From Escherichia coli (GTDB taxonomy: Bacteria > Pseudomonadota > Gammaproteobacteria > Enterobacterales > Enterobacteriaceae), in the NCBI RefSeq assembly GCF_030384885.1, contig NZ_CP128613.1: a stretch of 64,000 nt of DNA. The stretch is one strand, 5' to 3'. The position numbers and the translations under genes were made by a program. Below, piece by piece: positions 1 through 64,000 of this stretch. The notes under the pieces are model-generated. The model had not been told where the DNA came from. It saw only the letters and a program-made list of their open reading frames with translations, and did not search any database. The number at the start of each line of letters is the position of its first letter. Positions within the stretch are counted from its first letter, which is position 1.

Positions 1-271
1 ACTGGCGTCTCAAGGCACATAAACACAAAAAAAGATTAATATTTTACTGTTTTATTTTGATGCGGGTTGAAAGAGGTAGAATCAAATCCTCGTAAATTGA
101 AATATATATTGATAGAGTGAATGTATTTTAGGTAAATAATAAATGTTATTTATTTGACGATTTATAGCAACTCAATATTAGCCTCTCGTATAAATATACA
201 TTAGGTGATAGATTAACCTTCGCTATTTTCTCATCCTGTGTCGAATATATTTATTTCCTGAATAATTAATC

Positions 272-934
272 ATGGCAAAAAGAACCAAAGCTGAAGCCCT
301 GAAGACCCGGCAAGAACTGATTGAAACTGCCATCGCCCAGTTTGCGCAGCATGGCGTAAGCAAGACGACGCTCAACGACATTGCCGACGCCGCTAACGTT
401 ACGCGTGGCGCTATCTACTGGCACTTCGAGAACAAGACCCAACTGTTTAATGAGATGTGGTTGCAACAGCCTTCATTGCGGGAGTTAATCCAGGATCACT
501 TGACTGCTGGGTTAGAGCATGACCCGTTTCAGCAATTGCGTGAAAAATTGATTGTTGGCTTGCAATATATTGCCAAAATTCCCCGCCAGCAGGCGTTGCT
601 GAAAATCTTATATCACAAATGTGAATTTAATGATGAGATGCTGGCAGAGGGAGTGATACGCGAAAAGATGGGCTTTAATCCGCAGACTCTCCGCGAAGTA
701 TTGCAGGCATGTCAGCAACAAGGTTGTATAGCAAATAATCTCGATTTAGATGTTGTGATGATTATTATTGATGGTGCCTTCAGCGGAATTGTTCAAAACT
801 GGTTAATGAATATGGCGGGTTATGATCTTTATAAACAAGCACCCGCACTGGTCGATAACGTATTAAGAATGTTCATGCCAGATGAAAACATAACGAAATT
901 AATTCATCAAACGAATGAATTAAGTGTCATATAA
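272..934 (+). CDS. envR: TetR-family transcriptional repressor (EnvR/AcrS)
   Basis: 220 aa ORF with an N-terminal TetR-type HTH (TLNDIADAANVTRGAIYWHF); position next to yhdU-yhdJ-fis matches the envR locus by recall. Confidence 0.88.
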   Translation: MAKRTKAEALKTRQELIETAIAQFAQHGVSKTTLNDIADAANVTRGAIYWHFENKTQLFNEMWLQQPSLRELIQDHLTAGLEHDPFQQLREKLIVGLQYIAKIPRQQALLKILYHKCEFNDEMLAEGVIREKMGFNPQTLREVLQACQQQGCIANNLDLDVVMIIIDGAFSGIVQNWLMNMAGYDLYKQAPALVDNVLRMFMPDENITKLIHQTNELSVI

Positions 935-936
935 AT

Positions 937-1116
937 TCACATTCTGTCCTGAAAATTCAGTTCGTCACAGTTAACCAGTTTTAGTGGATTAACTGAGTTC
1001 ATATTGCGACATTTGTCTGTTTCTGTTGCCAGCAGTTCAATCCACTGCATCAGTAAGGTATCAAACAGAAAAACAGAGATAGCGAAAACGACGAGCCACC
1101 AATACTTGCGAATCAT
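937..1116 (-). CDS. yhdU: small inner-membrane protein YhdU
   Basis: ORF 937..1143; internal start chosen to give 59 aa (MIRKYWWLVVFAISVFLFDTLLMQW...) with one hydrophobic helix; start assigned from memory of the K-12 length. Confidence 0.55.
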   Translation of the reverse strand: MIRKYWWLVVFAISVFLFDTLLMQWIELLATETDKCRNMNSVNPLKLVNCDELNFQDRM

Positions 1117-1199
1117 TACCTGAGCCTGCGCATGTTTAACCAAGTCTGGCAGGAAATATACACGAAATGAATAATCTGAAAACCAGGCTTACACTTCCT

Positions 1200-2084
1200 T
1201 TACTTTGCAATGAGATCGGGGTCAACTTCGCTTAACCGGCTTCGTTTTGACAGGTTGCCGGTCTTTCTTTTTTTCACTTTCGCCAGTTCTTCCGCAGAGT
1301 AATGCGACGCGACATCCAGCCGTCGAAGCCCCATCTTGATGTACTCACTGTTAATCTCAATACCAATAAATTTTCGCCCGCTGGCGGCGGCTACGGCACC
1401 GGTAGTAAAGCTACCGGCAAACGGGTCGAGAACGATATCGCCTGGGTTGGAAGAGGCGAGAATAATGCGTTTCAGTAAGGCTTCCGGTTTTTGCGTCGGG
1501 TGATTCTCATATTCATCCATCAAATAACGCACGCGCGGAAAATCCCAGACGTTACCCGGTACTTTTTGATGATTGTAAGGCTGTGGAGGATTTTTGCGAT
1601 AATCGATCAACGCGCGCTGCGATCCGGTTTTGGCTTCTACCAGAATAGCATCACCGTTGAACGTGTAGTTCTTTGCGTCTTTCACCATCATCAGGATGGG
1701 TTCGTACATGGAGCCGTAGTGTTTTTTCGCCTGCACTCCAGAACTGTCATATGACCAGACGATGCGACTTTTGATGGTAAAAAGCTTGCGGCACTGGAGA
1801 TCGATAAAGGGCATGTTTTCCGTGCTGTTCATGATGTACATGCTGCCCTGCTTTTTCAGAACGCGGTGGCACTCTGCAATCACTTCAAACAGCCAGTCGA
1901 TAAACAGATCTTCTTTCCAGGCTTCGATCAGACCATCAAAATTTTTACCGATGTTATACGGTGGGTCGGCAAAGATTAGATCTACACTTTCGGCGGGGAT
2001 CTTTTTAAGTTCGGTTAATGCATCACCCTGGATGATGGTCTTTGCTTCATTACCAAATCGGGTCGGTTCACATCCTGTTCTCAT
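1200..2084 (-). CDS. yhdJ: DNA adenine methyltransferase YhdJ
   Basis: ORF 1200..2090; N6-adenine methyltransferase motif DPPY (IFADPPYNIG) and SAM-binding region (VLDPFAGSFTTG); start taken at the third codon to give 294 aa. Confidence 0.85.
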   Translation of the reverse strand: MRTGCEPTRFGNEAKTIIQGDALTELKKIPAESVDLIFADPPYNIGKNFDGLIEAWKEDLFIDWLFEVIAECHRVLKKQGSMYIMNSTENMPFIDLQCRKLFTIKSRIVWSYDSSGVQAKKHYGSMYEPILMMVKDAKNYTFNGDAILVEAKTGSQRALIDYRKNPPQPYNHQKVPGNVWDFPRVRYLMDEYENHPTQKPEALLKRIILASSNPGDIVLDPFAGSFTTGAVAAASGRKFIGIEINSEYIKMGLRRLDVASHYSAEELAKVKKRKTGNLSKRSRLSEVDPDLIAK

Positions 2085-2109
2085 GGTCACTCCCTTTGTG
2101 ACACTTATA

Positions 2110-2147
2110 AAAAAGGCGCTTCCCCATGCCGAGTAGCGCCTTTTTAA
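2110..2147 (-). terminator. Rho-independent terminator downstream of fis
   Basis: GC hairpin aggcgct...agcgcct flanked by A/T runs (aaaaaggcgcttccccatgccgagtagcgcctttttaat), just beyond the fis stop. Confidence 0.6.
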
Positions 2148-2169
2148 TCAAGCATTTAGCTAACCTGAA

Positions 2170-2466
2170 TTAGTTCATGCCGTATTTTTTCAATTTTTTA
2201 CGCAGCGTACCACGGTTGATGCCCATCATCAGCGCAGCACGGGTCTGGTTACCACGGGTGTATTGCATCACCATGTCCAACAGGGGCTGTTCTACTTCAG
2301 CCAGTACCAGCTCATAGAGGTCATTCACATCCTGACCATTCAGTTGAGCAAAATAGTTCTTCAGTGCCTGTTTAACCGAGTCACGCAGGGGTTTTTGGGT
2401 TACCTGATCCTGAGAGTTAACGGTAGAAACGGTCAGTACGTCAGAATTTACGCGTTGTTCGAACAT
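2170..2466 (-). CDS. fis: nucleoid-associated protein Fis
   Basis: 98 aa; the sequence [98 protein letters not shown] matches Fis by recall. Confidence 0.97.
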
Positions 2467-2491
2467 AGTTCTGTCAGCTCTTTATTTCTGT

Positions 2492-3457
2492 TTACGCAAA
2501 ATTTTCGAAGTATGCCTCCAACGCCTCCAGCTGTTCGCTGGCATCCTCAATGGCGTTGAATGTGCGCCGAAACTGGTCATTTGGAGCGTGTTCCTGGAGA
2601 TACCAGGAAACGTGTTTACGTGCAATTCGGTACCCTTTTGCCGGACCATAAAAGTCATGCAGTTCCCGAACGTGCGCGCAAAGCAAGCGCTTAACCTCTG
2701 CCAAAGGCAGCGGGGGCAGCAACTCCCCAGTGTCCAGATAATGCTGGATTTCCCGAAAGATCCAGGGTCTTCCCTGAGCTGCGCGGCCTATCATCAGGGC
2801 ATCCGCCCCTGTATAGTCGAGCACAGCTCTGGCTTTAAGCGGGTCAGTAATGTCGCCATTCGCGATAACCGGAATGGAAACTTTCTGCTTAACTGCCCGA
2901 ATACTGTCGTACTCAGCTTCTCCATTGAACAAACAGGCGCGTGTTCGGCCATGAATGGTCAGAGCCTGAATGCCACAGTCTTCAGCCAGTTGGGCAATCT
3001 CTTCGCAGTTACGGTGTTCCGGCGCCCAGCCGGTGCGAATCTTCAGGGTAACAGGAACGTCCACTGCATTGACGACCTCGGTAAGGATCGATTTAACGAC
3101 ATCCGGGTACTGCAAGAGGGCTGAACCTGCGAGCTTGCGATTCACTTTTTTAGCCGGGCAACCCATATTGATATCAATAATCTGGGCACCGCTTTCCACG
3201 TTAATACGTGCTGCATCTGCCATTTCTTTCGGATCGCTACCAGCAATTTGCACGGTGCGAATACCGGGTTCATCAATGTGCACCATCCGTAAACGAGATT
3301 TGTCGCTTTCCCAAACCTGTGGGTTAGAAGACATCATCTCGGATACTGTCAATCCGGCTCCCATCTCGTAGCACAACGTCCGAAAAGGTCTGTCTGTAAT
3401 GCCAGCCATGGGCGCTGCGATCAGGCGATTTCTGAGCTGATATTGTCCGATGCGCAT
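2492..3457 (-). CDS. dusB: tRNA-dihydrouridine synthase B
   Basis: 321 aa TIM-barrel Dus family ([26 protein letters not shown]...); directly upstream of fis as in the dusB-fis operon. Confidence 0.95.
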
Positions 3458-3785
3458 GAGTTAAGAAATGACCATACTGTGACTGCAAGGCGGCGTATAT
3501 TACGCATTTTTTGCACGAGATGAAAGGCCAAACTTTGACCAATCCTCTGAGATGGATCAAAGAATTGCATTTAAAATGAGCTTAGCGCGATAATTACTCA
3601 TAAAAATCATTATATTAGAAAATAGTGACTAAAATTTACACTCCAAGAAATTTGAGTAAGTTCTCAATTTTTCTTTATGAATGAAAATTTTGGCACGCAA
3701 ATCTGCGTAAATAATCGGCAAATTAACGTGCCTTTTGTGACCTTGCTCGCACTTCGCCTTGCGTCACCATACGGCGATGCGAAGG
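3458..3785 (-). promoter_or_regulatory. dusB-fis promoter / upstream regulatory region
   Basis: 328 bp intergenic region upstream of dusB with an A/T-rich stretch (about 3560-3700); known from the literature to carry the Fis-autoregulated promoter. Individual sites not mapped here. Confidence 0.5.
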
Positions 3786-4667
3786 TTAATTCTTACGACC
3801 GGTAATGCGGCACCACTCTTCTTTTTCCACGACCGGGTCCAGAGCGAAGCTGTCGGCATAAGCTTCACAAACGCTCTCTGCCTGGCTTGCCAGAATACCG
3901 GAAAGGCCCAGCAAGCCACCTGAAACCGGCAGGACGCTGATTAACGGTGCCAGTTCACGTAATGGGCCTGCAAGGATGTTAGCGACCACCACGTCGGCTT
4001 TCATTTCTTCTGGCTGATCTTTAGGTAGGTAGAGCTCCAGACGGTCAGAAACGCCATTACGTTCGGCGTTGTCGCGGCTGGCCTGAATCGCCTGCGGATC
4101 AATATCAATACCAATGGCTTTTGCTGCACCCAGTTTCAGCGCCGCGATAGCCAGAATGCCGGAACCACAGCCAAAGTCGATGACCGTTTTACCGGTTAAA
4201 TCGAGGCTGTCGAGCCATTGCAGGCACAGAGAGGTGGTTGGATGAGTCCCTGTACCAAACGCCAGCCCTGGGTCTAACATCACGTTAACGGCGTTTTCGT
4301 CCGGCACATCACGCCAGCTTGGGCAGATCCACAGTCGTTCACCAAAGCGCATCGGGTGGAAATTATCCATCCATTCGCGCTCCCAGTCTTTATCTTCCAG
4401 TTGTTCGATTTTGTGCGCGAAGCCTGCGCCGAGCAGCGGATGATTCTCCAGAATCGCCACTACTTCATTCATGTCGGTTTCAGCATCGAACAGACCAATC
4501 ACATCGGTGTCGCCCCACAGGCGCGTTTCGCCCGGAAGCGGCTCAAATACAGGCGTATCGTGGGTATCCTGAAAAGTGATAGAAACGGCACCCGCTTCCA
4601 TCAGCGCATCGCTAAGATCTTCAGCATTCGCGCCGGTAGTGTTCAGTTTCAGTTGGATCCAAGGCAT
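3786..4667 (-). CDS. prmA: ribosomal protein L11 methyltransferase
   Basis: 293 aa with a SAM-methyltransferase motif ([20 protein letters not shown]); conserved position downstream of panF. Confidence 0.95.
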
Positions 4668-4678
4668 GGCAAAACTCT

Positions 4679-6130
4679 TTATTTATCAGTAGTCAAAACG
4701 GTAGCTTGCGGGACGGACGTACCGAAACGGTTTCCGACCAGGAAAGCCAGCAAACTTAGCAGTAACGAGGGCACGATAGGGTGGAAGCCCAGGTACTGAA
4801 TATTCAGGGTCGCAAGTACGGCATACAGCACGCCGCCAACGATCATCGCACTTAGCGCGCCTTTGGCGTTAGCGCGTTCCCAGTAAAGACCCAGCACCAG
4901 CGGCCACAGGAAGACAGCTTCCAGCCCACCGAAGGCCAGCAAATTCAGCCAGATGATCATTTCAGGCGGCTTCCATGCAGCAAGCAGCAGCAACGCGCCG
5001 AGAATCAACGTAATCACCGCCGACATCCGCTTCAGGCGCGTCTCGTTTTGCATTTGATCCGGACGGATATTCAGATAGAGATCTTTAATGATCGTAGCGG
5101 AACTTTGCAGCAATTGGGCGTTGATCGTCGACATGATCGCAGCCATAGGAGCTGCAAGGAAGATCCCGGCAGCAAATGGTGGCAATACTTTTACCATCAA
5201 CGTCGGGATCACCAGGTCCGGTACGGTGAGATCGGGGATCACTGCACGACCTAATGCTCCGGCCAGGTGCATACCGAACATCAGGATTGCGACCACAATC
5301 GTACCGATGATGATCCCCCGATGTACGGCTTTGCTGTCTTTATAAGAGATACAGCGCACCGCAGTATGCGGCAGGCCAATCACGCCAAAACACACCAGCA
5401 CCCAGAACGACGTCATAAACGCAGGTGACAGAATATCGTCAGCGCCTTGTGGCGTAACCAGTTGCGGATCGATGGTTTGCAGCGTCTCTACTGCATTGCT
5501 TAAGCCGCCAGCAGCATGGACCACGCCAATAAGCAGCACAATGGTGCCAATCAGCATCACCAGCCCTTGCATGGTGTCGTTCAGCACGCTGGCGCGAAAG
5601 CCGCCAAAGGCGGTGTAGAGCGCAATGCTGATGCCAAAAATCAGCAAACCTGTTTCATAAGGGATACCCGCCGCGGTTTCCAGCAGGCGCGCACCGCCGA
5701 TAAACTGCACGGTCATCGCACCAACGAACGCAACCAGCAAACTCAAACTCGCCAGCCACACCAGCAGGCGACTCTGGTAGCGGGCAAACAGCATATCGTT
5801 CAGCGTCACCGCATTGTAGCGGCGCGCGAGAATCGCGAACTTCTTGCCGAGAATACCGAGCGAAAGCCAGACCGCAGGTAGCTGAATCATTGCCAGCAAT
5901 ACCCAACCCAGGCCGTATTTATAAGCAGCTCCTGGCCCGCCGATAAACGAACTGGCACTGATATAGGTCGCGGTGAGCGTCATCGCCAGCACAATACCGC
6001 CCATAGAACGGCTGCCGAGGAAATACTCATTGAGGAAGGTGCCGGTGTTCCGTTTACGCATTGCATAAACTGAAATCCCGAACACCACCACCAGATAGGC
6101 GACCAGCGGTAGAATCACTTCAAGCTGCAT
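4679..6130 (-). CDS. panF: sodium/pantothenate symporter
   Basis: ORF 4679..6136; multi-TM SSS-family transporter; start taken at [13 protein letters not shown] to give 483 aa. Confidence 0.9.
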
Positions 6131-6380
6131 CGTCATCCTCCAGCGGGATATCGCGATAGATAAATTTCACCATCGCCCAGCACAGTCCAATAAACAGCAG
6201 CGGCGTCAGGATGCAAGCCATCTCAAACCAGCGTGGAAAGCCGGTAAAACCGGAGGTAACGCCAGGTAAGTAAGCGGCTACTAACCATACCGCCAGATAC
6301 AAAAGGGTCAGCCCCAGCGCCCAGCGCGCCTCTTTATGGGCCTGAACAAAACGAGTGTCCACGGAAGGGGTCCTCCTCAT
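6120..6380 (-). CDS. yhdT: small membrane protein YhdT (DUF997)
   Basis: Small two-TM ORF overlapping the panF start; an alternative GTG start at 6362 would give 80 aa. Confidence 0.75.
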   Translation of the reverse strand: MRRTPSVDTRFVQAHKEARWALGLTLLYLAVWLVAAYLPGVTSGFTGFPRWFEMACILTPLLFIGLCWAMVKFIYRDIPLEDDDAA

Positions 6381-6454
6381 GGGGGGATACGAGAAACGGG
6401 CAATTCTACGGCAACTCTTCAGGCAGGGAAAATAATCTGACAGAAAATTGCCGT

Positions 6455-7411
6455 TCAGTGCTCCTGCAAAAAGTCTTCAATGTCAGCCAGTGAGGATACC
6501 CCTTCCATCGGACCTTGCCGCATTACCGCGAGCGCGCCGCTGGCATTTGCATATTGCAGCGCCTTGTGTGCCGGGATACCGGATAAGAAAAGAGTGACAA
6601 ACGTTGCGCCAAAGCAGTCGCCTGCACCCGTTGGATCGATTATTTCGATATCGTGGCCTGCAACATGCTTGGCGTGTAATGTTCCGTTTTTAAGCTTGTA
6701 ATAGCTGGCCCCACGCTGGGCGCGTTTTATCGCCACATGTTTTACGCCGCCGTGGAGAAGATCGCTAACAATCTGTTCTTCTGACAGATTTTTGTGACGC
6801 GCGAAGAAAGGGAGTTCGCTTTCGCTGGGGATAAAAATATCCGTATATTCAATCAAATAATCGAGAGCCTGCGCCATTTCAGGAATACTCAGCATCTCTT
6901 TGCGAATATTGGGATCGAAAGAAACGGTGCCGCCAGCCGATTTGATCGTCGTTATTGCTTTACGCATGACATCGATCATGCGAAATGAGAACAATGATGA
7001 GCCCACAATATGCAGATGGTTACACTGTTTTAGCAGATCCTTATCAATGTGCTCGGCAGTAAACAAACCGCAGGCGCTGTTAGGGATATTAAAGACGAAA
7101 TCCCGCTGCTGTGGATTTTGATAACTTACGAACGCCGTACCTGTCACGGCATTGTTCATCACGTGGATCCCATCGGTAATGACACCTTCATGACGAAGAC
7201 GTTCTACAATGAGTCGGCCAAAATCATCATTACCAACACATCCGAAGAAGATGGCCCGATGGGACAGTTTTGCCACTTGAGCTGCAAAAATTGCAGGCGC
7301 ACCGCTAGGAAATGGCCCGATAAACTCCCCCGGCTGAGTGAATTTTTGATGTGGGTTGCGGGACAAAAACTCGGCCAGCAATTCGCCCATAGCGCAGATA
7401 GTTATTGTCAC
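6455..7411 (-). CDS. pfkB-family carbohydrate kinase (island kinase 1)
   Basis: ORF 6455..7465; GTG start at 7409-7411 preferred because it has a GAGAGGGG Shine-Dalgarno and aligns with the paralog at 12944..13906; ribokinase/pfkB signature DPTGAGDCFG near the C-terminus. Confidence 0.8.
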   Translation of the reverse strand: MTITICAMGELLAEFLSRNPHQKFTQPGEFIGPFPSGAPAIFAAQVAKLSHRAIFFGCVGNDDFGRLIVERLRHEGVITDGIHVMNNAVTGTAFVSYQNPQQRDFVFNIPNSACGLFTAEHIDKDLLKQCNHLHIVGSSLFSFRMIDVMRKAITTIKSAGGTVSFDPNIRKEMLSIPEMAQALDYLIEYTDIFIPSESELPFFARHKNLSEEQIVSDLLHGGVKHVAIKRAQRGASYYKLKNGTLHAKHVAGHDIEIIDPTGAGDCFGATFVTLFLSGIPAHKALQYANASGALAVMRQGPMEGVSSLADIEDFLQEH

Positions 7412-7421
7412 AAAACCCCTC

Positions 7422-8252
7422 TCATTCCTGAAGCCTTTCGCGATTGGACCAGGTAAAGCACTCATTACTGGTATAAAGGATAACGAAATCAGCCGACTGC
7501 AATTGTTGCTGATATTGTTCGTTAATGCTGCGGCTGACGATCACATTTTCTGCCTGATGCAAATGTCCAATGGCTGCCGTTGATGGCGCAGGATCGGCGG
7601 CAACGATAACTGTCTTATTCTGGGCATTATCGAAACAGAGCTGCCAGGCAGCGGCAAGTCTGGGAACGTTGATATTTAAAGTACCATCAGCATCCAGATG
7701 GCTGATTTCCAGAATGCTGTGTGTAATGGTGAAATGCTGAAGTGCCTGTTCGAGCGGTTTTCCGGCCAGTGCGGTGTCGGGGCGCAGCATTTCACTGCCA
7801 GCCAGTATTATTTCGCCATCAATAAACTGATTTGCCAGCAGCGCATGTTCGGGATCGTTGGTGATCAGACGCAGTTTTTTCACTTCGCTGAGCAATGGAA
7901 TGATCTTACGGCAGATTGTCCCATGTCCAAGAAATAGCGTGTCACGATCCCGAATTAACCGTGCGCAATGTCGTGCTATTTCCATTTGTTGTGCCAGAGA
8001 CAATGGCGCGATCGGTTGTATCGCTTCTGGTTCAGAGGAGAGTGGTGTCGCAATAGCACCGCCAAATGATCGCTTTAAATATCCCTGTTGCTCCAGATAA
8101 CTGAGATCGCCGCGGATCGTCACGCCAGAGACACCAAGTTGCGCAGATAAGTCATCAACTTTGATTTCACCCTGGGCGGCAACAATTTCTGCAATTTTTA
8201 ATCTGCGTTTCAGTAGGTTAGACGATTTTCTCGGCACGTTAACACTCTTCAT
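7422..8252 (-). CDS. DeoR-family transcriptional regulator
   Basis: 276 aa; N-terminal DeoR-type HTH region (RRLKIAEIVAAQGEIKVDDLSAQLGVSGVTIRGDLSYLEQQGYLKRSFGGA) followed by a DeoR-C sugar-phosphate-binding domain. Confidence 0.85.
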   Translation of the reverse strand: MKSVNVPRKSSNLLKRRLKIAEIVAAQGEIKVDDLSAQLGVSGVTIRGDLSYLEQQGYLKRSFGGAIATPLSSEPEAIQPIAPLSLAQQMEIARHCARLIRDRDTLFLGHGTICRKIIPLLSEVKKLRLITNDPEHALLANQFIDGEIILAGSEMLRPDTALAGKPLEQALQHFTITHSILEISHLDADGTLNINVPRLAAAWQLCFDNAQNKTVIVAADPAPSTAAIGHLHQAENVIVSRSINEQYQQQLQSADFVILYTSNECFTWSNRERLQE

Positions 8253-8420
8253 TGGCCTTTAATGCGTAACACTATAGCCCCTTGTATTTTTCTTTGAAAG
8301 TTACCCTTCAATAATATCGACAATTCGAAAATAAAAGCATAGGGCAAAAATTGCAGCAAAAATAGCTTAATGCATTGAAAATAAATGAATATTTCCATAT
8401 CTGTCCAAAGGCATCATTGG

Positions 8421-9447
<1,027 letters not shown>

Positions 9448-9481
9448 GACGTTGTACCCTACAAAACAATGAGGATTGTTT

Positions 9482-10372
9482 ATGAAAAATATTAAATTAC
9501 TTGGTTCCGCTATGATGGTGAGCCTGGCATTGTTCTCGCAAAGTTCATTGGCAAAAGAGTATAAAATTGGAGCTTCATTATTAACACAGCAACACCCTTT
9601 TTATATCGACCTCGCAAATGCAATGAAAGAAGAGGCGAAAAAAGACAATGTCAATTTAAGTGTCTCTATTGCCAATCAGGATTTAAACAAACAGCTTTCT
9701 GATGTTGAGGATTTTATTACTAAAAAGGTAGATGCCATTATTATCTCTCCAGTCGATTCGAAAGGTGTCCAGGCAGCGATAATTAAAGCCGATAAGGCTG
9801 GTATTCCCGTTATCACCGTTGACGTTGCCGCGGAAGGCGTTCCGGTCGTATCGCATGTTGCGACCGATAATTACGCGGGAGGCGTTGAAGCTGGTAAGTT
9901 AATGGGCAAACTTTTGAATGGTAAAGGTACTGTAGCCATTATTTCTTATCCTGCACTACAATCGGTGGTTGCGCGCGTTGATGGTTTTAAGAAAGGGTTA
10001 AGCGAGACACCGGATATTAAAATTGTTGCTGAACAGCTAGGTATAACGCGGGCTGAAGCGTTAACGACTGCGCAAAACATTATGCAGGCCAACGCCAACC
10101 TGAATGGTCTGTTTGGCTTTGGTGATGATGCGGCGTTGGCAGCGGTTATCGCAGCGAAATCTGCGCATAACGACAACATCAAAATCATTGGTTTTGACGG
10201 CATGAAAGAAGCGCGTGATGCCGTTGACAGTGAAAAAACGTTTGCGGCCGTGATTCGGCAATATCCCTATCAAATGGGTGCTAAAGCCATTGATGCTGCT
10301 GTTGATCACCTCAATGGTAAACCGGTAGAAAAAATGATCCCGGTACAACCCGGCGTTTATACAGGTAAATAA
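9482..10372 (+). CDS. periplasmic sugar-binding protein of ABC transporter (PBP1, CUT2 family)
   Basis: ORF 9476..10372; ATG at 9482 has a GAGGA Shine-Dalgarno; signal peptide MKNIKLLGSAMMVSLALFSQSSLA followed by a ribose-binding-protein-like fold. Confidence 0.85.
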   Translation: MKNIKLLGSAMMVSLALFSQSSLAKEYKIGASLLTQQHPFYIDLANAMKEEAKKDNVNLSVSIANQDLNKQLSDVEDFITKKVDAIIISPVDSKGVQAAIIKADKAGIPVITVDVAAEGVPVVSHVATDNYAGGVEAGKLMGKLLNGKGTVAIISYPALQSVVARVDGFKKGLSETPDIKIVAEQLGITRAEALTTAQNIMQANANLNGLFGFGDDAALAAVIAAKSAHNDNIKIIGFDGMKEARDAVDSEKTFAAVIRQYPYQMGAKAIDAAVDHLNGKPVEKMIPVQPGVYTGK

Positions 10373-10387
10373 TAAACATCTTCATTT

Positions 10388-10418
10388 CACAACAAAACGT
10401 TATCGACGTTTTGTTGTG
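10388..10418 (+). other. inter-cistronic stem-loop between binding-protein and ATPase genes
   Basis: Perfect 12 bp inverted repeat cacaacaaaacg / cgttttgttgtg with a 7 nt loop, 15 bp downstream of the binding-protein stop. Confidence 0.45.
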
Positions 10419-10432
10419 ACACCGAGGTCATT

Positions 10433-11932
10433 ATGACGGATGTTATTCTTGATGTTTCGCATATTGCGAAGACATTTGGTCATGTTCAGGCATTAAAAGA
10501 TATTACCCTCTCTTTACGTAAAGGGCGGGTGCATACTTTATTAGGCGAGAATGGTGCCGGTAAATCGACATTAATGAAAATACTCGCCGGTGTTTATCCG
10601 CCAACCCAGGGAACGATAACACTACGTGGTGAAACCATCACCATTAATAATCCGCAGCATTCTCGCCAGTTAGGGATTGCGATTATTTTTCAGGAACTGA
10701 GCCTGAGTAATAATATGACCGTGGCGGAAAATATTTATGCCAATAATGAACCGCGACGTTTTGGCATTATTAACGATAAAAAAATGCTCGCAGATTGCCA
10801 GAATCTCCTCGCGGAACTGGGCATCCCACTGGATCCGCTGGAAATGGTCGGCAATATGTCGATGGCACATAGGCAACTGGTAGAAATTGCCAAAGCCTTA
10901 AGCTATGCAGCAGATGTCGTGATTATGGATGAACCGACATCTTCGCTAAGTGATAATGAAGCAGAGATTCTGTTTAACATTATTGAGAAATTAAAGCAGC
11001 GAGGTTGTGCGGTTATTTATATCTCTCATCGCATGGATGAAATTATGCGGATTTCAGATGATATTTCGGTGATCCGCGACGGTGAGTATATCGCTACGCA
11101 TGAAAAGAAAAACAGTGATATCCAGCATTTGATTGCCCAAATGGTTGGTCGGGAAATGAAAAATATTTGGCCAGCACGTCTTGGGGAAAAGCCGGATGAA
11201 AATGTTCCTGCAAAACTGGAAGTAAAAAACCTTTCCCATCCTTCGCTTTTTAAAGAGGTCAGTTTCGCTGTGCGTCCGGGGGAAGTCCTCGGATTTTTTG
11301 GCCTGGTGGGGGCCGGGCGTTCCGATGTGATGAAGGCGCTATTTGGCCTCGTTTCGTATCACGGGACTGTGTTGATTGATGGTAAGGAAGTCAGGATCGC
11401 TAATCCCAAACAGGCTATTGATCATGGCATTGCTTTTGTGACCGAAAACCGCAAGGAAGAAGGGTTAGTGCTGATGCACGACGTCAATATGAACACGCAC
11501 CATGTGGCGTTTCAATATAACGCTTCGCGGATGGGACTCATCAATCACCGACAAGAAGAGGCGAAGACGCTGCAATCTATTGCCAGAATGAACACTAAAG
11601 TGAGTTCAGTACATCAGGCAGTGGGAGCGCTGAGCGGCGGTAATCAACAGAAAATCGTGTTATCCAAGTGGCTGGAGAAAACTCCGCGTATTTTATTGCT
11701 CGATGAGCCAACGCGCGGAGTGGATGTCGGCGCAAAATTTGAAATCTATAACGTGATACGTCAACTGGCTGCGGCAGGGACAGCAATTATTCTGGTGTCC
11801 TCTGAACTGCCAGAGGTCATGGCACTTAGCGATCGTCTGGTGGTAATGCGTAATAAAACGATTGCCGATATTTATTCATGTGAAAATTTAACGCAGACAC
11901 AGGTAATGACCGCTGCAACAGGAGTACGTTAA
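10433..11932 (+). CDS. sugar ABC transporter ATP-binding protein (duplicated NBD, RbsA/AraG-like)
   Basis: 499 aa; two Walker A motifs (GENGAGKST, GLVGAGRS), ABC signature LSGGNQQK and Walker B LLLDEPT. Confidence 0.9.
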   Translation: MTDVILDVSHIAKTFGHVQALKDITLSLRKGRVHTLLGENGAGKSTLMKILAGVYPPTQGTITLRGETITINNPQHSRQLGIAIIFQELSLSNNMTVAENIYANNEPRRFGIINDKKMLADCQNLLAELGIPLDPLEMVGNMSMAHRQLVEIAKALSYAADVVIMDEPTSSLSDNEAEILFNIIEKLKQRGCAVIYISHRMDEIMRISDDISVIRDGEYIATHEKKNSDIQHLIAQMVGREMKNIWPARLGEKPDENVPAKLEVKNLSHPSLFKEVSFAVRPGEVLGFFGLVGAGRSDVMKALFGLVSYHGTVLIDGKEVRIANPKQAIDHGIAFVTENRKEEGLVLMHDVNMNTHHVAFQYNASRMGLINHRQEEAKTLQSIARMNTKVSSVHQAVGALSGGNQQKIVLSKWLEKTPRILLLDEPTRGVDVGAKFEIYNVIRQLAAAGTAIILVSSELPEVMALSDRLVVMRNKTIADIYSCENLTQTQVMTAATGVR

Positions 11933-12922
11933 ATGACAGAGAAAACTCTTGCCAGTCCGAAACCTTCGGAAATTCCCATTGCAAATAATTTTAAAAAAGT
12001 CTTCAGGCAATATGGCGGTATCCTCAGTGGAATGGTGGTGTTAATCATTCTGTTCAGTTTTATTAATGACAGTTTTTTTACTGCCAATAACATTACTAAT
12101 ATTATTCTTCAGGTTTCGATAATTGCAATTACCGCCTATGGAATGACTTATGTACTTTTGCTTGGCGATATTGATTTATCGGTCGGTTCAACCATTGCAT
12201 TGATTGGCACATTTGCTGCGCTTGGGGCTTCATGGGGAATTCCATTTATTTTATTGGTCCCATTATCCATTATTGCAGCCCTGGCTTTGGGGATGATAAA
12301 TGGTGGCTTGACGGCTATAGCGGGTATCCCTTCGTTTATTGTCACCGTTGCTACTATGGGGATCTTCCGTGGTATCGCTTATATAGTGACCGATGGTATG
12401 CCCATCATGATTAAAGATGATGCCTTTCTGGCGCTGGGGAATGGAGAATTTCTCTATATACCTATTCCTATCTGGATATTAATCATCTTATTGCTGATTA
12501 ACCACTTCATTCTTACTAAAACAACCTTTGGACGAAAAATTTATATCACTGGTGGTAATAAAGAAGCGGCAGTTTATTCAGGGATAAATGTCACCCGCTT
12601 GAAAATTAAAGTCTTTATGATTACAGCCGTGCTGGCAGGTATCAGCGGGATGATCCTCGCCTCACGCCTCTATTCCGGGCAACCGAATTCCGCGTTGAGC
12701 TACGAACTGGATGCTATTGCCGCGGCTGTACTGGGAGGCACCAGCCTGAACGGCGGCTATGGAACCGTGGTGGGGACGGTGATCGGCGCATTAACCATCG
12801 GCGTTATTAATAATGGCATGAACTTAATGAATGTTCCCTATTTTTACCAGATGGTGGTTAAAGGATTAGTCATTCTTGTAGCCGTTTATTTTGACGTAAG
12901 AAATAAAAGAAAACGCAGCTAA
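11933..12922 (+). CDS. sugar ABC transporter permease (RbsC-like)
   Basis: 329 aa polytopic membrane protein; ATG immediately after the ATPase stop codon. Confidence 0.85.
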   Translation: MTEKTLASPKPSEIPIANNFKKVFRQYGGILSGMVVLIILFSFINDSFFTANNITNIILQVSIIAITAYGMTYVLLLGDIDLSVGSTIALIGTFAALGASWGIPFILLVPLSIIAALALGMINGGLTAIAGIPSFIVTVATMGIFRGIAYIVTDGMPIMIKDDAFLALGNGEFLYIPIPIWILIILLLINHFILTKTTFGRKIYITGGNKEAAVYSGINVTRLKIKVFMITAVLAGISGMILASRLYSGQPNSALSYELDAIAAAVLGGTSLNGGYGTVVGTVIGALTIGVINNGMNLMNVPYFYQMVVKGLVILVAVYFDVRNKRKRS

Positions 12923-12943
12923 TCATTTCAAGGAATTAATCAT

Positions 12944-13906
12944 ATGAGTAAGGTCTTCACAATTGGAGAAATTCTGGTTGAAATTATGGCGAGTAAAATC
13001 GGCCAGCCATTTGATCAACCAGGTATCTGGAACGGCCCTTATCCCAGTGGTGCGCCCGCTATTTTTATCGACCAGGTGACACGTCTTGGCGTTCCGTGCG
13101 GCATCATTAGCTGTGTGGGGAATGATGGCTTTGGTGATATTAATATACATCGTCTGGCTGCTGACGGTGTGGATATCAGGGGGATTTCAGTCTTACCTCT
13201 GGAAGCTACCGGGAGTGCCTTTGTTACTTATCATAACTCTGGCGATCGCGATTTTATTTTTAATATCAAGAATGCCGCTTGCGGTAAATTATCGGCGCAG
13301 CATGTTGATGAAAATATTCTGAAGGACTGTACCCATTTTCATATTATGGGTTCATCCCTGTTTTCATTCCATATGGTAGACGCAGTAAAAAAAGCAGTAA
13401 CCATCGTTAAAGCAAATGGTGGCGTTATTTCTTTCGACCCTAATATTCGTAAAGAGATGCTCGATATTCCAGAAATGCGTGACGCCCTCCACTTTGTTCT
13501 TGAGTTAACAGATATCTATATGCCCAGCGAGGGAGAAGTGTTGCTCTTGTCGCCACACTCGACACCGGAGCGTGCAATCGCTGGTTTTCTTGAAGAAGGT
13601 GTTAAAGAGGTGATTGTGAAGCGCGGCAATCAAGGTGCCAGTTACTACTCCGCGAATGAGCAGTTTCATGTTGAGAGCTATCCGGTGGAAGAAGTTGACC
13701 CGACCGGTGCGGGAGACTGCTTTGGTGGCGCGTGGATTGCCTGCCGCCAGCTAGGGTTTGACGCCCATCGGGCATTACAATATGCCAACGCCTGCGGTGC
13801 ACTGGCGGTAACCCGACGTGGCCCAATGGAGGGAACGTCTCGCCTTGCGGAAATCGAAGCGTTCATCCAGCGCCATGACATGTCCATTCGGGAAGCAGCA
13901 CAATGA
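12944..13906 (+). CDS. pfkB-family carbohydrate kinase (island kinase 2)
   Basis: 320 aa; N-terminal GEILVE motif and C-terminal DPTGAGDCFG; clear paralog of the kinase at 6455..7411. Confidence 0.85.
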   Translation: MSKVFTIGEILVEIMASKIGQPFDQPGIWNGPYPSGAPAIFIDQVTRLGVPCGIISCVGNDGFGDINIHRLAADGVDIRGISVLPLEATGSAFVTYHNSGDRDFIFNIKNAACGKLSAQHVDENILKDCTHFHIMGSSLFSFHMVDAVKKAVTIVKANGGVISFDPNIRKEMLDIPEMRDALHFVLELTDIYMPSEGEVLLLSPHSTPERAIAGFLEEGVKEVIVKRGNQGASYYSANEQFHVESYPVEEVDPTGAGDCFGGAWIACRQLGFDAHRALQYANACGALAVTRRGPMEGTSRLAEIEAFIQRHDMSIREAAQ

Positions 13907-14949
13907 AAAACGAAATTTGGTCGTGGATTGGCGATCTCTCGCAGGTTGCCGGAATTAAACACTATGAGTTATGTAGTGGCAGATCAAAGGGGACAGAAGC
14001 GTTTGATGTCCGTACTGGTGCGGGATTGGCATTTACGGTGGTAAAAGATCGCGCGCTGGATATTGCATGGGCCAGCTACAAGGACACTGCGCTCTCTTTT
14101 ATCACCCCCAACGGCATTGTCGCCCCCGCTTTTTTTGAGTCTCAGGGCAACGGGTTTTTACGTAGCTTCTACGCGGGGTTACTGACTACCTGCGGACTTA
14201 GCTACATTGGCACGCCCTGTGAGGATAACGGAGAAACGCTGGGATTACACGGACGTTTGGCTGCGACACCAGCGGAAGAGGTGGGATATCGCACAGAACG
14301 GACCGACGACGGCATTGAATTTGTCATCAATGGCAAATTACGGGAAACGCGATTGTTCGGTGAAAATCTGACGTTGGAAAGGACCATTCGCTGCCGCTAT
14401 GGCGAAAATGTGCTGCGCATTGAAGACAAGGTGACTAATCATGGTTTCACCCGCCAGCCGCTGCAAATTCTTTATCACTTTAATTACGGCTGGCCTTTAT
14501 TATCGCCACAGGCAGAAATCTTGCTGTCGGCTAAAAGCGTAACGCCACGAACCCCGCATGCGGCGGAAGGGTTAACCAGTCATCTGGAGATTTGTACCCC
14601 ACAGCCCGGTTTTGACGAGCAGGTTTACTATCTCACGTTGAATAGCGACAGTCAGGGGATGAGTAAAGTTGCGCTGGTGAACGCCGAACTGGGGTGGGGA
14701 ATTTACGAGAAATTCGACACCATGCAGCTACCCAACTTTATCCAGTGGAAAAATTTAGGCGCGGGTGAATATGTTATGGGGCTGGAGGTCAGCAATAGTT
14801 TTCCTGACGGTCGTGATAAAGAACGAGCGCAGGGGCGTCTGCCCTTTATAGAGCCAGGGGAAACAAAGACATACTGCTTTGAGCTGGGAATTGTTGATGG
14901 CGATGCTGAAATTAGCGCGTTGAAAGCGGAAATTGCAAGCTACCGTTAG
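13903..14949 (+). CDS. DUF4432-like / mutarotase-like protein of unknown function
   Basis: 348 aa; start overlaps the kinase 2 stop (ATGA); family assignment from recall only and tentative. Confidence 0.65.
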   Translation: MKNEIWSWIGDLSQVAGIKHYELCSGRSKGTEAFDVRTGAGLAFTVVKDRALDIAWASYKDTALSFITPNGIVAPAFFESQGNGFLRSFYAGLLTTCGLSYIGTPCEDNGETLGLHGRLAATPAEEVGYRTERTDDGIEFVINGKLRETRLFGENLTLERTIRCRYGENVLRIEDKVTNHGFTRQPLQILYHFNYGWPLLSPQAEILLSAKSVTPRTPHAAEGLTSHLEICTPQPGFDEQVYYLTLNSDSQGMSKVALVNAELGWGIYEKFDTMQLPNFIQWKNLGAGEYVMGLEVSNSFPDGRDKERAQGRLPFIEPGETKTYCFELGIVDGDAEISALKAEIASYR

Positions 14950-14965
14950 CTAACGGCAATAAAAA

Positions 14966-14992
14966 CGCCGGGCAGCGTTAACAGGCCCGGCG
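14966..14992 (-). terminator. Rho-independent terminator downstream of accC
   Basis: Hairpin cgccgggc-N11-gcccggcg; on the minus strand it is followed by a T run (tttttattgcc), appropriate for ending accBC. Confidence 0.5.
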
Positions 14993-15040
14993 TTGATTAC
15001 GTTCTTTGCTAAGCGCGATGAAAACACCGCGCGTCACAAA

Positions 15041-16390
15041 TTATTTTTCCTGAAGACCGAGTTTTTTCTCCAGATAGTGGATGTTAGTGCCACCATGCTG
15101 GAAGTTCTCGTCATTCATGATGCGGATCTGCAGATCAACGTTGGTTTTGATACCGTCGATGATCAGCTCCTGCAGCGCATTCTTCATGCGGGCAATCGCC
15201 ACGTCACGGTTTTCACCGTAGCAAATCAGCTTACCGATCATTGAGTCATAGTACGGCGGTACGGTGTAGCCCGCGTAGATATGAGACTCCCAACGCACGC
15301 CAAAACCGCCAGGTGCATGGAAACGGGTGATTTTGCCCGGACTTGGCAGGAAGGTGTTCGGATCTTCGGCGTTGATACGACATTCCACCGCATGGCCGCG
15401 AACGTGAACTTCTTCTTGCTTGATCGACAGCGGCTGACCGGCAGCGATACGCAGCTGTTCTTTGATCAGGTCAACGCCAGTGATCATTTCGGTAACCGGG
15501 TGTTCTACCTGAATACGGGTGTTCATTTCGATGAAATAGAACTCGCCGTTTTCGAACAGGAACTCGAAAGTACCCGCACCGCGATAGCCGATATCAACAC
15601 ACGCTTTAGCGCAACGTTCGCCGATGTAGCGACGCAGTTCCGGGGTAATGCCCGGTGCTGGCGCTTCTTCGACCACTTTCTGGTGGCGGCGCTGCATGGA
15701 GCAGTCACGTTCCGCCAGATAGATAGCGTTGCCCTGACCGTCAGCCAGTACCTGAATCTCGACGTGGCGAGGATTTTCCAGGTATTTCTCCATGTAAACC
15801 ATGTCGTTATTGAAAGCGGCTTTCGCTTCCGCACGGGTCATGGAGATGGATTGTGCCAGTTCAGCGTCGCCGCGTACTACACGCATACCACGACCGCCGC
15901 CGCCGCCGGAGGCTTTGATAATCACCGGGTAACCAATGCGTTTTGCAATGGCGCGGTTTTTATCCATATCGTCGCCCAGCGGGCCGTCAGAACCTGGTAC
16001 GCAAGGAACGCCCGCTTTTTTCATCGCGGCGATTGCGGATACTTTGTCACCCATCAGGCGAATGGTGTCTGCTTTCGGGCCGATGAAGATAAAGCCGGAG
16101 CGTTCAACCTGCTCGGCAAAATTGGCGTTCTCGGAGAGGAAGCCGTAACCCGGATGGATTGCTACTGCGCCGGTGATTTCAGCGGCGCTGATGATTGCCG
16201 GGATGTTCAGATAACTTTTTACTGACGGAGCAGGGCCGATACAGACCGTTTCATCTGCCAATAATACGTGTTTTAGATCGCGATCCGCGCTGGAGTGCAC
16301 AGCGACAGTCTTGATGCCCAGTTCTTTACAGGCACGAAGAATACGCAATGCAATCTCGCCGCGGTTGGCAATAACAATTTTATCCAGCAT
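15041..16390 (-). CDS. accC: biotin carboxylase subunit of acetyl-CoA carboxylase
   Basis: ORF 15041..16429; start taken at [27 protein letters not shown] to give 449 aa; ATP-grasp motifs present. Confidence 0.95.
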
Positions 16391-16400
16391 GTTCGCCTCG

Positions 16401-16871
16401 TTACTCGATGACGACCAGCGGCTCGTCAAATTCTACCGGTTGTCCACTTTCGACCAGAATTGCTTTCACGGTACCGGATTTGTCCGCTTCGATCTGGTTC
16501 ATCATTTTCATGGCTTCAACGATGCACAGGGTATCGCCCACGTTGACTTTCTGACCCACTTCGATGAACGCTTTTGCGTCCGGGCTTGGGGTGCGGTAGA
16601 AAGTACCAACCATCGGGGAACGTACGATGTGACCACTGATTTCCGCTGCTGCTGGCGCTTCCATGGAAGGAACGGTCGCCGGAGCGGCTGCGTTAGATTG
16701 AGCTGGCTGCTGCATCATTGGTGCAGCGTAAGCTTGTTGCATCACAGGGAAACTTGCGGCAGGAGCTGCACGGCTGATGCGTACTGACTCTTCGCCTTCG
16801 GAGATTTCCAGTTCGGAGATGCCTGATTCTTCAACCAGCTCGATCAGTTTTTTAATCTTACGAATATCCAT
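16401..16871 (-). CDS. accB: biotin carboxyl carrier protein
   Basis: 156 aa; Ala/Pro-rich linker and biotinylation motif [10 protein letters not shown]. Confidence 0.95.
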
Positions 16872-17879
16872 GAGTGGGTTCCGTACTCTTTGTTTAGTGT
16901 GATTGTGACAGGCGTTTCACCGCCGTCTGTAAAGCGTATGCCCCGACAGCTGTATGCATAGCGATAAATTCCAGCAGGCCGGGACGCCGGTCTATTTTGC
17001 CCCAGAGTGTCAATGTTAGACTTGACGGACATTGTGCAGCGATCTGCTGCTATCCTCCGGCAAAAAACAAAATATACCTTCGTTGCGCCAATGTCACCTT
17101 TTCCGCAGCGCAAAAACTGCGTCAGGGAGGACGAGGTCGCACATTATAACGATTTCGTAGCAATTGGCAGCTAAATACTGGTCTTATCAGGGAAGATAAT
17201 CAACAGCTAACATGTAAATAACCTTCAACACCGTGTAATTTGCAACAAGCCGCACAATTCACGAAATTAGCGCTATCGTCGACGGAACTTCTTATAACGT
17301 AAGGCTAAAAGCTGTAAAGCCAGCCCTGCGAAGATGAGGGGCTGCAATGAGATAATCTTCACAGACCACAAATAATGTAGGGATGTCAGGATCGCGGCAA
17401 GATAGACGACATTACGCAGCGGTTGCTGGTGATTACTCAATTTTCACTGCATCGTCTGGATAAACGTCAATGCTAAAGCACGCAAAATCAACAAACTGAC
17501 AATGCTCAGCATCAAATAGCTTTGAGTGGTTAATTTATAATCAAATAAAATCAGATTATTCACCCCTGGGATCCGAGTTAAGGTACAGATTAAGCGTAGC
17601 GTCACCCAGGCAAAGCGCCTTAAACCTAACAGACGACGGGACGTATCAATAATGACTATTTAGTGGAGTATCAAGGGGGTTTTCCACCGTTTGGTGACCC
17701 GTATCAATGCGCATCAATTTATGGTCAGTCGAAATCATGACTTTCCAGTTTGGATGATGTTGTACAACTTCATGACCAAGATGTTCGACGAAAGCTGTCC
17801 GGCTAACCGCTTTTCCCGTTAACCGATTGAATAATGATTTCAAAATGAGTTCCCTCTCTTATTATTCCCTGCTAAATGG

Positions 17880-18854
17880 TTAGTTAACCTTCACCAGCGT
17901 GCGACCCTGGATCTGGTTATTAATGATGGCCTCGGCAAATTTCGGTGCCTCTGCCAGAGATATCTCTTTTGCCGCCTGGGTATAGAATGATTCCGGTAAA
18001 TCGGCGACCAGTCGCTGCCAGGCTTGTGCGCGGCGTGCTGGTGGCGTCATCACTGAATCCACCCCCTGTAAACGGACATTACGCAGAATAAATGGCATGA
18101 CCGTGGTTGGCAGAGTAAAACCACCCGCCAGACCACAGGCCGCCACGCAGCCGCCGTAATTCATTTGCGCCAGCACTTTCGCCAGCACTTTGTCGCCAAC
18201 GGTGTCAATTGCCCCAGCCCAGAGTTGTTTTTCCAGAGGACGGGATTCGGCAAACTCATCGCGAGGGAGAATACGGCTGGCACCTAAACTTTTCAGATAT
18301 TCATGGGTACTTTCGCGACCGGAAACGGCAACGACCTGATAACCCAACTTATGCAGCAGCGCCACGGCGGTACTGCCGACGCCACCACTGGCACCCGTTA
18401 CGACAATCTCGCCGTCCTGCGGGCGAACACCGGCATCTTCCAGCGCCATCACACACAGCATGGCGGTAAAACCGGCAGTACCGATAATCATTGCTTTACG
18501 CGCGTCCAGCCCTTGCGGCATGGCAACCAGCCAGTCACCTTTCACTCGCGCCTGCTCCGCCAGCCCACCCCAGTGGTTTTCACCAACGCCCCAGCCAGTG
18601 AGTAATACGTCCTGACCGGCATGAAAACGCGGATCTTCGCTGGTGCGTACAGTTCCGGCAAAATCGATCCCAGGAATCATCGGAAAATTACGGATGATTT
18701 TTCCCTTACCGGTAATTGCCAGCGCATCTTTGTAGTTCAGGCTCGACCAGTGAACATCAACCGTGACATCGCCCTCCGGCAGGCGACTTTCGTCCAGAGT
18801 CTGTACCGATGCGAGAGTTTTGCCGTCCTGCTGTTCTAAAAGTAACGCCTGCAT
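17880..18854 (-). CDS. acuI: acrylyl-CoA reductase / MDR-family NADPH oxidoreductase
   Basis: 324 aa zinc-independent quinone-oxidoreductase-like protein (YhdH); Rossmann motif GASGGVGS. Confidence 0.88.
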   Translation of the reverse strand: MQALLLEQQDGKTLASVQTLDESRLPEGDVTVDVHWSSLNYKDALAITGKGKIIRNFPMIPGIDFAGTVRTSEDPRFHAGQDVLLTGWGVGENHWGGLAEQARVKGDWLVAMPQGLDARKAMIIGTAGFTAMLCVMALEDAGVRPQDGEIVVTGASGGVGSTAVALLHKLGYQVVAVSGRESTHEYLKSLGASRILPRDEFAESRPLEKQLWAGAIDTVGDKVLAKVLAQMNYGGCVAACGLAGGFTLPTTVMPFILRNVRLQGVDSVMTPPARRAQAWQRLVADLPESFYTQAAKEISLAEAPKFAEAIINNQIQGRTLVKVN

Positions 18855-19005
18855 AAGTGGTCCTCATGTGCATGATGGATTGGAAAATAATTTCTGAAGA
18901 CTATACTCGCTAATGGAAAAGCAAAGCCGATGAAGCGCAATAAATTGCGAGATAAATCTGATTTGCTAGTATGCCCGCTTCCTCACTATCGGAGTTAACA
19001 CAAGG

Positions 19006-20946
19006 ATGAGATTAACGACGAAATTTTCGGCCTTTGTTACGCTGCTCACCGGGTTAACAATTTTTGTGACTTTGTTGGGCTGTTCGCTAAGTTTCTACAA
19101 CGCCATTCAGTATAAGTTTAGTCATCGCGTTCAGGCGGTGGCGACGGCGATTGATACCCACCTTGTGTCGAATGACTTCAGCGCATTAAGGCCACAAATT
19201 ACCGAATTAATGATGTCAGCAGATATCGTTCGTGTAGACCTGCTGCATGGTGATAAACAGGTTTATACCCTCGCCAGAAATGGTAGTTATCGTCCGGTTG
19301 GCACCAGCGATCTGTTTCGCGAACTGAGCGTTCCGTTGATAAAGCATCCGGGGATGTCGCTGCGTCTGGTTTATCAGGATCCGATGGGCAACTATTTCCA
19401 TTCGTTGATGACCACCGCGCCGCTCACGGGGGCGATTGGCTTTATCATTCTTATGCTCTTCCTGGCGGTACGCTGGTTACAACGGCAACTTGCCGGGCAA
19501 GAATTGCTGGAAACCCGGGCTACTCGTATCTTAAACGGTGAGCGTGGCTCTAATGTGTTGGGAACCATCTATGAATGGCCGCCCAGAACCAGCAGTGCGC
19601 TGGATACGCTGCTTCGTGAAATTCAGAACGCACGCGAACAACACAGCCGTCTTGATACGCTGATCCGCTCTTATGCCGCCCAGGACATGAAAACCGGCCT
19701 CAATAACCGACTCTTCTTCGATAATCAGTTAGCAACGTTACTGGAAGATCAGGAGAAAGTAGGTACCCACGGGATCGTGATGATGATTCGTCTACCGGAT
19801 TTCAATATGTTGAGCGATACCTGGGGGCACAGCCAGGTTGAAGAACAGTTCTTCACTCTGACGAATCTGCTGTCGACATTTATGATGCGCTACCCTGGCG
19901 CACTGCTGGCGCGTTACCACCGCAGTGATTTTGCTGCGCTGTTGCCGCACCGGACGTTAAAAGAGGCTGAGAGCATAGCCAGTCAGTTAATCAAAGCCGT
20001 CGATACCTTGCCGAACAATAAAATGCTCGATCGCGACGATATGATCCACATTGGTATCTGTGCCTGGCGTAGTGGTCAGGATACCGAGCAGGTAATGGAA
20101 CATGCAGAGTCTGCCACGCGTAATGCGGGATTGCAGGGCGGCAATAGCTGGGCTATTTACGATGACTCGTTGCCTGAAAAAGGACGCGGTAATGTTCGCT
20201 GGCGTACGCTTATCGAGCAAATGCTGAGTCGCGGCGGCCCGCGCCTTTATCAAAAACCTGCGGTTACTCGCGAAGGTCAGGTTCATCATCGCGAACTCAT
20301 GTGCCGCATCTTCGATGGTAATGAAGAGGTTAGCTCGGCGGAGTATATGCCGATGGTCTTGCAGTTTGGCTTATCGGAAGAGTATGACCGCCTGCAAATC
20401 AGCCGTCTTATTCCACTATTGCGTTACTGGCCGGAGGAAAATCTGGCGATTCAGGTTACCGTTGAGTCGCTGATTCGCCCGCGTTTTCAGCGTTGGCTGC
20501 GCGATACGTTAATGCAATGTGAAAGATCGCAACGAAAACGCATAATTATTGAACTTGCAGAGGCCGATGTAGGTCAACATATCAGTCGTTTACAACCTGT
20601 TATTCGTTTAGTGAATGCTTTAGGGGTGCGGGTAGCCGTCAACCAGGCTGGTTTGACGCTGGTAAGCACCAGTTGGATCAAAGAACTTAATGTTGAGTTA
20701 CTCAAGCTCCATCCGGGGCTGGTCAGAAACATTGAGAAGCGAACGGAGAATCAGCTGCTGGTTCAAAGCCTGGTGGAAGCCTGCTCCGGGACCAGCACCC
20801 AGGTTTACGCCACCGGCGTGCGTTCGCGAAGCGAGTGGCAGACCCTGATTCAGCGCGGTGTTACAGGTGGGCAAGGGGATTTTTTCGCGTCCTCACAGCC
20901 ACTTGATACTAACGTGAAAAAATATTCACAAAGATACTCGGTTTAA
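19006..20946 (+). CDS. csrD: RNase E specificity factor CsrD (degenerate GGDEF-EAL protein)
   Basis: 646 aa; N-terminal TM segments followed by GGDEF-like and EAL-like domains; positioned upstream of mreB. Confidence 0.88.
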   Translation: MRLTTKFSAFVTLLTGLTIFVTLLGCSLSFYNAIQYKFSHRVQAVATAIDTHLVSNDFSALRPQITELMMSADIVRVDLLHGDKQVYTLARNGSYRPVGTSDLFRELSVPLIKHPGMSLRLVYQDPMGNYFHSLMTTAPLTGAIGFIILMLFLAVRWLQRQLAGQELLETRATRILNGERGSNVLGTIYEWPPRTSSALDTLLREIQNAREQHSRLDTLIRSYAAQDMKTGLNNRLFFDNQLATLLEDQEKVGTHGIVMMIRLPDFNMLSDTWGHSQVEEQFFTLTNLLSTFMMRYPGALLARYHRSDFAALLPHRTLKEAESIASQLIKAVDTLPNNKMLDRDDMIHIGICAWRSGQDTEQVMEHAESATRNAGLQGGNSWAIYDDSLPEKGRGNVRWRTLIEQMLSRGGPRLYQKPAVTREGQVHHRELMCRIFDGNEEVSSAEYMPMVLQFGLSEEYDRLQISRLIPLLRYWPEENLAIQVTVESLIRPRFQRWLRDTLMQCERSQRKRIIIELAEADVGQHISRLQPVIRLVNALGVRVAVNQAGLTLVSTSWIKELNVELLKLHPGLVRNIEKRTENQLLVQSLVEACSGTSTQVYATGVRSRSEWQTLIQRGVTGGQGDFFASSQPLDTNVKKYSQRYSV

Positions 20947-21124
20947 CCTGCCGTTTAATCCGTTTTCACGTAGAATAACGCGCGCTGCGTCTCATGGGAG
21001 TGTGCTTGTCTGCTCGCCAGATTGTTGCAGCACATATGCAGATGAATGACCTTACGCGGTTGCAAACAGGCGAGGAATGCTGCTGATGCATTAAGCCTTT
21101 CTGGACTCAGGCAGAGATTTGTAA

Positions 21125-22294
<1,170 letters not shown>

Positions 22295-22359
22295 TCGGAT
22301 ACAGGCAGGGGAAGCGTCTGTTTACCCTGCCTGGTCTGATACGAGAATACGCATAACTT

Positions 22360-23960
<1,601 letters not shown>

Positions 23961-23968
23961 AGGTTTCT

Positions 23969-24562
23969 ATGACTTCTCTGTATTTAGCTTCCGGTTCTCC
24001 GCGTCGTCAGGAGTTACTTGCGCAACTTGGCGTGACCTTTGAACGTATTGTTACGGGCATTGAGGAGCAGCGTCAGCCGCAGGAGAGCGCGCAGCAATAT
24101 GTTGTGCGTCTGGCGCGCGAGAAAGCACAGGCGGGTGTCACGCACACGGCGCAGGATCTCCCGGTGCTGGGTGCGGATACTATCGTTATCCTGAATGGAG
24201 AAGTGCTGGAGAAACCGCGCGACGCAGATCATGCGGCGCAGATGTTGCGCAAACTATCGGGTCAGACCCATCAGGTGATGACGGCAGTGGCGTTGGCCGA
24301 CAGTCAGCACATTCTCGATTGCCTGGTGGTCACCGATGTGACGTTCAGAACGTTAACAGACGAAGACATCGCGGGCTATGTCGCCAGCGGAGAACCGTTA
24401 GATAAAGCAGGTGCATACGGTATTCAGGGGTTGGGTGGCTGTTTTGTCAGGAAGATAAATGGCAGCTATCACGCCGTAGTCGGCTTACCGCTGGTTGAAA
24501 CGTATGAATTATTAAGTAATTTTAACGCACTGCGTGAGAAAAGGGATAAACATGACGGCTGA
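23969..24562 (+). CDS. yhdE: Maf-like nucleotide pyrophosphatase YhdE
   Basis: 197 aa Maf family ([17 protein letters not shown]...). Confidence 0.9.
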
Positions 24563-26021
24563 ATTGTTGGTAAACGTAACGCCTTCGGAAACGCGAGTGG
24601 CGTATATTGATGGCGGTATTCTGCAGGAAATTCATATTGAACGTGAGGCGCGACGCGGAATAGTAGGCAATATCTACAAGGGTCGTGTAAGTCGTGTACT
24701 TCCGGGTATGCAGGCGGCTTTTGTAGATATTGGGCTGGATAAAGCCGCGTTTCTTCATGCATCCGACATCATGCCGCATACTGAGTGTGTGGCGGGTGAA
24801 GAGCAAAAGCAATTCACGGTGCGCGACATCTCGGAACTGGTCCGTCAGGGGCAAGATCTGATGGTGCAGGTGGTGAAAGATCCGCTTGGTACTAAAGGTG
24901 CGCGCCTGACCACCGATATCACTCTGCCATCTCGCTATCTGGTTTTTATGCCAGGTGCTTCTCATGTTGGGGTTTCCCAACGTATCGAAAGCGAATCCGA
25001 ACGTGAACGCCTGAAAAAAGTGGTCGCGGAGTATTGCGACGAGCAGGGCGGGTTTATCATCCGTACTGCAGCGGAAGGTGTTGGTGAGGCTGAACTGGCC
25101 TCCGATGCCGCTTATCTGAAACGTGTCTGGACCAAAGTCATGGAGCGTAAAAAGCGCCCGCAGACCCGTTATCAGCTATACGGCGAACTGGCGTTGGCGC
25201 AGCGTGTTCTGCGTGATTTCGCCGACGCCGAGCTGGACCGCATTCGCGTTGACTCGCGCCTGACTTACGAAGCATTGCTGGAGTTTACCTCGGAGTACAT
25301 TCCCGAGATGACCAGCAAGCTGGAGCATTACACAGGCCGCCAGCCGATTTTCGATCTCTTTGATGTCGAAAACGAAATCCAGCGAGCGCTGGAACGCAAA
25401 GTAGAACTGAAATCCGGTGGTTATCTGATTATCGACCAGACCGAAGCGATGACCACCGTGGACATCAATACCGGGGCGTTTGTCGGTCATCGCAATCTGG
25501 ACGACACCATCTTCAATACCAATATTGAAGCGACGCAGGCTATTGCTCGCCAGTTACGGTTGCGTAACCTGGGCGGGATCATCATTATTGATTTCATCGA
25601 TATGAATAATGAAGATCACCGTCGCCGCGTACTGCATTCGCTGGAACAAGCGTTGAGCAAAGACCGGGTGAAAACCAGCGTTAATGGTTTTTCGGCGCTG
25701 GGGCTGGTGGAGATGACACGTAAACGCACCCGTGAAAGCATTGAACACGTATTGTGTAACGAATGTCCGACTTGCCACGGTCGCGGAACGGTGAAAACCG
25801 TGGAAACGGTATGCTATGAAATCATGCGCGAGATTGTTCGTGTACACCATGCTTACGATTCCGACCGTTTCCTGGTCTATGCTTCTCCGGCAGTAGCCGA
25901 AGCCTTGAAAGGTGAAGAGTCACACTCGCTGGCGGAAGTGGAAATTTTCGTTGGCAAACAGGTTAAAGTACAAATTGAACCGCTCTATAACCAGGAGCAG
26001 TTTGACGTCGTAATGATGTAA
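24552..26021 (+). CDS. rng: ribonuclease G
   Basis: ORF 24534..26021; start [22 protein letters not shown] gives 489 aa; S1 domain plus RNase E/G catalytic domain. Confidence 0.92.
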
Positions 26022-26088
26022 ACAGATGCTGGGCCGCCATCCGGCAAAGGGTTTTTGAGTCACATTTTTAGCAGACAAGGAGTGACGG

Positions 26089-29000
26089 GTGAGGCGATTG
26101 CCGGGGATTTTACTGCTTACTGGAGCCGCGCTCGTTGTGATCGCTGCCCTGCTGGTTAGCGGCCTGCGTATTGCTTTACCGCATCTTGACGCCTGGCGTC
26201 CGGAAATCCTTAACAAAATAGAATCCGCGACTGGCATGCCGGTAGACGCCAGCCAGCTCTCAGCCAGCTGGCAGAATTTTGGCCCGACGCTTGAAGCGCG
26301 CGACATCCGTGCAGAGCTAAAAGATGGCGGCGAATTTTCGGTTAAACGCGTTACTCTGGCGCTGGATGTCTGGCAAAGCCTGTTACATATGCGCTGGCAG
26401 TTTCGTGATCTCACTTTCTGGCAGCTGCGCTTTCGCACCAACACTCCTATCACCAGCGGTGGTGGTAATGATAGCCTGGAAGCCAGTCACATCAGCGATC
26501 TGTTTCTTCGTCAATTCGACCATTTCGATCTCCGCGACAGTGAAGTCAGTTTCCTGACGCCATCCGGTCAGCGTGCTGAGCTGGCGATTCCACAACTCAC
26601 CTGGCTGAACGATCCACGTCGACACCGTGCGGAAGGCCAGGTAAGCCTCTCCAGCCTTACCGGTCAGCACGGCGTGATGCAGGTGCGCATGGATTTGCGT
26701 GATGACGAAGGGCTGTTAAGCAACGGTCGCGTCTGGCTCCAGGCGGATGACATCGACCTGAAGCCGTGGCTCGGTAAATGGATGCAGGACAATATTGCGC
26801 TGGAAACGGCGCAGTTCTCCCTTGAAGGCTGGATGACGATCGATAAAGGCGATGTAACCGGCGGCGACGTCTGGCTGAAACAGGGCGGTGCCAGCTGGTT
26901 GGGCGAGAAGCAAACGCATACGCTGTCGGTGGATAATCTGACCGCGCATATTACGCGTGAAAACCCGGGCTGGCAGTTCTCTATTCCCGACACACGGATC
27001 ACGATGGACGGCAAACCCTGGCCGAGCGGAGCATTGACGCTGGCCTGGATACCGGAACAGAACGTTGGCGGCAAAGACAATAAACGCAGTGACGAACTCC
27101 GGATTCGCGCCAGTAATCTGGAGCTGGCAGGCCTGGAGGGCGTACGCCCGCTGGCCGCGAAACTTTCACCTGCACTTGGTGATGTTTGGCGCTCCACACA
27201 ACCGAGCGGCAAGATAAACACGCTGGCGCTGGATATCCCGCTTCAGGCAGCAGACAAGACCCGTTTTCAGGCATCGTGGAGCGATCTGGCCTGGAAGCAA
27301 TGGAAATTATTACCGGGTGCGGAACACTTCTCCGGGACGCTTTCCGGCAGCGTAGAAAATGGTTTGCTTACCGCGTCGATGAAGCAGGCAAAGATGCCTT
27401 ACGAAACGGTATTCCGTGCACCACTGGAAATCGCCGACGGCCAGGCAACTATAAGCTGGCTGAACAATGACAAAGGTTTCCAGCTGGATGGGAGTGATAT
27501 TGACGTTAAAGCCAAAGCCGTCCATGCGCGCGGCGGTTTTCGTTACCTGCAACCTGCTAACGATGAACCCTGGCTGGGTATTCTGGCTGGCATCAGTACC
27601 GATGATGGTTCACAAGCCTGGCGCTATTTCCCGGAAAACTTGATGGGTAAAGACCTGGTTGATTACTTAAGTGGCGCGATTCAGGGCGGTGAAGTGGATA
27701 ACGCGACGCTGGTTTATGGTGGCAATCCGCAACTCTTCCCCTATAAACACAACGAAGGTCAGTTTGAAGTGCTGGTGCCGCTGCGCAACGCGAAGTTTGC
27801 CTTCCAGCCGGACTGGCCTGCATTAACTAACCTTGATATTGAACTGGACTTTATTAACGACGGTTTATGGATGAAAACCGATGGCGTTAATCTGGGCGGC
27901 GTGCGCGCGAGTAATCTCACCGCAGTGATCCCTGACTACTCAAAAGAAAAACTGCTGATTGACGCTGACATTAAAGGTCCGGGTAAAGCCGTTGGCCCTT
28001 ACTTTGATGAGACACCGCTGAAAGATTCCCTGGGTGCGACCCTGCAAGAACTCCAGCTCGACGGCGATGTGAATGCTCGCTTACATCTTGATATCCCGCT
28101 GAACGGCGAGTTGGTAACCGCGAAAGGGGAAGTGACGCTGCGTAATAACAGTCTGTTTATCAAACCACTCGACAGCACCCTGAAAAATTTGAGCGGTAAA
28201 TTCAGCTTTATCAATGGCGATCTGCAAAGTGAACCACTGACAGCAAGCTGGTTTAATCAGCCGTTGAACGTGGATTTCTCCACCAAAGAAGGGGCAAAAG
28301 CCTACCAGGTCGCGGTGAATCTCAACGGTAACTGGCAACCAGCGAAAACCGGCGTTCTGCCTGCAGCGGTGAACGAAGCATTAAGTGGCAGCGTGGCGTG
28401 GGATGGTAAAGTGGGCATTGAGCTGCCTTATCATGCTGGCGCGACGTATAACGTAGAGCTAAACGGCGATTTGAAGAATGTGAGCAGTCACTTACCTTCA
28501 CCGTTAGCCAAACCTGCGGGTGAACCACTGCCGGTAAACGTTAAGGTTGATGGCAATCTCAACAGTTTTGATTTAACCGGACAGGCTGGTGCGGATAACC
28601 ATTTCAATAGCCGCTGGTTGCTTGGTCAAAAGCTGACGCTCGATCGTGCTATTTGGGCGGCAGACAGTAAAACGCTCCCGCCGTTGCCGGAACAAAGTGG
28701 CGTTGAACTCAATATGCCGCCGATGAATGGTGCCGAGTGGCTGGCCCTGTTCCAGAAAGGTGCGGCGGAGAGTGTCGGTGGTGCAGCGAGTTTCCCACAA
28801 CACATAACGTTACGTACGCCTATGTTGTCGCTGGGAAATCAGCAATGGAATAACCTGAGTATTGTTTCGCAACCGACGGCAAATGGCACCCAGGTTGAGG
28901 CGCAAGGGCGTGAAATCAACGCCACGCTGGCGATGCGTAATAACGCGCCGTGGCTGGCGAATATCAAATATCTTTATTACAACCCGAGCGAGGCGAAAAC

Positions 29001-29889
29001 TCGTGGTGATTCAACGCCGTCATCACCTTTCCCGACAACGGAGCGCATTAACTTCCGTGGCTGGCCGGACGCACAAATACGATGCGCAGAGTGCTGGTTC
29101 TGGGGGCAAAAATTCGGTCGTATTGACAGTGATCTCACTATTTCTGGCGATACGTTAACACTGACTAATGGACTGATTGATAACGGTTTTTCGCGGCTCA
29201 CTGCCGATGGTGAATGGGTTAATAATCCGGGGAATGAACGTACCTCGCTGAAAGGAAAACTGCGCGGGCAGAAAATTGATGCCGCCGCAGAATTTTTTGG
29301 TGTCACGACGCCCATACGGCAGTCGTCATTTAATGTGGATTACGATTTACACTGGCGTAAAGCACCGTGGCAGCCAGATGAGGCGACGTTGAATGGCATC
29401 ATTCATACTCAACTGGGCAAAGGCGAAATTACCGAAATCAACACCGGACATGCAGGGCAATTGCTGCGCCTACTGAGCGTTGATGCCCTGATGCGTAAGC
29501 TGCGTTTTGATTTCAGAGACACCTTTGGCGAAGGGTTCTATTTTGACTCCATTCGCAGCACCGCGTGGATTAAAGACGGCGTTATGCACACCGACGACAC
29601 GCTGGTGGATGGCCTGGAGGCGGACATCGCTATGAAAGGGTCGGTAAATCTGGTACGTCGCGACCTGAATATGGAAGCGGTTGTCGCACCAGAGATTTCT
29701 GCGACGGTGGGTGTGGCTGCGGCCTTTGCGGTTAACCCCATTGTTGGCGCGGCAGTGTTTGCCGCCAGTAAAGTGCTGGGGCCGCTGTGGAGCAAAGTCT
29801 CCATTTTGCGCTATCACATTTCGGGTCCGCTGGACGATCCGCAAATCAACGAAGTGTTGCGACAACCGCGTAAAGAAAAAGCGCAATGA
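26089..29889 (+). CDS. yhdP: AsmA-like envelope phospholipid transport protein YhdP
   Basis: 1266 aa with an N-terminal TM anchor (LLLTGAALVVIAALLVSGL); conserved position between rng and tldD. Confidence 0.9.
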   Translation: MRRLPGILLLTGAALVVIAALLVSGLRIALPHLDAWRPEILNKIESATGMPVDASQLSASWQNFGPTLEARDIRAELKDGGEFSVKRVTLALDVWQSLLHMRWQFRDLTFWQLRFRTNTPITSGGGNDSLEASHISDLFLRQFDHFDLRDSEVSFLTPSGQRAELAIPQLTWLNDPRRHRAEGQVSLSSLTGQHGVMQVRMDLRDDEGLLSNGRVWLQADDIDLKPWLGKWMQDNIALETAQFSLEGWMTIDKGDVTGGDVWLKQGGASWLGEKQTHTLSVDNLTAHITRENPGWQFSIPDTRITMDGKPWPSGALTLAWIPEQNVGGKDNKRSDELRIRASNLELAGLEGVRPLAAKLSPALGDVWRSTQPSGKINTLALDIPLQAADKTRFQASWSDLAWKQWKLLPGAEHFSGTLSGSVENGLLTASMKQAKMPYETVFRAPLEIADGQATISWLNNDKGFQLDGSDIDVKAKAVHARGGFRYLQPANDEPWLGILAGISTDDGSQAWRYFPENLMGKDLVDYLSGAIQGGEVDNATLVYGGNPQLFPYKHNEGQFEVLVPLRNAKFAFQPDWPALTNLDIELDFINDGLWMKTDGVNLGGVRASNLTAVIPDYSKEKLLIDADIKGPGKAVGPYFDETPLKDSLGATLQELQLDGDVNARLHLDIPLNGELVTAKGEVTLRNNSLFIKPLDSTLKNLSGKFSFINGDLQSEPLTASWFNQPLNVDFSTKEGAKAYQVAVNLNGNWQPAKTGVLPAAVNEALSGSVAWDGKVGIELPYHAGATYNVELNGDLKNVSSHLPSPLAKPAGEPLPVNVKVDGNLNSFDLTGQAGADNHFNSRWLLGQKLTLDRAIWAADSKTLPPLPEQSGVELNMPPMNGAEWLALFQKGAAESVGGAASFPQHITLRTPMLSLGNQQWNNLSIVSQPTANGTQVEAQGREINATLAMRNNAPWLANIKYLYYNPSEAKTRGDSTPSSPFPTTERINFRGWPDAQIRCAECWFWGQKFGRIDSDLTISGDTLTLTNGLIDNGFSRLTADGEWVNNPGNERTSLKGKLRGQKIDAAAEFFGVTTPIRQSSFNVDYDLHWRKAPWQPDEATLNGIIHTQLGKGEITEINTGHAGQLLRLLSVDALMRKLRFDFRDTFGEGFYFDSIRSTAWIKDGVMHTDDTLVDGLEADIAMKGSVNLVRRDLNMEAVVAPEISATVGVAAAFAVNPIVGAAVFAASKVLGPLWSKVSILRYHISGPLDDPQINEVLRQPRKEKAQ

Positions 29890-29963
29890 TTTGACGAGGG
29901 CGTGTAATTGCCCCAATCTCATATGATAATCGTTGCCAAAGGCCAACGAGCCGGAACATAACC

Positions 29964-29997
29964 GTAGGCCAGATAAGGCGTTCATGCCGCATCCGGC
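29964..29997. repeat. REP (repetitive extragenic palindromic) element
   Basis: gtaggccagataaggcgttcatgccgcatccggc matches the REP consensus GCCGGATGCGGCGTGAACGCCTTATCCGGCCTAC (reverse complement). Confidence 0.55.
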
Positions 29998-30032
29998 AGC
30001 CGTAAAAAATCCTCTACCGCAGTAACTAATGA

Positions 30033-31490
<1,458 letters not shown>

Positions 31491-31504
31491 TCTATCCAGG
31501 CAGG

Positions 31505-31565
31505 TAAGCGCCGCATCAGGCATTGGTTGCCGGATGCGGCATAAACGCCTTATCCGGCCTCCGCA
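31505..31565. repeat. REP element(s) downstream of tldD
   Basis: gccggatgcggcataaacgccttatccggcctcc preceded by a partial copy gcgccgcatcaggc. Confidence 0.55.
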
Positions 31566-31571
31566 CATGAA

Positions 31572-32501
31572 TTACTTCTCTTTCCCGCGCCCGTGCATTT
31601 CCTGAAACAATTTACCGACCTCAACAAAATAATCCGTCAGTGAGTTGATCACGACCTGTACCTTCAGCGGCAGCTTATCTTTTTCGGTATACAACGCATA
31701 AACCGGGCGTGGATCTGACTGGTAACGCGGCAGCAGGATCTCGAGTTCCCCGCGATTGATCTCGTTGATCACCCACATCAGCGGCACGTAGGCGATCCCA
31801 GCGCCTGCAGTCAGCCAGCGCACCAGCGTCATCGGATCATTAGTCACAAATCTCCCTTGCGGGATCAGGCGAGTCGAGATCCCTTCCGGTGCGATCAGTT
31901 CAAATTCATTGTCGGGCCGCACGCTGTATTCAAGCCATGAATGGCTACTTAAATCGGCGGGTTTTTCCGGTATGCCGTATTGTGTGAGATAGCTTTTTGC
32001 GGCGCACACCACCATTGGCATCGCGCCCAGACGGCGGGAAAACAGGCTGGAATCTTGCAACGCGCCGACGCGGATCACCACATCCAGACCGTCGGCAATC
32101 AGGTCGGGGGCAGGAATTCCGGTAACCAGATTAACGCTCAAACCTGGGTATTCTTTCAGCATTTTGGCTGTTAGCCCGGCGAGAACATTTTGTGCCATAG
32201 TTGAAGAACAGCCAATGCGCAGCGTCCCGATGGGGGTGTTATTGAAGGCATACAGTTGCTCATGAACATCCTGCACTTCATGAAGCATCCGACGGCAGCC
32301 CTGGTAGTAAATTCTACCGGCTTCGGTCAGGCCAATGCTGCGTGTGCTACGGTTTAACAGCTTTACCTGCAACTCATCTTCCAATTTTGACACCGTCTGA
32401 CTGATGGACGAAACGCTCATCTGTAGCTGTCTGGCGGCGGCGGTAAAAGAGCCAAATTCAACTACTTTGGCAAACACCGACATGCGTTTTAGTCGTTCCA
32501 T
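31572..32501 (-). CDS. aaeR: LysR-family transcriptional activator AaeR
   Basis: 309 aa; LysR HTH FAKVVEFGSFTAAARQLQMSVSSISQTV; divergent from aaeXAB. Confidence 0.9.
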   Translation of the reverse strand: MERLKRMSVFAKVVEFGSFTAAARQLQMSVSSISQTVSKLEDELQVKLLNRSTRSIGLTEAGRIYYQGCRRMLHEVQDVHEQLYAFNNTPIGTLRIGCSSTMAQNVLAGLTAKMLKEYPGLSVNLVTGIPAPDLIADGLDVVIRVGALQDSSLFSRRLGAMPMVVCAAKSYLTQYGIPEKPADLSSHSWLEYSVRPDNEFELIAPEGISTRLIPQGRFVTNDPMTLVRWLTAGAGIAYVPLMWVINEINRGELEILLPRYQSDPRPVYALYTEKDKLPLKVQVVINSLTDYFVEVGKLFQEMHGRGKEK

Positions 32502-32683
32502 TATTCACTCTGACTTAAAAGTGATTTAGATCACATAATATAGATAACAGCATAACAGTTACGTTAATATATTAAATATCAATCTACAGCAATGTTGCTC
32601 TCGCCCGGCTTTCCATGCCCTTCTCTGCGGCGACAGATGCTGAAAATAATAACGCCTGCTCTCTCTATACAACCAAGGTCAAC

Positions 32684-32887
32684 ATGAGTCTGTTTCCCGT
32701 TATCGTGGTGTTTGGGCTGTCCTTCCCACCGATATTTTTCGAATTGCTTTTATCACTGGCGATTTTCTGGCTGGTGCGCCGGGTACTTGTGCCAACAGGT
32801 ATCTACGACTTTGTCTGGCATCCGGCGTTGTTCAACACCGCGCTCTATTGCTGCTTGTTTTATTTGATATCGCGACTGTTCGTTTGA
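32684..32887 (+). CDS. aaeX: small membrane protein AaeX
   Basis: ORF 32615..32887; start [31 protein letters not shown] gives 67 aa. Confidence 0.8.
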
Positions 32888-32894
32888 GGTTGAA

Positions 32895-33827
32895 GTGAAA
32901 ACACTAATAAGAAAATTCTCCCGTACGGCCATCACGGTCGTATTAGTCATTCTGGCCTTCATCGCAATTTTTAATGCCTGGGTCTATTACACCGAATCCC
33001 CGTGGACGCGTGACGCGCGCTTTAGCGCTGACGTCGTTGCGATCGCGCCGGACGTTTCTGGACTCATTACCCAGGTGAATGTTCATGATAACCAGCTGGT
33101 GAAAAAAGGACAGGTACTGTTCACCATCGACCAGCCGCGTTATCAAAAGGCGCTTGAGGAAGCGCAAGCCGATGTTGCTTATTATCAGGTACTGGCACAG
33201 GAGAAACGCCAGGAGGCCGGACGTCGTAACCGTCTCGGTGTGCAGGCGATGTCTCGCGAAGAGATCGATCAGGCCAACAACGTACTACAAACGGTTCTGC
33301 ATCAGTTAGCGAAAGCGCAGGCGACCCGCGATCTGGCAAAACTGGATCTTGAACGCACGGTGATCCGCGCGCCAGCAGATGGCTGGGTGACCAACCTCAA
33401 CGTCTATACCGGTGAGTTTATTACCCGTGGATCAACGGCGGTTGCGCTGGTGAAACAGAACTCCTTCTATGTACTGGCCTATATGGAAGAAACTAAGCTG
33501 GAAGGGGTGCGCCCTGGGTATCGTGCAGAGATCACGCCGCTTGGCAGTAACAAAGTGCTGAAAGGGACTGTTGATAGTGTTGCCGCTGGGGTCACCAACG
33601 CCAGCAGCACGCGTGACGACAAAGGGATGGCGACCATCGACTCTAACCTTGAATGGGTGCGTTTGGCGCAACGTGTTCCGGTTCGTATTCGTCTCGACAA
33701 CCAGCAAGAGAACATCTGGCCTGCGGGCACTACTGCTACAGTGGTGGTCACTGGCAAACAAGATCGCGACGAAAGCCAGGATTCGTTCTTCCGTAAAATG
33801 GCCCATCGCCTGCGTGAGTTTGGTTAA
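32895..33827 (+). CDS. aaeA: p-hydroxybenzoic acid efflux pump membrane-fusion subunit AaeA
   Basis: 310 aa HlyD-family protein with an N-terminal TM anchor. Confidence 0.9.
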
Positions 33828-33832
33828 TCACG

Positions 33833-35800
33833 ATGGGTATTTTCTCCATTGCTAACCAACATATTCGCTTTGCGGTAAAACTGGCGACCGCCATTGTACT
33901 GGCGCTGTTTGTTGGCTTTCACTTCCAGCTGGAAACGCCACGCTGGGCGGTACTGACAGCGGCGATTGTTGCCGCCGGTCCGGCCTTTGCTGCGGGAGGT
34001 GAACCGTATTCTGGCGCTATTCGCTATCGTGGCTTTTTGCGCATCATCGGCACATTTATTGGCTGTATTGCCGGACTGGTGATCATCATTGCGATGATCC
34101 GCGCACCATTATTGATGATTCTGGTGTGCTGTATCTGGGCCGGTTTTTGTACCTGGATATCCTCGCTGGTACGAATAGAAAACTCGTATGCGTGGGGGCT
34201 GGCCGGTTATACCGCGCTGATCATTGTGATCACCATTCAGCCGGAACCATTGCTTACGCCGCAGTTTGCCGTCGAACGTTGTAGCGAGATCGTTATCGGT
34301 ATTGTGTGTGCAATTATGGCGGATTTGCTCTTTTCTCCGCGATCGATCAAACAAGAAGTGGATCGAGAGCTGGAAAGTTTGCTGGTCGCGCAATATCAAT
34401 TAATGCAACTCTGTATCAAGCATGGCGATGGTGAAGTTGTCGATAAAGCCTGGGGCGATCTGGTGCGACGCACCACGGCGTTACAAGGTATGCGCAGCAA
34501 CCTGAATATGGAATCTTCCCGCTGGGCGCGGGCCAATCGACGTTTAAAAGCGATCAATACGCTATCGCTGACGCTGATTACCCAATCCTGCGAAACTTAT
34601 CTTATTCAGAATACGCGCCCGGAATTGATCACTGATACTTTCCGCGAATTTTTTGACACGCCGGTAGAAACCGCGCAGGACGTCCACAAGCAGCTCAAAC
34701 GCCTGCGGAGAGTTATCGCCTGGACCGGGGAACGGGAAACGCCTGTCACCATTTATAGCTGGGTCGCGGCGGCAACGCGTTATCAGCTTCTCAAGCGCGG
34801 CGTTATCAGTAACACAAAAATCAACGCTACTGAAGAAGAGATCCTGCAAGGCGAACCGGAAGTCAAAGTAGAGTCAGCCGAACGTCATCATGCGATGGTT
34901 AACTTCTGGCGAACCACACTTTCCTGCATTCTGGGGACGCTTTTCTGGCTGTGGACGGGCTGGACTTCCGGCAGTGGTGCAATGGTGATGATTGCGGTAG
35001 TGACGTCACTGGCAATGCGTTTGCCGAATCCACGCATGGTGGCGATCGACTTTATTTATGGGACGCTGGCGGCGCTGCCGTTAGGGCTACTCTTCTTTTT
35101 GGTGATTATCCCTAATACCCAACAAAGCATGTTATTGCTGTGTATTAGCCTGGCAGTGCTGGGATTCTTCCTTGGCATTGAAGTACAGAAACGGCGATTG
35201 GGCTCGATGGGGGCGCTGGCCAGCACCATAAACATTATCGTGCTGGATAACCCGATGACTTTCCATTTCAGTCAGTTTCTCGACAGCGCATTAGGGCAAA
35301 TCGTCGGCTGTGTGCTCGCGTTCACCGTTATTTTGCTGGTGCGGGATAAATCGCGCGACAGGACTGGACGTGTACTGCTTAATCAGTTTGTTTCTGCCGC
35401 TGTTTCCGCGATGACTACCAATGTGGCACGTCGTAAAGAGAATCACCTCCCGGCACTTTATCAGCAGCTGTTTTTGCTGATGAATAAGTTTCCAGGGGAT
35501 TTGCCGAAATTTCGCCTGGCACTGACGATGATTATCGCGCACCAGCGCCTGCGTGATGCGCCGATCCCGGTTAACGAGGATTTATCGGCGTTTCACCGGC
35601 AAATGCGCCGCACAGCAGACCATGTGATATCTGCCCGTAGCGATGATAAACGTCGTCGGTACTTTGGCCAGTTGCTGGAAGAACTGGAAATCTACCAGGA
35701 AAAGCTACGCATCTGGCAAGCGCCACCGCAGGTGACGGAACCAGTACATCGGCTTACGGGTATGCTCCATAAGTATCAACATGCGTTGACCGATAGTTAA
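33833..35800 (+). CDS. aaeB: p-hydroxybenzoic acid efflux pump subunit AaeB
   Basis: 655 aa FUSC-family polytopic membrane protein. Confidence 0.9.
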
Positions 35801-35803
35801 GTC

Positions 35804-35832
35804 AAAACCGACGCCAAAAGCGTCGGTTTTTT
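35804..35832 (+). terminator. Rho-independent terminator after aaeB
   Basis: aaaaccgacgccaaaagcgtcggttttttc: GC stem followed by a T run. Confidence 0.65.
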
Positions 35833-35891
35833 CATGGCTATACTTAGCAATGAACGGCAGAACTCGCCGCGAAACGTGACGGTGGCAACAG

Positions 35892-36164
35892 ATGAATATT
35901 TATACCTTTGATTTTGATGAGATTGAGAGTCAGGAGGATTTTTATCGCGACTTTAGCCAAACCTTTGGTCTGGCAAAAGATAAAGTACGCGATCTCGACT
36001 CTCTATGGGATGTGTTAATGAACGATGTCCTGCCGCTACCACTTGAGATTGAATTTGTTCATCTGGGAGAGAAAACGCGTCGCCGTTTTGGCGCGTTAAT
36101 ATTGCTGTTTGATGAGGCAGAGGAAGAGCTGGAAGGGCATTTGCGTTTTAATGTTCGTCATTAG
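35892..36164 (+). CDS. yhcO: barstar-like protein YhcO
   Basis: 90 aa ([21 protein letters not shown]...); conserved neighbour of aaeB. Confidence 0.8.
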
Positions 36165-36166
36165 CG

Positions 36167-36190
36167 CAAAAAAAGCCCCCGAACCGGGGG
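36167..36190 (-). terminator. Rho-independent terminator downstream of yhcN
   Basis: Hairpin gcccccgaaccgggggc with a T run on the minus strand. Confidence 0.5.
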
Positions 36191-36218
36191 CAATATCGTC
36201 GGACAAGACGATGAGGGT

Positions 36219-36482
36219 TTATTTGTACAGTTCAGCCGTAGCGTGCCAGGTGTCACCGCTACGAGCTTCAGTAATCTGGTAGGCCGTTGCGCCTTTCTCT
36301 TCCGCTTTTTTGTTCAGCATTTCACGCATATCCATTGGCGAAGACGCCACACCACTTACGGATACGGTCCCGATTGCTTCACGATTTTGTGCTTGTGCAG
36401 CATCAATGGAGTCGGCAGCGAATGCACCGAAAGAGAGAACAGAAAGTACGCTTAATGCAGCAACAGTGGTTTTGATTTTCAT
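36219..36482 (-). CDS. yhcN: periplasmic stress-response protein YhcN (DUF1471)
   Basis: ORF 36219..36533; start MKIKTTVAALSVLSVLSFGAFA (signal peptide) gives 87 aa. Confidence 0.8.
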   Translation of the reverse strand: MKIKTTVAALSVLSVLSFGAFAADSIDAAQAQNREAIGTVSVSGVASSPMDMREMLNKKAEEKGATAYQITEARSGDTWHATAELYK

Positions 36483-36846
36483 GATTTTTACCTCGACATA
36501 ATCTTTTAGCTGGGCCTTTGTTTCGTGACCCATATCACAAAATCAAGTATACACTAATTATTGAACTAATTAATACCACGCTAACTTTTTCAGTTGATAC
36601 TAAGTGTTAAAAGTGTGAGTTTTAATAACAAAAAAGAATTAAAAACACGGTTATTTATTATTAATTCTATTATTTTCAATTAGATAATAAATTTTGCATA
36701 ATGTGCTTTTTTTAACTTATGTATTCATTATGTGAATGATACGTCGCGCTAAAACGCACTATTCGTTAAATTAATCGTAGGAGAAAGCAGGGGGATGAGA
36801 GGGAAAAGCAACATTTTCCCCGCCGCCAGAAGCGACGGGGCAGAGA

Positions 36847-37320
<474 letters not shown>

Positions 37321-37351
37321 TCACCCGATATGGTGGTTGATACAACATTAT

Positions 37352-37378
37352 TGTGCATACAGATGAATTTTTATGCAA
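37352..37378 (-). promoter_or_regulatory. candidate ARG box in the argR promoter
   Basis: tgcatacagatgaatttttatgcaaa resembles the ARG-box pattern TNTGAAT(W4)ATTCANW; argR autoregulation is established knowledge. Confidence 0.4.
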
Positions 37379-37676
37379 ACAGTCAGCCCTGAAGAAGGCT
37401 GAAATAATGTTATGAAAGAGCGGGATTTTATCAAATTTCGTTATTGAGAAACATGCCTGCGTCACGACATGCAAATTCTGCTTAAAAGTAAATTAATTGT
37501 TATCAAATTGATGTTGTTTTGGCTGAACGGTAGGGTATATTGTCACCACCTGTTGGAATGTTGCGCTAATGCATAAGCGACTGTTAATTACGTAAGTTAG
37601 GTTCCTGATTACGGCAATTAAATGCATAAACGCTAAACTTGCGTGACTACACATTCTTGAGATGTGGTCATTGTAA

Positions 37677-38690
<1,014 letters not shown>

Positions 38691-38706
38691 TTGATTAGCG
38701 GATAAT

Positions 38707-38745
38707 AAAAAACCGGAGCACAGACTCCGGTTTTTTGTTTTGAGC
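38707..38745. terminator. bidirectional Rho-independent terminator (mdh / degS)
   Basis: aaaaaaccggagcacagactccggttttttgtttt: hairpin flanked by A and T runs between convergent genes. Confidence 0.7.
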
Positions 38746-38752
38746 GCACGAC

Positions 38753-39820
38753 TTAATTGGTTGCCGGATATTCCTGAATGGTGACCTGCAGCGTTAACTG
38801 CTTATCATCACGCATCACGACAACCGGGATCACCGAGCCAGGGCGAATTTCCGCCACCTGATCCATCGTCTCCAGAGCAGAGATGGCCGGTTTGTTATCC
38901 ACCGAAATAATCAAATCATTGACCTGTATACCCGCATTCGCCGCCGGGCCGTCAGGCGACACTTCATTAACTACGATACCTTGCAGTTGATCTATGCCAC
39001 CGCCCTGCGCATGCAGTGGTGCGATCTCACGTCCGCCGATACCAATGTAGCCGCGGATCACGCGACCATCGCGGATCAGCTTATCCATAATTTTGGTTGC
39101 TAACTGGAAAGGAATCGCAAAGCCGATGCCTTCCGGCGTTTCGCCATCGTTACTCTTATCAAACGACAGCGTGTTAATGCCCATCAGTTCGCCCAGCGAG
39201 TTCACCAGCGCGCCGCCAGAGTTACCGTGGTTAATGGAAGCATCGGTTTGCAGGAAGTTTTGCCGCCCGGTCGGGTTCAGACCAATTCGACCCGTGGCAC
39301 TAATAATCCCCTGGGTAATGGTCTGCCCGAGGTTGTACGGGTTACCGATCGCCAGTACCACGTCACCAATGTGCGGTACGCGACGTGCATTGATTGGAAT
39401 GGTAGGTAAACCGCCAGTGGCATTAATTTTAAGTACCGCCAGATCGGTTAGAGAGTCAGATCCCACCAGCAATGCTTCAAATACACGTCCATCTTGTAAG
39501 GCGACGATGATCTGATCGGCGTCGTTGATGACGTGTTTATTGGTGATGATATAACCGCGTTGATCCATGATTACACCGGATCCCAGGGTGCGGATCTCAA
39601 GCTGGTTGTGAGAGTTGGTGTTCAAACCACGGTTGTAAACGTTAACCACCGCTGGCGCGGCGCGGCGAACCGCCAGATTATAGCTGGCAGGCGTCTCATC
39701 GGTACTGTCAAATTGCGGAGTGGAAAGCGGGTTAAGGCTGCGCAGCGAAGGCATGGCAACCAGCAGAATAGCGCCGACAATTAATCCAATCGCAACGGAA
39801 CGTAAGAGCTTCACAAACAT
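38753..39820 (-). CDS. degS: periplasmic serine endoprotease DegS
   Basis: 355 aa; N-terminal TM anchor, trypsin-like domain (GNSGGAL) and one PDZ domain. Confidence 0.95.
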   Translation of the reverse strand: MFVKLLRSVAIGLIVGAILLVAMPSLRSLNPLSTPQFDSTDETPASYNLAVRRAAPAVVNVYNRGLNTNSHNQLEIRTLGSGVIMDQRGYIITNKHVINDADQIIVALQDGRVFEALLVGSDSLTDLAVLKINATGGLPTIPINARRVPHIGDVVLAIGNPYNLGQTITQGIISATGRIGLNPTGRQNFLQTDASINHGNSGGALVNSLGELMGINTLSFDKSNDGETPEGIGFAIPFQLATKIMDKLIRDGRVIRGYIGIGGREIAPLHAQGGGIDQLQGIVVNEVSPDGPAANAGIQVNDLIISVDNKPAISALETMDQVAEIRPGSVIPVVVMRDDKQLTLQVTIQEYPATN

Positions 39821-39909
39821 GATGGAGGCGTCATTAAAAAAGGGAACGGCAGCAGCATACCACGAGTTAACCGGACATCACACGTCAGCCTGATGCCCGG
39901 TTTACGACA

Positions 39910-41277
39910 TTAACGCATCAGCAAATAGATGCTTTCATTGCCGCGTACAATTTGCAGGGCGATGATGGCCGGTTTTGCCGCCAGCACTTTACGCATTTCA
40001 GCAATCGAGTTCACCCGATCGCGGTTGACGCCAATGATCACATCGTCTTTTTGCAAGCCTGCCTGAGCAGCTGGGCTTCCTTTGACAACCTCATCGATCT
40101 TAATACCTTTGCCGCCATCTTTTAGCTGACCATCGCTCAACGTTGCACCTTCAAGCGCTGGCGTGATCATTTCAGCGCTGGCCGACGAAGAGGTGCTGGT
40201 ATCGAGCGTCACTTCTACTTCCAGTGGTTTGCCGTTACGCAGCAGGCCAAGCTTCACTTTCGTGCCCGGCTCGGTGGTTGCGATACGAGAGCGCAACTCA
40301 GCAAAGCTATTCAGCGGTTTGCCGTTGAGGCTGGTAATAATATCGCCCGCTTTGATGCCCGCTTTTGCCGAGCCAGAACCTGGCAACACTTCGCTGACAA
40401 ACGCGCCACGCTGCACGTCAAGGTTGAAGGCTTTGGCGATATCGGCACTCATCTCGGTGCCTTTGATGCCTAACAGACCGCGTTTGATTTCACCAAAGTC
40501 GATAAGCTGCTGCGCAAGGGTACGCGCCATATTGCTGGGGATGGCAAATCCAATCCCGACGCTCCCACCGCCAGGCGCAAGGATTGCAGTGTTGATGCCA
40601 ATTAACTCACCGTTAAGGTTTAACAGTGCACCGCCGGAGTTACCGCGGTTAATGGAAGCATCTGTCTGGATAAAGTTTTCAAGACCTTCAAGATTCAACC
40701 CGCTGCGGCCTAATGCGGAAACAATGCCAGAGGTGGCGGTTTGCCCAAGGCCAAATGGGTTACCGACCGCCACGGCAAAATCACCGACGCGCAATTTATC
40801 GGAGTCGGCAATAGCGATTTGCGTTAATTTGCTCGGGTTTTGAATTTGCAACAGGGCGATATCGCTCTGGTCATCGCTACCAATCAGTTTTGCATCAAAC
40901 TCGCGCCCATCATTGAGCTGAATACTGATTTTCTGTGCCTGATTAATTACATGGTTGTTGGTCAGAACATAGCCTTTACTGGCGTTGATGATGACACCGG
41001 AGCCTAAACCTTCGAAAGGTTGTGCAGGTTGATCCGGTAAATCATCACCAAAAAACTTTTTGAATTCTTCCGGGATTTTCTGTCCCTGACTGGCCGTTCC
41101 TTCCACTCGTACGCTCACCACTGCCGGAAGCACTTTTTCCAGCATTGGAGCCAAACTGGGGAGGGGGGCCTGATCGGCAACCTGGCCTGGAATCGACGCG
41201 ACGGCCTGAAATGACGCCGAGAGAGTTAACCCGACACTTAACGCTAATGCACTCAACAGCTGGGTTTGTTTTTTCAT
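39910..41277 (-). CDS. degQ: periplasmic serine endoprotease DegQ
   Basis: ORF 39910..41319; start MKKQTQLLSALALSVGLTLSASFQAVA gives 455 aa; trypsin-like domain (GNSGGAL) and two PDZ domains. Confidence 0.95.
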   Translation of the reverse strand: MKKQTQLLSALALSVGLTLSASFQAVASIPGQVADQAPLPSLAPMLEKVLPAVVSVRVEGTASQGQKIPEEFKKFFGDDLPDQPAQPFEGLGSGVIINASKGYVLTNNHVINQAQKISIQLNDGREFDAKLIGSDDQSDIALLQIQNPSKLTQIAIADSDKLRVGDFAVAVGNPFGLGQTATSGIVSALGRSGLNLEGLENFIQTDASINRGNSGGALLNLNGELIGINTAILAPGGGSVGIGFAIPSNMARTLAQQLIDFGEIKRGLLGIKGTEMSADIAKAFNLDVQRGAFVSEVLPGSGSAKAGIKAGDIITSLNGKPLNSFAELRSRIATTEPGTKVKLGLLRNGKPLEVEVTLDTSTSSSASAEMITPALEGATLSDGQLKDGGKGIKIDEVVKGSPAAQAGLQKDDVIIGVNRDRVNSIAEMRKVLAAKPAIIALQIVRGNESIYLLMR

Positions 41278-41430
41278 TATTCCTGCTCTCGTACCTGAAT
41301 GATAAGAAAAGAGATTCAAAACAGTTTGATGTTATTGAATTTTCAGACGGCTAACAATGAGACACCAGATTAAATGATAGTCGGGGAGGGAAAGAAGAGG
41401 AGGGCGCAATGGCTGCGCCCGAAAAATAAA

Positions 41431-41829
41431 TTAGTCGCGCTTCGCGCCAGTACGCAGCAGGCCTGACGCGCCTTCAGAATAGTCGCGAGGCATCTGCACC
41501 GGTGCCTGATCGTTGCTGGCTTCAGACTCTGCCAGACGATTACGAAACGGGTTTGCTTCAGCAGACAGTTCCGGCAGCAGGCTGCTGGAGCTTTTCGCCA
41601 TGTGTTGATACAGCTGGCGATAGTCGTGCGCCATGGTATCCAGTAATTCCGCGCTGCGGGCAAAGTGGCTAACCAGCTCTTCGCGATACTCGTCCAGTTC
41701 AGCTTTATTCTTTTCCAGTTCGTACTGCAACGCCTGTTGCTGGCGTAGTTTACGATTACCAAAACGCATGGCCACAGCACCAATAATGATGCCGACGACT
41801 AACCCAATTAGCGCATATTCCCAGGTCAT
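41431..41829 (-). CDS. yhcB: cell-division associated inner-membrane protein YhcB/ZapG
   Basis: ORF 41431..41835; start MTWEYALIGLVVGIIIGAVAM gives 132 aa. Confidence 0.85.
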   Translation of the reverse strand: MTWEYALIGLVVGIIIGAVAMRFGNRKLRQQQALQYELEKNKAELDEYREELVSHFARSAELLDTMAHDYRQLYQHMAKSSSSLLPELSAEANPFRNRLAESEASNDQAPVQMPRDYSEGASGLLRTGAKRD

Positions 41830-42022
41830 GAACATCTCCCGTTGTCTTTTGTTTCCGTAGGGTGTTGGCTTCAGGCTCCATGCCTGCGGCTGATTATGCC
41901 ACTATAACCGTTAATTCCACAGAAGTGGAATCCCGACTGCATATCGCGTAGTGTAGAACGGCCTTTTTTTCGTCAACCGTGAACAACGGCGCACCGATTA
42001 TTCAAGGAATAACAATAAGATC

Positions 42023-43150
42023 ATGCAAAGCGTTACCCCAACATCGCAATACCTGAAGGCGCTCAATGAAGGCAGCCATCAACCCGACGACGTTCAAAAA
42101 GAGGCCGTCAGCCGCCTGGAAATTATTTATCAGGAACTCATCAATAGTACGCCTCCAGCCCCCAGGACGAGTGGGCTAATGGCGCGGGTCGGTAAGCTGT
42201 GGGGTAAACGCGAAGACACACAGCATACGCCAGTGCGTGGCTTATATATGTGGGGCGGGGTAGGACGCGGAAAAACCTGGCTGATGGACCTTTTCTATCA
42301 AAGCCTGCCGGGAGAGCGGAAACAGCGTCTGCACTTTCACCGTTTTATGCTGCGGGTACATGAAGAGCTAACTGCTTTGCAGGGGCAGACCGATCCGCTG
42401 GAAATTATTGCCGATCGCTTTAAAGCAGAAACTGACGTGCTCTGTTTTGACGAATTTTTTGTTTCTGATATTACCGATGCCATGCTACTTGGCGGCCTGA
42501 TGAAAGCCCTGTTCGCCCGCGGTATTACCCTGGTAGCGACGTCAAATATTCCGCCGGACGAACTTTATCGAAATGGCCTGCAACGTGCGCGTTTTTTGCC
42601 TGCAATCGATGCCATTAAACAGCATTGTGATGTAATGAACGTGGACGCCGGTGTTGATTATCGACTGCGTACGCTCACTCAGGCGCACCTGTGGCTTTCG
42701 CCACTCAACGATGAAACCCGGGCGCAAATGGATAAACTGTGGTTGGCGTTGGCGGGGGTGAAACGAGAAAATTCACCGACGTTAGAAATCAACCATCGGC
42801 CGTTGGCGACAATGGGGGTCGAGAACCAGACGTTGGCGGTCTCTTTTACTACGCTGTGCGTCGACGCCCGTAGTCAGCATGACTATATTGCGCTCTCACG
42901 CCTCTTTCACACGGTCATGTTGTTTGATGTACCAGTTATGACGCGGTTGATGGAGAGCGAAGCGCGGCGCTTTATTGCGCTGGTGGATGAGTTTTACGAG
43001 CGCCATGTCAAATTAGTGGTGAGTGCAGAAGTGCCGCTGTATGAAATTTATCAGGGCGATCGGCTGAAGTTTGAGTTCCAGCGTTGCCTGTCACGTCTGC
43101 AAGAGATGCAAAGCGAAGAGTATCTGAAGCGCGAGCATTTAGCGGGTTAA
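42023..43150 (+). CDS. zapE: cell division ATPase ZapE (AFG1-like)
   Basis: 375 aa; Walker A GGVGRGKT. Confidence 0.9.
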   Translation: MQSVTPTSQYLKALNEGSHQPDDVQKEAVSRLEIIYQELINSTPPAPRTSGLMARVGKLWGKREDTQHTPVRGLYMWGGVGRGKTWLMDLFYQSLPGERKQRLHFHRFMLRVHEELTALQGQTDPLEIIADRFKAETDVLCFDEFFVSDITDAMLLGGLMKALFARGITLVATSNIPPDELYRNGLQRARFLPAIDAIKQHCDVMNVDAGVDYRLRTLTQAHLWLSPLNDETRAQMDKLWLALAGVKRENSPTLEINHRPLATMGVENQTLAVSFTTLCVDARSQHDYIALSRLFHTVMLFDVPVMTRLMESEARRFIALVDEFYERHVKLVVSAEVPLYEIYQGDRLKFEFQRCLSRLQEMQSEEYLKREHLAG

Positions 43151-43281
43151 AACCTGCCACAAATCACAAAAAGGGGTCGATCTTTGACCCCGACTTCTCT
43201 ATAATCCTGCGACCCCACGTTACAAGAAAGTTTTTTTCCCAAAACTTTTTGTGTGCTGGCATAGGCTATTCGAAGGGGTAG

Positions 43282-43797
<516 letters not shown>

Positions 43798-43809
43798 TCG
43801 GGATTATAG

Positions 43810-44205
<396 letters not shown>

Positions 44206-44237
44206 TTGGCTTCTGCTCCGGCAGAAAACAATTTGCG

Positions 44238-44267
44238 AAAAAAACCCGCTTCGGCGGGTTTTTTTAT
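44238..44267 (+). terminator. Rho-independent terminator of the rplM-rpsI operon
   Basis: aaaaaaacccgcttcggcgggtttttttat. Confidence 0.75.
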
Positions 44268-44599
44268 GGCTAAAATCTGAATCAGCGTAAAAAAAGGAAT
44301 GTTGATTTTTGCTGTCGCCTGACAGACAGGAAAACAAAAACCACATCGCCGATAAGGGACTAAGTCAACCATTTCAGACTAAAGCGCATCTCTTTTTCCC
44401 CATTTCCGGCATCGACTCACCACAAAGGTCGCAAAATCTGGTAAACTATCATCCAATTTTCTGCCCAAATGTCGGGTATTGCTCATTTTTTGTTTGATTT
44501 TCGAACAAAGAGAGTCGTTCCTTACTGGGTAACACAACTTCTGACTGGCCACCTGGTGGCTGGTAGCAGTAAAAATTCTGACTATACCTGGAGGTTTTC

Positions 44600-45238
44600 A
44601 TGGCTGTCGCTGCCAACAAACGTTCGGTAATGACGCTGTTTTCCGGTCCTACTGACATCTATAGCCATCAGGTCCGCATTGTGCTGGCTGAGAAAGGTGT
44701 AAGTTTCGAGATCGAACACGTGGAAAAGGACAATCCGCCTCAGGATCTGATTGACCTCAACCCGAATCAGAGCGTTCCGACCCTGGTGGATCGTGAGCTG
44801 ACCCTGTGGGAATCTCGCATCATTATGGAATATCTGGATGAGCGTTTCCCGCATCCGCCACTGATGCCTGTTTACCCGGTAGCTCGCGGTGAAAGCCGTC
44901 TGTACATGCATCGCATCGAAAAAGACTGGTACACGCTGATGAACACCATCATCAACGGTTCAGCTTCTGAAGCAGATGCCGCACGTAAGCAACTGCGCGA
45001 AGAACTGCTGGCGATTGCGCCGGTCTTCGGTCAGAAGCCGTACTTCCTGAGCGATGAGTTCAGCCTGGTCGATTGCTACCTTGCTCCGCTGCTGTGGCGT
45101 CTGCCGCAACTGGGCATCGAATTCAGCGGTCCGGGTGCGAAAGAGCTGAAAGGCTATATGACCCGCGTCTTTGAACGTGACTCTTTCCTTGCTTCTTTAA
45201 CTGAAGCAGAACGTGAAATGCGTCTGGGCCGGAGTTAA
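44600..45238 (+). CDS. sspA: stringent starvation protein A
   Basis: 212 aa GST-fold protein (MAVAANKRSVMTLFSGPTDIYSHQVRIVLAEKG...). Confidence 0.96.
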   Translation: MAVAANKRSVMTLFSGPTDIYSHQVRIVLAEKGVSFEIEHVEKDNPPQDLIDLNPNQSVPTLVDRELTLWESRIIMEYLDERFPHPPLMPVYPVARGESRLYMHRIEKDWYTLMNTIINGSASEADAARKQLREELLAIAPVFGQKPYFLSDEFSLVDCYLAPLLWRLPQLGIEFSGPGAKELKGYMTRVFERDSFLASLTEAEREMRLGRS

Positions 45239-45243
45239 TCTGT

Positions 45244-45741
45244 ATGGATTTGTCACAGCTAACACCACGTCGTCCCTATCTGCTGCGTGCATTCTATGAG
45301 TGGTTGCTGGATAACCAGCTCACGCCGCACCTGGTGGTGGATGTGACGCTCCCTGGCGTGCAGGTTCCTATGGAATATGCGCGTGACGGGCAAATCGTAC
45401 TCAACATTGCGCCGCGTGCTGTCGGCAATCTGGAACTGGCGAATGATGAGGTGCGCTTTAACGCGCGCTTTGGTGGCATTCCGCGTCAGGTTTCTGTGCC
45501 GCTGGCTGCCGTGCTGGCTATCTACGCCCGTGAAAATGGCGCAGGCACGATGTTTGAGCCTGAAGCTGCCTACGATGAAGATGCCAGCATCATGAATGAT
45601 GAAGAGGCATCGGCAGACAACGAAACCGTTATGTCGGTTATCGATGGTGACAAGCCAGATCACGATGATGAAACGCATCCTGACGATGAACCTCCGCAGC
45701 CACCACGCGGTGGTCGGCCGGCATTACGCGTTGTGAAGTAA
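45244..45741 (+). CDS. sspB: ClpXP adaptor protein SspB
   Basis: 165 aa (MDLSQLTPRRPYLLRAFYEWLLDNQLTPHLVV...) with a C-terminal RGGRPALRVVK tail. Confidence 0.96.
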   Translation: MDLSQLTPRRPYLLRAFYEWLLDNQLTPHLVVDVTLPGVQVPMEYARDGQIVLNIAPRAVGNLELANDEVRFNARFGGIPRQVSVPLAAVLAIYARENGAGTMFEPEAAYDEDASIMNDEEASADNETVMSVIDGDKPDHDDETHPDDEPPQPPRGGRPALRVVK

Positions 45742-45743
45742 AA

Positions 45744-45771
45744 TGAAAACAGGCCCTGGCGGCCTGTTTTG
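45744..45771. terminator. bidirectional terminator between sspB and dcuD
   Basis: aaaacaggccctggcggcctgttttgtc hairpin between convergent genes. Confidence 0.6.
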
Positions 45772-45784
45772 TCTTCTTTATCGC

Positions 45785-47152
45785 TTAATAAAATAGCGTG
45801 ATTGTGGCAATCATATTCACCACGAAACCGACTGCCATGGGGATCGCTGTCCGCTTCACCACTGCAAAAGGCGAAACACCTGCAATTCCTGATGTAACGA
45901 CCACCACCGCAGTAATTGGCGAAACCGCGCGCGCCAGCGTCGTGGCAAAATGCATCGGCATAATCATTACCACCGCTGGTACATGTAGTCCGGCTGCGAT
46001 ATTCGGAATAAGACTGGCAAATGACATAAACGGCGCATTGCCTGAGCCCATCACAATGGCACAAATGGCAATGACCAGTGCCATAATAATCATCACGCCA
46101 ATACCGCCCAGACCAGAATGCTCTGCGCCCCTGATAACCGCATCGACAGTGCCAATTGTCGTTAAGCCCTTCGCAAATATTTCACCCGCGACCACCAGCG
46201 TTACCACGTTGGCAAACTGCGTACCCATGCCGTCAAAAAACGCCTGCACATCGTCCATTGTTTCGCGCAAATTATGCTTGCGGAAAAACTCAACAAACAT
46301 CGTCACCGTCAAACTCAGTAACATCACCACCACCAGATGCAGTTCTGACTGCATCAGTCCAGCGTGGGCGAGGAACAGCGAGCCGAGCATCAGGATTAAC
46401 GGCATCACCGGTAAAATGGCGTAATAGAGCGGCGGGACATTATCGAGAGCTTTTTGCTCCGCCTGTTCGTGATTGATATTTTTATCTTTTTTGTCAAAAG
46501 CGCGTTGCACGAAAAAGTGAGAGATCGCTACCGAGATAATGACGCAAGAGGCGACCGGAAGCTGGTAGTGGAAGAAGTAAGTGGCGATTTTCATTCCTGC
46601 CACCTGAGCCGCAAAAATAGAGTTCGTTTCCAGAATCCCCCACTCAATGGACATCGTGGTTGCGATAACTGCCACCGCAGAGAGGCGACTTACTCCCAGA
46701 CTCACTAGTGTTGGAAATAAGGTGACCATCAGCAACATACCCAGACCGGAGGCGCTGGTAATAAACTGCGCCATGATTTGGCCGATAACGTAAGTCGCCG
46801 ACAGAATAAGATACGGCGAGCGAATGAGTTTTAACGGGCGGCTTAACAAGCTCACCATCGCCCGACTGGCTCCTATGCGCTCCATGTAGCGGGCATACCC
46901 GCCCACCGCCATAATCGACAGCCCCAATCCGGCAATGCGGTTGGACAGCATGCGCAGGATTTCATTATAAATATCGACGATCAAGTAGCCGCTGCTTTTG
47001 GCGGGATCGAGTACACCACCGAACCCTAACCAGACACCGCACATCATCAGGAAGATACCTGCGGCAGCCAGCACCACCTGAGGTTTGTAGTTTTTCAGGA
47101 TCAAATAGCCCATCGTCATTAATACGATGACAGATATAATTATGCCGAACAT
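45785..47152 (-). CDS. dcuD: DcuC-family anaerobic C4-dicarboxylate transporter homolog
   Basis: ORF 45785..47170; start [23 protein letters not shown] gives 455 aa; polytopic membrane protein between sspB and nanR. Confidence 0.85.
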
Positions 47153-47531
47153 TGTTGAACTCCGTGTCAAAAGAAAACGGTCAATCCCATAAACGGCAGA
47201 TTGAAAACAATGATGTTATATTTTTTGCAAGGCTATTTATGGTGCGGATGTCGTGTTTTTAATTGTGGATGAGGTGATTTTTCATTAAAAAATATGCGCT
47301 TATGATTATTTTGTAAGAACACATTCATAATATTCATAATACTTGTTAATAGTCTTATGAATAATTCAATCGTGATGTTTTTATCTGCGTTACATTAATT
47401 TTTCGCAATAGTTAATTATTACGTTAATTATGATAATAATGAGACACAAAGAGAAAAAACCGCCATTTCCCCCTACTTTCAATCCTGTGATAGGATGTCA
47501 CTGATGATGTTAATCACACTGACCTTACAGA

Positions 47532-48323
47532 ATGGGCCTTATGAACGCATTTGATTCGCAAACCGAAGATTCTTCACCTGCAATTGGTCGCAACTTGCGC
47601 AGCCGCCCGCTGGCGCGTAAAAAACTCTCCGAAATGGTGGAAGAAGAGCTGGAACAGATGATCCGCCGTCGTGAATTTGGCGAAGGTGAACAATTACCGT
47701 CTGAACGCGAACTGATGGCGTTCTTTAACGTCGGGCGTCCTTCGGTGCGTGAAGCGCTGGCAGCGTTAAAACGTAAAGGTCTGGTGCAAATAAACAACGG
47801 CGAACGCGCTCGCGTCTCACGTCCTTCTGCGGACACCATCATCGGGGAGCTTTCCGGCATGGCGAAAGATTTCCTTTCTCATCCTGGCGGAATTGCCCAT
47901 TTCGAACAATTACGTCTGTTCTTTGAATCCAGCCTGGTGCGCTATGCGGCTGAACATGCCACCGATGAGCAAATTGATTTGCTGGCAAAAGCACTGGAAA
48001 TCAACAGTCAATCGCTGGATAACAACGCGGCATTCATTCGTTCAGACGTTGATTTCCACCGCGTGCTGGCGGAGATCCCCGGCAATCCGATCTTCATGGC
48101 GATCCACGTTGCCCTGCTCGATTGGCTGATCGCCGCACGCCCAACCGTAGCTGATCAGGCTCTGCACGAGCATAACAACGTTAGCTATCAACAGCATATT
48201 GCGATCGTTGATGCGATCCGCCGCCACGATCCCGATGAAGCCGATCGCGCGTTGCAATCGCATCTCAACAGCGTCTCTGCTACCTGGCACGCCTTCGGTC
48301 AGACCACCAACAAAAAGAAATAA
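47532..48323 (+). CDS. nanR: sialic acid operon repressor NanR (GntR/FadR family)
   Basis: 263 aa with a GntR-type HTH ([26 protein letters not shown]). Confidence 0.95.
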
Positions 48324-48386
48324 TGCCACTTTAGTGAAGCAGATCGCATTATAAGCTTTCTGTATGGGGTGTTGCTTAATTGATCT

Positions 48387-48409
48387 GGTATAACAGGTAT
48401 AAAGGTATG
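48387..48409 (+). promoter_or_regulatory. NanR operator (three GGTATA repeats) in the nanA promoter
   Basis: ggtataacaggtataaaggtatg immediately upstream of nanA; the GGTATA-repeat operator is established for NanR. Confidence 0.7.
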
Positions 48410-48444
48410 TCGTTTATCAGACAAGCATCACTTCAGAGGTATTT

Positions 48445-49338
48445 ATGGCAACGAATTTACGTGGCGTAATGGCCGCACTCCTGACTCCTTTTGATCAACA
48501 ACAAGCACTGGATAAAGCGAGTCTGCGTCGCCTGGTTCAGTTCAATATTCAGCAGGGCATTGACGGCTTATATGTCGGGGGGTCGACCGGTGAAGCCTTT
48601 GTACAAAGCCTTTCCGAGCGTGAACAGGTACTGGAAATCGTCGCCGAAGAGGCGAAAGGCAAGATTAAACTCATCGCTCATGTAGGTTGCGTCAGCACTG
48701 CTGAAAGCCAACAGCTTGCGTCTTCAGCCAAACGTTATGGCTTCGATGCCGTCTCCGCCGTCACGCCGTTCTACTACCCTTTCAGCTTTGAAGAACACTG
48801 CGATCACTATCGGGCAATTATTGATTCGGCGGATGGGTTGCCGATGGTGGTGTACAACATTCCGGCGTTAAGCGGCGTTAAACTGACCCTGGATCAGATT
48901 AACACTCTGGTTACGTTGCCTGGTGTCGGCGCGCTGAAACAGACCTCTGGCGATCTCTATCAGATGGAGCAGATCCGTCGTGAACATCCGGATCTGGTGC
49001 TCTATAACGGTTACGACGAAATCTTTGCTTCTGGTTTGTTGGCGGGCGCTGATGGTGGTATCGGCAGTACTTACAACATCATGGGCTGGCGTTATCAGGG
49101 TATCGTGAAGGCGCTGAAAGAAGGCGATATCCAGACCGCGCAGAAGCTGCAAACCGAATGTAATAAAGTCATTGATTTGCTGATCAAAACGGGCGTATTC
49201 CGCGGCCTGAAAACGGTCCTGCATTATATGGATGTCGTTTCTGTGCCGCTGTGCCGCAAACCGTTTGGTCCGGTAGATGAAAAATATCTGCCAGAACTGA
49301 AAGCGCTGGCCCAGCAGTTGATGCAAGAGCGCGGGTGA
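48445..49338 (+). CDS. nanA: N-acetylneuraminate lyase
   Basis: 297 aa DHDPS-fold protein ([34 protein letters not shown]...). Confidence 0.96.
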
Positions 49339-49446
49339 GTTGTTTCCCCTCGCTCGCCCCTACCGGGTGAGGGGAAATAAACGCATCTGTACCCTACAAT
49401 TTTTATACCAAAGCGTGTGGGCATCGCCCACCGCGGGAGACTCACA

Positions 49447-50937
49447 ATGAGTACTACAACCCAGAATATCCCGTGGTATCGCCATCTCAACCGCGCACAA
49501 TGGCGGGCATTTTCCGCTGCCTGGTTGGGATATCTGCTTGACGGTTTTGATTTCGTTTTAATCGCCCTGGTACTCACCGAAGTACAAGGTGAATTCGGGC
49601 TGACGACGGTACAGGCAGCAAGCCTGATCTCCGCAGCCTTTATCTCTCGCTGGTTCGGCGGCCTGATGCTCGGCGCTATGGGTGACCGCTACGGACGTCG
49701 TCTGGCAATGGTCACCAGCATCGTTCTCTTCTCGGTCGGGACGCTGGCCTGCGGTTTTGCGCCAGGCTACATCACCATGTTTATCGCTCGTCTGGTCATC
49801 GGCATGGGGATGGCGGGTGAATACGGTTCCAGCGCCACCTATGTCATTGAAAGCTGGCCAAAGCATCTGCGTAACAAAGCCAGTGGTTTTCTGATTTCAG
49901 GCTTCTCGGTGGGTGCCGTCGTTGCCGCTCAGGTCTATAGCCTGGTGGTTCCGGTCTGGGGCTGGCGTGCGCTGTTCTTTATCGGCATTTTGCCAATCAT
50001 CTTTGCTCTCTGGCTGCGTAAAAACATCCCGGAAGCGGAAGACTGGAAAGAGAAACACGCAGGTAAAGCACCAGTACGCACAATGGTGGATATTCTCTAC
50101 CGTGGTGAACATCGTATCGCCAATATCGTGATGACACTGGCGGCGGCCACTGCGCTGTGGTTCTGCTTCGCTGGTAACCTGCAAAATGCCGCAATCGTCG
50201 CTGTTCTCGGGCTGTTATGTGCCGCAATCTTTATCAGCTTTATGGTTCAGAGTACGGGCAAACGCTGGCCAACGGGCGTAATGCTGATGGTGGTCGTGTT
50301 GTTTGCTTTCCTCTACTCATGGCCGATTCAGGCGCTGCTGCCAACGTATCTTAAAACTGAACTTGCTTATAACCCGCATACTGTCGCCAATGTGCTGTTC
50401 TTTAGTGGCTTTGGTGCGGCGGTGGGGTGCTGCGTCGGTGGCTTCCTCGGTGACTGGCTGGGAACCCGCAAAGCGTACGTTTGTAGTCTGCTGGCCTCGC
50501 AGCTGCTGATTATTCCGGTATTTGCGATTGGCGGCGCAAACGTCTGGGTGCTCGGTCTGTTACTGTTCTTCCAGCAAATGCTTGGTCAGGGCATCTCCGG
50601 GATTTTACCGAAACTGATCGGCGGTTATTTCGATACCGACCAGCGTGCGGCGGGGCTGGGCTTTACCTACAACGTTGGCGCATTGGGTGGTGCACTGGCC
50701 CCAATCCTCGGCGCGTTGATCGCTCAACGTCTGGATCTGGGCACTGCCCTGGGATCGCTTTCGTTCAGTCTTACATTTGTGGTGATCCTGCTGATTGGGC
50801 TGGATATGCCTTCTCGTGTTCAGCGTTGGCTGCGCCCGGAAGCACTGCGTACTCATGACGCTATCGATGGCAAACCATTTAGCGGTGCCGTGCCGTTTGG
50901 CAGCGCCAAAAACGATTTAGTCAAAACCAAAAGTTAA
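49447..50937 (+). CDS. nanT: sialic acid MFS transporter NanT
   Basis: ORF 49417..50937; start [19 protein letters not shown] gives 496 aa. Confidence 0.92.
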
Positions 50938-50984
50938 TCCTGTTGCCCGGTCTCTGTACCGGGCCTTTCGCTAAGGGAAGATGT

Positions 50985-51670
50985 ATGTCGTTACTTGCAC
51001 AACTGGATCAAAAAATCGCTGCTAACGGTGGCCTGATTGTCTCCTGCCAGCCGGTTCCGGACAGCCCGCTCGATAAACCCGAAATCGTCGCCGCCATGGC
51101 ATTAGCGGCAGAGCAGGCGGGCGCGGTTGCCATTCGCATTGAAGGTGTGGCAAATCTGCAAGCCACGCGTGCGGTGGTGAGCGTGCCAATTATCGGGATT
51201 GTGAAACGCGATCTGGAGGATTCTCCGGTACGCATCACGGCCTATATTGAAGATGTTGATGCGCTGGCGCAGGCGGGTGCGGACATTATCGCCATTGACG
51301 GCACCGACCGCCCGCGTCCGGTGCCTGTTGAAACGTTGCTGGCACGTATTCACCATCACGGTTTACTGGCGATGACCGACTGTTCCACGCCGGAAGACGG
51401 CCTGGCATGCCAAAAGCTGGGAGCCGAAATTATTGGCACTACGCTTTCTGGCTATACCACGCCTGAAACGCCAGAAGAGCCGGATCTGGCGCTGGTGAAA
51501 ACGTTGAGCGACGCCGGATGTCGAGTGATTGCCGAAGGGCGTTACAACACGCCTGCTCAGGCGGCAGATGCGATGCGCCACGGCGCGTGGGCGGTGACGG
51601 TCGGTTCTGCCATTACGCGTCTTGAACACATTTGTCAGTGGTACAACACAGCGATGAAAAAGGCGGTGCT

Positions 51671-51674
<4 letters not shown>
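50985..51674 (+). CDS. nanE: N-acetylmannosamine-6-phosphate 2-epimerase
   Basis: ORF 50943..51674; start [23 protein letters not shown] gives 229 aa. Confidence 0.92.
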
Positions 51675-53007
<1,333 letters not shown>

Positions 53008-53027
53008 AACTTAGTTCGTTTTAAAGA

Positions 53028-53055
53028 TTCTGCAGACACTGTCTGCAGAATTCGA
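53028..53055. repeat. palindromic unit (core CAGACA-NN-TGTCTG) downstream of nanQ
   Basis: aattctgcagacactgtctgcagaatt, a near-perfect 27 bp palindrome; same family as three copies inside yhcG. Confidence 0.55.
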
Positions 53056-53066
53056 AACCGCTGAAA

Positions 53067-54194
53067 TTAACGGCGTCTATAGCCTTCCTCTAGCACCGCC
53101 TGTGTTCGAACGAGTTCATCCGCGAGTCGTTTTTCATCAGGTAGTTGCATCTTATATTCGCTTGCCAGAACGGTGTTAGGCAAACCTGCCAGCGCATAAT
53201 GCGCTTCTCCGGCTCCTTTCTCTGCACAGAGAACCAGACCGATGGGCGGATTTTCATCCGGTAGCGTCCAGTGCTCTTTGGCGTAGTTGAGATACATATT
53301 CATCTGTCCGGCATCGCTATAGCTGAATTTGCCCACTTTTAGATCGGCGATTAGCAGGCAGCGTAAACGGCGGTGGAAAAACAGCAGATCGACACGAAAC
53401 CAGTTGTCATCAATGCGTAACCTTCGCTGTCGACCAACAAAGGCAAAATCATCCCCAAGTTCCAGCATGAAATCCATCAGGTGATTGATCAGCGCCTCCT
53501 CAAAATCAGATTCTGAGTATTCATCTTTCAACTCCAGAAATTCGAGCACAAAGGGATCGCGTATCGCCTGTTGCGGAAGAATATGCATCTCGGCAGGAGC
53601 GTGTTGTTGCAGCATGGCTGATTTGTCATGTGACAGTAGTGTTCGCTCATAAAATTGGGTCGCAATTTGCCGTTCTAGCTGGCGAACAGACCAGCCACAG
53701 CGGAGCGTCTCTTTTTCATAAAAGCTGCGGGCGTCAGCGTTTTTAACGGAAAGTAGACGGACGTAGGTGGACCAGGGCAGGGGGAACGATTTGGCAGACA
53801 GCGTCTGCCAAATCTTTGCCGATGGGAATTCTGCAGACGGTGTCTGCGGAATTCCCAATGGTGTTAATTCGCCAGACACTGTCTGGCGAATTTCAACATG
53901 TTGAAAAAAGAGGTAAAAAAGCCTCATTTGGCGTAAGTTTTTTGCAGAGAACCCACGCTTATACCTTAGACTTAAATCCTTTGATAGTCGCTTGATTAGC
54001 TGCGCACCATACGCAGCTCTGGCCTCGCCACCTTGTTCAAATTCGACAATTCGTCGGCCAATTTCCCAGTATGTCGCGGTCATCAGCGCGTTAACACTAC
54101 GTACCGTTTCCGTCCTGGCGCTATCGACCAGATGAATAATGCCGTCGTGGATTTGCTGGTAGCCTGCTGTGGTTCCTTCTGAGAGCGATTCCAT
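53067..54194 (-). CDS. yhcG: DUF1016 / PD-(D/E)xK nuclease-superfamily protein YhcG
   Basis: 375 aa; family and K-12 length assigned from recall; contains an internal triplicated peptide motif encoded by palindromic DNA units. Confidence 0.75.
   Translation of the reverse strand: MESLSEGTTAGYQQIHDGIIHLVDSARTETVRSVNALMTATYWEIGRRIVEFEQGGEARAAYGAQLIKRLSKDLSLRYKRGFSAKNLRQMRLFYLFFQHVEIRQTVSGELTPLGIPQTPSAEFPSAKIWQTLSAKSFPLPWSTYVRLLSVKNADARSFYEKETLRCGWSVRQLERQIATQFYERTLLSHDKSAMLQQHAPAEMHILPQQAIRDPFVLEFLELKDEYSESDFEEALINHLMDFMLELGDDFAFVGRQRRLRIDDNWFRVDLLFFHRRLRCLLIADLKVGKFSYSDAGQMNMYLNYAKEHWTLPDENPPIGLVLCAEKGAGEAHYALAGLPNTVLASEYKMQLPDEKRLADELVRTQAVLEEGYRRR
53790..53897. repeat. three tandem palindromic units embedded in frame in yhcG
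   Basis: tttggcagacagcgtctgccaaa (53790-53812), gggaattctgcagacggtgtctgcggaattccc (53824-53856) and aattcgccagacactgtctggcgaatt (53867-53893); they encode the repeats IRQTVSGE / IPQTPSAEF / IWQTLSAK. Confidence 0.55.
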
Positions 54195-54377
54195 TATCTT
54201 TCCCTTTATATGGCGCAGTGTTGAATAATGGAATCAGCTATACGCCGGGCATCTGCCGGTAACAATCCAGATGTGCGTATTACATTGGTTTTCTTCAGAT
54301 TATGCGAGGCGCTTTCCAGAACGAAAGGAGAATTTCAGCGCCGACTCTTTTCTGAGGAGGCGGCGCTGGGACAGAGC

Positions 54378-55808
<1,431 letters not shown>

Positions 55809-58800
55809 TTACTGCGCCTGCACGCGCAACTCTGCTGCGCTACGACTACGGTGACCCAGCAGTGCTTTTACATCACTGGACTTCGGTTTAACCAGCGCAA
55901 ATTTCGTGGCGAAGGTTGACCAGTTAGCCAGAATCTCTTCACCACGCTGGGAACCGGTATGCTGAACATGCTCGGTGATAAGACCACGCAGATGCTCTTC
56001 ATGGATCGCCAGGGAGTCAACGCTTAAGACCTCGACCAGTTCCGGGTTAACGCGTTTGCGGAAATCGCCGCTTTCATCGAGAACGTAAGCGAAGCCGCCG
56101 GTCATGCCCGCGCCGAAGTTAACGCCGGTTTTACCCAGAATACAGACAATACCGCCCGTCATATATTCACAGCCGTTGTCGCCAATGCCTTCTACCACGG
56201 TGATAGCACCGGAATTACGCACGCCGAAACGTTCACCCGCGCGGCCTGCGGCATACAGACGACCACCGGTCGCGCCATACAGGCAGGTATTGCCGATAAT
56301 GCTTGCTTCATGGCTGCGGAAGGCTGAGCCAACCGGAGGACGAATGGCGATTAAGCCGCCCGCCATGCCTTTACCGACATAGTCGTTGGCATCACCGGTC
56401 AGGTACAGTTCCACGCCGCCCGCGTTCCACACACCGAAGCTCTGGCCTGCGGTGCCGTTGAAGTACGCTTTGATCGGATCGGCTGCCAGACCCTGATCGC
56501 CGTGCGTCTGGGCGATATAGCCCGAAAGCGATGCACCCACGGAACGGTCGGTGTTGCGAATATCGAACCAGAAGGTTTTGCTCTGACGCTCATCGACAAA
56601 CGGTTTCGCCTGTTGCAGCAACTGCGCGTTTAGCAGGCCATTATCAAACGGCGGGTTGTTTTCGGTGCAGTAGAGCGCCTTACCTGGATGCGGCTCGGCA
56701 GTCTCCAGCAGCTTCGACAGTGCCAGTTTCTGCTGTTTGGCGGTGAAACCGTCCAGCTCTTTCAGCAGGTCGGTGCGACCAATCAGATCCACCAGGCGCG
56801 TTACGCCCAGTTGCGCCATCAGCTCGCGGGTTTCACGGGCGATAAATTCAAAGTAGTTGGTCACCTTGAACGGCAAGCCGTGATAGTGGTTCTTACGCAG
56901 TTTGTCATCCTGAGTTGCTACACCGGTGGCGCAGTTGTTCAGGTGGCAGATTCGCAGGTATTTACAGCCGAGCGCCACCATCGGGCCAGTGCCGAAGCCG
57001 AAGCTTTCTGCGCCGAGAATCGCCGCTTTGATGATATCGACACCTGTTTTCAGGCCGCCATCGACCTGCAAACGGATCTTATGACGCAAGCCGTTGGCAA
57101 CCAGCGCCTGTTGTGTTTCAACAAGCCCCAGTTCCCACGGGCAGCCTGCGTATTTCACCGATGAAAGCGGACTTGCGCCAGTGCCGCCGTCATAGCCTGC
57201 GATGGTGATTAAATCGGCATAAGCTTTCGCTACACCTGTGGCGATGGTACCAACGCCCGGTTCGGACACCAGCTTCACGGAGATCATCGCTTTCGGGTTA
57301 ACCTGCTTGAGGTCGAAAATGAGCTGCGCTAAGTCCTCGATAGAGTAGATATCGTGGTGCGGCGGCGGGGAGATCAGCGTCACTCCGGGCACCGAATAGC
57401 GCAGTTTGGCAATGTAAGGAGTGACTTTGTCGCCCGGCAACTGACCGCCTTCGCCCGGCTTCGCGCCTTGGGCGACTTTAATCTGAATGACGTCAGCATT
57501 GACCAGATACGCCGGAGTAACACCGAAGCGACCGGACGCCACCTGCTTGATGCGCGACACTTTGTTAGTGCCGTAGCGCGCCGGATCTTCACCCCCTTCA
57601 CCGGAGTTCGAGTTACCGCCGATGCTGTTCATCGCTTCCGCCAGCGCCTCGTGGGCTTCCGGGCTTAATGCGCCGATAGACATCGCGGCGGTATCGAAGC
57701 GTTTAAACAGTTCGCTTGCCGGTTCAACATCAGCAATGTTGACCGCGTTTTCACCCGGCGTAATTGCCAGCAGATCGCGCAGCGTGGTTGCCGGACGCTC
57801 ATTAACCAGCTTCGCGTATTCCTGATAGTCGCTATACTCACCGCTCTGTACCGCCTGTTGCAGCGTGCGCACCACGTCCGGGTTGTAGGCGTGGTATTCG
57901 CCACCGTGCACATATTTCAATAGCCCGCCCTGGCTGATGGGCTTGCGCGCCAGCCAGGCACGTTTCGACAGATTCAGCAGATCCTGCTGGAAGTCTTCAA
58001 AGCTTGCCCCACCAATGCGGCTAACCGCGCCCTGGAAGCACAGGCCCACTACATCATCGTGCAGACCGACCGCTTCAAACAGTTTCGAGCAGCGGTAAGA
58101 CGCGATGGTGGAGATGCCCATTTTGGACATGATTTTGTACAAGCCTTTGTTGATGCCGTTACGGTAGTTGAGCATCACGGTACGATAATCTTTGGCAATC
58201 GCGTGGGTGTCTACCAGGCGGCCCAGCGTTTCATAGGCCAGGTACGGATAAATAGCCGTCGCGCCGAAGCCCAGCAACACGGCGAAGTGGTGCGGGTCGC
58301 GGGCGCTGGCGGTTTCGACGATGATATTGGCATCGCAACGCAGGCTTTGATCGACCAGACGAGTCTGGATCGCGCCAACCGCCATCGGAGCCGGAACCGG
58401 CAGGCGATCTTTAGCGATATTCCGGTCAGAAAGCACCAGCAGCACGGTGCCGCTGCGCACCATCTGTTCTGCTTTGTCGCACAGCTCTTTGACCGTCGCT
58501 TCGAGCGTGGTTTTAGTGACGTCAAAGGTGATATCCAGCGTATTTGCGCGGTAGTGCTCCTCTTTCATCGTCGTGAGCTGTTTGAAATCGGAGTAGAGCA
58601 GAATCGGCGATTTAAAGCTTAAACGGTGCGCCTGGCCTTCTGCTTCACAGAAGACGTTCATTTCACGCCCGATGCTGGTGGCGAGCGACATAACATGCGC
58701 TTCACGTAGCGGGTCGATTGGCGGGTTAGTGACCTGCGCAAACTGCTGGCGGAAGTAGTCGTAAATAATGCGCGGCTGGCTGGAGAGCACGGCGAATGGG

Positions 58801-60362
58801 GTGTCGTCGCCCATCGAACCGACGGCTTCCTGACCGTTTTCACCCAGGACGCGGATCACCGAATCCAGCTCTTCCGCGCTGTAGTTAAACTGTTTCTGGT
58901 AGCTGGCAAGCGTGTCGTCGTCCAGTTCGCGGCTACCCACTTCTTCATCGGGCAAGTCTTCAAACGGCACCAAACGGCGGACGTTTTTCTCCATCCACTC
59001 TTTATAAGGATGGCGGCTTTTCAGGTCGTCATCGGTTTCAGCAGAGTGCAGAATACGCCCACTGCGGGTGTCGATCACCATCAGTTCACCCGGCCCTACG
59101 CGGCCTTTTTCGACCACTTCGTCAGGCTGATAATCCCAGATGCCCACTTCAGAGGCGCAGGTGATGAGCTTATCTTTGGTGATGACATAGCGCGCCGGAC
59201 GCAGACCGTTACGGTCGAGGTTACAGGCGGCAAAACGACCATCGGACATCACGATGCCCGCCGGACCATCCCACGGCTCCATATGCATGGAGTTAAAGTC
59301 GAAGAAAGCGCGCAGCTCCGGGTCCATATCCGGGTTGTTCTGCCAGGCGGGTGGCACTAACAGACGCATGGCGCGGATGATATCCATCCCGCCCGCCAGC
59401 AGCAGTTCCAGCATGTTATCCATGGAACTGGAGTCAGAACCGGTTTCGTTGACGAACGGCGCGGCGTCGTGCAGGTCAGGGATCAGCGGTGTCTGGAATT
59501 TATAGGTACGCGCGCGCGCCCATTGGCGGTTACCGGTGATGGTGTTGATTTCACCGTTATGCGCCAGGTAGCGGAACGGCTGCGCCAGCGGCCAGCGCGG
59601 TACGGTGTTAGTGGAGAAGCGCTGGTGGAACAGGCAGATGGCCGATTCCAGACGCAGGTCCGCGAGGTCCAGGTAGAAGCGCGGCAGATCCGCCGGCATA
59701 CACAGACCTTTATAGATGTTCACCAGATTCGACAGGCTACAGACGTAGAAGTCTTTGTCAGCTTCGAGACGCTTTTCAATGCGGCGGCGGGCGATAAACA
59801 GACGGCGCTCCATATCGCGCGGACGCCAACCTGCCGGGGCGTTCACAAAAATTTGCTCAATGCGTGGCAGAGAGGAGAGGGCGATTTCACCCAGCACGCC
59901 TTCGTTAGTGGGGACATCACGCCAGCCGACAATCGACAACGTTTCGCGTTGCAGCTCTTCTTCAACGATGCGGCGTGCGGTCGCGGCGAGTTCAGGATCT
60001 TTATTCAGGAAAAGCATCCCGACGGCGTAGTTTTTCGCTAAACGCCAGCCTCGCTCCTGCGCAACAATGCGAAAAAAGCGATCCGGTTTTTGTAACAGCA
60101 AGCCGCAACCGTCACCGGTTTTACCATCGGCGAGAATCGCGCCACGGTGCTGCATACGGGCCAGTGCGTGTATTGCAGTACGCACTACCTTGTGGCTAGG
60201 TTCGCCTTCTATGTGGGCGATCAGGCCGAAACCACAGTTATCCCTCTCAAGGGATTTATCGTACAACATATCGTGAACCTCCCCCAGGCTCTGCGGGAAC
60301 CCCACTTCCGAACCGCTGCGCACGGGCACAGAAAGAGCGTGGCGACGGGGTTTGCGTTTCAT
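55809..60362 (-). CDS. gltB: glutamate synthase large subunit
   Basis: ORF 55809..60377; start MKRKPRRHALSVPVRSG gives 1517 aa; amidotransferase N-terminus with catalytic Cys (CGFGLIAHIEG). Confidence 0.96.
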   Translation of the reverse strand: MKRKPRRHALSVPVRSGSEVGFPQSLGEVHDMLYDKSLERDNCGFGLIAHIEGEPSHKVVRTAIHALARMQHRGAILADGKTGDGCGLLLQKPDRFFRIVAQERGWRLAKNYAVGMLFLNKDPELAATARRIVEEELQRETLSIVGWRDVPTNEGVLGEIALSSLPRIEQIFVNAPAGWRPRDMERRLFIARRRIEKRLEADKDFYVCSLSNLVNIYKGLCMPADLPRFYLDLADLRLESAICLFHQRFSTNTVPRWPLAQPFRYLAHNGEINTITGNRQWARARTYKFQTPLIPDLHDAAPFVNETGSDSSSMDNMLELLLAGGMDIIRAMRLLVPPAWQNNPDMDPELRAFFDFNSMHMEPWDGPAGIVMSDGRFAACNLDRNGLRPARYVITKDKLITCASEVGIWDYQPDEVVEKGRVGPGELMVIDTRSGRILHSAETDDDLKSRHPYKEWMEKNVRRLVPFEDLPDEEVGSRELDDDTLASYQKQFNYSAEELDSVIRVLGENGQEAVGSMGDDTPFAVLSSQPRIIYDYFRQQFAQVTNPPIDPLREAHVMSLATSIGREMNVFCEAEGQAHRLSFKSPILLYSDFKQLTTMKEEHYRANTLDITFDVTKTTLEATVKELCDKAEQMVRSGTVLLVLSDRNIAKDRLPVPAPMAVGAIQTRLVDQSLRCDANIIVETASARDPHHFAVLLGFGATAIYPYLAYETLGRLVDTHAIAKDYRTVMLNYRNGINKGLYKIMSKMGISTIASYRCSKLFEAVGLHDDVVGLCFQGAVSRIGGASFEDFQQDLLNLSKRAWLARKPISQGGLLKYVHGGEYHAYNPDVVRTLQQAVQSGEYSDYQEYAKLVNERPATTLRDLLAITPGENAVNIADVEPASELFKRFDTAAMSIGALSPEAHEALAEAMNSIGGNSNSGEGGEDPARYGTNKVSRIKQVASGRFGVTPAYLVNADVIQIKVAQGAKPGEGGQLPGDKVTPYIAKLRYSVPGVTLISPPPHHDIYSIEDLAQLIFDLKQVNPKAMISVKLVSEPGVGTIATGVAKAYADLITIAGYDGGTGASPLSSVKYAGCPWELGLVETQQALVANGLRHKIRLQVDGGLKTGVDIIKAAILGAESFGFGTGPMVALGCKYLRICHLNNCATGVATQDDKLRKNHYHGLPFKVTNYFEFIARETRELMAQLGVTRLVDLIGRTDLLKELDGFTAKQQKLALSKLLETAEPHPGKALYCTENNPPFDNGLLNAQLLQQAKPFVDERQSKTFWFDIRNTDRSVGASLSGYIAQTHGDQGLAADPIKAYFNGTAGQSFGVWNAGGVELYLTGDANDYVGKGMAGGLIAIRPPVGSAFRSHEASIIGNTCLYGATGGRLYAAGRAGERFGVRNSGAITVVEGIGDNGCEYMTGGIVCILGKTGVNFGAGMTGGFAYVLDESGDFRKRVNPELVEVLSVDSLAIHEEHLRGLITEHVQHTGSQRGEEILANWSTFATKFALVKPKSSDVKALLGHRSRSAAELRVQAQ

Positions 60363-60943
60363 ACGCGCGCCTCGCATTCGCCCCCTTGTTGTCCTTTTCG
60401 CATCGATTAATACGGTGAAGAGGGGATCTCAATTACTGCATAAATATGATGAGCAGGCTGCTCATCCAGAAAGCTTCCAGCGGATTTCCAACTTATCGGG
60501 AAAGCTGATACAGGTCAAATGGCAAGCTTATTGGTACAGAAATGTGCTTTAGCGCAAAATTCTTTATTAATTGTCTGAAATTAAAATAGATTTTCTCTTT
60601 ACGGCTAAAAGGGGAGTCGTTAGAGAAACTGCCAACTCCTGACTGTCATAAAGGCGTGTTAACCCTTATCCTGCCTTGAACTGATGAGAAAACCAGCATT
60701 TTATACTGCCTTAATTGGTAATGACGTTTCATGCTACTGTTTTTGCCTAAAATCCATAAGGAGATAAAAAAATCTGACACAAGATAAGCAAAAGTGATTT
60801 ATGTGATTATGAATGAAATCTCGGTAATTTTGATTGATTATGCATTTGATAAAGGCAGGCCGGGACGATTGATCCAGGTCATCGCCGAATTGAGCTAAAA
60901 ATGGCAGGCTTTGGCCTCTTTTCAAGGCGCGGTCTATCAGATT
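60363..60943. promoter_or_regulatory. divergent gltB / yhcC promoter region
   Basis: 581 bp intergenic region between divergent genes, A/T-rich in its centre; the gltB promoter with a long leader is established knowledge. Individual sites not mapped. Confidence 0.4.
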
Positions 60944-61873
60944 ATGCAGTTACAGAAATTAGTCAATATGTTTGGTGGTGATCTCACCCGTCGTTATGGG
61001 CAAAAGGTGCATAAGCTGACGCTGCACGGCGGTTTTAGCTGCCCTAACCGTGACGGTACCATCGGGCGTGGTGGCTGCACATTCTGTAATGTTGCCTCGT
61101 TTGCCGATGAAGCGCAGCAGCATCATTCCATTGCCGAGCAACTGGCGCACCAGGCGAATTTAGTTAACCGCGCTAAACGCTATCTGGCCTACTTTCAGGC
61201 GTATACCAGCACCTTTGCGGAAGTTCAGGTGCTGCGTTCTATGTATCAGCAGGCGGTGAGCCAGGCCAATATTGTCGGTTTGTGTGTTGGTACCCGCCCG
61301 GACTGCGTGCCGGATGCGGTGCTGGATCTGCTTTGCGAATATAAGGACCAGGGCTACGAAGTGTGGCTGGAGCTGGGGCTACAAACCGCCCACGACAAAA
61401 CGCTGCATCGCATCAATCGCGGTCATGATTTTGCCTGCTATCAGCGCACGACCCAGCTGGCGCGTGAGCGCGGGCTGAAGGTGTGTTCTCACTTAATTGT
61501 CGGCCTGCCTGGCGAAGGGCAGGCTGAATGTTTGCAAACGCTGGAGCGAGTGGTTGAAACCGGCGTGGACGGTATAAAGCTGCATCCGCTGCATATTGTG
61601 AAAGGCAGCATTATGGCGAAAGCCTGGGAAGCGGGGCGTTTGAATGGTATTGAACTGGACGATTACACGGTCACCGCCGGAGAAATGATTCGCCATACGC
61701 CACCGGAAGTGATCTACCACCGCATTTCCGCCAGCGCCCGTCGCCCGACGTTGCTTGCTCCGCTGTGGTGCGAAAATCGATGGACGGGAATGGTCGAGCT
61801 GGATCGCTATCTGAATGAACATGGCGTACAGGGATCGGCGCTGGGACGTCCGTGGCTACCTCCAACGGCGTAG
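60944..61873 (+). CDS. yhcC: radical SAM protein YhcC (TIGR01212 family)
   Basis: ORF 60911..61873; start MQLQKLVNMFGGDL gives 309 aa; cysteine cluster CPNRDGTIGRGGCTFC. Confidence 0.85.
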   Translation: MQLQKLVNMFGGDLTRRYGQKVHKLTLHGGFSCPNRDGTIGRGGCTFCNVASFADEAQQHHSIAEQLAHQANLVNRAKRYLAYFQAYTSTFAEVQVLRSMYQQAVSQANIVGLCVGTRPDCVPDAVLDLLCEYKDQGYEVWLELGLQTAHDKTLHRINRGHDFACYQRTTQLARERGLKVCSHLIVGLPGEGQAECLQTLERVVETGVDGIKLHPLHIVKGSIMAKAWEAGRLNGIELDDYTVTAGEMIRHTPPEVIYHRISASARRPTLLAPLWCENRWTGMVELDRYLNEHGVQGSALGRPWLPPTA

Positions 61874-61968
61874 GCCATTGAGGGGAATTCCGCATTTCTC
61901 ACACAATTTATAACGTAACTGTCAGAATTGGGTATTATTGGGGCAGGTTGTCGTGAAGGAATTCCCTA

Positions 61969-64000
61969 ATGAAGCAAATTCGTCTGCTGGCGCAGTATTA
62001 TGTTGACCTGATGATGAAGTTAGGTCTGGTGCGCTTCTCAATGTTGCTGGCGCTGGCCCTCGTCGTTCTTGCCATTGTGGTACAAATGGCAGTGACCATG
62101 GTGCTGCATGGTCAGGTCGAAAGCATTGATGTTATTCGTTCTATCTTCTTTGGTTTGCTGATTACGCCGTGGGCGGTCTACTTTCTATCGGTGGTCGTCG
62201 AGCAACTGGAGGAGTCACGACAACGTCTGTCACGGCTGGTGCAAAAACTGGAGGAGATGCGCGAGCGCGATTTGAGCCTCAACGTTCAGTTAAAAGATAA
62301 TATTGCCCAGCTAAATCAGGAAATTGCCGTTCGTGAAAAAGCGGAAGCAGAACTGCAGGAAACCTTCGGCCAACTGAAAATTGAAATTAAAGAGCGCGAA
62401 GAGACACAAATTCAGCTCGAGCAGCAATCCTCATTCTTACGTTCCTTCCTTGATGCTTCACCCGACCTGGTTTTTTATCGTAACGAAGATAAAGAGTTTT
62501 CCGGCTGTAACCGCGCGATGGAGCTGCTGACCGGAAAAAGCGAAAAACAACTGGTTCACCTGAAACCTGCTGATGTTTACTCACCGGAAGCCGCTGCGAA
62601 AGTCATTGAAACCGATGAAAAAGTGTTCCGTCATAATGTGTCACTGACCTATGAGCAGTGGCTGGATTATCCCGACGGACGCAAAGCCTGCTTTGAAATC
62701 CGTAAAGTGCCGTACTACGACCGCGTGGGTAAACGTCACGGTTTAATGGGTTTTGGTCGCGACATTACCGAGCGTAAGCGGTATCAGGATGCACTTGAAC
62801 GCGCCAGCCGCGACAAAACAACGTTTATCTCCACCATCAGTCACGAATTGCGTACACCGCTGAACGGTATCGTCGGCCTGAGCCGCATTCTGCTGGATAC
62901 TGAACTTACCGCTGAGCAGGAAAAATATCTCAAAACCATCCATGTTTCTGCCGTCACGCTGGGGAATATCTTCAACGATATTATCGACATGGATAAGATG
63001 GAACGGCGCAAGGTCCAGCTTGATAATCAGCCAGTTGATTTCACCAGCTTCCTTGCCGATCTGGAAAATCTCTCCGCATTGCAGGCGCAACAGAAAGGGT
63101 TGCGCTTTAATCTGGAACCGACGCTGCCATTACCGCATCAGGTCATTACTGATGGGACGCGTTTACGGCAGATCCTGTGGAACCTCATCAGTAACGCCGT
63201 CAAATTTACCCAGCAGGGCCAGGTTACCGTGCGCGTGCGCTACGATGAAGGCGATATGCTGCATTTTGAAGTGGAAGATTCCGGCATTGGCATTCCTCAG
63301 GATGAACTGGATAAAATTTTCGCCATGTATTACCAGGTGAAAGACAGTCATGGCGGTAAGCCCGCCACTGGCACCGGTATTGGTCTGGCCGTTTCTCGTC
63401 GTCTGGCGAAAAATATGGGCGGCGATATTACGGTTACCAGCGAACAGGGCAAAGGTTCCACCTTTACGTTGACGATCCACGCACCGTCGGTGGCTGAAGA
63501 GGTCGATGATGCGTTTGACGAAGACGATATGCCTTTACCGGCGCTGAATGTGCTGCTGGTGGAGGACATTGAACTGAACGTGATTGTCGCGCGTTCTGTG
63601 CTGGAAAAATTAGGAAACAGCGTTGATGTCGCAATGACCGGCAAGGCGGCGCTGGAGATGTTTAAACCGGGTGAATACGACCTGGTGTTGCTGGATATTC
63701 AGTTGCCAGATATGACCGGGCTGGATATCTCTCGTGAACTGACGAAGCGATATCCGCGCGAGGATTTACCACCGCTGGTAGCCTTAACCGCTAACGTACT
63801 GAAAGACAAACAAGAGTACCTCAATGCTGGAATGGATGATGTGCTGAGTAAGCCGCTTTCTGTTCCAGCGCTAACCGCGATGATCAAGAAATTCTGGGAT
63901 ACCCAGGATGATGAGGAGAGCACGGTGACGACAGAAGAGAACAGCAAATCTGAAGCATTACTCGATATTCCCATGCTGGAACAGTATCTCGAACTTGTAG
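61969..64000 (+). CDS. arcB: aerobic respiration control sensor histidine kinase ArcB (3'-truncated by window end)
   Basis: Starts MKQIRLLAQYYVDLMMKLGLVRFSMLLALALVVLAIV; HisKA motif ISTISHELRTPLNGIVGLSRIL, HATPase region and receiver domain (VLLVEDIELNVIVA); runs off the end of the window. Confidence 0.92.
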   Translation, partial: MKQIRLLAQYYVDLMMKLGLVRFSMLLALALVVLAIVVQMAVTMVLHGQVESIDVIRSIFFGLLITPWAVYFLSVVVEQLEESRQRLSRLVQKLEEMRERDLSLNVQLKDNIAQLNQEIAVREKAEAELQETFGQLKIEIKEREETQIQLEQQSSFLRSFLDASPDLVFYRNEDKEFSGCNRAMELLTGKSEKQLVHLKPADVYSPEAAAKVIETDEKVFRHNVSLTYEQWLDYPDGRKACFEIRKVPYYDRVGKRHGLMGFGRDITERKRYQDALERASRDKTTFISTISHELRTPLNGIVGLSRILLDTELTAEQEKYLKTIHVSAVTLGNIFNDIIDMDKMERRKVQLDNQPVDFTSFLADLENLSALQAQQKGLRFNLEPTLPLPHQVITDGTRLRQILWNLISNAVKFTQQGQVTVRVRYDEGDMLHFEVEDSGIGIPQDELDKIFAMYYQVKDSHGGKPATGTGIGLAVSRRLAKNMGGDITVTSEQGKGSTFTLTIHAPSVAEEVDDAFDEDDMPLPALNVLLVEDIELNVIVARSVLEKLGNSVDVAMTGKAALEMFKPGEYDLVLLDIQLPDMTGLDISRELTKRYPREDLPPLVALTANVLKDKQEYLNAGMDDVLSKPLSVPALTAMIKKFWDTQDDEESTVTTEENSKSEALLDIPMLEQYLELV

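Follow-up and report, generated by a model that had tools for sequence, protein, structure and literature searches.

The accC–yhdT gene block of Escherichia coli 2013C-4282 as an allele of the known D-tagatose (tag) locus

Results and discussion

Identity of the gene block

The block of genes that separates accC from yhdT in the human-stool isolate E. coli 2013C-4282 is almost certainly the chromosomal tag locus, a catabolic module for D-tagatose and one of two alleles of this intergenic site. By means of this locus, about one quarter of E. coli strains can import and burn a rare sugar. Within the window, i.e., the whole 64,000-nucleotide stretch of DNA that we analyzed, the module aligned to the tag locus of E. 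coli Nissle 1917 (EcN) with 97.0% nucleotide identity over 8.68 kb. All eight encoded proteins were 96.6–99.6% identical to their EcN orthologues, with equal lengths and no internal stop codons. The orthologues (tagK, tagR and tagYABCDE; ECOLIN_RS18670–18705 / HW372_RS02435–02470) matched the window in order, orientation and position at the accC/yhdT site, and the promoters, operators and CRP site were common to both loci as well. The window copy is thus only an allelic variant, in which about 3% of the nucleotides differ, including one in the operator tagO1 and one in the –35 hexamer of Ptag. The flanking regions were ca. 96–98% identical to both K-12 and EcN, and family scans were concordant with the published role of each gene. 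Since all eight reading frames and the regulatory elements are intact and the proteins are this similar to those of EcN, the copy in 2013C-4282 would be expected to be functional.

A preliminary description of this DNA had presented the block as an undescribed system. The block is real, but it is not new: Ha et al. 2022 (PMC9720028) and Park et al. 2025 (PMC12226905) describe the EcN orthologue, which has been validated experimentally. Hence, the literature holds exactly what that description had named as evidence against its own claim, an already characterized, named pathway with a defined substrate. Its biochemical expectations fared better. The proposed non-PTS ABC route to a tagatose-like ketohexose 1,6-bisphosphate, followed by a class II aldolase, agrees with the EcN experiments, and tagatose was the correct guess, as the orthologous EcN locus confers growth on D-tagatose (PMC9720028).

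Site and gene layout

Gene calls were taken from the list of open reading frames and from the RefSeq annotation of NZ_CP027579.1, a 100% identical record. Both supported the eight genes between yhdT and accC in the strands and order previously claimed; the intact genes span positions 6455–14949. In K-12 MG1655, accC is followed directly by yhdT with 108 bp between them. Homology to K-12 ended exactly at the start codon of yhdT and at the stop codon of accC, and this break indicates that the whole 108-bp spacer was swapped for 8678 bp. The locus is thus not the clean insertion that had been described, but a replacement of the K-12 spacer. The start of yhdT, formerly placed at 6380, was corrected to a GTG codon at 6362, yielding a protein of 80 aa, the length that it has in both K-12 and EcN. 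Reading of the sequence and a terminator scan located a GC-rich hairpin (14964–14992) between the convergent genes tagE and accC, with a terminator-like site on the minus strand (14979–14964). Because a T-run follows on the accC strand, the hairpin is the probable terminator of accC, in keeping with the earlier assignment at 14966–14992; transcription of the tag operon likely ends there too. The 108-bp spacer of K-12 contains a terminator hairpin of its own, to which this one bears no relation.

Catabolic operon and proposed route

The operon tagYABCDE is encoded on the plus strand. The first gene, tagY (8593–9447), encodes a class II metal-dependent D-tagatose-1,6-bisphosphate aldolase (97.2% aa identity to EcN) that scored 472.2 bits against TIGR01858 (cut-off 443.55) and 521 bits against the GatY subfamily model PRK12737 (cut-off 383). 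Inspection of reading frames, family scans and annotation revealed no GatZ/KbaZ partner gene beside tagY in 6381–14965, whereas GatZ_KbaZ-like genes do adjoin the tagatose loci of Salmonella and Klebsiella. The three following genes encode an importer of the CUT2 type (TC 3.A.1.2), as shown by its components, namely a binding protein of the RbsB type, an ATPase whose single chain carries both ABC domains, and a permease of the RbsC/AraH type: tagA (9482–10372) specifies the RbsB/AlsB-like periplasmic sugar-binding protein (98.3% aa identity to EcN), tagB (10433–11932) this ATPase with its pair of nucleotide-binding domains, which resembles XylG/AraG/RbsA from end to end (99.6%), and tagC (11933–12922) the AraH/RbsC-like permease (99.4%). 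TagABC matched the respective models over the full length, yet remained under each equivalog cut-off, indicating that the specificity is not that of any named system. The gene tagD (12944–13906) encodes the D-tagatose kinase that converts tagatose to tagatose-6-phosphate (99.4% aa identity to EcN RS18675; ca. 99% to PDB 3IQ0/3K9E). TagD reached 414.2 bits against the TagKinase model NF049991, marginally under its cut-off of 420, and we therefore based the functional assignment on EcN genetics (PMC9720028) and not on this score.

Deletion of the six genes, or of tagD alone, abolished growth of EcN on tagatose. A plasmid carrying tagYABCDE restored growth and conferred tagatose growth on K-12, BL21 and W; with this gene set, which lacks tagK, growth was wild-type-like. 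In K-12 equipped with the six genes, deletion of pfkA prevented growth, while a pfkB deletion strain still grew (PMC9720028). Since the route was shown in the orthologous EcN locus, we propose the same sequence of steps for the window locus: TagABC would take up free D-tagatose, TagD would form tagatose-6-phosphate, the housekeeping enzyme PfkA, encoded outside the module, would convert it to tagatose-1,6-bisphosphate, and TagY would cleave the latter to DHAP and glyceraldehyde-3-phosphate.

The last gene of the operon, tagE (13903–14949), belongs to DUF4432 (Pfam PF14486, E = 5e-104), and this was the sole Pfam match; Aldose_epim was not assigned. A galactose-mutarotase fold was nevertheless predicted: the AlphaFold2 model (pLDDT 90.9) matched 3TY1 with a Foldseek TM-score of 0.90 and GalM with ca. 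0.63 (probability 1.0). H116, H192 and E295 were among the residues invariant in 35 DUF4432 sequences. The modeled fold suggests that TagE could act as a sugar mutarotase, supplying TagD with the ring form that can be phosphorylated at C6. RbsD is a D-ribose pyranase. In analogy to tag, the ribose operon rbsDACBK thus combines a CUT2 importer, a pfkB kinase and a converter of sugar ring form or anomer. However, the fold of RbsD differs from that of DUF4432, and the converter role of TagE in this comparison is putative.

The published route assigns a role neither to TagE nor to TagK, sugar clusters of several kinds contain DUF4432 relatives, and free D-tagatose is rare in nature (PMC9720028). 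One might thus suspect that tagatose is gratuitous and that the true substrate is a commoner gut sugar, i.e., another ketohexose or a tagatose-yielding compound. We regard this as very unlikely. Tagatose itself induces the catabolic operon dose-dependently, from 40-fold to >1000-fold, it is consumed completely, and it sustains both aerobic and anaerobic growth (PMC9720028). Moreover, the nearest curated families identify TagD as a tagatose kinase and TagY as a tagatose-bisphosphate aldolase, and a related ABC-plus-kinase cassette of alpha-proteobacteria is likewise a tagatose system (PMC9720028).

Control region and the kinase TagK

Park et al. (PMC12226905) named tagK, tagR and tagYABCDE, mapped the two promoters together with a pair of TagR operators and a CRP site, and reported that TagR is the repressor of the tag operon. 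In the window, tagR (7422–8252, minus strand) encodes a DeoR/GlpR-family repressor with matches to NCBIfam DeoR-family models and 98.9% aa identity to ECOLIN_RS18700. All mapped elements were present in the divergent control region of 340 bp, which aligned to EcN with 96% identity. A consensus scan placed Preg, which drives tagR–tagK, at 8271–8298 on the minus strand (–35 TTCAAA, 16 nt spacer, –10 TATAGT); its hexamers are the published ones (PMC12226905) and invariant between window and EcN. Ptag (8496–8522, plus strand) consists of a –35 hexamer TTTTTA (TTTTTG in EcN), a 15 nt spacer and a –10 hexamer TAGTTT that is exactly conserved in EcN, placing the transcription start at approximately 8529. 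Just upstream of the –35 hexamer lies the predicted CRP site TTCGACATGCATCACG (8479–8494, plus strand), an exact match to the published site. Because the degenerate CRP pattern by itself was no rarer than chance across the window, this site is supported by where it lies and by being identical in EcN. Of the two predicted TagR operators, tagO1 (8524–8542, plus strand) overlaps the transcription start of the tag operon and differs from the published 19-mer by one mismatch, being the sole match in 64 kb; tagO2 (8548–8566, minus strand) is identical to the published 19-mer, which was matched in 0 of 100 shuffles. In the published scheme (PMC12226905), TagR is produced constitutively from Preg and represses Ptag via the predicted operators tagO1 and tagO2. 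Tagatose lifts the repression (>1000-fold for tagYAB), and control by CRP and glucose overrides induction.

The gene tagK (6455–7411, minus strand) encodes a pfkB-family sugar kinase and is co-transcribed with tagR. RefSeq places its start at 7390 (311 aa). An alternative GTG codon at 7411, served by the ribosome-binding site GAGAGGGG close behind the tagR stop codon, yields 318 aa and is probably the genuine start, in agreement with the N-termini of orthologues. TagK was 51% identical to TagD from end to end, including the N-terminal sugar-lid segment, and the catalytic pfkB motifs were kept. Its score against the free-tagatose-kinase model NF049991 was 347.8 bits over the full length. In contrast, both kinases stayed below the cut-off (216.4 bits) of TIGR03168, which represents the LacC/FruK/PfkB hexose-phosphate kinases; TagK reached just 50.6 and TagD 46.0 bits.

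The preliminary description had counted the two pfkB kinases as two kinase steps, an interpretation that lost its footing with the findings that tagD loss abolishes growth, that six genes suffice in K-12 and that PfkA is required there (PMC9720028). In natural carriers, the module might still be self-sufficient, with TagD forming tagatose-6-phosphate, TagK forming tagatose-1,6-bisphosphate and PfkA being dispensable: the need for PfkA was seen only in K-12 with the six-gene plasmid, so that TagK was absent from the pfkA experiment, its catalytic motifs are retained, and TagK-type kinases of Salmonella and Klebsiella adjoin gat/tag loci that also pass through tagatose-6-phosphate. However, the best model for TagK is that of a kinase of free tagatose, its resemblance to TagD extends to the sugar lid, tagRK responds to tagatose only ca. 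2-fold (PMC9720028) compared to the strong induction of the catabolic operon, and the six-gene set already supports wild-type-like growth. We thus consider a self-sufficient module highly improbable and TagK an unlikely second-step kinase. We rather infer that TagK may be an active free-ketohexose kinase linked to regulation and not to bulk flux, with PfkA carrying out the second phosphorylation.

Distribution and origin

Among 5426 complete E. coli genomes, 1422 carried the module and 4004 the empty site of the K-12 type. The distribution was strictly biallelic, and the module was found at one and the same site in all carriers. None of the other complete genomes contained an allele with at least 99% identity to the window module. 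The GC content of the module (46.2%, with an internal mosaic of 42–50% by gene) was lower than that of the remaining window (51.7%). This bias, the patchy spread among E. coli and the horizontal transfer favored by Ha et al. (PMC9720028) would be compatible with a genomic island recently acquired by 2013C-4282. Yet low GC was the only hint at a foreign origin when the features of a mobile island were considered: in line with the preliminary description, annotation revealed no integrase or transposase at the module and a search of positions 1–22000 no tRNA. Nor did direct or inverted repeats flank the module. Use of a single site, the two-allele pattern and the lack of a near-identical copy elsewhere point in the same direction. 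Furthermore, the identity of the module to EcN is close to that of its flanks (97.1–97.8% over 50 kb; accC, 97.8%), as would be predicted if module and flanks had been inherited together or if alleles had been exchanged through homologous recombination in the flanks. A recent acquisition therefore appears unlikely compared to an old, chromosomally inherited allele.

Comparison with other tagatose and galactitol systems

Three known systems share parts of the tag chemistry. The PTS-type D-tagatose pathway gatY-tagKTH-gatZABCD of Klebsiella oxytoca, K. pneumoniae and Salmonella, described by Shakeri-Garakani et al. 2004 as cited in PMC9720028, likewise ends with tagatose-1,6-bisphosphate and a class II aldolase. 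The Klebsiella and Salmonella loci also share the divergent pair of DeoR regulator and TagK-type kinase, and they carry a motif resembling tagO1 at –56 to –63 relative to the start codon of the aldolase gene. The core of tagR, tagK, aldolase and operator is conserved in PTS-type tagatose loci of Salmonella, Klebsiella and Gilliamella. In contrast to E. coli tag, however, the Klebsiella and Salmonella pathway lacks the ABC importer, TagD and DUF4432. Uptake yields tagatose-1-phosphate, which is then processed by a FruK-like PfkB kinase of 304 aa that is only 19–23% identical to TagD and TagK. The Klebsiella gene named tagK encodes this type of activity, a tagatose-1-phosphate kinase, and is distinct from tagK of E. 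coli.

The ABC-type tagatose pathway found in Sinorhizobium meliloti and Agrobacterium tumefaciens resembles E. coli tag in combining a CUT2 importer with a tagatose kinase that forms tagatose-6-phosphate, and the structural similarity of the clusters has been noted (PMC9720028); the corresponding kinase model NF049991 ranked TagD above TagK (414 vs 348 bits). The rhizobial route then employs a tagatose-6-phosphate 4-epimerase to reach fructose-6-phosphate, where E. coli tag uses PfkA and the aldolase instead. Where the rhizobial cluster carries its epimerase gene, tagE, E. coli has the unrelated DUF4432 gene, which bears the same name (PMC9720028). Finally, the galactitol pathway gatYZABCD of K-12 proceeds, like tag, from tagatose-6-phosphate via PfkA to tagatose-1,6-bisphosphate and a GatY-type class II aldolase, TagY being 63.7% identical to GatY (PMC9720028). 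There, however, the substrate is galactitol, imported by a PTS, and GatY is paired with GatZ, whereas TagY is encoded in a module that has no homologue of GatZ/KbaZ.

Identity of the module with the tag locus

According to the ORF list and the RefSeq annotation, which was taken from NZ_CP027579.1 (E. coli 2013C-4282, 100% identical to the window), the yhdT-accC interval contains eight genes. The minus strand encodes a DeoR regulator and a sugar kinase of the pfkB family, while a class II aldolase, a binding protein, a double-domain ABC ATPase, a permease, a second pfkB kinase and a DUF4432 protein are encoded divergently on the plus strand. NCBIfam and Pfam scans were consistent with the label of every module gene, and the preliminary description had the genes and strands right and delimited the module correctly (the genes span window 6455-14949). 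An eight-gene region of 8.5 kb between accC and yhdT, missing in K-12, has been reported from the probiotic strain E. coli Nissle 1917 (EcN) as ECOLIN_RS18670-18705 (Ha et al. 2022, iScience, PMC9720028). The two loci are alike in gene order, orientation and lengths, share 97.0% nucleotide and 96.6-99.6% protein identity, and the comparison with EcN revealed no internal stops in the module genes. What the window holds is thus an allele of this published locus. The same operon in UPEC CFT073 (c4013-c4018) had earlier been flagged as an uncharacterised sugar module in a comparative study (PMC2831201), and the names tagK, tagR, tagY, tagA, tagB, tagC, tagD and tagE are those of Park et al. 2025 (Microb Cell Fact, PMC12226905). 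Since pathway, substrate, regulation and distribution had all been published beforehand (PMC9720028, PMC12226905), the module is an already characterised, named system and not the undescribed one for which it had been taken, which by the preliminary description's own terms refutes that claim.

The nomenclature is not free of clashes: tagK denotes the regulator-adjacent kinase in E. coli and the tagatose-1-phosphate kinase in Klebsiella, Salmonella and Bacillus, and tagE denotes the DUF4432 gene in E. coli and a tagatose-6-phosphate epimerase in S. meliloti. Two structural-genomics entries, 3IQ0 and 3K9E, which carry the label 'putative ribokinase II', share about 99% identity with TagD. A defence-system reading was rejected, as PADLOC returned only a generic ABC-ATPase similarity, for TagB.

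As already described in the literature, a low-calorie sweetener that is sold commercially can be utilised, by means of the locus, by B2/F-type and some other E. coli, among them ExPEC/AIEC lineages and Nissle 1917 itself, and the locus has already been made into a tagatose-inducible expression system. Its residual value lies in two genes that have no assigned role, in the nature of the inducer and in a conserved tagR-tagK-aldolase core.

The accC/yhdT site and the origin of the module

In K-12 MG1655, accC is followed by yhdT at a distance of 108 bp. Homology to K-12 breaks off precisely at the start codon of yhdT and the stop codon of accC, so that the 108-bp spacer was replaced by 8678 bp rather than interrupted, unlike in the simple insertion proposed initially. 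No tRNA was found in window 1-22000, no integrase or transposase was annotated and no repeats flank the module, so that the earlier statement on mobility holds; with clean breakpoints at both codons, mobile-element signatures at the junctions were rejected. At 14964-14979 there is a hairpin followed, on the accC strand, by a T-run, in agreement with the terminator placed there. The yhdT start had been set at 6380 and is in fact a GTG at 6362, module carriers having GTG where K-12 has ATG. The entire region upstream of yhdT (6363-6454) is unlike K-12. As tagR, tagK, yhdT, panF and prmA share one direction and a scan of the tagK-yhdT gap detected nothing resembling a terminator, constitutive transcription from the regulator promoter Preg may run on into yhdT-panF.

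The module was present in 1422 of 5426 complete E. coli genomes and the K-12-type junction in 4004. Both counts together account for all genomes; the site therefore exists in just these two allelic forms. Two of the 1424 module-matching places were on plasmid records, and a match at only 80-90% identity came from one record. A further presence/absence difference within the window concerns a DcuC/DcuD-type anaerobic C4-dicarboxylate transporter gene between sspB and nanR (about 45820-47190; record 4130637-4132004), which is missing from EcN, where nanR comes immediately after sspB.

The module is AT-richer than its surroundings. GC contents of 48-49% for tagK and tagR, 47.5% for tagY, 42-45% for tagA to tagC, 48.7% for tagD and 50.4% for tagE, compared with 52-55% in the flanking genes and 32% in the tag control region, are consistent with a mosaic. 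Horizontal transfer was favoured by Ha et al. (PMC9720028). A recent island insertion in strain 2013C-4282 fits less well, however, with the strict single-site, two-allele pattern and with the divergence from EcN, which is comparable in the module (97.0% identity) and in 50 kb of flanking core (97.1-97.8%). These comparisons would rather fit a module long resident at the site and lost in places, or whole-allele exchange by flanking homologous recombination. At this locus the host strain lies unusually far from both references, being about 97-98% identical to EcN and, over panF-prmA, 96.0% identical to K-12, and no other complete genome carried the module at >=99% identity (best, 98.9%), so that the strain belongs to a sparsely sampled lineage.

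Tagatose pathway and the role of the two kinases

In EcN, deletion of the six-gene operon, or of the operon kinase alone, abolished growth on D-tagatose; the plasmid-borne operon restored growth and also conferred it on K-12 MG1655, BW25113, BL21(DE3) and W (PMC9720028). K-12 carrying the operon failed to grow after deletion of pfkA, but grew after deletion of pfkB. Tagatose induced the operon genes 40-fold to more than 1000-fold and the regulator-kinase pair about 2-fold (PMC9720028). Taken together, the genetics define a route from tagatose via ABC import to tagatose-6-phosphate (operon kinase), to tagatose-1,6-bisphosphate (host PfkA) and, through the operon aldolase, to DHAP and glyceraldehyde-3-phosphate. 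The non-PTS path to a tagatose-like ketohexose 1,6-bisphosphate predicted from the gene set is thus in agreement with the EcN experiments (PMC9720028), whereas the assignment of one kinase step to each pfkB kinase is not supported. TagD by itself is essential, the operon functions without tagK, and PfkA provides the second phosphorylation in the tested background. We therefore regard TagD and TagK acting in series as improbable, even though the PfkA experiment lacked tagK. TagK also resembles a free-sugar kinase: it shares 51% identity with TagD over the full length and scored 347.8 bits with the tagatose-kinase model, but only 50.6 bits with the LacC/FruK-type model (cut-off 216.4).

In published work, tagR-tagK was put aside as having 'a limited role'. 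The catalytic motifs of TagK are intact. On the minus strand, a GTG at 7411 opens a 318-aa frame, compared with 311 aa from the RefSeq ATG at 7390. This GTG is located 10 nt past the tagR stop, with the ribosome-binding site GAGAGGGG just before it, and the resulting N-terminus, VTITICAMGELL, lines up with all orthologues, while the RefSeq start loses the first beta-strand. The annotated start is thus probably seven codons short, GTG 7411 being the likely one. Names on homologues (and PDB 3IQ0) imply an aminoimidazole-riboside kinase or ribokinase; we rejected this reading because, among the curated models, TagD and TagK both matched tagatose kinase best and ribokinase models scored far under their cut-offs. 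No later work on TagK or TagE function was found in the literature searched. Likewise, a search for STM3251/STM3252 and for TagK/TagE biochemistry yielded no relevant publications; Shakeri-Garakani et al. 2004, outside this search, could mention the regulator-adjacent kinase.

Promoters and operators

Differential RNA-seq has assigned a single transcription start to each operon; the promoters Ptag and Preg, a CRP site and two operators are predictions, and surplus TagR repressed a Ptag reporter and blocked growth on tagatose (PMC12226905). All published elements were present in the window at the expected positions. The predicted operator tagO2 (8548-8566, minus strand), the predicted CRP site (8479-8494), the Ptag -10 element (8517-8522) and Preg (8298-8271, minus strand) matched the published sequences exactly, while predicted operator tagO1 (8524-8542) had one mismatch and the Ptag -35 element (8496-8501) one change. 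A candidate third TagR operator at 8420-8440 (CTTTGAAAATGAAAC / TTTTCAAAGTGAAAA), about 100 bp upstream of tagO1, differed from the tagO1 core by 2-3 mismatches and is not claimed; as EcN carries two further changes, it is probably not a conserved operator. Within the operon, the tagA-tagB gap (10372-10434) is filled by an inverted repeat of 29 nt, imperfect at 76% complementarity and with a loop of 5 nt, which may form an intercistronic RNA hairpin influencing the relative expression of the binding-protein gene.

TagE as a candidate ring-form converter

The tagE product has been labelled 'aldose 1-epimerase', while Pfam assigned DUF4432 only. An AlphaFold2 model based on 35 homologues was confident (pLDDT 90.9), and Foldseek aligned it to 3TY1, an uncharacterised Klebsiella protein, with a TM of 0.90 and to bona fide galactose mutarotases with about 0.63. 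Residues H116, H192 and E295 were invariant across the 35 DUF4432 homologues, and their spacing is like that of the catalytic His/His/Glu in the GalM of L. lactis. No characterised DUF4432 member was found in the literature searched. Distant DUF4432 genes adjoined a PfkB kinase and a mannitol-type dehydrogenase; an FGGY kinase, a class II aldolase and an isomerase; or a CUT2 importer, an SDR dehydrogenase and a lactonase. Judged by gene content, these are other free-sugar clusters, and TagE would work on the imported free sugar ahead of the first committed enzyme. In a 2-ketohexopyranose the C6 oxygen lies within the ring, and a C6 kinase requires the furanose or open-chain form. A converter of ring forms or anomers is therefore a sensible candidate role for TagE, by analogy to RbsD of the ribose operon. 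The Yersinia pseudotuberculosis locus (L012 1191-8978) comprises tagK, tagR, tagY, tagA, tagB, tagC and tagD without a DUF4432 gene; TagE is therefore probably an accessory component, helpful but not essential.

A conserved core in other genera

Kinases nearer to TagK than TagD is (56-79% identity) were widespread in Enterobacterales and Orbales. In Salmonella (L010 5969-8948), Klebsiella pneumoniae (L011 5995-8951) and Gilliamella (L013 5975-8966), a TagK-type kinase again comes after a DeoR gene, with a class II aldolase opposite, and the regulator-kinase-aldolase arrangement recurs in the Yersinia locus. In five of six loci a tagO1-like TTTC-N5-GAAR motif precedes the aldolase start codon by 56-68 bp; taken locus by locus, the motif count was reached by at most 2.4% of shuffles. 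The shared gene arrangement and operator motif thus point to a conserved core of DeoR regulator, TagK-type kinase, operator and aldolase.

That a free-tagatose kinase is kept beside the regulator even where a PTS delivers tagatose-1-phosphate suggests a regulatory or salvage role, for instance the formation of tagatose-6-phosphate as TagR ligand. DeoR-family repressors typically bind sugar phosphates. We tentatively consider, as a possible though rather doubtful scheme, that tagR-tagK is the ancient core of enterobacterial tagatose catabolism, with TagK as sensory kinase and TagE as ring-form converter. TagK would turn traces of free tagatose into tagatose-6-phosphate, which would be the real inducer of TagR, and TagE would convert tagatopyranose to the furanose or open-chain form, supplying the C6 kinase. 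If so, free tagatose would not be the TagR ligand, against the current model.

The core arrangement across PTS-type tagatose/galactitol loci and ABC-type loci is unmentioned in PMC9720028 and PMC12226905; the survey of Ha et al. demanded ABC homologues, so that PTS-type loci would have escaped it (PMC9720028). The operons of Salmonella, K. pneumoniae and Gilliamella encode a PTS and, as tagatose-1-phosphate kinase, a FruK-like PfkB kinase of 304-306 aa, in contrast to the ABC importer and TagD of E. coli. Gene order thus argues for an uptake and first-kinase cassette that is exchanged around the conserved core: the former three loci are of the known gatY-tagKTH type, whereas the Yersinia operon, like that of E. 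coli, is of the ABC and TagD type.

Follow-up and report, generated by a model that had tools for sequence, protein, structure and literature searches.

Two pfkB-family kinases in the D-tagatose island of Escherichia coli: a catabolic kinase and a kinase of a separate lineage probably tied to the repressor TagR

Introduction

Why should one sugar utilization locus carry two homologous pfkB-family kinases on opposite strands? In the 64-kb stretch of E. coli DNA analyzed here (the window), the original prediction placed kinase 1 at positions 6455-7411 (minus strand) and kinase 2 at 12944-13906 (plus strand), where we indeed found two open reading frames of the pfkB family, and proposed that they phosphorylate an imported ketose in sequence. 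Both genes belong to the D-tagatose utilization island already published for E. coli (tagK-tagR divergent from tagYABCDE, inserted between yhdT and accC), an 8.5-kb island described at this site in E. coli Nissle (Ha 2022 iScience, PMC9720028; Park 2025 Microb Cell Fact, PMC12226905). According to the published work on the Nissle island, TagABC imports free D-tagatose, TagD is assigned its conversion to tagatose-6-P, the host housekeeping enzyme PfkA performs the second phosphorylation, to tagatose-1,6-bisphosphate, and TagY splits the bisphosphate into DHAP and G3P (PMC9720028). The locus, the pathway and the 51% identity between the kinases are thus already known; what is new is the split between the TagK and TagD lineages, the coupling of regulator and kinase across ABC- and PTS-type islands, and the constraint on TagK.

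Results

The Island and Its Control Region

The nucleotides of the island matched an E. coli chromosome at 100%, the allele being that of strain 2013C-4282, and 1419 of 5426 complete genomes carry the island over at least 80% of its length. Its G+C content is 0.43-0.455 over 8-14 kb of the window, compared with 0.52-0.55 in the flanking 4-6 kb and 14-16 kb bins. The eight genes, their order, orientation and flanks are identical to those of Nissle 1917, with 96.6-99.6% amino acid identity between the proteins, and the published operators, CRP site and promoters were all recovered. The window nevertheless represents a different allele, in which tagK DNA is about 3% off the common allele and the -35 element of Ptag reads TTTTTA rather than TTTTTG.

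On the plus strand, tagY (8593-9447) encodes a GatY-like class II tagatose-1,6-bisphosphate aldolase (TIGR01858, 472 bits, cutoff 443.6; 97.2% identical to Nissle). It is followed by genes for the periplasmic sugar-binding protein TagA (9482-10372 from the ATG used by RefSeq, with an open alternative at the TTG of 9476), the sugar ABC transporter ATPase TagB (10433-11932) and the permease TagC (11933-12922), then by tagD, the stop codon of which overlaps the start of tagE (13903-14949), encoding a putative DUF4432/aldose-1-epimerase-family protein (PF14486, E 5e-104). On the minus strand, tagR (7422-8252) encodes the DeoR-family repressor of the operon and is co-transcribed with tagK. Its product is 98.9% identical to Nissle TagR, which represses Ptag (Park 2025, PMC12226905), and its matches to NCBIfam DeoR-family models each fell under cutoff.

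A consensus scan identified the Preg promoter of tagRK (8271-8298, minus strand; -35 TTCAAA, 16 nt, -10 TATAGT), with the published hexamers, and the Ptag region was located at 8496-8522 on the plus strand, with its -10 TAGTTT at 8517-8522, after the published Ptag hexamers (PMC12226905). By dRNA-seq, only two transcription start sites were found in the island (Park 2025, PMC12226905). Upstream of Ptag we read a predicted CRP site, TTCGA-N6-TCACG (8479-8494, plus strand), which is the one predicted by Park 2025 (PMC12226905). Relative to the Nissle operators (PMC12226905), tagO1 (8524-8542, plus strand) has one mismatch and tagO2 (8548-8566, minus strand) is an exact match. An extra operator-like palindrome, TTTCAAAGTGAAA, with an overlapping copy (8421-8439), is absent from the descriptions in these papers. 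The pattern TTTCAAARTGAAA has three matches in 64 kb, all within the intergenic stretch between tagR and tagY, against 0.37 expected.

Two Homologous Kinases in Non-equivalent Positions

Kinase 1, TagK (97.5% amino acid identity to Nissle HW372_RS02435), is a predicted regulator-coupled pfkB sugar kinase of 318 aa if translated from the GTG at 7411. This start appears better than the RefSeq ATG at 7390 (6455-7390, 311 aa), because a GAGGGG Shine-Dalgarno sequence overlapping the tagR stop lies 4 nt upstream of it and because over 50 orthologues, 315-325 aa long, share the aligned start. Kinase 2, TagD, is 99.4% identical to its Nissle counterpart (ECOLIN_RS18675/HW372_RS02465). Aligned by BLASTP, the two kinases share 158 of 311 residues (51% identity, 67% positives, E 3e-116), a similarity too extensive to have arisen by chance; the 51% figure was already stated by Ha 2022 (PMC9720028). 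Models of the pfkB family match both, and PF00294 is present in close homologues. Among the shared segments quoted in the original prediction, CVGNDxFG and DPTGAGDCFG occur in both proteins, but others were slightly misread: kinase 1 has PFPSGAPAIF, GTAFVSY, VGSSLFSF and VSFDPNIRKEMLSIPEM, and kinase 2 has PYPSGAPAIF, GSAFVTY, MGSSLFSF and ISFDPNIRKEMLDIPEM.

All catalytic motifs are kept in both kinases, neither of which has lost catalytic residues. The conserved motifs, from which rather than from coordinates the conservation of the substrate pocket was assessed, lend no support to the proposal that the divergence of the two implies different specificities. The predicted operon membership did hold, as kinase 1 follows the DeoR-family gene after 10 nt and kinase 2 lies within the aldolase-ABC-kinase-DUF4432 unit, and the two kinases, in their divergent transcription units, have non-equivalent roles.

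TagD is the D-tagatose kinase (tagatose to tagatose-6-P). In-frame deletion of tagD in Nissle abolished growth on tagatose, and the mutant did not consume the sugar although tagK was intact (PMC9720028), so natively expressed TagK can provide only little tagatose-kinase capacity in vivo. The TagD protein is the one in PDB entries 3IQ0/3K9E (726 bits over residues 1-320), deposited under the generic name E. coli "putative ribokinase II" and lacking a functional assignment. The two substitutions visible in the alignment, A302M and A306T, fall at positions where Nissle TagD differs too. The same entries are the best structural template for TagK, at 342 bits.

The Second Phosphorylation

In keeping with the predicted two phosphorylations, the published pathway leads from an ABC-fed free ketose through ketose-6-phosphate and ketose-1,6-bisphosphate to trioses (PMC9720028), but the assignment of kinase 1 to its second step is not supported. 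Expression of tagYABCDE without kinase 1 confers growth on tagatose on K-12, B and W strains, and this growth requires pfkA but not pfkB (PMC9720028). Since the pfkA dependence was established in a K-12 host that lacked tagK, it shows that TagK is unnecessary, not that it is unable to phosphorylate tagatose-6-P. One could therefore argue that TagK is a dedicated tagatose-6-phosphate 1-kinase acting on the product of TagD, for which PfkA substitutes only when TagK is missing, so that the two-kinase route would be self-contained. Two phosphorylations are needed and the island holds no other candidate for the second, and the pfkB fold accepts phosphosugars, the family including ribose-1-P kinases, LacC and Pfk-2. 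We nonetheless consider this role improbable. In Nissle, kinase 1 is induced about 2-fold, compared with 40- to >1000-fold for the catabolic genes (PMC9720028). TagK scores 51 bits against the 1-PFK/tagatose-6-P kinase subfamily, for which the cutoff is 216, and resembles the free-tagatose kinases, with which it shares 58 invariant columns; it has no new basic residues peculiar to its lineage with which a substrate phosphate might be bound. Finally, TagK-type kinases show equal conservation next to stand-alone PTS islands (Gilliamella, Cedecea), where no tagatose-6-P step exists, because the PTS makes Tag-1-P and the island has its own 1-PFK-type kinase. That the second step is assigned to PfkA, and that TagK-type kinases also occur beside PTS islands, makes two sequential island kinases unlikely.

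TagK Forms a Constrained Lineage That Accompanies TagR

In a neighbor-joining tree of 95 kinases, the TagK type (51 sequences) and the TagD type (44) were separated with 100/100 bootstrap support. Mean identity was 0.67 among TagK-type and 0.71 among TagD-type sequences, but 0.53 from one type to the other. Against NCBIfam TagKinase (cutoff 420), the regulator-linked kinases scored 348-379 bits and the TagD type 414-488, with 347.7 for TagK and 414.2 for TagD of the window. The two kinases thus represent anciently separated lineages and not a local or recent duplication. The 58 columns invariant over both lineages include G-E, DPN, K171-E172 and D259...G262-A263, and near-invariance extends to R170 and to the GD of GAGD.

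It could be proposed from this separation that TagK acts on another ketose or related compound (e.g., D-psicose, D-sorbose or D-fructose), imported in the same way or made in the cell. Such a substrate would broaden the range of the island, class II ketose-bisphosphate aldolases being often stereochemically loose, and the scores of TagK-type proteins under the curated tagatose-kinase cutoff, together with a few diagnostic changes near motifs (P110, N289, and F271 replacing Y/W), are compatible with it. However, only 10 positions are lineage-diagnostic, mostly conservative hydrophobic swaps, and if TagK served the catabolism of a second substrate, its gene should belong to the induced operon, not to the constitutive regulator operon, so we consider a different sugar unlikely.

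TagK is under strong purifying selection. Compared with a divergent Escherichia lineage, tagK had a dN/dS of 0.057 (dS 0.43), and compared with Nissle one of 0.10; the corresponding values for tagD were 0.038 and 0.053. The tagK gene is kept in 1421 genomes, compared with the 1419 that have at least 80% of the island. Gilliamella regulator-kinase pairs without an adjacent tag operon showed dN/dS of 0.07-0.08 at dS of about 0.8. In all 54 loci, a TagR-like gene lies directly upstream of the TagK-type kinase on the same strand. The gap ranges from -4 to 21 nt, with a median of 9-10, and the Shine-Dalgarno sequence overlaps the regulator stop; TagK-type genes are thus apparently translationally coupled to the TagR-type gene. 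The pair faces an ABC-type operon in Escherichia, Enterobacter, Trabulsiella, Yersinia, Serratia and Budvicia, and a PTS-type partner in K. pneumoniae, Salmonella (STM3251-3256), Cedecea, Citrobacter, Gilliamella and Orbus. As an exception, the island of Enterobacter sp. BIGb0383 has tagR and tagYABCD and lacks tagK.

Discussion

Two families of related systems help to place the island. The PTS-type tagatose islands of Salmonella, Klebsiella, Cedecea and Gilliamella (STM3251-STM3256; gatY-tagK-tagTH) share its kinase-regulator core divergent from tagY: a TagK-type kinase (56-61% identical) directly follows a TagR-type DeoR gene (38-43%), and a GatY-like aldolase gene (66-72%) diverges from them. 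They differ in that a tagatose PTS yields Tag-1-P, which a 1-PFK-type kinase (TIGR03828, 312 bits) turns into the bisphosphate, and in lacking the ABC importer, TagD and DUF4432. In the literature on these islands, "TagK" is the name of the Tag-1-P kinase and does not refer to the kinase linked to the regulator. The ABC-type operons of Burkholderiaceae, Sinorhizobium and Agrobacterium, the likeness of which was already remarked by Ha 2022 (PMC9720028), share a DeoR regulator, a sugar ABC importer with 57-64% identity to TagABC, and a tagatose kinase of the TagD type (56-62%) above the NCBIfam tagatose-kinase cutoff; the nearest outside relatives of TagD are the Burkholderiaceae enzymes (58-62%). 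In contrast to E. coli, these operons have one kinase, within the operon of the regulator, no TagK-type gene, and a GatZ-like gene after the kinase in place of DUF4432. Nor did these loci show a class II aldolase; a Tag-6-P 4-epimerase accompanies the tagatose kinase, and tagatose-6-P is there converted to fructose-6-P, according to Ha 2022 (PMC9720028).

Taken together, the region is the published tagatose island, TagD is its catabolic kinase, and TagK is probably a ketohexose kinase of a separate lineage whose role is tied to TagR, the last point being our best inference from gene context. Transcript levels of tagRK in Nissle are low and almost constant (PMC9720028; PMC12226905). TagK would actively phosphorylate a ketohexose, probably tagatose, without carrying the catabolic flux.

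Alternatively, TagK could be plainly redundant, a second D-tagatose 6-kinase that is expressed weakly and plays no part in regulation. Its place after tagR would then be historical, and it would scavenge free intracellular tagatose, such as that released by dephosphorylation, galactitol oxidation or galactose isomerization. A scavenging kinase would also suit PTS islands, as fructokinases beside the PTS do in sucrose regulons. The catalytic motifs and invariant columns common to TagK and TagD-type kinases are consistent with redundancy, as are the natural island without tagK and the dispensability of tagK when the six-gene operon is expressed alone (PMC9720028). Redundancy leaves unexplained, however, why regulator and kinase stay adjacent in every locus while the whole uptake and catabolic module is exchanged, and why pairs without an adjacent catabolic operon remain constrained; nor does TagK give even partial rescue of the tagD deletion (PMC9720028). 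We regard it as rather unlikely.

That TagK is instead a trigger enzyme that senses the sugar and controls TagR by contact, as Gal3, a galactokinase paralogue, does with Gal80 in yeast, with catalysis secondary or dispensable, fits the spacing suggestive of translational coupling, by which one transcript would give both proteins, the TagR effector domain lacking the canonical sugar-phosphate-binding Asp/Lys, and the retained open reading frames with a replaced catalytic Asp in Superficieibacter (Gly, GAGG) and two Gilliamella lineages (GAGN, GATC), but is very improbable given that this Asp is present in 48 of 51 TagK-type sequences, that an AlphaFold2 model of the TagR C-domain fused to TagK folded the separate domains well yet, at pTM 0.61, gave no confident docking interface, that the conserved C-terminal extension of TagR was modeled as a beta-hairpin within TagR itself, and that our searches found no precedent for a bacterial pfkB kinase in such a role.

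As a TagR-tied kinase, TagK would most simply make or clear the small-molecule signal of TagR before the operon is induced. A functional analogy is offered by lsrRK, facing lsrACDBFG (AI-2 uptake in E. coli and Salmonella), where a repressor and a kinase are co-transcribed divergently from an ABC importer and processing operon and the kinase product is the inducer of the repressor. The analogy is limited to a repressor-kinase unit facing a sugar-type ABC operon, as LsrK belongs to the FGGY family and LsrR to the SorC type, and lsr has no second, catabolic kinase paralogue. A phosphorylated inducer is made less likely by the absence from TagR-family proteins of the D-x-x-K effector motif of UlaR, AgaR and LacR, with the Asp/Lys pair on which the response of LacR and UlaR to sugar phosphates depends; a PDB search with TagR gave no match at E <= 0.001. 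A dedicated inducer-making kinase is also not obviously needed in PTS islands, because the PTS already supplies a phosphosugar as a possible inducer.

The E. coli island looks mosaic, as if an enterobacterial kinase-regulator-aldolase unit had been combined with an ABC-plus-kinase unit like those of Burkholderiaceae and rhizobia. TagK and TagR may together represent the always-on sensing half of this island.

The tag Island and Its Control Region

Both pfkB-family kinases belong to a group of eight genes lying between yhdT (6120-6380) and accC (from 15041). On the minus strand, tagR (7422-8252), which encodes a regulator of the DeoR family, is followed directly, after 10 nt, by kinase 1, tagK (6455-7411). 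Divergent from tagR, the plus strand carries the genes for a class II tagatose-bisphosphate aldolase (tagY, 8593-9447), a periplasmic binding protein (tagA, 9482-10372), an ABC ATPase (tagB, 10433-11932), a permease (tagC, 11933-12922), kinase 2 (tagD, 12944-13906) and a DUF4432 protein (tagE, 13903-14949; Pfam E 5e-104). Gene order and flanks are as in E. coli Nissle 1917, which places the locus among the E. coli tag islands (tagKR-tagYABCDE), and amino acid identities to the Nissle proteins are 97.5% for TagK, 98.9% for TagR, 97.2% for TagY, 98.3% for TagA, 99.6% for TagB, 99.4% for both TagC and TagD, and 96.6% for TagE. The G+C content falls to 0.43-0.455 over 8-14 kb; in the neighboring bins, at 4-6 kb and 14-16 kb, it is 0.52-0.55. 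Positions 6300-15100 of the window are 100% identical to the chromosome of E. coli strain 2013C-4282, and of 5426 complete E. coli genomes 1419 hold 80% or more of this stretch. The tagK allele of the window is rare (at least 99% identity in only 3 of 1421 genomes, the others being at about 96.8%), and one tagK copy in this comparison sits on a plasmid record.

Ha et al. (2022; PMC9720028) have already described an 8.5-kb island between accC and yhdT in Nissle and remarked that its two sugar kinases are 51% identical. The gene names tagK, tagR and tagYABCDE come from Park et al. (2025; PMC12226905), who reported only two transcription start sites in the island, predicted the operon and regulator promoters Ptag and Preg, a CRP site and two operators, showed TagR repression by over-expression, with reporter work in wild-type Nissle only, and stated that the functions of the tagR-tagK cluster "remain unexplored." Our literature search on the regulator-linked kinase (STM3251, tagK, tagatose kinase and DeoR) gave only these two Nissle papers. 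The locus and the kinase paralogy are thus already known, and our new content is modest and comparative: a distinct, old TagK lineage, its invariable coupling to TagR across islands with ABC- or PTS-type uptake, and a TagR without the usual effector motif. The name 'tagK' denotes the regulator-linked sugar kinase in Park et al. (2025) and the Tag-1-P kinase in PTS-type islands; these are unrelated subfamilies, found side by side in the PTS-type islands.

The window contains the published control sites: tagO1 with one mismatch, an exact tagO2, the CRP site and the hexamers of Preg. We also observed an operator-like palindrome, TTTCAAAGTGAAA, with an overlapping copy, at 8421-8439, about 95 bp upstream of tagO1 as published; it is not mentioned by Park et al. 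(2025). Its pattern occurs three times in the 64 kb, always in the intergenic stretch between tagR and tagY, against 0.37 occurrences expected. It may be an additional, third site for TagR that makes looping possible.

At the other end of the operon, the tagD stop overlaps the tagE start (ATGA), and one NCBI record (P0122, 493 aa) is a TagD-TagE fusion. A literature search gave no functional study of DUF4432. In solution, tagatose occurs mainly as the pyranose, and a 6-kinase requires the furanose or open form; a tagatose mutarotase or pyranase is a plausible guess for TagE.

Family Assignment of the Two Kinases

The homology of the two kinases claimed in the original prediction was borne out by pairwise alignment over 311 residues (51% identity, 67% similarity, E 3e-116), and the shared motifs that it quoted are present in both proteins, apart from minor single-residue slips in the quotation. 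Its start for TagK, GTG 7411 (318 aa), also proved better than the RefSeq/PGAP call at ATG 7390 (311 aa), judging by the Shine-Dalgarno sequence and the alignment of orthologues: a GAGGGG lies 4 nt upstream of the GTG, overlapping the tagR stop, and more than 50 orthologues of 315-325 aa begin, with GTG or ATG, at the same aligned position. The RefSeq/PGAP start is probably 7 codons short; the ATG 7390 call cuts off part of the first beta-strand.

We took as the mark of pfkB kinases a C-terminal DTxGAGD with the catalytic Asp, together with DPN-R and (N/S)xxE motifs. Both proteins carry DPTGAGDCFG, FDPNIRKEM and PSE(S/G)E, in columns that are invariant or near-invariant across 95 relatives. 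They match many NCBIfam pfkB models (E 1e-10 to 1e-124) as well as solved pfkB kinases, and the cluster representatives 97-99% identical to each carry the pfkB/ribokinase-like domain PF00294. A catalytically dead kinase was rejected for the window, all motifs being intact in both. A crystal structure of TagD has been deposited under a generic name (PDB 3IQ0/3K9E).

The best NCBIfam model for both kinases is that of tagatose kinase. Neither reaches the curated cutoff of 420 bits of the D-tagatose kinase equivalog NF049991: TagD, at 414.2 bits, falls just under it, and TagK scores 347.7. The TagD orthologues of Yersinia and Caballeronia pass (427 and 488, respectively), and the regulator-linked kinases score 360-379. 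We therefore assign the role of TagD from the published deletion of the 99.4% identical Nissle gene, which gave no growth on tagatose, and not from its NF049991 score. Membership in the 1-PFK/tagatose-6-phosphate kinase subfamily was not found for either protein, with TagK at 50.9 and 47.7 bits and TagD at 46.0 and 41.6 bits against cutoffs of 216 (TIGR03168) and 292 (TIGR03828), respectively; for the K. pneumoniae island, the true Tag-1-P kinase reaches 311 bits on the 1-PFK subfamily model.

Two Kinase Lineages With Different Gene Neighborhoods

Many relatives that are closer to TagK than TagD is were found, at identities of 56-89%, in Klebsiella, Yersinia, Serratia, Salmonella, Cedecea and Gilliamella. 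After looking up the neighborhoods of five TagK homologues, we searched one genome of each species for relatives and obtained 77 distinct loci, onto all of which the island proteins and the K. pneumoniae PTS proteins were mapped. In a neighbor-joining tree of 95 kinases, a TagK type (51 proteins) and a TagD type (44 proteins) were separated in 100 of 100 bootstraps, mean identity being 0.67 within the TagK type, 0.71 within the TagD type and 0.53 between them. Enterobacterial TagD groups with the tagatose kinases of Burkholderiaceae, where the ABC genes are 57-64% identical to tagABC. Recent duplication within the cluster was rejected on the bootstrap split and because TagD is nearer to the Burkholderiaceae kinases than to TagK.

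In 54 of 54 loci, the TagK-type kinase gene has a TagR-like gene immediately upstream on the same strand. The distance from regulator stop to kinase start is -4 to 21 nt (median 9-10), with the Shine-Dalgarno sequence overlapping the regulator stop. The partner operon varies. In the ABC type, which accompanies TagK in Escherichia, Enterobacter, Superficieibacter, Trabulsiella, Klebsiella spallanzanii, Yersinia, Serratia, Budvicia and an Erwinia MAG, it consists of aldolase, ABC and TagD genes, with DUF4432, a GatZ-like gene or no further gene after them; no aldolase was detected in the loci of K. spallanzanii and the Erwinia MAG. The PTS type comprises aldolase, a 1-PFK-type kinase, EIIBC and EIIA/HPr, and was found with TagK in K. 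pneumoniae, Salmonella, Kluyvera, Lelliottia, Buttiauxella, Citrobacter, Cedecea, Pluralibacter, Gilliamella, Orbus and Zophobihabitans, and without the aldolase in Izhakiella and Tatumella. Its Salmonella version is the known "tag island," STM3251-STM3256. The previous survey of Ha et al. (2022; PMC9720028) searched for ABC-type clusters only and thus reported the regulator-kinase pair in Enterobacterales alone. ABC-linked and PTS-linked TagKs interleave in the kinase tree. The lineage split, the repressor linkage, the varying partner operons and this interleaving together indicate that the TagK/TagD pair is not a local duplication, and the island has the look of a mosaic in which a kinase-regulator-aldolase core is joined to an ABC-plus-TagD block.

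Several loci depart from the E. coli arrangement. In the ABC-type islands of Serratia (locus L016, 1066-2325) and Budvicia (L020, 1826-3088), the place of tagE after tagD is taken by a GatZ-like gene, and those of Yersinia and Trabulsiella have neither a GatZ-like gene nor DUF4432 at this point. In Enterobacter sp. BIGb0383 (L083, 2800-10942), tagR and tagYABCD occupy the same panF-side location, and no tagK and no detectable tagE were found in the island; at least one natural lineage can thus dispense with TagK.

Conservation of TagK

Fifty-eight alignment columns are invariant across the TagK and TagD lineages, among them the G-E after strand 1, DPN, K171-E172, D259 and G262-A263, and R170 and the GD of GAGD are near-invariant in both. 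Only ten positions are diagnostic of lineage, most of them hydrophobic swaps, plus R/K and H/E, and the TagK alignment shows no new basic residue able to hold a substrate phosphate. In TagK numbering, the ten are L11, F15, A43, F56, R150, F183, F203, H225, F271 and L274. Relative to a divergent Escherichia lineage, dN/dS is 0.057 for tagK (dS 0.43), 0.038 for tagD, 0.052 for tagY and 0.10 for tagR; relative to Nissle, the values are 0.10, 0.053, 0.057 and 0.074, respectively. Full-length tagK is present in 1421 E. coli genomes, compared with 1419 that hold at least 80% of the island, these counts representing presence rather than pseudogene frequency.

Of the 51 TagK-type proteins, 48 retain the catalytic Asp; it is replaced in Superficieibacter (GAGG) and in two Gilliamella lineages (GAGN and GATC). 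In Superficieibacter electus (L012), TagK (10001-10954) has this Asp-to-Gly change in an otherwise complete ABC-type island, which may reflect an error in the sequence, the onset of decay or a variant that is not catalytic. Five Gilliamella loci (L043, L046, L048, L049 and L052; about 9170-10975) hold regulator-kinase pairs beside which no tag catabolic operon was detected. Several of these have GAGDCFD for GAGDCFG, and L049 and L052 carry the GAGN and GATC changes, respectively. The open reading frames of L043 and L052 place the pair at the nrdR-ribD/hemN site, which holds a PTS island in other strains. Between L043 and L048, both genes are constrained (dN/dS 0.07-0.08 at dS of about 0.8), on which grounds we rejected decaying remnants for these two loci; among the orphan pairs, only L052 looks degraded.

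TagR Lacks the Usual Effector Motif

DeoR repressors that respond to sugar phosphates carry a C-terminal Asp-x-x-Lys (D210/K213 in LacR, D206/K209 in UlaR), which is necessary for the response of LacR and UlaR to phosphosugar inducers (PMC10991401). TagR relatives have the HTH_DeoR and DeoRC domains. The Asp-x-x-Lys is absent from TagR (VAADP) and from all relatives examined (ITHLP, VASRP, LPQRF), compared with VDSSK in UlaR and TDSSK in AgaR, and the family prior that DeoR repressors sense sugar phosphates is therefore not transferable to TagR. TagR and the examined relatives further share a degenerate G-S/T-T loop and carry, at the C terminus, a conserved extension, YTNNEC(F/L)TWxN, modelled as a beta-hairpin. 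A PDB search with TagR gave no match at E <= 0.001. When the TagR C-domain was joined to TagK by a GS linker and modelled with AlphaFold2 from 19 genome-paired sequences, both parts folded well (mean pLDDT 84.6); the pTM of 0.61 suggests no confident interface, which, in a model without PAE, is only weakly negative.

Possible Roles of TagK

In Nissle, induction by tagatose exceeds 40-fold for all six genes of the aldolase-ABC-kinase-epimerase operon and 1000-fold for the first three, and is about 2-fold for the regulator-kinase pair (PMC9720028). Growth on tagatose and its consumption are lost on deleting the six genes or, in frame, the operon kinase alone. The six genes on a constitutive plasmid confer tagatose growth on K-12, B and W strains, and this growth is lost in a pfkA mutant and kept in a pfkB mutant. 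The published pathway runs from tagatose, imported by the ABC transporter, to Tag-6-P, to Tag-1,6-BP through PfkA, and to DHAP and G3P (PMC9720028).

We tentatively favor a regulatory or priming role for TagK, which would belong with TagR to the sensing half of the island and not to catabolic flux. The pairing with TagR survives where the uptake route has been exchanged completely, the pair is under selection even without an adjacent catabolic operon, tagRK expression is constant and low, and the absence of tagK is harmless under a foreign constitutive promoter, where the regulator is absent too; taken together, these points fit a TagK on the sensing side. Co-transcription of repressor and kinase, divergent from the uptake operon, is supported by their 10-nt gap, the two start sites of the island and the conserved pairing, and the layout resembles that of lsrRK, likewise a repressor-kinase pair divergent from the uptake operon that it regulates. 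In the simplest version, TagK would make or clear a molecule to which TagR responds, before the transporter and TagD are induced. Against a phosphorylated inducer, however, stand the missing Asp-x-x-Lys of LacR and UlaR, the lack of detectable tagatose consumption in the tagD mutant, and the fact that a PTS already yields a phosphosugar.

That TagK is a plain back-up tagatose kinase seems rather unlikely; deleting tagD by itself stops growth on tagatose. A second-step kinase acting on Tag-6-P, as the original prediction proposed, is improbable. The two successive phosphorylations that it foresaw are chemically right, and the pfkA test used a strain without tagK, which leaves some room for kinase 1; but the operon is functional in the absence of kinase 1 and dependent on PfkA, tagatose barely induces kinase 1, its score of 51 bits against a cutoff of 216 is unlike the hexose-phosphate kinase subfamily, and its lineage is equally conserved beside PTS-type islands, which have no Tag-6-P step and a dedicated 1-PFK-type kinase. 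The original interpretation is thus supported in part. We give as little credence to a kinase for another sugar, the diagnostic differences from TagD being few and mostly hydrophobic. A non-catalytic co-regulator is very unlikely, the catalytic Asp being kept in nearly all TagK-type proteins and the fused model, with its lack of confident docking, speaking weakly against direct TagR-TagK contact.

Within the favored regulatory reading, it is possible, if doubtful, that TagR and TagK form a portable, self-contained two-gene sensing unit, in which an old paralogue of the catabolic kinase serves signalling rather than flux, setting the level of the TagR ligand or acting on TagR directly, and which enterobacteria have plugged into either an ABC- or a PTS-type tagatose pathway.

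The island gives about a quarter of sequenced E. coli strains, most of them in the pathogen-rich B2 and F phylogroups, growth on D-tagatose, a food sweetener, and it is under development as an inducible expression switch for probiotic Nissle. If TagK shapes the signal sensed by TagR, the threshold and dynamics of that switch would be set by TagK, and this would explain why one regulator-kinase pair is found beside two unrelated uptake routes across Enterobacterales and Orbales.

Follow-up and report, generated by a model that had tools for sequence, protein, structure and literature searches.

The closest described relative of the locus analyzed here is the tag cluster of EcN, a B2-phylogroup E. 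coli, which spans 8.7 kb (Ha et al., 2022, iScience, PMC9720028). EcN grows on D-tagatose, as does K-12 carrying the cloned EcN cluster, and a single-gene deletion of the second of its two kinase genes has been published (PMC9720028). The same study reported an island GC difference of -4.9% and inferred horizontal transfer, and it gave a single GC value per cluster, with no gene-by-gene composition. TagR, the regulator of the cluster, is a tagatose-responsive repressor (Park et al., 2025, PMC12226905). More distant relatives are the tagatose-galactitol ABC clusters of Sinorhizobium meliloti and Agrobacterium tumefaciens (cited in PMC9720028), which have the sugar-binding protein (SBP), ATPase, permease, and tagatose kinase in common with the E. 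coli island, but lack the class II aldolase, the DUF4432 gene, and kinase 1; in these clusters a GatZ-like enzyme epimerises tagatose 6-phosphate to fructose 6-phosphate (PMC9720028). A third point of comparison is provided by the CUT2-family operons of K-12 (rbsACB, alsBAC, xylFGH), in which, as in the island, Peripla_BP_4, two-domain ATPase, and BPD_transp_2 genes adjoin a sugar kinase. Unlike the island, these operons serve other substrates, are present in all E. coli, and have host-like third-position GC, with the exception of xylF and xylG.

We analyzed a 64,000-nucleotide stretch of DNA (the window), which derives from an E. coli chromosome nearly identical to that of strain 2013C-4282. 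Gene annotation was taken from RefSeq for that near-identical strain and placed in the window via anchor matching, with zapE omitted; exact identity of the window with NZ_CP027579.1 was ruled out by a few substitutions and indels. The island occupies 6363-15040, flanked by yhdT and accC, where K-12 carries only a 108-bp accC-yhdT spacer. Its features are as follows.

6120-6362, minus strand: yhdT, core gene on the left flank, from the RefSeq annotation of 2013C-4282.
6363-6454, no strand: left junction, the intergenic stretch from yhdT to kinase 1; similarity to K-12 ends just upstream of the yhdT start codon.
6455-7390, minus strand: sugar kinase 1, PfkB family, homologue of ECOLIN_RS18705 (Pfam PfkB 1.9e-44; GC 0.489, GC3 0.503).
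7422-8252, minus strand: DeoR/GlpR regulator, TagR (Pfam HTH_DeoR and DeoRC; GC 0.481, GC3 0.458).
8253-8592, no strand: divergent control region, very A/T-rich (GC 0.30-0.35 by segmentation).
8593-9447, plus strand: class II tagatose-1,6-bisphosphate aldolase (Pfam F_bP_aldolase 9.6e-100; GC 0.475, GC3 0.417).
9482-10372, plus strand: periplasmic SBP of the ABC transporter (Pfam Peripla_BP_4 1.7e-54; GC 0.437, GC3 0.393); among the shared genes its GC3 is the lowest in most orthologous clusters examined.
10433-11932, plus strand: ABC transporter ATPase with two ATP-binding domains (Pfam ABC_tran, two stretches; GC 0.454, GC3 0.446).
11933-12922, plus strand: ABC transporter permease (Pfam BPD_transp_2 3.6e-41; GC 0.420, GC1 0.439; FYMINK residues 36.6%).
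12944-13906, plus strand: sugar kinase 2, the D-tagatose kinase, homologue of ECOLIN_RS18675 (Pfam PfkB 8.3e-42; GC 0.487, GC3 0.458).
13903-14949, plus strand: DUF4432 / aldose 1-epimerase family gene, in a variable terminal slot (Pfam DUF4432 4.6e-104; GC 0.504, GC3 0.530).
14950-15040, no strand: right junction, with a terminator-like hairpin on the minus strand (14979-14964) downstream of accC; it has no similarity to the K-12 accC-yhdT spacer.
15041-16390, minus strand: accC, core gene on the right flank (annotation and Pfam biotin carboxylase domains).

The island shares all eight genes, their order, and the accC/yhdT site with the EcN cluster. By Pfam, one operon comprises aldolase, SBP, ATPase, permease, kinase, and an aldose-1-epimerase-like gene, and the opposite operon a DeoR regulator and a kinase; the published spacer between the two tag operons is 341 bp (PMC9720028). 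Gene annotation is the same as in SYNB1934, an EcN derivative, to which the island is 97.0% identical at the nucleotide level over 8,601 bp (~8.6 kb). Divergence within E. coli is patchy from gene to gene (1.3-5.4%) and is highest in the divergent control region (7-8%). The island was found in 1,419 of 5,426 complete E. coli genomes (26%); the window allele, 3% apart from the B2 allele, is a rarer one, with at least 99% identity in one complete genome only. A separate copy of the aldolase gene, 86.5% identical, was observed on an E. coli plasmid. On the basis of the literature, the SBP, ATPase, and permease would import D-tagatose, kinase 2 would convert it to tagatose 6-phosphate, host PfkA would form tagatose 1,6-bisphosphate, and the island's class II aldolase would cleave this to DHAP and glyceraldehyde 3-phosphate, with the operon expected to be repressed by the DeoR-family protein TagR.

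A sequence-only reading of 9482-12922, whose limits coincide exactly with the start of the SBP gene and the end of the permease gene, had described the transporter genes as markedly more A/T-rich than their island neighbors and the core genes, and had proposed horizontal origin and possibly assembly from parts with different histories. That the island is of horizontal or accessory origin is supported by its absence from K-12, its 26% carriage, and its synonymous usage, which is A/T-shifted relative to core genes (p of 1e-17 to 1e-23). It is also not new; earlier publications already cover the island and its D-tagatose function, as well as its low GC and the probable horizontal origin. For the second proposal we reach a different reading, to which we assign a probability of roughly 80%: the segment is the ABC-transporter part of the already characterized E. 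coli D-tagatose island, and its GC dip is not the signature of a segment acquired separately. This reading rests on the gap lying mostly at the amino-acid level, on synonymous usage shared across the island, and on the recurrence of the dip in orthologous clusters.

The base-composition contrast itself was borne out, as the three transporter genes have the lowest GC of the island (43.7, 45.4, and 42.0%) and the other five genes 47.5-50.4%, against a core mean of 0.531 (sd 0.029) calculated over a background of only the 36 window genes of at least 150 codons. After pooling, GC stood at 0.440 in the transporter set and 0.488 in the other five genes (chi-square p = 1.8e-5); of comparable three-vs-five contrasts within runs of eight adjacent core genes, only 3% were equally large. 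The observation is nevertheless only partly confirmed. By codon position, transporter vs other island GC was 0.524/0.584, 0.366/0.404, and 0.429/0.477 (gaps of 0.060, 0.038, and 0.047). When only the four enzyme and regulator genes that are shared serve as the reference, positions 1+2 show a gap of -0.050 and position 3 one of -0.031, so that ~77% of the total falls at positions 1+2 and the gap is therefore mostly at the amino-acid level.

Synonymous codon usage did not separate the transporter genes from the rest of the island (chi2/df 0.95, p = 0.55), and both sets were A/T-shifted relative to the core (p = 2e-23 and p = 7e-17, respectively). Amino-acid composition did differ between the two sets of proteins (p = 6.5e-7). 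The transporter proteins are richer in Ile (10.3 vs 7.5%), Lys (6.1 vs 4.0%), Asn (5.4 vs 3.8%), Met, and Val, and contain less Glu, Arg, and Cys. The frequent AAA, AAT, and ATT codons that had been noted in these genes are indeed there, but they encode Lys, Asn, and Ile, residues in which the transporter proteins are enriched. A codon-adaptation-like index, computed relative to the window's own core genes, ranged from 0.585 to 0.662 across all island genes with no pattern specific to the transporter. The island behaves as a single compositional block with a common A/T-shifted synonymous usage relative to the E. coli core, and the transporter dip, 4-5 GC points beyond the island-wide shift, is a trait of these protein classes.

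The same dip is found in orthologous clusters and in native operons. All 13 orthologous clusters had a negative gap at positions 1+2, and 12 of them a negative total gap, across cluster GC3 values of 0.43-0.68 and hosts of roughly 45-56% GC; the 13 clusters are mutually related, so that sign tests on them are not independent. In the K-12 CUT2-family operons, as in the island, transporter GC at positions 1+2 (0.44-0.52) lies below that of the co-operonic kinase (0.54-0.555), and overall GC shows a similar dip (xylF 0.440 and xylG 0.471 vs xylB 0.548; alsA 0.479 and alsB 0.485 vs alsK 0.549).

Some results count against our preferred reading, among them the deep-time separate ancestry of modules described below. 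A small third-position gap of 0.429 vs 0.477 remains (p = 0.017) if the other genes include kinase 1 and DUF4432. In Citrobacter farmeri, GC3 changes in a step-like manner, from 0.52-0.56 in kinase 1, regulator, and aldolase to 0.43-0.47 in the block from SBP to kinase 2.

One alternative, which we consider improbable, is that the island arrived as one block and that its end genes, kinase 1 and DUF4432, then moved toward the composition of the host or were lost to recombinational replacement, with the center unchanged. The resulting gradient would have been mistaken for a difference of transporter from non-transporter genes. GC3 is indeed lowest centrally, in the aldolase and SBP genes, and highest in the two end genes. 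Likelihood/BIC segmentation placed an A/T-rich domain at ~6750-13550, and this alternative takes the two breakpoints as falling within end genes; the codon usage of kinase 1 alone is indistinguishable from that of core genes (p = 0.11), and the patchy divergence within E. coli is typical for recombination. Against this, DUF4432 ranks first for GC3 within the island in five of six carrier genomes (second in ENT03) and is a swapped-in gene, and its higher GC may stem from its own origin rather than from its position. Nor does this alternative account for the gap at positions 1+2, which is the bulk of what was observed.

A true mosaic, in which the transporter module, alone or together with kinase 2, came from a donor of lower GC than the source of the aldolase, regulator, and kinases and kept the donor's composition, appears very improbable to us. 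The transporter genes do have the lowest GC of the island, and their GC3 is lower than that of the other genes by 0.03-0.05 in four clusters, those of E. coli, E69, C. farmeri, and K. spallanzanii. Moreover, the transporter and kinase 2 are the sole module in common with Rhizobium, Agrobacterium, and Acidisoma loci (56-62% identity for transporter proteins, 49-50% for kinase 2) and with alpha- and beta-proteobacterial clusters generally (PMC9720028). A gammaproteobacterial contig of 32% GC has the module in another gene order. The shared synonymous usage largely refutes a mosaic, however. GC3 is homogeneous across the six inner genes, from the regulator through kinase 2 (p = 0.56), with aldolase third positions no less A/T-rich than those of the transporter genes, and the segmentation breakpoints lie inside kinase 1 and kinase 2, away from 9482 and 12922. 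The gap, being mainly at the amino-acid level, is also kept where cluster GC3 equals that of the host (Trabulsiella, Serratia, and Enterobacter sp. BIGb0383).

Gene histories likewise spoke against assembly from different parts. Distance matrices of the seven shared genes were congruent (r 0.86-0.98) in a comparison by distance methods on eight taxa only, and transporter distances correlated with those of DeoR and kinase 2 at r = 0.96. Neighbor-joining trees of the shared genes had clades in common (E. coli with E69, the Trabulsiella pair, and Serratia with Budvicia). With synonymous usage alike, the dip present in 12 of 13 clusters, and distances congruent, the earlier case for parts of separate origin, read from composition, is not supported. 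Modularity in the island is nevertheless real but is unmarked by composition, and a deep-time separate ancestry of modules is real as well, in that alpha- and beta-proteobacterial clusters share only the transporter and kinase 2 module.

Only the last gene, DUF4432, has a history that is clearly its own. It had been grouped with kinase 2 as less A/T-rich, but DUF4432 occupies a variable slot. A GatZ_KbaZ-like gene takes its place in Serratia H1w and Budvicia, and it is missing from the Trabulsiella, Yersinia, and Enterobacter sp. BIGb0383 clusters; identity of its homologues is 80-85%, falling to 57% or less outside the Enterobacteriaceae. Other genes vary too, with the aldolase missing from the K. 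spallanzanii and Raoultella clusters and kinase 1 from one relative, Enterobacter sp. BIGb0383. A Firmicutes origin of the whole cluster, which might have accounted for the low GC, was rejected, as the distant DUF4432 homologues lie in unrelated sugar clusters without this transporter. The nearest SBP relatives beyond the Enterobacterales are in alphaproteobacteria and on the gammaproteobacterial contig of 32% GC.

We also considered the age of the island at its site. The accC-yhdT site is occupied in Citrobacter, Superficieibacter, Trabulsiella, Klebsiella spallanzanii, two Enterobacter-like species, and one Serratia, in a survey whose pattern-based genome scan overlooked established carriers, Serratia fonticola and Yersinia among them, and to which Yersinia, Citrobacter, and Raoultella loci were added by exact-protein look-up. 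Across genera, island protein distances follow those of the flanking core genes (r 0.84-0.92). While the EcN study describes a recent acquisition (PMC9720028), the island here diverges in step with its flanks across genera. Intergeneric transfer is undatable by dN/dS because synonymous sites are saturated between genera (pS 0.63-0.86), and all that dN/dS shows is that the island was not recently exchanged with any sampled genus. A classical integrative genomic island was ruled out, since no tRNA was found within 4000-18000, no integrase among the eight island genes by Pfam, and no direct repeat of at least 8 nt common to both island junctions. The island may be an old Enterobacterales resident of the accC-yhdT site rather than a recent foreign insertion, a suggestion we offer tentatively and regard as somewhat unlikely. 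Its GC has stayed 3-6 points under that of the host in E. coli as well as in another four or five genera, and is host-matched in Trabulsiella, Serratia, and BIGb0383. If the island is an old resident, this would imply a long-term failure of amelioration, or repeated replacement of alleles by homologous recombination through the conserved flanks, and the last gene would be a swappable slot that is filled by DUF4432, filled by a GatZ-like gene, or empty.

The significance of the transporter dip is small in itself, and the useful outcome is methodological. A GC dip of transporter genes inside an island is not evidence for a mosaic, because amino-acid composition by itself yields such a dip; tests of synonymous codons should come first, and separate histories after. 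For research on tagatose metabolism in B2 E. coli and on accessory-genome evolution, two side results may be of interest: the same site is occupied across genera by a cluster that is nonetheless A/T-rich in some hosts, and the last gene of that cluster varies (DUF4432, GatZ-like, or none).

The island between yhdT and accC is already known, having been published as the EcN tag cluster (Ha et al. 2022; PMC9720028). Its ABC system imports D-tagatose, kinase 2 yields tagatose 6-phosphate, and the 1,6-bisphosphate formed by host PfkA is cleaved by the island aldolase (PMC9720028); TagR, the DeoR protein, is a tagatose-responsive repressor (PMC12226905). A horizontal or accessory origin was likewise known: the horizontal transfer suggested in the sequence-only reading had been inferred before, in a study that put cluster GC on average 4.9 points under that of Enterobacteriaceae hosts and found the cluster in 93% of B2 genomes (PMC9720028). 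The window is chromosomal E. coli DNA; its positions 6000-15500 are near-identical to strain 2013C-4282 (reported 100.0%; one substitution, at 6371), and the allele is 97.0% identical to that of the EcN-derived strain SYNB1934. Among complete E. coli genomes (5,426), the island was found in 1,419 and flank-only matches in 5,425; in K-12, which lacks the island, the accC-yhdT spacer is 108 bp. A search for a tRNA, an integrase or a junction repeat at the island found none.

Island genes and core flanks, laid out from RefSeq annotation and Pfam searches, with GC and third-codon-position GC (GC3)
6120-6362, minus strand, yhdT (core flank)
6455-7390, minus strand, PfkB kinase 1; GC 0.489, GC3 0.503
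7422-8252, minus strand, DeoR regulator; GC 0.481, GC3 0.458
8593-9447, plus strand, class II tagatose-bisphosphate aldolase; GC 0.475, GC3 0.417
9482-10372, plus strand, periplasmic binding protein (SBP); GC 0.437, GC3 0.393
10433-11932, plus strand, two-domain ABC ATPase; GC 0.454, GC3 0.446
11933-12922, plus strand, permease; GC 0.420, GC3 0.436
12944-13906, plus strand, PfkB kinase 2; GC 0.487, GC3 0.458
13903-14949, plus strand, DUF4432/aldose-1-epimerase-like; GC 0.504, GC3 0.530
15041-16390, minus strand, accC (core flank)
36 core genes, mean ± sd; GC 0.531 ± 0.029, GC3 0.565 ± 0.041

Two further low-GC stretches also stood out. The control region between the divergent regulator and aldolase genes (8253-8592; GC 0.30-0.35) is the island's most variable part, differing by 7-8% from other E. 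coli alleles (genes 1-5%) and by 22% from that of the divergent strain E69 (genes 8-12%). Between accB and acuI, 16872-17880 (GC 0.437) holds only a 65-codon hypothetical ORF (17646-17843). This gap contains yrdF/yrdE pseudogenes in K-12, a yedZ-like pseudogene in EcN, and intact Ferric_reduct and Oxidored_molyb genes in Citrobacter farmeri; the stretch here looks like a decayed gene pair.

The whole island is A/T-shifted relative to core genes (Mann-Whitney p = 1e-4 for GC, 8e-7 for GC3), and the transporter genes have its lowest GC (pooled 0.440 versus 0.488 for the others, p = 1.8e-5). Adjacent core genes match a contrast of this size in only 3% of equivalent comparisons, so the transporter A/T-richness that had been noticed by eye is real. 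It is, however, mostly a matter of amino-acid composition. Transporter GC is below that of the other island genes at codon position 1 (0.524 versus 0.584), position 2 (0.366 versus 0.404) and position 3 (0.429 versus 0.477). When the comparison is restricted to the four genes that every orthologous cluster shares, the gap amounts to -0.050 for positions 1+2 and -0.031 for position 3, placing ~77% of it at the amino-acid level. The transporter proteins differ strongly in composition from the other island proteins (p = 6.5e-7), with more Ile, Lys, Val, Met and Asn and less Glu, Arg and Cys; the ATT, AAA and AAT codons that had drawn attention match residues enriched in them.

Synonymous usage conditioned on amino acid was indistinguishable between transporter and other island genes (chi2/df 0.95, p = 0.55), and each set is very strongly set apart from the core genes (transporter p = 2e-23, other island genes p = 7e-17). 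GC3 was homogeneous across the stretch that starts with the regulator and ends with kinase 2 (p = 0.56); the GC3 heterogeneity of the island stems wholly from its two end genes. BIC-optimal segmentation returned a single A/T-rich domain at ~6750-13550 (GC 0.445), with boundaries at neither 9482 nor 12922. A codon-adaptation-like index, computed relative to the window's core genes, spanned 0.585-0.662 across all eight island genes and had no transporter-specific pattern. Native K-12 sugar ABC operons behave similarly: their transporter genes fall below the kinase at positions 1+2 and sometimes far below overall (xylF 0.440 and xylG 0.471 versus xylB 0.548 GC; alsA 0.479 and alsB 0.485 versus alsK 0.549). 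Within the window's own nan operon, GC runs from 0.482 (nanQ) to 0.578 (nanE).

A genome-collection scan and exact-protein look-ups yielded 12 further cluster-bearing genomes. The yhdT-accC site holds the cluster in Superficieibacter electus, three Trabulsiella genomes, Klebsiella spallanzanii, Enterobacter sp. BIGb0383, C. farmeri and Serratia sp. H1w; in Enterobacter sp. ENT03 the cluster adjoins accC and the contig stops short of the other flank. This site is used in at least seven genera, one Serratia among them (comparison loci L006-L012, L014 and L086), and the clusters of Budvicia and Yersinia pseudotuberculosis lie elsewhere. Cluster GC is in line with host GC in Trabulsiella, Serratia H1w and BIGb0383 and is 3-6 points under it in E. 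coli, C. farmeri, Superficieibacter, ENT03 and K. spallanzanii. At positions 1+2, all 13 clusters had lower GC in the transporter genes than in the common enzyme and regulator genes, and 12 of 13 did so overall, despite cluster GC3 ranging from 0.43 to 0.68; this marks the dip as a property of the gene set, not a donor relic. Reading a mosaic into these compositional differences is not supported. Nor do separate histories emerge for the seven common genes: their pairwise protein distances correlate at 0.86-0.98 (r = 0.96 for transporter versus regulator plus kinase 2), neighbour-joining trees agree on the main clades, and the GC3 shift from host-matched clusters to the E. coli cluster is similar in all seven (about -0.13 to -0.28).

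Synonymous differences separating the E. coli island from its counterparts in each of the other genera are near saturation (pS 0.63-0.86) and at least as high as those of flanking prmA, panF and yhdT, and island and flank protein distances are correlated (Pearson 0.84-0.92; nine genomes with the cluster and these flanking genes). Relative to the EcN allele, the window differs by 1.3-5.4% per island gene and 0.8-4.8% in the flanks. These patterns fit long residence at the site, or homologous-recombination transfer together with the flanks; a recent alien insertion fits them less well. Against E. coli E69 (CP089930.1; L005 6271-14760), island genes differ by 8-11.6% and prmA, panF, yhdT, accC and accB by 3-6.5%, sequence divergences that would imply a deeper coalescence of the island alleles than of the flanks, or their separate entry.

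Related modules occur in other settings. In Raoultella planticola CP172720.1 (L087 1-14420), a tag-like cluster (kinase 1, DeoR, SBP, ATPase, permease, kinase 2; GC 0.42-0.475) lies ~1.5 kb downstream of TniB, TniQ, Csy2, Csy3 and Csy4. Because this set is typical of type I-F CRISPR-associated transposons, the sugar cluster may be cargo of such an element. A 32% GC gammaproteobacterial JGI contig labelled GC_32, 'gam1t' (L096 9001-15264) is a very low-GC carrier, with a differently arranged module (SBP at 72% identity, ATPase, permease, kinase 2, then kinase 1 and DeoR) that adjoins a transposase fragment. On the IS1-rich E. coli plasmid ECdb0033_p4 (L088 9050-9904), a lone copy of the island aldolase (86.5% nucleotide identity) sits with gatZ, a zinc dehydrogenase gene and several IS1 remnants, so the aldolase also moves by itself.

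Assembly from parts, the remaining element of the proposal, does hold over deep time, although the transporter dip is not its signature. The operon's last position is variable, being occupied by DUF4432 in E. coli, E69, Superficieibacter, K. spallanzanii, ENT03 and C. farmeri, by a GatZ_KbaZ-like gene in Serratia H1w and Budvicia, and by nothing in Trabulsiella, Yersinia and BIGb0383. The aldolase is absent from the K. spallanzanii and Raoultella clusters and kinase 1 from that of BIGb0383. Only the transporter and kinase 2 are common to Rhizobium, Agrobacterium and Acidisoma loci, in agreement with the published account (PMC9720028). Homologues of DUF4432 are 80-85% identical in Enterobacteriaceae and then at most 57%; the few distant matches with names come from clostridia, and both of the contexts examined proved to be different sugar clusters without this transporter. 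DUF4432, which had been placed among the compositionally normal genes, is in fact the clearest add-on of the cluster.

Follow-up and report, generated by a model that had tools for sequence, protein, structure and literature searches.

The spacer between the binding-protein (SBP) gene and the ATPase gene of a D-tagatose ABC transporter operon in Escherichia coli was found to encode a stable 15-bp RNA hairpin, and comparison of homologous spacers indicated that this hairpin is under selection in the sense-strand mRNA. From its structure, the selection on its sense strand, and the recurrence of hairpins at the same junction in other genera, we infer an mRNA element that skews expression of the SBP relative to the ATPase, by blocking 3′ exonucleases and probably by occluding the ribosome site of the ATPase gene, and we regard this reading as rather likely. 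The window analyzed here is the whole stretch of 64,000 nucleotides taken from contig NZ_CP128613.1 (assembly GCF_030384885.1), and all coordinates refer to it. Its sequence shares 99.9 to 100% identity with that of E. coli strain 2013C-4282.

The hairpin lies in the SBP-ATPase spacer of the D-tagatose cluster

The binding-protein and ATPase genes flanking the hairpin had been called correctly in the original prediction; they encode a Peripla_BP_4-family SBP upstream and a double-ABC ATPase downstream. The genes and stops concerned are as follows:

7422-8252, minus strand: DeoR-family regulator gene (annotation)
9476..10372, plus strand: SBP gene of the D-tagatose ABC transporter, 298 amino acids (open reading frame; Pfam PF13407, 1.7e-54; RefSeq WP_074501159.1)
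10370..10375, plus strand: tandem in-frame stops TAA TAA at the end of the SBP gene (direct sequence reading)
10433..11932, plus strand: double-ABC ATPase gene, 499 amino acids (open reading frame, domain matches, RefSeq)

In RefSeq, the SBP gene starts at an ATG two codons downstream, at 9482. The operon is held by an eight-gene accessory island between yhdT/panF and accC/accB; the plus-strand order is tagatose-bisphosphate aldolase, SBP, ATPase, permease, a tagatose-kinase-like PfkB kinase, and a DUF4432/aldose-epimerase-like protein, and the minus strand carries a sugar kinase and the DeoR-family regulator. This operon is the published D-tagatose utilization cluster, which was described in E. 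coli Nissle 1917 and transferred from it into other strains, in a paper that mentions neither the spacer nor the hairpin (PMC9720028). Of 5426 complete E. coli genomes, 1420 carried the island; each of these 1420 contained the hairpin exactly once, and the hairpin was found in none of the other 4006.

E. coli and metagenomes also contain another allele of the cluster, which has diverged deeply (loci L002, from E. coli E69, and L116). Compared with window positions 9476-11932, its DNA is ~89 to 92% identical and its protein ~98% identical, and its spacer differs from that of the window only in the loop and at two bases of the 5′ flank.

The element cacaacaaaacg-ttatcga-cgttttgttgtg, reported earlier at 10388-10418, is an exact match to the sequence, and its placement between the SBP stop and the ATPase start was borne out, since it lies in the 60-nt gap that separates the TAA at 10370-10372 from the ATG at 10433. 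It had been described as a 12-bp stem with a 7-nt loop; all 12 pairs were recovered, but the helix proved longer than stated, as the RNA fold reaches 15 bp and leaves a 3-nt loop. The helix is extended outward by U10387-A10419 (T10387-A10419 in DNA) and inward, inside the former 7-nt loop, by U10400-A10406 and U10401·G10405, giving the following parts:

10387..10401, plus strand: 5′ arm of the 15-bp helix, UCACAACAAAACGUU (sequence, folds, alignment)
10402..10404, plus strand: triloop AUC (fold; variable among relatives)
10405..10419, plus strand: 3′ arm of the 15-bp helix, GACGUUUUGUUGUGA (sequence, folds, alignment)

The hairpin is A-U-rich, starts 15 nt after the SBP stop, and ends 5 nt before the Shine-Dalgarno sequence of the ATPase gene. 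A folding-energy calculation, which had been proposed as a check on the hairpin, gave an RNA minimum free energy (MFE) of −16.5 kcal/mol for the 31-mer (z = −5.1), and none of 200 shuffles folded as well. For the whole 60-nt spacer, the MFE was −21.6 kcal/mol, with z values of −6.2, −5.35, and −5.47 in separate shuffle sets. Perfect hairpins, defined by at least 12 bp and loops of 3 to 10 nt, were found at 5 centers in the window, compared with a mean of 0.03 and a maximum of 1 in 100 dinucleotide-preserving shuffles of the window. The hairpin is real and unlikely to have arisen by chance.

The hairpin was also considered as a REP/BIME element, a G-C-rich imperfect palindrome of ~35 nt with many copies per genome, and this was rejected: its arms are A-U-rich, there is one site per island-bearing genome, and the window holds no further copy. 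Matches to the arm itself are no more frequent in the window than chance predicts (7 at ≤2 mismatches versus 7.9 expected), and Rfam 15 gave no match overlapping 10373-10432, even at E ≤ 10. Elsewhere in the window, four copies of a 25- to 31-bp palindrome of the type (A)ATTCTGCAGACAnTGTCTGCAGAAT(T) were noted at 53027-53051 and 53782-53892, one of them just 3′ of yhcG, which encodes a PDDEXK nuclease-domain protein on the minus strand, and three in tandem inside the 5′ coding region of yhcG.

Pairing in sense-strand RNA is under selection

Seven distinct versions of the spacer were aligned, comprising 4 E. coli alleles and those of Superficieibacter electus, Enterobacter sp. ENT03, and Enterobacter sp. 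BIGb0383; they were collected from one genome-collection scan with the SBP, which yielded four non-E. coli species, from protein look-ups, and from the E. coli alleles. The spacer allele of the window occurs in ~154 genomes, and the major allele, with the loop UUAUUGG, in ~1260. Across the 7 versions, 99% of cells in the 15-bp helix were paired, whereas in slid controls, in which the partner was moved by 1 to 3 columns, only 36 to 52% of cells were. The pairs at which changes were seen are listed below:

10387:10419: U-A in six sequences, A-U in ENT03
10400:10406: U-A, U·G, C-G
10401:10405: U·G, C-G, A-U
One core pair, alignment columns 25:37: A-U; G·U in ENT03

Compensatory changes were present at three terminal pairs of the helix, and covariation was limited to these. 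The helix covariation score was 0.119, compared with 0.060 in shuffles, and was reached by 1 of 500, in a set of 7 sequences of which 4 are from E. coli. Since the G·U and U·G states are pairs in plus-strand RNA only, and the opposite strand or DNA would have C·A mismatches in their place, they fix both the molecule and the strand. The loop is free to vary among relatives, being AUC, AUU, GAA, GAG, or the tetraloop CGCC. Variable columns amounted to 1 of 24 in the core versus 25 of 36 in the rest of the spacer (Fisher p = 2e-7), and the same taxa differ at 92 to 94% of the four-fold degenerate sites of the flanking genes. These alignments indicate that the hairpin has been maintained by selection on the sense-strand mRNA.

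The same alignment bears on the possibility that the site is recognized as double-stranded DNA, as a palindromic operator for the DeoR-family repressor of the cluster or for another dimeric protein, for example a distal looping operator. DeoR-type repressors use distant auxiliary operators, and the 12-nt half-sites are near-invariant while synonymous sites are saturated, which would suit such a role. However, the changes seen are exactly those that keep plus-strand RNA paired, and among them are U·G and G·U states, which a DNA palindrome would have as mismatches; the half-sites are separated by 6 nt in one species but by 7 nt elsewhere; no other copy occurs in any E. coli genome; and the divergent promoter at 8253-8592 has different repeats (TTTCAAAGTGAAA, TTTCAAAATGAAA, and TTCATTTTGTAAG) and no copy of the arm. 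We consider an operator at this site very unlikely. A CRP site was likewise rejected, as inspection showed TCACA...TGTGA in the wrong order, 24 nt apart. In the divergent promoter between the DeoR-family regulator and aldolase genes (8420-8570), the repeats TTTCATTTTCAAAGTGAAA, CTTTCAAAATGAAAGTGAAG, and TTCATTTTGTAAGGTGAA form direct and inverted pairs of the TTTCAAA(A/G)TGAAA type, and these are probably the operators of the repressor.

The 12-bp core is near-invariant in sequence across lineages with saturated synonymous sites. More change in the core would be expected under pairing-only selection, because G·U intermediates are available, and the invariance exceeds what pairing alone requires and may point outside the model proposed below. 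No second copy, related operator, or other clue to it was found. By contrast, the homologous hairpin of Yersinia enterocolitica versus that of Raoultella differs substantially. Since the core is identical save for one G·U-compatible change, and covariation is only terminal, sequence-specific recognition can be proposed, in which the hairpin could serve as a site for a dedicated RNA-binding protein or for a base-pairing RNA controlling the ratio of SBP to pump; such an RNA would read one arm once the helix opens. We hold this proposal to be unlikely.

Metagenomes were scanned for the pattern CAACAAARCG-N3-9-CGTTTTGTTG, which yielded 74 loci. Only L116 and L135 were related to the tagatose spacer, and the rest were unrelated hairpins sharing the 10-nt arm; the scan therefore contributed no new covariation variants. 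Several sediment or marine contigs among these loci (L115, L118, L125, L154, L094, L100, and L158) have longer palindromes around the same 10-nt arm, e.g., accagaCAACAAAACGCTGACGCGTTTTGTTGtctggt; these look like a separate repeat family, unrelated to the tagatose locus. In L135 (metagenome contig OLRF01021290.1, 1084-1152), ~70 nt are identical to the spacer of the major E. coli allele; they begin at the second TAA, include the hairpin and the Shine-Dalgarno sequence, and extend up to ATGACGGAT. This copy is in reverse orientation inside an RCC1-repeat/CotH-like open reading frame of an unrelated organism, and removal of the 70 nt gives back a continuous 645-amino-acid open reading frame. The copy may be an assembly chimera or a real insertion.

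The hairpin is unlikely to act as a terminator

Partial termination of transcription had been offered in the original prediction as an alternative action of the hairpin, and this part of the claim did not hold. A leaky intrinsic terminator, past which only a fraction of RNA polymerases would continue into the ATPase gene, fits a stable hairpin in a transcribed spacer whose 3′ arm is itself U-rich (CGUUUUGUUGUG). Nevertheless, the tail that follows the stem, ACACCGAGGUCAUU, contains no U tract (nor does the 3′ tail written as ACACCGAGGUC), the stem is A-U-rich and not G-C-rich, and the site was not flagged by a consensus terminator scan. The relatives have kept the stem and never acquired a U tail. 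In published qRT-PCR data, which give fold-induction per gene and not ratios between genes, the aldolase, SBP, and ATPase genes were induced >1000-fold, and the last three genes >40-fold (PMC9720028). As the ATPase gene shares the >1000-fold induction of the SBP gene, transcription clearly reads through the hairpin, and the visible drop in induction comes after the ATPase gene and not at the hairpin. On these grounds, a leaky terminator is highly improbable.

A terminator-like hairpin followed by a T run (GTCCGGGGGAAGTCCTCGGATTTTTTGG) was observed inside the ATPase gene at 11274-11304. It was tried as the polarity point behind the induction drop after the ATPase gene and rejected, as it is allele specific and its structure is not conserved in orthologues; it is a by-product of the codons for PGEVLGFFG.

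Other operons carry hairpins at the same junction

We examined orthologous operons whose spacers, of 51 to 207 nt, are unrelated to that of the window. These came from Trabulsiella (two species), Klebsiella spallanzanii, Serratia sp., Budvicia, two Yersinia types, Sodalis, and two metagenome lineages. Almost all of these spacers start with a strong hairpin of their own just after the SBP stop, as was seen in Trabulsiella, K. spallanzanii, Serratia, Budvicia, both Yersinia types, and both metagenome lineages. Compared with dinucleotide shuffles, z was ≤ −2 in 12 of 14 spacers of orthologous operons. The two with no significant structure were those of Raoultella (z = −1.5) and of the G-C-rich Sodalis (z = +0.15), and the junction hairpin is therefore not obligatory.

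The sugar ABC operons of E. coli K-12 (araFGH, mglBAC, xylFGH, ytfQRT, and alsBAC) resemble the tagatose operon in their SBP-then-ATPase order, in their ATPase and permease families, and in having a spacer of 60 to 139 nt with a hairpin or a REP-like palindrome. Hairpins were found at the araF-araG, mglB-mglA, and xylF-xylG junctions, and palindromes recognized by eye as REP-like at ytfQ-ytfR and alsB-alsA. The MFE z values of ara, mgl, and als ranged from −2.4 to −4.7; those of xyl and ytf, at about −1.3 to −1.4, were not significant versus shuffles. Unlike the tagatose spacer, with which they share no sequence similarity, these spacers have stems that are G-C-rich (ara, mgl, and xyl) or, by eye, REP-like (ytf and als). 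The strongest argument that position, and not sequence, matters is this independent origin of hairpins at one junction.

The ATPase start region is predicted to be closed

Outside the 15-bp helix, the segments listed below are involved in predicted pairing around the ATPase start:

10378..10382, plus strand: AUCUU in the 5′ flank, predicted partner of the ATPase Shine-Dalgarno sequence (folds)
10424..10428, plus strand: GAGG(U), the ATPase Shine-Dalgarno sequence, 5 nt upstream of its AUG (sequence, folds)
10438..10444, plus strand: GGAUGUU within ATPase codons 2-4, alternative partner of AACAUCU at 10375-10381 (MFE folds, four E. coli alleles, 120-nt context)

The consensus fold predicted pairing of 10378-10382 with 10424-10428 in 7 of 7 sequences. 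When folded in a 120-nt context, the Shine-Dalgarno sequence was paired with a probability of 0.87 to 1.0 in the three non-E. coli sequences and of 0.2 to 0.46 in the E. coli alleles. The fold preferred by the E. coli alleles instead joins AACAUCU (10375-10381) to GGAUGUU (10438-10444) and adds a GUCA/UGAC mini-helix over the AUG. In these alleles, the final G of the Shine-Dalgarno sequence and the UG of the start codon are paired with probabilities of 0.6 to 0.98. In the MFE structure, this alternative pairing encloses the Shine-Dalgarno sequence and the AUG in a multiloop. The ATPase initiation region is thus predicted to be closed under either outer pairing, and, on these thermodynamic predictions, the hairpin element would probably occlude the ribosome-binding site of the ATPase gene.

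The outer helix is weak in E. coli, having 5 bp of which two are G·U, and contributes about −4 to −5 kcal/mol. The UCUU of its 5′ strand is invariant in 7 of 7 spacer versions, with variable neighbors, and GAGG is invariant as well. Of the outer pairs, 4 of 7 never vary and none covaries, and the two outermost exist only in Superficieibacter and Enterobacter ENT03. Covariation is missing because the 3′ partner is constrained as a Shine-Dalgarno sequence anyway, and in view of this we put forward Shine-Dalgarno occlusion as a hypothesis. The stretch AACAUCUU at 10374-10381, which we take to be complementary to 8 nt of the Spot 42 sRNA, was considered as a pairing site for that RNA and dropped because its AAC part is not conserved in other genera.

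These features raise the question of whether the element could be mainly translational, keeping the ATPase ribosome-binding site closed and permitting low translation only when it is coupled to that of the SBP, with mRNA stability secondary. Such a mechanism is documented in natural and synthetic operons (PMC4538824), the Shine-Dalgarno sequence or the AUG is paired in the predicted structures of 7 of 7 versions, UCUU and GAGG do not change, and a ribosome halted at the TAA is estimated to cover the 5′ partner. On the other hand, the outer helix lacks covariation and is worth so little energy, the Shine-Dalgarno sequence of the E. coli alleles is paired only at the low probabilities given above in the longer context, and a 15-bp helix is not required just to juxtapose two 5-nt segments. 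Furthermore, the nonhomologous hairpins of other genera lie far from the ATPase Shine-Dalgarno sequence, in spacers of 92 to 207 nt. A mainly translational role would, by these models, be possible but doubtful.

Proposed function of the hairpin

We favor the combined action, in which 3′ protection and ribosome-site occlusion would together uncouple expression of the upstream aldolase and SBP genes from that of the downstream membrane-complex genes, giving an excess of binding protein. For protection, an endonuclease cut or Rho termination would occur inside the poorly translated ATPase gene, and 3′-to-5′ trimming by PNPase or RNase II would then halt at the hairpin, leaving a stable, translatable aldolase-SBP mRNA. 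In line with a protective stem-loop, a stable sense-strand stem-loop stands immediately 3′ of the SBP cistron, and its structure is conserved over its loop. For occlusion, the base of the hairpin would juxtapose AUCUU with the ATPase Shine-Dalgarno sequence GAGGU (in the E. coli alleles, AACAUCU with codons 2-4), making ATPase initiation by free ribosomes inefficient. The outer pairing would be opened by a ribosome that terminates at the SBP stop, with a footprint estimated to reach ~10382, and limited coupled initiation would then be possible. The two actions would reinforce each other, as poor ATPase initiation favors downstream cleavage or Rho termination.

The original prediction had read the hairpin as a stabilizer of the upstream message that yields an excess of binding protein. 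This reading was upheld in substance by the sense-strand selection, the recurrence at the junction, and the precedents considered below, while the mechanism given here is our proposal for how it would work.

The outer pairing also allows the spacer to be drawn as a rod of ~22 bp (15 bp plus an outer helix of 5 to 7 bp, with an internal loop) that RNase III might process, the cut separating the aldolase-SBP mRNA. In phage T7 early mRNAs, the upstream product of RNase III cutting ends in a protective hairpin. The topology, in which a 4x4 internal loop separates the upper from the lower stem, would agree with such a site, as would the lower stem of 7 bp reached in Superficieibacter and Enterobacter ENT03; yet the lower stem of E. 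coli is short and weak, and the nonhomologous junction hairpins of other genera are simple stem-loops. We regard RNase III processing as quite unlikely, and retain combined protection and occlusion as the working model.

Under this model, the tagatose hairpin is an ordinary example of hairpins raising the binding protein over the membrane pump. ABC transporter operons have long been known to have a stable RNA structure after the binding-protein gene. The tagatose hairpin is one more such case, well supported by its compensatory changes and by the convergent hairpins of other genera, and it leaves the general understanding unchanged. Because the 60-nt spacer probably sets transporter stoichiometry, re-engineering of the D-tagatose cluster should keep it or tune it deliberately.

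Comparison with known systems

A close precedent is malE-malF, in which malE is stabilized by a 3′ structure in the spacer, according to Newbury et al. 1987 as cited in PMC5927463. That paper (Dar & Sorek 2018, PMC5927463) describes four more E. coli ABC operons, in each of which the binding-protein gene was the stabilized segment. The tagatose operon is like malE-malF in placing a stable stem-loop immediately downstream of the binding-protein cistron of a polycistronic ABC transporter mRNA, in needing an excess of SBP, and in the expected action, a block to 3′-to-5′ exonucleases after a downstream cut. They differ in that the mal structure consists of G-C-rich REP sequences with hundreds of genomic copies, whereas the tagatose hairpin is unique, A-U-rich, and single copy. 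Moreover, stabilization was measured for mal, and for the tagatose hairpin we infer it.

Ribosome-assisted unfolding of intergenic structures is an established coupling mechanism in natural and synthetic operons, with atpA as an example (PMC4538824). The predicted tagatose pairing resembles the coupling structures of Tian & Salis 2015 in covering the downstream Shine-Dalgarno sequence or start, with its 5′ strand near the upstream stop (PMC4538824). Their model differs, however, in that a structure counts as coupling only if it overlaps the coding sequence or the stop of the upstream gene (PMC4538824), and the 5′ strand of the tagatose outer pairing, unlike theirs, begins 6 nt after the SBP stop. 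Any coupling in the tagatose operon would therefore rely on the ribosome footprint.

The galE hairpin of galETKM is alike in lying near a cistron junction and in having no U tract (PMC11925234, PMC9239205). This 8-bp hairpin, which has no terminator function, suffices to stop exonucleases and defines the stable galE mRNA (PMC11925234), and the galE 3′ ends arise by downstream Rho-dependent termination or RNase E cleavage, provoked by failed translation initiation of the next gene (PMC11925234, PMC9239205). The same logic, in which failed initiation on the next gene leads to a trimmed and protected upstream message, would link the occluded ATPase start to 3′ protection in the tagatose operon. 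The gal hairpin differs in having 8 bp and a 4-nt loop and in lying ~120 nt inside galT, whereas the tagatose hairpin has 15 bp, lies wholly in the spacer, and abuts the next Shine-Dalgarno sequence; its helix is far stronger than the 8-bp hairpin that protects galE.

Follow-up and report, generated by a model that had tools for sequence, protein, structure and literature searches.

The tag locus in the window

The closest described counterpart of the locus reported here is the D-tagatose cluster tagRK / tagYABCDE of Escherichia coli Nissle 1917. In the published route, tagatose is converted to tagatose-6-phosphate (Tag6P) by TagD, then to tagatose-1,6-bisphosphate by host PfkA and finally to DHAP and G3P by TagY (Ha et al., 2022, PMC9720028; Park et al., 2025, PMC12226905). 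The operon is induced >40-fold by tagatose and suffices for growth on this sugar, and no growth on tagatose occurs when the EcN tagD orthologue is deleted (PMC9720028). A second kinase, TagK, shares 51% identity with TagD and is induced just ~2-fold (PMC9720028). TagE of Nissle 1917 (ECOLIN_RS18670 / HW372_RS02470), also >40-fold tagatose-induced, has been described as a putative aldose 1-epimerase (Ha et al., 2022; Park et al., 2025). The locus allows B2-phylogroup and some other E. coli, among them Nissle 1917 and many extraintestinal pathogens, to grow on the food sweetener D-tagatose, and it is also employed as an inducible expression system.

The island in the window (the whole 64,000-nucleotide stretch of E. 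coli DNA analyzed) is this published locus, and the open reading frame at 13903-14949 is its tagE. The flanks (yhdT and accC), the gene order tagK-tagR / tagY-A-B-C-D-E and the TagR operators all agree with the published description. The 341-bp intergenic region contains tagO1 with one mismatch and an exact tagO2. The features of the locus upstream of tagE are:

6455-7390, minus strand: tagK, second PfkB sugar kinase ("kinase 1"; RefSeq coordinates)
7422-8252, minus strand: tagR, DeoR-family tagatose-responsive repressor (RefSeq, NCBIfam, PMC12226905)
8524-8566, no strand assigned: tagO1/tagO2, TagR operators (operator sequences from PMC12226905)
8593-9447, plus strand: tagY, class II tagatose-1,6-bisphosphate aldolase, first gene of the operon (NCBIfam)
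9482-10372, plus strand: tagA, periplasmic sugar-binding protein of the RbsB/AlsB type (RefSeq start at window position 9482)
10433-11932, plus strand: gene between tagA and tagC, in the tagB slot of tagYABCDE (RefSeq; PMC12226905)
11933-12922, plus strand: tagC, ABC transporter permease (RefSeq annotation; name from PMC12226905)
12944-13906, plus strand: tagD, PfkB-family D-tagatose kinase ("kinase 2"; NCBIfam)

The NCBIfam profiles matched TagY above their cut-offs, both for the GatY subfamily (521 bits) and for TIGR01858 (472 bits). With the TagKinase model (NF049991, cut-off 420), TagD scored 414 bits and TagK 348 bits, and the top NCBIfam matches of TagA were RbsB (E 1e-45) and AlsB (E 5e-29). 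RefSeq labels TagE an "aldose 1-epimerase family protein."

An initial annotation of this DNA had regarded the tagE product as an island protein of unknown function, and as the candidate for an epimerase or isomerase step missing from the module. There is no such missing step, as TagD, host PfkA and TagY already take tagatose to triose phosphates, and related clusters in which a Tag6P 4-epimerase operates are without an aldolase. The part of that description concerning activity stands: our literature search found no functional study (assay or single-gene deletion) of tagE, of DUF4432/PF14486 or of the crystal structure 3TY1. However, the gene and its locus are already known from publications, in which it is named tagE, and an annotation at family level exists; the enzymatic role that we propose below is putative.

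The tagE gene

The features of tagE and its borders are:

13890-13895, plus strand: GGGAAG motif resembling a Shine-Dalgarno sequence, within the tagD coding sequence and 7 nt ahead of the start codon of tagE
13903-13906, plus strand: ATGA overlap shared by the stop codon (TGA) of tagD and the start codon (ATG) of tagE, from the sequence
13903-14949, plus strand: tagE, putative tagatose mutarotase/pyranase gene, encoding a DUF4432 protein with a galactose-mutarotase-like fold
14964-14994, no strand assigned: G+C-rich hairpin with a 10-bp stem and an 11-nt loop, separating tagE from the convergent accC

The tagE ORF begins with ATG, ends with TAG and encodes 348 amino acids. The tagD stop codon occupies positions 13904-13906, so the ATGA noted in the initial annotation is indeed common to both genes. 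The same kinase/tagE overlap occurs in orthologues L015, L016 and L018, with TGATG in L017, and a stop-start overlap is kept in orthologues from other genera at ~83% amino acid identity, where synonymous sites are saturated. A GGAAG motif precedes tagE at the same spacing in four orthologous loci. Given this conserved Shine-Dalgarno sequence, tagE can also initiate independently, and the "stoichiometric co-expression" previously proposed over-reads the overlap. That tagE is the last gene of the operon was confirmed, as it is followed by the hairpin and then by the convergent accC. The hairpin (RNA fold MFE -23 kcal/mol, z -2.0), which a terminator scan places on the minus strand at 14979-14964, is likely a terminator common to tagE and accC.

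Full-length tagE was found in 1421 of 5426 complete E. coli genomes, and dN/dS in comparison with orthologues is 0.06-0.07. These observations and the conserved overlap show that tagE is a genuine gene and no chance ORF. The allele in the window is rare: only 2 of the 1421 genomes carry a version with ≥99% identity, the others having 95-99%, and no functional difference from the Nissle 1917 version is evident. The GC3 of tagE is 0.53, compared with 0.40-0.45 for the transporter genes.

Family, fold and candidate catalytic residues

The sole Pfam match of TagE is DUF4432 (PF14486; E 5.3e-104, residues 29-329, model positions 2-303 of 304), the family that had been suggested for it, and PF14486 was also found in 120 of 120 homologues among the matches listed. 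At the fold level, TagE belongs to the galactose-mutarotase-like superfamily, and its structural neighbors are GalM-type. The proposed mutarotase fold thus holds, but without significant sequence-profile similarity to galactose mutarotase. PF01263, the family of GalM, YphB, YihR and YeaD, gave no match to TagE even at E ≤ 10, and TagE is not a member of that family at the sequence level. Nor does it belong to the RbsD_FucU family, as DUF4432 is its only Pfam domain and its structural neighbors are GalM-type. Homology to a Tag6P 4-epimerase (rhizobial TagE or GatZ-KbaZ-like) was likewise absent from the Pfam and NCBIfam matches, and the cluster of this TagE includes a tagatose-bisphosphate aldolase. 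A defense-system reading was dropped, as NCBIfam and PADLOC returned no match for TagE.

Three residues of TagE, H116, H192 and E295, are invariant across 41 homologues with identity down to 42%. They align with His104, His175 and Glu309 of E. coli GalM in a full-length, collinear profile alignment of 268 columns, which is not statistically significant alone; the GalM residues are those mutated in PDB 1NSU, 1NSX and 1NS2. The GalM-type His/His/Glu set is therefore assigned to TagE through the collinear alignment combined with fold homology, and not through residue-level 3-D superposition. The comparisons by hhalign used a 41-sequence alignment against E. coli GalM and against GalM, YeaD, YphB and YihR together, and a DUF4432 profile of 121 sequences against a GalM profile of 111 sequences obtained by searching 1.8 billion proteins. 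Only this last alignment, insignificant as it is, was used for the residue correspondence. The probability was <1% with both shallow and deep profiles, and a sequence bridge between TagE and GalM was rejected, as every profile comparison was statistically insignificant. Nothing in the conserved residues of TagE suggests a metal or NAD site.

Genomic context of DUF4432 genes

The gene-neighborhood analysis suggested in the initial annotation was performed on 90 DUF4432 loci, with counts given over 80. Neighbors were annotated using purpose-built HMMs with a limited reference set, and 28 of the 80 loci had no recognized neighbor, so the counts are lower bounds. In at least 52 of the 80 loci, a recognized sugar gene lies within 5 kb of the DUF4432 gene and on its strand, and at least 31 have a sugar kinase. 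In many phyla, DUF4432 genes directly follow sugar importers or glycosidases and lie beside enzymes for unphosphorylated sugar. For example, two loci (L004 and L047) combine an ABC transporter, DUF4432, an SDR and a lactonase without a kinase, and a Bacteroidia locus (L014) has GH38, DUF4432 and a D-lyxose/D-mannose isomerase. Another context includes a fucose-isomerase-like protein, an FGGY kinase and a class II aldolase. As many members occur in aldose contexts such as that with mannose isomerase, the family is not intrinsically ketose-specific.

Our prediction was a PfkB kinase next to each of the five closest non-enterobacterial homologues. This was seen in the three with readable context (57, 55 and 53% identity); the other two are on contigs of 2.8-4.3 kb, where only an adjacent Zn-dependent dehydrogenase is visible. 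In one of the three, L002, the DUF4432 gene is accompanied by just a mannitol-dehydrogenase-family gene and a PfkB kinase. Klebsiella spallanzanii has kept tagABCDE while tagY is absent, which indicates that the link of TagE is to the transporter and kinase and not to the aldolase. Published alpha- and beta-proteobacterial clusters have a homologous ABC transporter and a tagatose kinase without a DUF4432 gene; any role of TagE of the kind proposed below would thus be dispensable.

Proposed role of TagE

The ring oxygen of a pyranose is O6, so the 6-position is not phosphorylatable and TagD would need another form of its substrate. D-tagatose is chiefly alpha-pyranose (PMC12429656), and the published pathway depends on TagD phosphorylating tagatose at position 6, which fits a supply of furanose by TagE. 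On balance, and by a small degree, we favor for TagE the role of a D-tagatose mutarotase or "pyranase" in the cytoplasm, providing the furanose for 6-phosphorylation in the manner of RbsD and GalM. The TagABC importer would deliver free D-tagatose, the proposed substrate, to the cytoplasm. TagE, with its GalM-type fold and His/His/Glu acid-base set, would open and reclose the ring, and so may speed the interconversion of pyranose and furanose and of the anomers. TagD would then receive the form with a free 6-OH and produce Tag6P, after which PfkA and TagY would finish the route to DHAP and G3P. TagE would be an accelerator and no obligatory step, parallel to RbsD in rbsDACBK, GalM after GalK and NanQ after NanK. 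Spontaneous tautomerization of ketoses is fairly fast, so the gain from the putative activity may be small.

The initial annotation had proposed TagE as a candidate for a novel enzymatic activity. The invariant His/His/Glu set and the gene neighborhoods instead point to ordinary mutarotase chemistry. One element of the proposed role is unusual, namely a ketose as the likely substrate. To our knowledge, the demonstrated substrates of GalM-superfamily enzymes include no ketose. We give about even chances to TagE being the first ketose-specific pyranose-to-furanose converter of this superfamily, with DUF4432 thus a new mutarotase family.

The main rival to this role is a sugar-phosphate mutarotase, which would exchange the alpha and beta furanose anomers of Tag6P, the product of TagD, and provide the anomer for PfkA. 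YeaD and yeast YMR099c do carry out such exchange on hexose-6-phosphates. However, the same invariant residues occur in members from the kinase-free clusters (L004 and L047) and in members encoded between a glycosidase and a free-sugar isomerase, which suggests that the substrate class common to DUF4432 is unphosphorylated sugar; moreover, furanose phosphates anomerize fast unaided. We consider Tag6P anomerization unlikely. It is more doubtful still that TagE serves another sugar, such as an aldose that becomes free in the gut or also enters through TagABC, with tagatose as a laboratory substrate only. Tagatose is naturally scarce, many DUF4432 genes are in aldose contexts (GH38 alpha-mannosidase with a mannose/lyxose isomerase; fucose-isomerase-like protein with FGGY kinase), and the base composition of tagE differs from that of the transporter genes, as would suit such a sugar. 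But no aldose-ketose isomerase or dehydrogenase able to use an aldose is encoded in the E. coli cluster, and the strong tagatose induction of the operon, its sufficiency for growth and the loss of growth on tagD deletion (PMC9720028) argue for tagatose itself.

A non-catalytic or vestigial TagE, either a passenger or a sugar-binding accessory that stabilizes TagY as GatZ does GatY, appears very improbable. TagY is GatY-like and the cluster is without a gatZ-like gene, as that idea would have it, but purifying selection on tagE is strong (dN/dS as above) and its candidate catalytic residues are invariant. Furthermore, tagE is linked to the kinase, and because it stays with tagD where tagY is missing, we gave a GatZ-like chaperone for TagY low weight. 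Least credible of all is new chemistry on the mutarotase scaffold, the idea of the initial annotation, by which TagE would catalyze 4-epimerization of Tag6P to F6P or a ketose isomerization. Its position is equivalent to that of the Tag6P epimerase gene in S. meliloti-type clusters, and the published dependence on pfkA would also be expected for a route through F6P and so does not by itself exclude it. Were this correct, E. coli would have a second route parallel to the aldolase, and the rhizobial epimerase slot would be filled. Against this, the first gene of the cluster encodes a tagatose-bisphosphate aldolase, and in published clusters those with the epimerase have no aldolase and those with the aldolase no epimerase. 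TagE also does not resemble epimerases of the GatZ/KbaZ type or any other, with Pfam giving DUF4432 alone; its conserved residues are the mutarotase acid-base set rather than a metal or NAD site, and the family contexts suit use as a mutarotase.

If TagE is a ketose mutarotase or pyranase, the tagatose pathway would be complete, and DUF4432, which has hundreds of members in many phyla but a single crystal structure, the orphan 3TY1, would gain a biochemical function. GalM-type chemistry would also be extended to ketoses. This would be a useful yet incremental addition, and no new kind of system.

Comparison with known systems

TagE of the window differs from that of the Nissle 1917 tag cluster in being the rarer allele. 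The protein of the family with a crystal structure, KPN_04629 of K. pneumoniae (PDB 3TY1, a structural genomics "putative aldose 1-epimerase" for which a literature search found no paper), has 27% identity to TagE and 384 amino acids and represents a different subfamily. Identity to GalM (E. coli b0756; L. lactis 1L7K; PF01263) is 10-16%, with a non-significant profile-profile score, and GalM acts on aldoses whereas the proposed substrate of TagE is a 2-ketohexose. YeaD (2HTA) and yeast YMR099c (2CIQ) act on phosphorylated sugars, whereas the kinase-free DUF4432 contexts argue for free sugar. The Tag6P 4-epimerase of S. meliloti and A. tumefaciens shares the gene name tagE and follows the tagatose kinase in the equivalent slot, in clusters whose ABC transporter and kinase genes are homologous. 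However, its sequence is highly divergent from TagE and its chemistry is different, as those clusters have no aldolase and convert Tag6P to F6P.

Two parallels come from unrelated families. RbsD, which Ryu and colleagues in 2004 reportedly described as the D-ribose pyranase of rbsDACBK, would resemble the proposed TagE in turning an imported pyranose into a furanose for a PfkB-family kinase, following a ribose-type ABC importer; the fold and family of TagE are unrelated to it, and the analogy is functional only. NanQ (YhcH), the N-acetylneuraminate anomerase, differs from TagE in protein family and substrate. However, its gene is the last of nanATEKQ and overlaps the nanK stop by ATGA at 52543-52546 of the same window. 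Together with galK/galM of K-12, nanK/nanQ provides a precedent for a kinase gene followed, with a stop-start overlap, by that of a mutarotase or anomerase.

The island is a known D-tagatose locus

The window is E. coli chromosome. Between yhdT and accC it carries eight genes, which constitute the D-tagatose locus that Ha et al. (2022; PMC9720028) reported from E. coli Nissle 1917; the gene names, tagK and tagR for the divergent genes and tagYABCDE for the others, come from Park et al. (2025; PMC12226905). Both published TagR operators were located in the intergenic stretch between tagR and tagY (8524-8542 and 8548-8566), one with a single mismatch and the other exact. Both papers describe TagE as a putative aldose 1-epimerase (PMC9720028, PMC12226905), and RefSeq labels it "aldose 1-epimerase family protein." A literature search returned no later study of tagE and no papers on DUF4432, PF14486 or structure 3TY1. 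Published work and RefSeq already cover the gene with its locus, tagatose induction and family-level label. The initial annotation stated that TagE has no assigned activity; this is accurate in that the activity is only putative in those sources, but a family-level label does exist.

In the published route, TagABC imports tagatose, TagD produces tagatose-6-phosphate (Tag6P), host PfkA produces tagatose-1,6-bisphosphate, and TagY yields DHAP and G3P; deletion of the tagatose kinase TagD, the "kinase 2" of the initial annotation, prevents growth on tagatose (PMC9720028). Our family assignments agree with this route: TagD reached 414 bits with the NCBIfam model for tagatose kinases (cut-off 420), TagY was above the cut-off for tagatose-bisphosphate aldolase, and TagA is RbsB/AlsB-like. 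An epimerase or isomerase step is not needed. Related alpha- and beta-proteobacterial clusters have a Tag6P 4-epimerase at the tagE position and lack the aldolase, which is found only in clusters without this epimerase (PMC9720028). The earlier suggestion that the module is missing an epimerase or isomerase is thus not borne out, given the complete TagD/PfkA/TagY route and the mutual exclusion of aldolase and epimerase. We note that the pfkA requirement demonstrated by Ha et al. is equally what a conversion of Tag6P to F6P would predict, and by itself does not exclude an epimerase route; the case against that route comes from the aldolase gene and the features of TagE.

The second PfkB kinase gene, tagK (6455-7465, minus strand), scored 348 bits on the tagatose-kinase model (cut-off 420). 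Its longest ORF (336 aa) would extend 44 nt into tagR, and the RefSeq start is later, at 7390. According to the literature TagK is unable to substitute for TagD; possible roles are those of a Tag6P 1-kinase or of a kinase for another ketose.

The tagD/tagE junction and the operon end

Features discussed in the text (window coordinates)
12944-13906, plus strand, tagD (PfkB kinase), upstream of tagE; TGA stop at 13904-13906
13903-14949, plus strand, tagE; ATG start, TAG stop, 348 codons
14964-14994, G+C-rich hairpin with a 10-bp stem, 3′ of tagE and before accC
51632-53007, nanK/nanQ region; junction at 52543-52546

The window sequence bears out that the tagE start overlaps the kinase stop, the two sharing an ATGA tetranucleotide; a Shine-Dalgarno-like GGGAAG lies 7 nt 5′ of the ATG. 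At about 83% protein identity, the overlap persists as ATGA in Escherichia, Superficieibacter and Enterobacter and as TGATG in Klebsiella spallanzanii, and an SD-like GGAAG is equally conserved in the tagE orthologues. As the SD-like motif is conserved as well as the overlap, the latter indicates coupled expression, as previously proposed, but does not prove the strict stoichiometry that had been read into it. A 493-aa NCBI protein (P0017) with PfkB and DUF4432 domains, whose matching portion is 98% identical to TagE, is probably a tagD-tagE fusion, the ATGA junction having undergone a frameshift or indel in one genome or through assembly error.

The placement of tagE as last gene of the operon also stands; it is followed by the hairpin and then by convergent accC. 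The tagE stop codon lies within a short palindrome, CGTTAGCTAACG (14944-14955), which precedes the 10-bp GC hairpin. With its only T-run on the accC side, the hairpin resembles an accC terminator that also serves the tag operon.

Conservation and selection

A search of 5426 complete E. coli genomes recovered full-length tagE in 1421 of them. The window allele is 100% identical over the gene to that of strain 2013C-4282, and only 2 of the 1421 genomes carry an allele at least 99% identical, indicating that the window represents a minority lineage of the island. One E. coli genome has two tagE copies, one plasmid-borne; in all, the gene occupies 1421 chromosomal sites and a single plasmid site. 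Against one E. coli and one Enterobacter orthologue, dN/dS was 0.06-0.07. A chance reading frame is ruled out by the genome spread, dN/dS and retained overlap.

Base composition across the island (8593-14949) is uneven: tagA, tagB and tagC have 42-45% GC (GC3 0.40-0.45), and tagE has 50.4% GC (GC3 0.53), near that of the chromosomal flanks. This pattern may reflect a mosaic operon origin or different amelioration.

TagE has a predicted mutarotase fold

The DUF4432 membership and possible mutarotase fold suggested initially were both supported. A Pfam scan gave a single match, to DUF4432 (PF14486; E = 5.3e-104, residues 29-329); no NCBIfam model matched. The AlphaFold2 model, built with 41 homologues, is of high confidence (mean pLDDT 94.2, pTM 0.92). 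Its best Foldseek match in the PDB (TM 0.91) is the structural-genomics entry 3TY1, annotated as a "putative aldose 1-epimerase" of Klebsiella. Many galactose mutarotases and relatives follow (E = 1e-13 to 1e-9), among them B. subtilis 4BZE/3MWX, YphB 3NRE, L. lactis 1L7K and human 1SNZ. We conclude from the model that TagE adopts a mutarotase fold.

H116 (LHG), H192 (YHFN) and E295 (G-x-E-P) are invariant in a 41-sequence alignment reaching down to 42% identity. Pfam gave no PF01263 match to TagE at E ≤ 10, and hhalign scores of DUF4432 against PF01263-type profiles were non-significant, even with deep profiles. The deep-profile alignment of TagE and GalM, although non-significant by hhalign, is collinear over 268 columns and places the three residues on His104, His175 and Glu309 of E. 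coli GalM. The corresponding acid-base residues of L. lactis GalM, H96, H170 and E304, are those mutated in PDB 1NSU, 1NSX and 1NS2. It is plausible, given the equivalence in the profile alignment, that TagE retains an intact mutarotase catalytic set.

Genomic context of DUF4432 genes

Neighborhoods were examined in ten contexts with precomputed Pfam labels and in 80 loci that a scan of 100,044 species genomes had yielded; for these loci, HMMs built for this analysis supplied the annotation. DUF4432 genes adjoin sugar importers, glycosidases and first enzymes acting on unphosphorylated sugars. Among the 80 loci (same strand, within 5 kb), 52 have at least one recognised sugar gene and 31 any sugar kinase. 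By family, the neighbors are PfkB kinases (17/80), GH38 alpha-mannosidases (15/80), FGGY kinases (14/80), ribose-type ABC transporters and mannitol-dehydrogenase-family genes (13/80 each) and class II aldolases (8/80).

Three modules recur. One, in Bacteroidia, comprises GH38, DUF4432, D-lyxose/D-mannose isomerase, a PfkB-like kinase and a mannitol-1-P-dehydrogenase-like protein. A second combines a fucose-isomerase-like protein, FGGY kinase, class II aldolase and DUF4432, and a third, without a kinase, LacI, ABC transporter, DUF4432, SDR and lactonase. The Bacteroidia module occurs in MAG loci L032-L037, L040, L044, L050, L051, L053 and L068 (e.g., L036, 5281-12179); its isomerase matches NF051472 (E = 5e-84) and its 400-aa kinase is divergent. 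The module has the look of an undescribed pathway for mannoside/mannose catabolism.

The three nearest non-enterobacterial TagE relatives with readable context (57, 55 and 53% identity) are all beside a PfkB kinase; for two more at 51%, on short contigs, only a Zn-dependent dehydrogenase is visible. The K. spallanzanii tag locus (L017; NZ_CABGGS010000010.1, 1119-9041) keeps tagABCDE and tagK without tagY, with tagA directly after tagR. Thus, TagE travels with the transporter and kinase, not the aldolase. The neighborhood survey, which the initial annotation had called for, yielded the distribution expected for a free-sugar mutarotase, comparable to the placement of K-12 yihQ-yihR-yihS and yphFEDCB.

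Proposed role of TagE

Because O6 forms part of the ring in a 2-ketohexopyranose, a kinase can phosphorylate position 6 only in the furanose or open form. D-tagatose is mostly alpha-pyranose (PMC12429656). We slightly favor a role in which TagE would catalyze the opening and re-closing of the tagatose ring after import, thereby feeding the furanose form to TagD; more broadly, TagE is likely to be an enzyme of the mutarotase type whose substrate is tagatose or its phosphate. The role would be accessory and rate-enhancing, which fits the absence of a DUF4432 gene from rhizobial tagatose clusters.

A GalM-type fold alone does not discriminate between a free-sugar mutarotase and a Tag6P anomerase, but the kinase-free DUF4432 contexts favor the free sugar, and we consider the anomerase unlikely. 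Activity as a mutarotase for some other sugar seems less likely still. A non-catalytic or vestigial TagE is very improbable, dN/dS being 0.06 and H116, H192 and E295 being invariant. The initial annotation saw in TagE a candidate for a novel enzymatic activity; this idea, and with it new chemistry on the mutarotase scaffold such as Tag6P 4-epimerisation, is disfavored by the aldolase gene, the aldolase/epimerase complementarity among clusters and the mutarotase residue set, leaving such chemistry the least probable reading.

Supply of the reactive sugar form to TagD by TagE would follow a logic established for three other pairs. RbsD, the D-ribose pyranase, lies between RbsACB and ribokinase, and GalM accompanies GalK, with K-12 galK and galM overlapping as GTGCTGA. 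NanQ accompanies NanK in the window itself: nanQ (N-acetylneuraminate anomerase) is the last nan-operon gene, its ATG overlapping the nanK stop as ATGA (52543-52546). The nanK/nanQ arrangement is that of tagD/tagE, a kinase gene followed at the operon end by an overlapping gene for an anomerase, a putative one in the case of tagE.

Follow-up and report, generated by a model that had tools for sequence, protein, structure and literature searches.

A 65-codon open reading frame between acuI and accB of Escherichia coli is very probably a 5′ fragment of yrdF truncated by deletion

A 65-codon open reading frame (ORF) downstream of acuI in E. coli (contig NZ_CP128613.1, of which a stretch of 64,000 nucleotides, here termed the window, was analysed) is very probably a pseudogene fragment, the 5′ end of the 276-codon gene yrdF, which was truncated by a deletion. 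As yrdF is already known as an annotated pseudogene of E. coli K-12, the ORF is not a new small protein. In the initial annotation the ORF was considered either a genuine small protein or a chance ORF, and neither view was right as put. The ORF is real coding sequence, but it is the 5′ end of a truncated gene. The product had not been placed in a family; the first 58 codons are the 5′ end of yrdF, a probable divergent relative of the DUF1444 family.

The ORF and its start signals

The ORF was recovered with exactly the coordinates and sequence first given for it (17646..17843, minus strand, 65 aa). On the minus strand, acuI (17880..18854) is followed by a gap of 1008 bp (16872..17879), accB (16401..16871) and accC, and csrD lies on the plus strand beyond acuI. 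The sizes first estimated for the gap (roughly 1 kb) and for the distance from the acuI stop to the ORF (about 36 bp, in fact 36 nt) were accurate, as was the description of the product as His-rich (7 of 65 residues). The acuI-accB gap is 100% identical to that of E. coli strain 2013C-4282, where PGAP names the ORF a hypothetical protein (WP_000838298.1). That the gap holds no other assigned gene was correct for the PGAP annotation of this twin genome but not for K-12, in which the pseudogenes yrdF and yrdE occupy it. The features of the region are as follows.

17844..17879, minus strand: leader of 36 nt from the acuI stop to the ORF start, containing GAGGG at 17852..17856
17646..17843, minus strand: 65-codon ORF, TTG start at 17841..17843 and TGA stop at 17646..17648; very probably a rare pseudogene-fragment allele of yrdF
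17670..17843, minus strand: codons 1-58 of the ORF, which derive from yrdF and are homologous to the start of the intact gene (276 codons)
17668..17700, minus strand: 33-bp segment that the window allele has and K-12-type alleles lack, flanked by TTGATAC direct repeats
17668..17675, minus strand: deletion junction CTTGAT/AC, joining yrdF codon 58/59 to the msrQ remnant near MsrQ residue 66
17646..17661, minus strand: ORF tail, the last ~16 nt and the stop, msrQ-derived and out of frame
17276..17667, minus strand: yrdE, what is left of the 3′ part of the positional msrQ after decay, spanning MsrQ residues ~66-193 and interrupted in frame by a stop at 17444..17446

The ORF begins with TTG instead of ATG. 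Inspection for a ribosome-binding site, which had been proposed as a check, located the GAGGG Shine-Dalgarno-like motif 8 nt before the TTG. The leader has 0 mismatches in 36 positions between the window and K-12, and the block GAGAGGGAACTCATT-TTG is kept in E. albertii and in a metagenomic relative of 78% identity (L008). Since no terminator was predicted between acuI and the ORF, the two are likely to be co-transcribed, and the ORF would then be reached by read-through from acuI. The YrdF relatives of 62% identity use an ATG start located one codon further upstream; this codon is ATT in E. coli, whose start is therefore a weak one. Codons 2-35 alone gave pS 0.53 and pN 0.09, evidence that the true start lies at or beside the TTG and not at the internal ATG of codon 36. 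In strain KSC64 (L022) an A-to-G change lies between the Shine-Dalgarno motif and the TTG, together with K2T; this was the sole sampled allele altered in the core of the 36-nt leader.

Homology to the 5′ end of an intact gene

The length of the ORF was uninformative on its own, as 83% of 2000 sequences simulated for the 1008-bp gap with a first-order Markov model contained an ORF of at least 65 aa. Comparison of complete genomes explained the ORF. Among 5,426 complete E. coli genomes, a minority carried about 720 bp of additional sequence in the acuI-accB gap. In these strains (AHB6, O111:H- 110512, SMS-3-5, O145:H28, O26 and others) a coding sequence of 831 nt starts at the identical base, 36 nt after acuI, and is annotated as “hypothetical” or as “DUF1444 domain-containing protein”. 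With gap coordinates counted from the acuI stop toward accB, positions 1-210 of the window gap were 97% identical in DNA to positions 1-210 of AHB6, and positions 314-1008 matched AHB6 1038-1732, so that a block of 827 bp in AHB6 corresponds to 103 bp in the window. The intact E. coli YrdF proteins (WP_000838295.1 and WP_000202360.1) and their E. albertii counterpart share with the window the genomic position, the translation signals and residues 1-58 (at the 97% DNA identity given above); residues 59-276, and with them most of the fold, are lacking in the window. In a protein alignment with relatives of 62-78% identity the yrdF-derived N-terminus was conserved.

In E. coli K-12 MG1655 the locus is annotated as the pseudogene yrdF (b4697) followed by the pseudogene yrdE (b4646), and both are called pseudogenes in a table footnote in J. 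Bacteriol. (PMC7648144). K-12 yrdF starts at the homologous base (window position 17843 is K-12 position 3404495), and the K-12 locus has the same leader, the same first 48 codons except for a few substitutions (4 mismatches in 136 aligned positions) and the same msrQ remnant downstream. It differs in having lost 33 bp (11 codons) that the window has kept, which makes 54 codons instead of 65.

These comparisons leave next to no room for a chance ORF in a non-coding spacer without coding ancestry. The simulated ORF lengths and the lack of any Pfam or NCBIfam match for the 65-aa peptide would suit such an origin. It was nevertheless rejected because the ORF is 97% identical in DNA to the 5′ end of an 831-nt coding sequence found at the same locus in 667 genomes, because the N-terminus is kept in relatives of 62-78% identity, and because pN lies far below pS in these comparisons. 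With the 5′ end of a conserved gene of 276 codons as their homologue, the first 58 codons did not arise by chance.

The deletion junction and the msrQ remnant

Homology to yrdF stops at gap position 210, and the junction motif CTTGAT/AC found there may be a microhomology shared with msrQ. Nucleotides 205-585 of K-12 msrQ aligned with gap positions 219-598 (74.7% identity, E = 7e-66). Since msrQ aligns through the DNA of the ORF tail, these last ~16 nt, with the TGA, are msrQ sequence read in the wrong frame: this DNA encodes KQPLLIR in the MsrQ frame and ...NSHY* in that of the ORF. Two database variants (P0020 and P0026) read the tail DNA in the MsrQ frame. Alignment of the window with BH100N and K-12 showed that loss of the 33-bp segment results in the 54-codon ORF.

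Downstream of the ORF, two hydrophobic ORFs on the minus strand (17444..17605 and 17273..17440, 53 and 55 aa) share one frame and are separated by a single stop. Judged by sequence similarity, both belong to the rest of the msrQ remnant yrdE. A tblastn search aligned the remnant with MsrQ residues 76-193 (61% identity, E = 7e-33), and it matched the NCBIfam MsrQ model with E = 1.3e-15. An intact MsrQ/YedZ of the Ferric_reduct type was not present, as the score was 57.5 bits against a cut-off of 130, the match covered only model positions 106-195 and an internal stop was found; yrdE also has pseudogene calls from PGAP. MsrQ (YedZ), the heme-binding subunit of the MsrPQ methionine sulfoxide reductase, is thus the source of the ORF tail and of ~390 bp downstream, and its gene sits between acuI and accB in Citrobacter and near accB in Salmonella. 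Unlike these genes, the window remnant has lost residues 1-65, carries a stop and frameshifts and is in the wrong frame inside the ORF, and the functional msrPQ of E. coli lies elsewhere, beside hiuH. The remnant ends in ...RYKKFRRR*, as does the positional MsrQ of 199 aa and unlike the extant E. coli MsrQ of 211 aa at the hiuH locus.

The N-terminus of YrdF, LKSLFNRL (17820-17843, minus strand), resembles the tail LRSLFNRL of the 211-aa E. coli MsrQ (K-12 msrQ codons 194-201, L010) in 7 of 8 residues and 16 of 24 nucleotides. This likeness is probably a coincidence, since relatives that do not adjoin msrQ also carry ...LNRLTGK.

The intact YrdF protein

Intact YrdF is, as far as can be judged from its sequence and a predicted structure, a cytoplasmic alpha/beta protein and a distant relative of DUF1444 (YtpQ/CgoN). 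The 276-aa protein matched Pfam DUF1444 (PF07285) below threshold (17.1 bits against a cut-off of 23.8, E = 0.004) and NCBIfam PRK13668 with 23 bits against a cut-off of 221. The match was collinear and spanned positions 15-254 of the 264 in the DUF1444 profile. A word-indexed search detected only 11 relatives, from E. coli, E. albertii and a few metagenomic sequences, and a species-level genome scan detected the gene in E. albertii only. A full profile search yielded 1,277 representatives at E <= 1e-3, mostly collinear and of about 280 aa, including 510 at E <= 1e-10. Of the relatives at about 30% identity, 46 out of 52 matched DUF1444 (best E = 6e-20). Full-length collinear similarity to DUF1444 was thus found by transitive homology for the intact protein; the 65-aa product had no match in Pfam or NCBIfam, DUF1444 included.

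The AF2 model of intact YrdF had a pLDDT of 90.2 and a pTM of 0.77, and no convincing neighbour was found for it among solved structures. In this model residues 1-58 comprise only a helix (15-29) and three short strands (34-37, 43-47 and 52-56) forming a meander, so the 65-aa product would be a small part of a 276-residue fold.

YtpQ (CgoN), the one characterised DUF1444 member, is an FAD-dependent, oxygen-independent coproporphyrinogen III oxidase, an activity known only for YtpQ of P. megaterium (PMC10965808). YrdF resembles CgoN of Bacillaceae in its end-to-end profile alignment and in size (~270-280 aa); it differs in scoring below the family cut-offs. By analogy, an activity of the porphyrinogen-oxidase type may serve as a lead for YrdF.

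The relatives of 62% identity (L006 3898-4731 and L007 698-1531) lie among genes of mobile-element type (KfrA_N, an Aca2/YdiL-like regulator and a ResIII fragment), which hints that the yrdF family travels on plasmids or islands. No copies of yrdF were found in PLSDB or in phage records.

Alleles in the population

The 5,426 complete E. coli genomes contained the K-12-type junction, with its 54 codons, in 4,747 cases, the intact 827-bp block of the 276-codon gene in 667 and the 65-codon form of the window in 5. PGAP calls the 65-codon ORF a hypothetical protein and leaves the 54-codon ORF uncalled. Variants in protein databases (54-112 aa) share a common N-terminus that is followed by unrelated C-terminal tails, and ORF lengths of 54, 55, 61, 65, 69, 77-112 and 276 codons were observed. 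The conservation of the reading frame in close relatives, which had been put forward as the test of a genuine protein, was therefore partial: the start signals are kept, as are the first 48-58 codons, but the end of the ORF and its tail vary. Conserved boundaries, as in a small protein, were found at the start and not at the stop.

In the DNA of yrdE, the common and the intact classes are intermixed at about 3% divergence, and the window class forms a deep haplotype about 8% from both. The simplest reading is that the 54-codon allele derived from the 65-codon allele by slippage between the repeats. The alternative is an independent deletion, and descent from the 65-codon allele is not the sole option because the downstream haplotype of the window is diverged by about 8%.

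E. coli contains both intact (12%) and deleted (87.5%) yrdF alleles, with intermixed flanks, and the strains concerned include HS, ATCC 8739, SMS-3-5, O26, O111 and O145. Given this intermixing of flanking haplotypes, the yrdF indel behaves as a cassette moved by recombination. On a more speculative reading, the two states may persist as a long-lived polymorphism because the DUF1444-type protein, remotely related to an FAD-dependent porphyrinogen oxidase and formerly a neighbour of heme-binding MsrQ, is useful only in some niches.

Some deposited sequences were irregular. In E. coli HS-02 (L021, NZ_CP172818, 1262-2805) the acuI-accB gap measures 1544 bp, the yrdF pieces are split by homopolymer-rich stretches and a 141-aa “hypothetical protein” with many K, P and F runs is present; this reflects either an error of sequencing or assembly or an allele that decayed independently. 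A product of 205 aa from a Logan assembly (P0011), in which full-length AccB is fused to a YrdF′ fragment, is likely to be a misassembly. A frameshifted YrdF variant of 198 aa (P0005) is named “initiation of DNA replication” at its source, a label for which no basis was found.

Selection on intact and truncated alleles

Among intact alleles pN/pS was about 0.17 (60 synonymous and 37 nonsynonymous polymorphisms), which indicates purifying selection. Between AHB6 and the relative of 78% identity, codons 2-58 gave pS 0.51 and pN 0.04. In codons 2-48 of 14 truncated alleles, 10 polymorphisms were nonsynonymous and 5 synonymous (pN/pS 0.55; intact alleles, 0.17-0.27). This points toward relaxed constraint on the truncated alleles, in a contrast that is underpowered (Fisher p = 0.05 with the whole intact gene and p = 0.66 with the same codons). 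The ORF was open in all 14 truncated alleles sampled, and their start region was perfectly conserved.

The shared 48 codons differ between the window and K-12 at 4 of 136 positions (~3%), compared with 42 of 392 (10.7%) in yrdE and a pS of 0.03-0.08 in the flanking genes. For the ORF this pair gave pN 0.018 and pS 0.097, from pairwise counts too small to weigh. The low divergence of the shared codons could reflect residual constraint and, equally, recombination with intact alleles; the latter is plausible because the first 179 nt of the window are identical to those of a common-type strain. Weak residual constraint on the fragment, or its expression, may thus exist.

We considered whether the N-terminal YrdF peptide of 54-65 aa is still translated and has been exapted as a small protein, kept for a function of its own, and regard this as improbable; the same holds for the example of such a role, binding a former partner of YrdF. 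The conserved Shine-Dalgarno motif, leader and start, the frame that stayed open in 14 of 14 truncated alleles, a divergence below that of the neighbouring yrdE, the pN and pS of the pair formed by the window and K-12, and the PGAP call of the 65-codon form as a coding sequence are all compatible with it. However, the end of the ORF varies through many tails and lengths, nonsynonymous polymorphisms outnumber synonymous ones in the truncated alleles by 10 to 5, and the fragment makes up little of the complete fold. The 54-codon form is not called by PGAP and is a pseudogene to the K-12 curators, and translation would begin at a weak codon, either TTG or the ATT preceding it. Recombination with the constrained intact alleles can also explain the low divergence, the flanks of the common and intact classes being intermixed. 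If the peptide were functional, yrdF′ would be a small protein born from a decaying gene.

We give hardly any credence to a role at the RNA level, as an element of the acuI 3′ UTR or a small RNA in which the ORF is incidental. Such a role would suit the good conservation of the leader and first 180 nt and the lack of a terminator between acuI and the region. Against this, no Rfam family matched inside the ORF, and the substitutions between species are mostly synonymous, as expected of a protein-coding sequence and not of a structured RNA. A truncated 5′ end of yrdF remains by far the best account of the ORF.

The region upstream of accB

The ~400 bp upstream of accB (16872-17275, minus strand) show a single difference from K-12 in 404 positions; for comparison, synonymous sites in the flanking genes differ by 3-8% and the yrdE remnant by 10.7%. 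Such low divergence would be expected if the promoter and long leader of accB are under strong constraint. At 17170-17143 (minus strand), upstream of accB, a promoter-like site was observed, and a sub-threshold Rfam match to Ysr190 at 17069-17168 (minus strand, 25 bits against 66).

Proposed history of the locus

Gene order at the locus is csrD-acuI-msrP-msrQ-accB-accC in Citrobacter and csrD-msrP-msrQ-aroQ-accB in Salmonella. In E. albertii, csrD and acuI are followed after 36 nt by yrdF with a TTG start (271 aa), an msrQ remnant and accB, and the metagenomic relative of 78% identity, a contig of just 2 kb, has acuI-yrdF-msrP. The intact E. coli allele carries a decayed 5′ fragment of msrP directly after yrdF (LTEADFATKSAFLLSR, aligned with residues 7-22 of Citrobacter MsrP; 71% DNA identity to the metagenomic relative over 118 bp), and its msrQ is joined at about residue 97. 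The window-type and K-12-type alleles have msrQ from about residue 66 and lack the msrP fragment. The differing msrQ breakpoints and the msrP fragment suggest that the deletions of the intact and the truncated classes were independent.

The ancestral order in the Escherichia lineage would have been acuI-yrdF-msrP-msrQ-accB. According to the alignments, the lineage of the window underwent a single deletion at the short microhomology TTGAT(AC), from yrdF codon 58/59 to about msrQ codon 66, by which the last three-quarters of yrdF, the whole of msrP and the first third of msrQ were lost. Past the junction, the yrdF frame runs for a few codons into msrQ DNA in the wrong frame and meets a TGA, giving 65 codons. 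In most E. coli a further 33 bp between the TTGATAC repeats would have been lost, giving 54 codons. The leader, Shine-Dalgarno motif and TTG presumably persist as they adjoin acuI and came under relaxed constraint only in recent times. Read-through from acuI probably keeps the fragment transcribed, and weak translation may occur, presumably of a product with no function of its own.

Significance

The ORF calls for caution, as it looks convincing in several respects (a good ribosome-binding site, tight spacing from acuI, a hydrophilic product and a PGAP call) and is nonetheless very probably the relic of a deletion, whose stop codon sits in the DNA of another gene. The positional msrPQ of other enterobacteria has been lost at this locus in E. 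coli. The locus would also represent a well-resolved case of stepwise gene decay at short repeats, in which states of 276, 65 and 54 codons coexist within E. coli.
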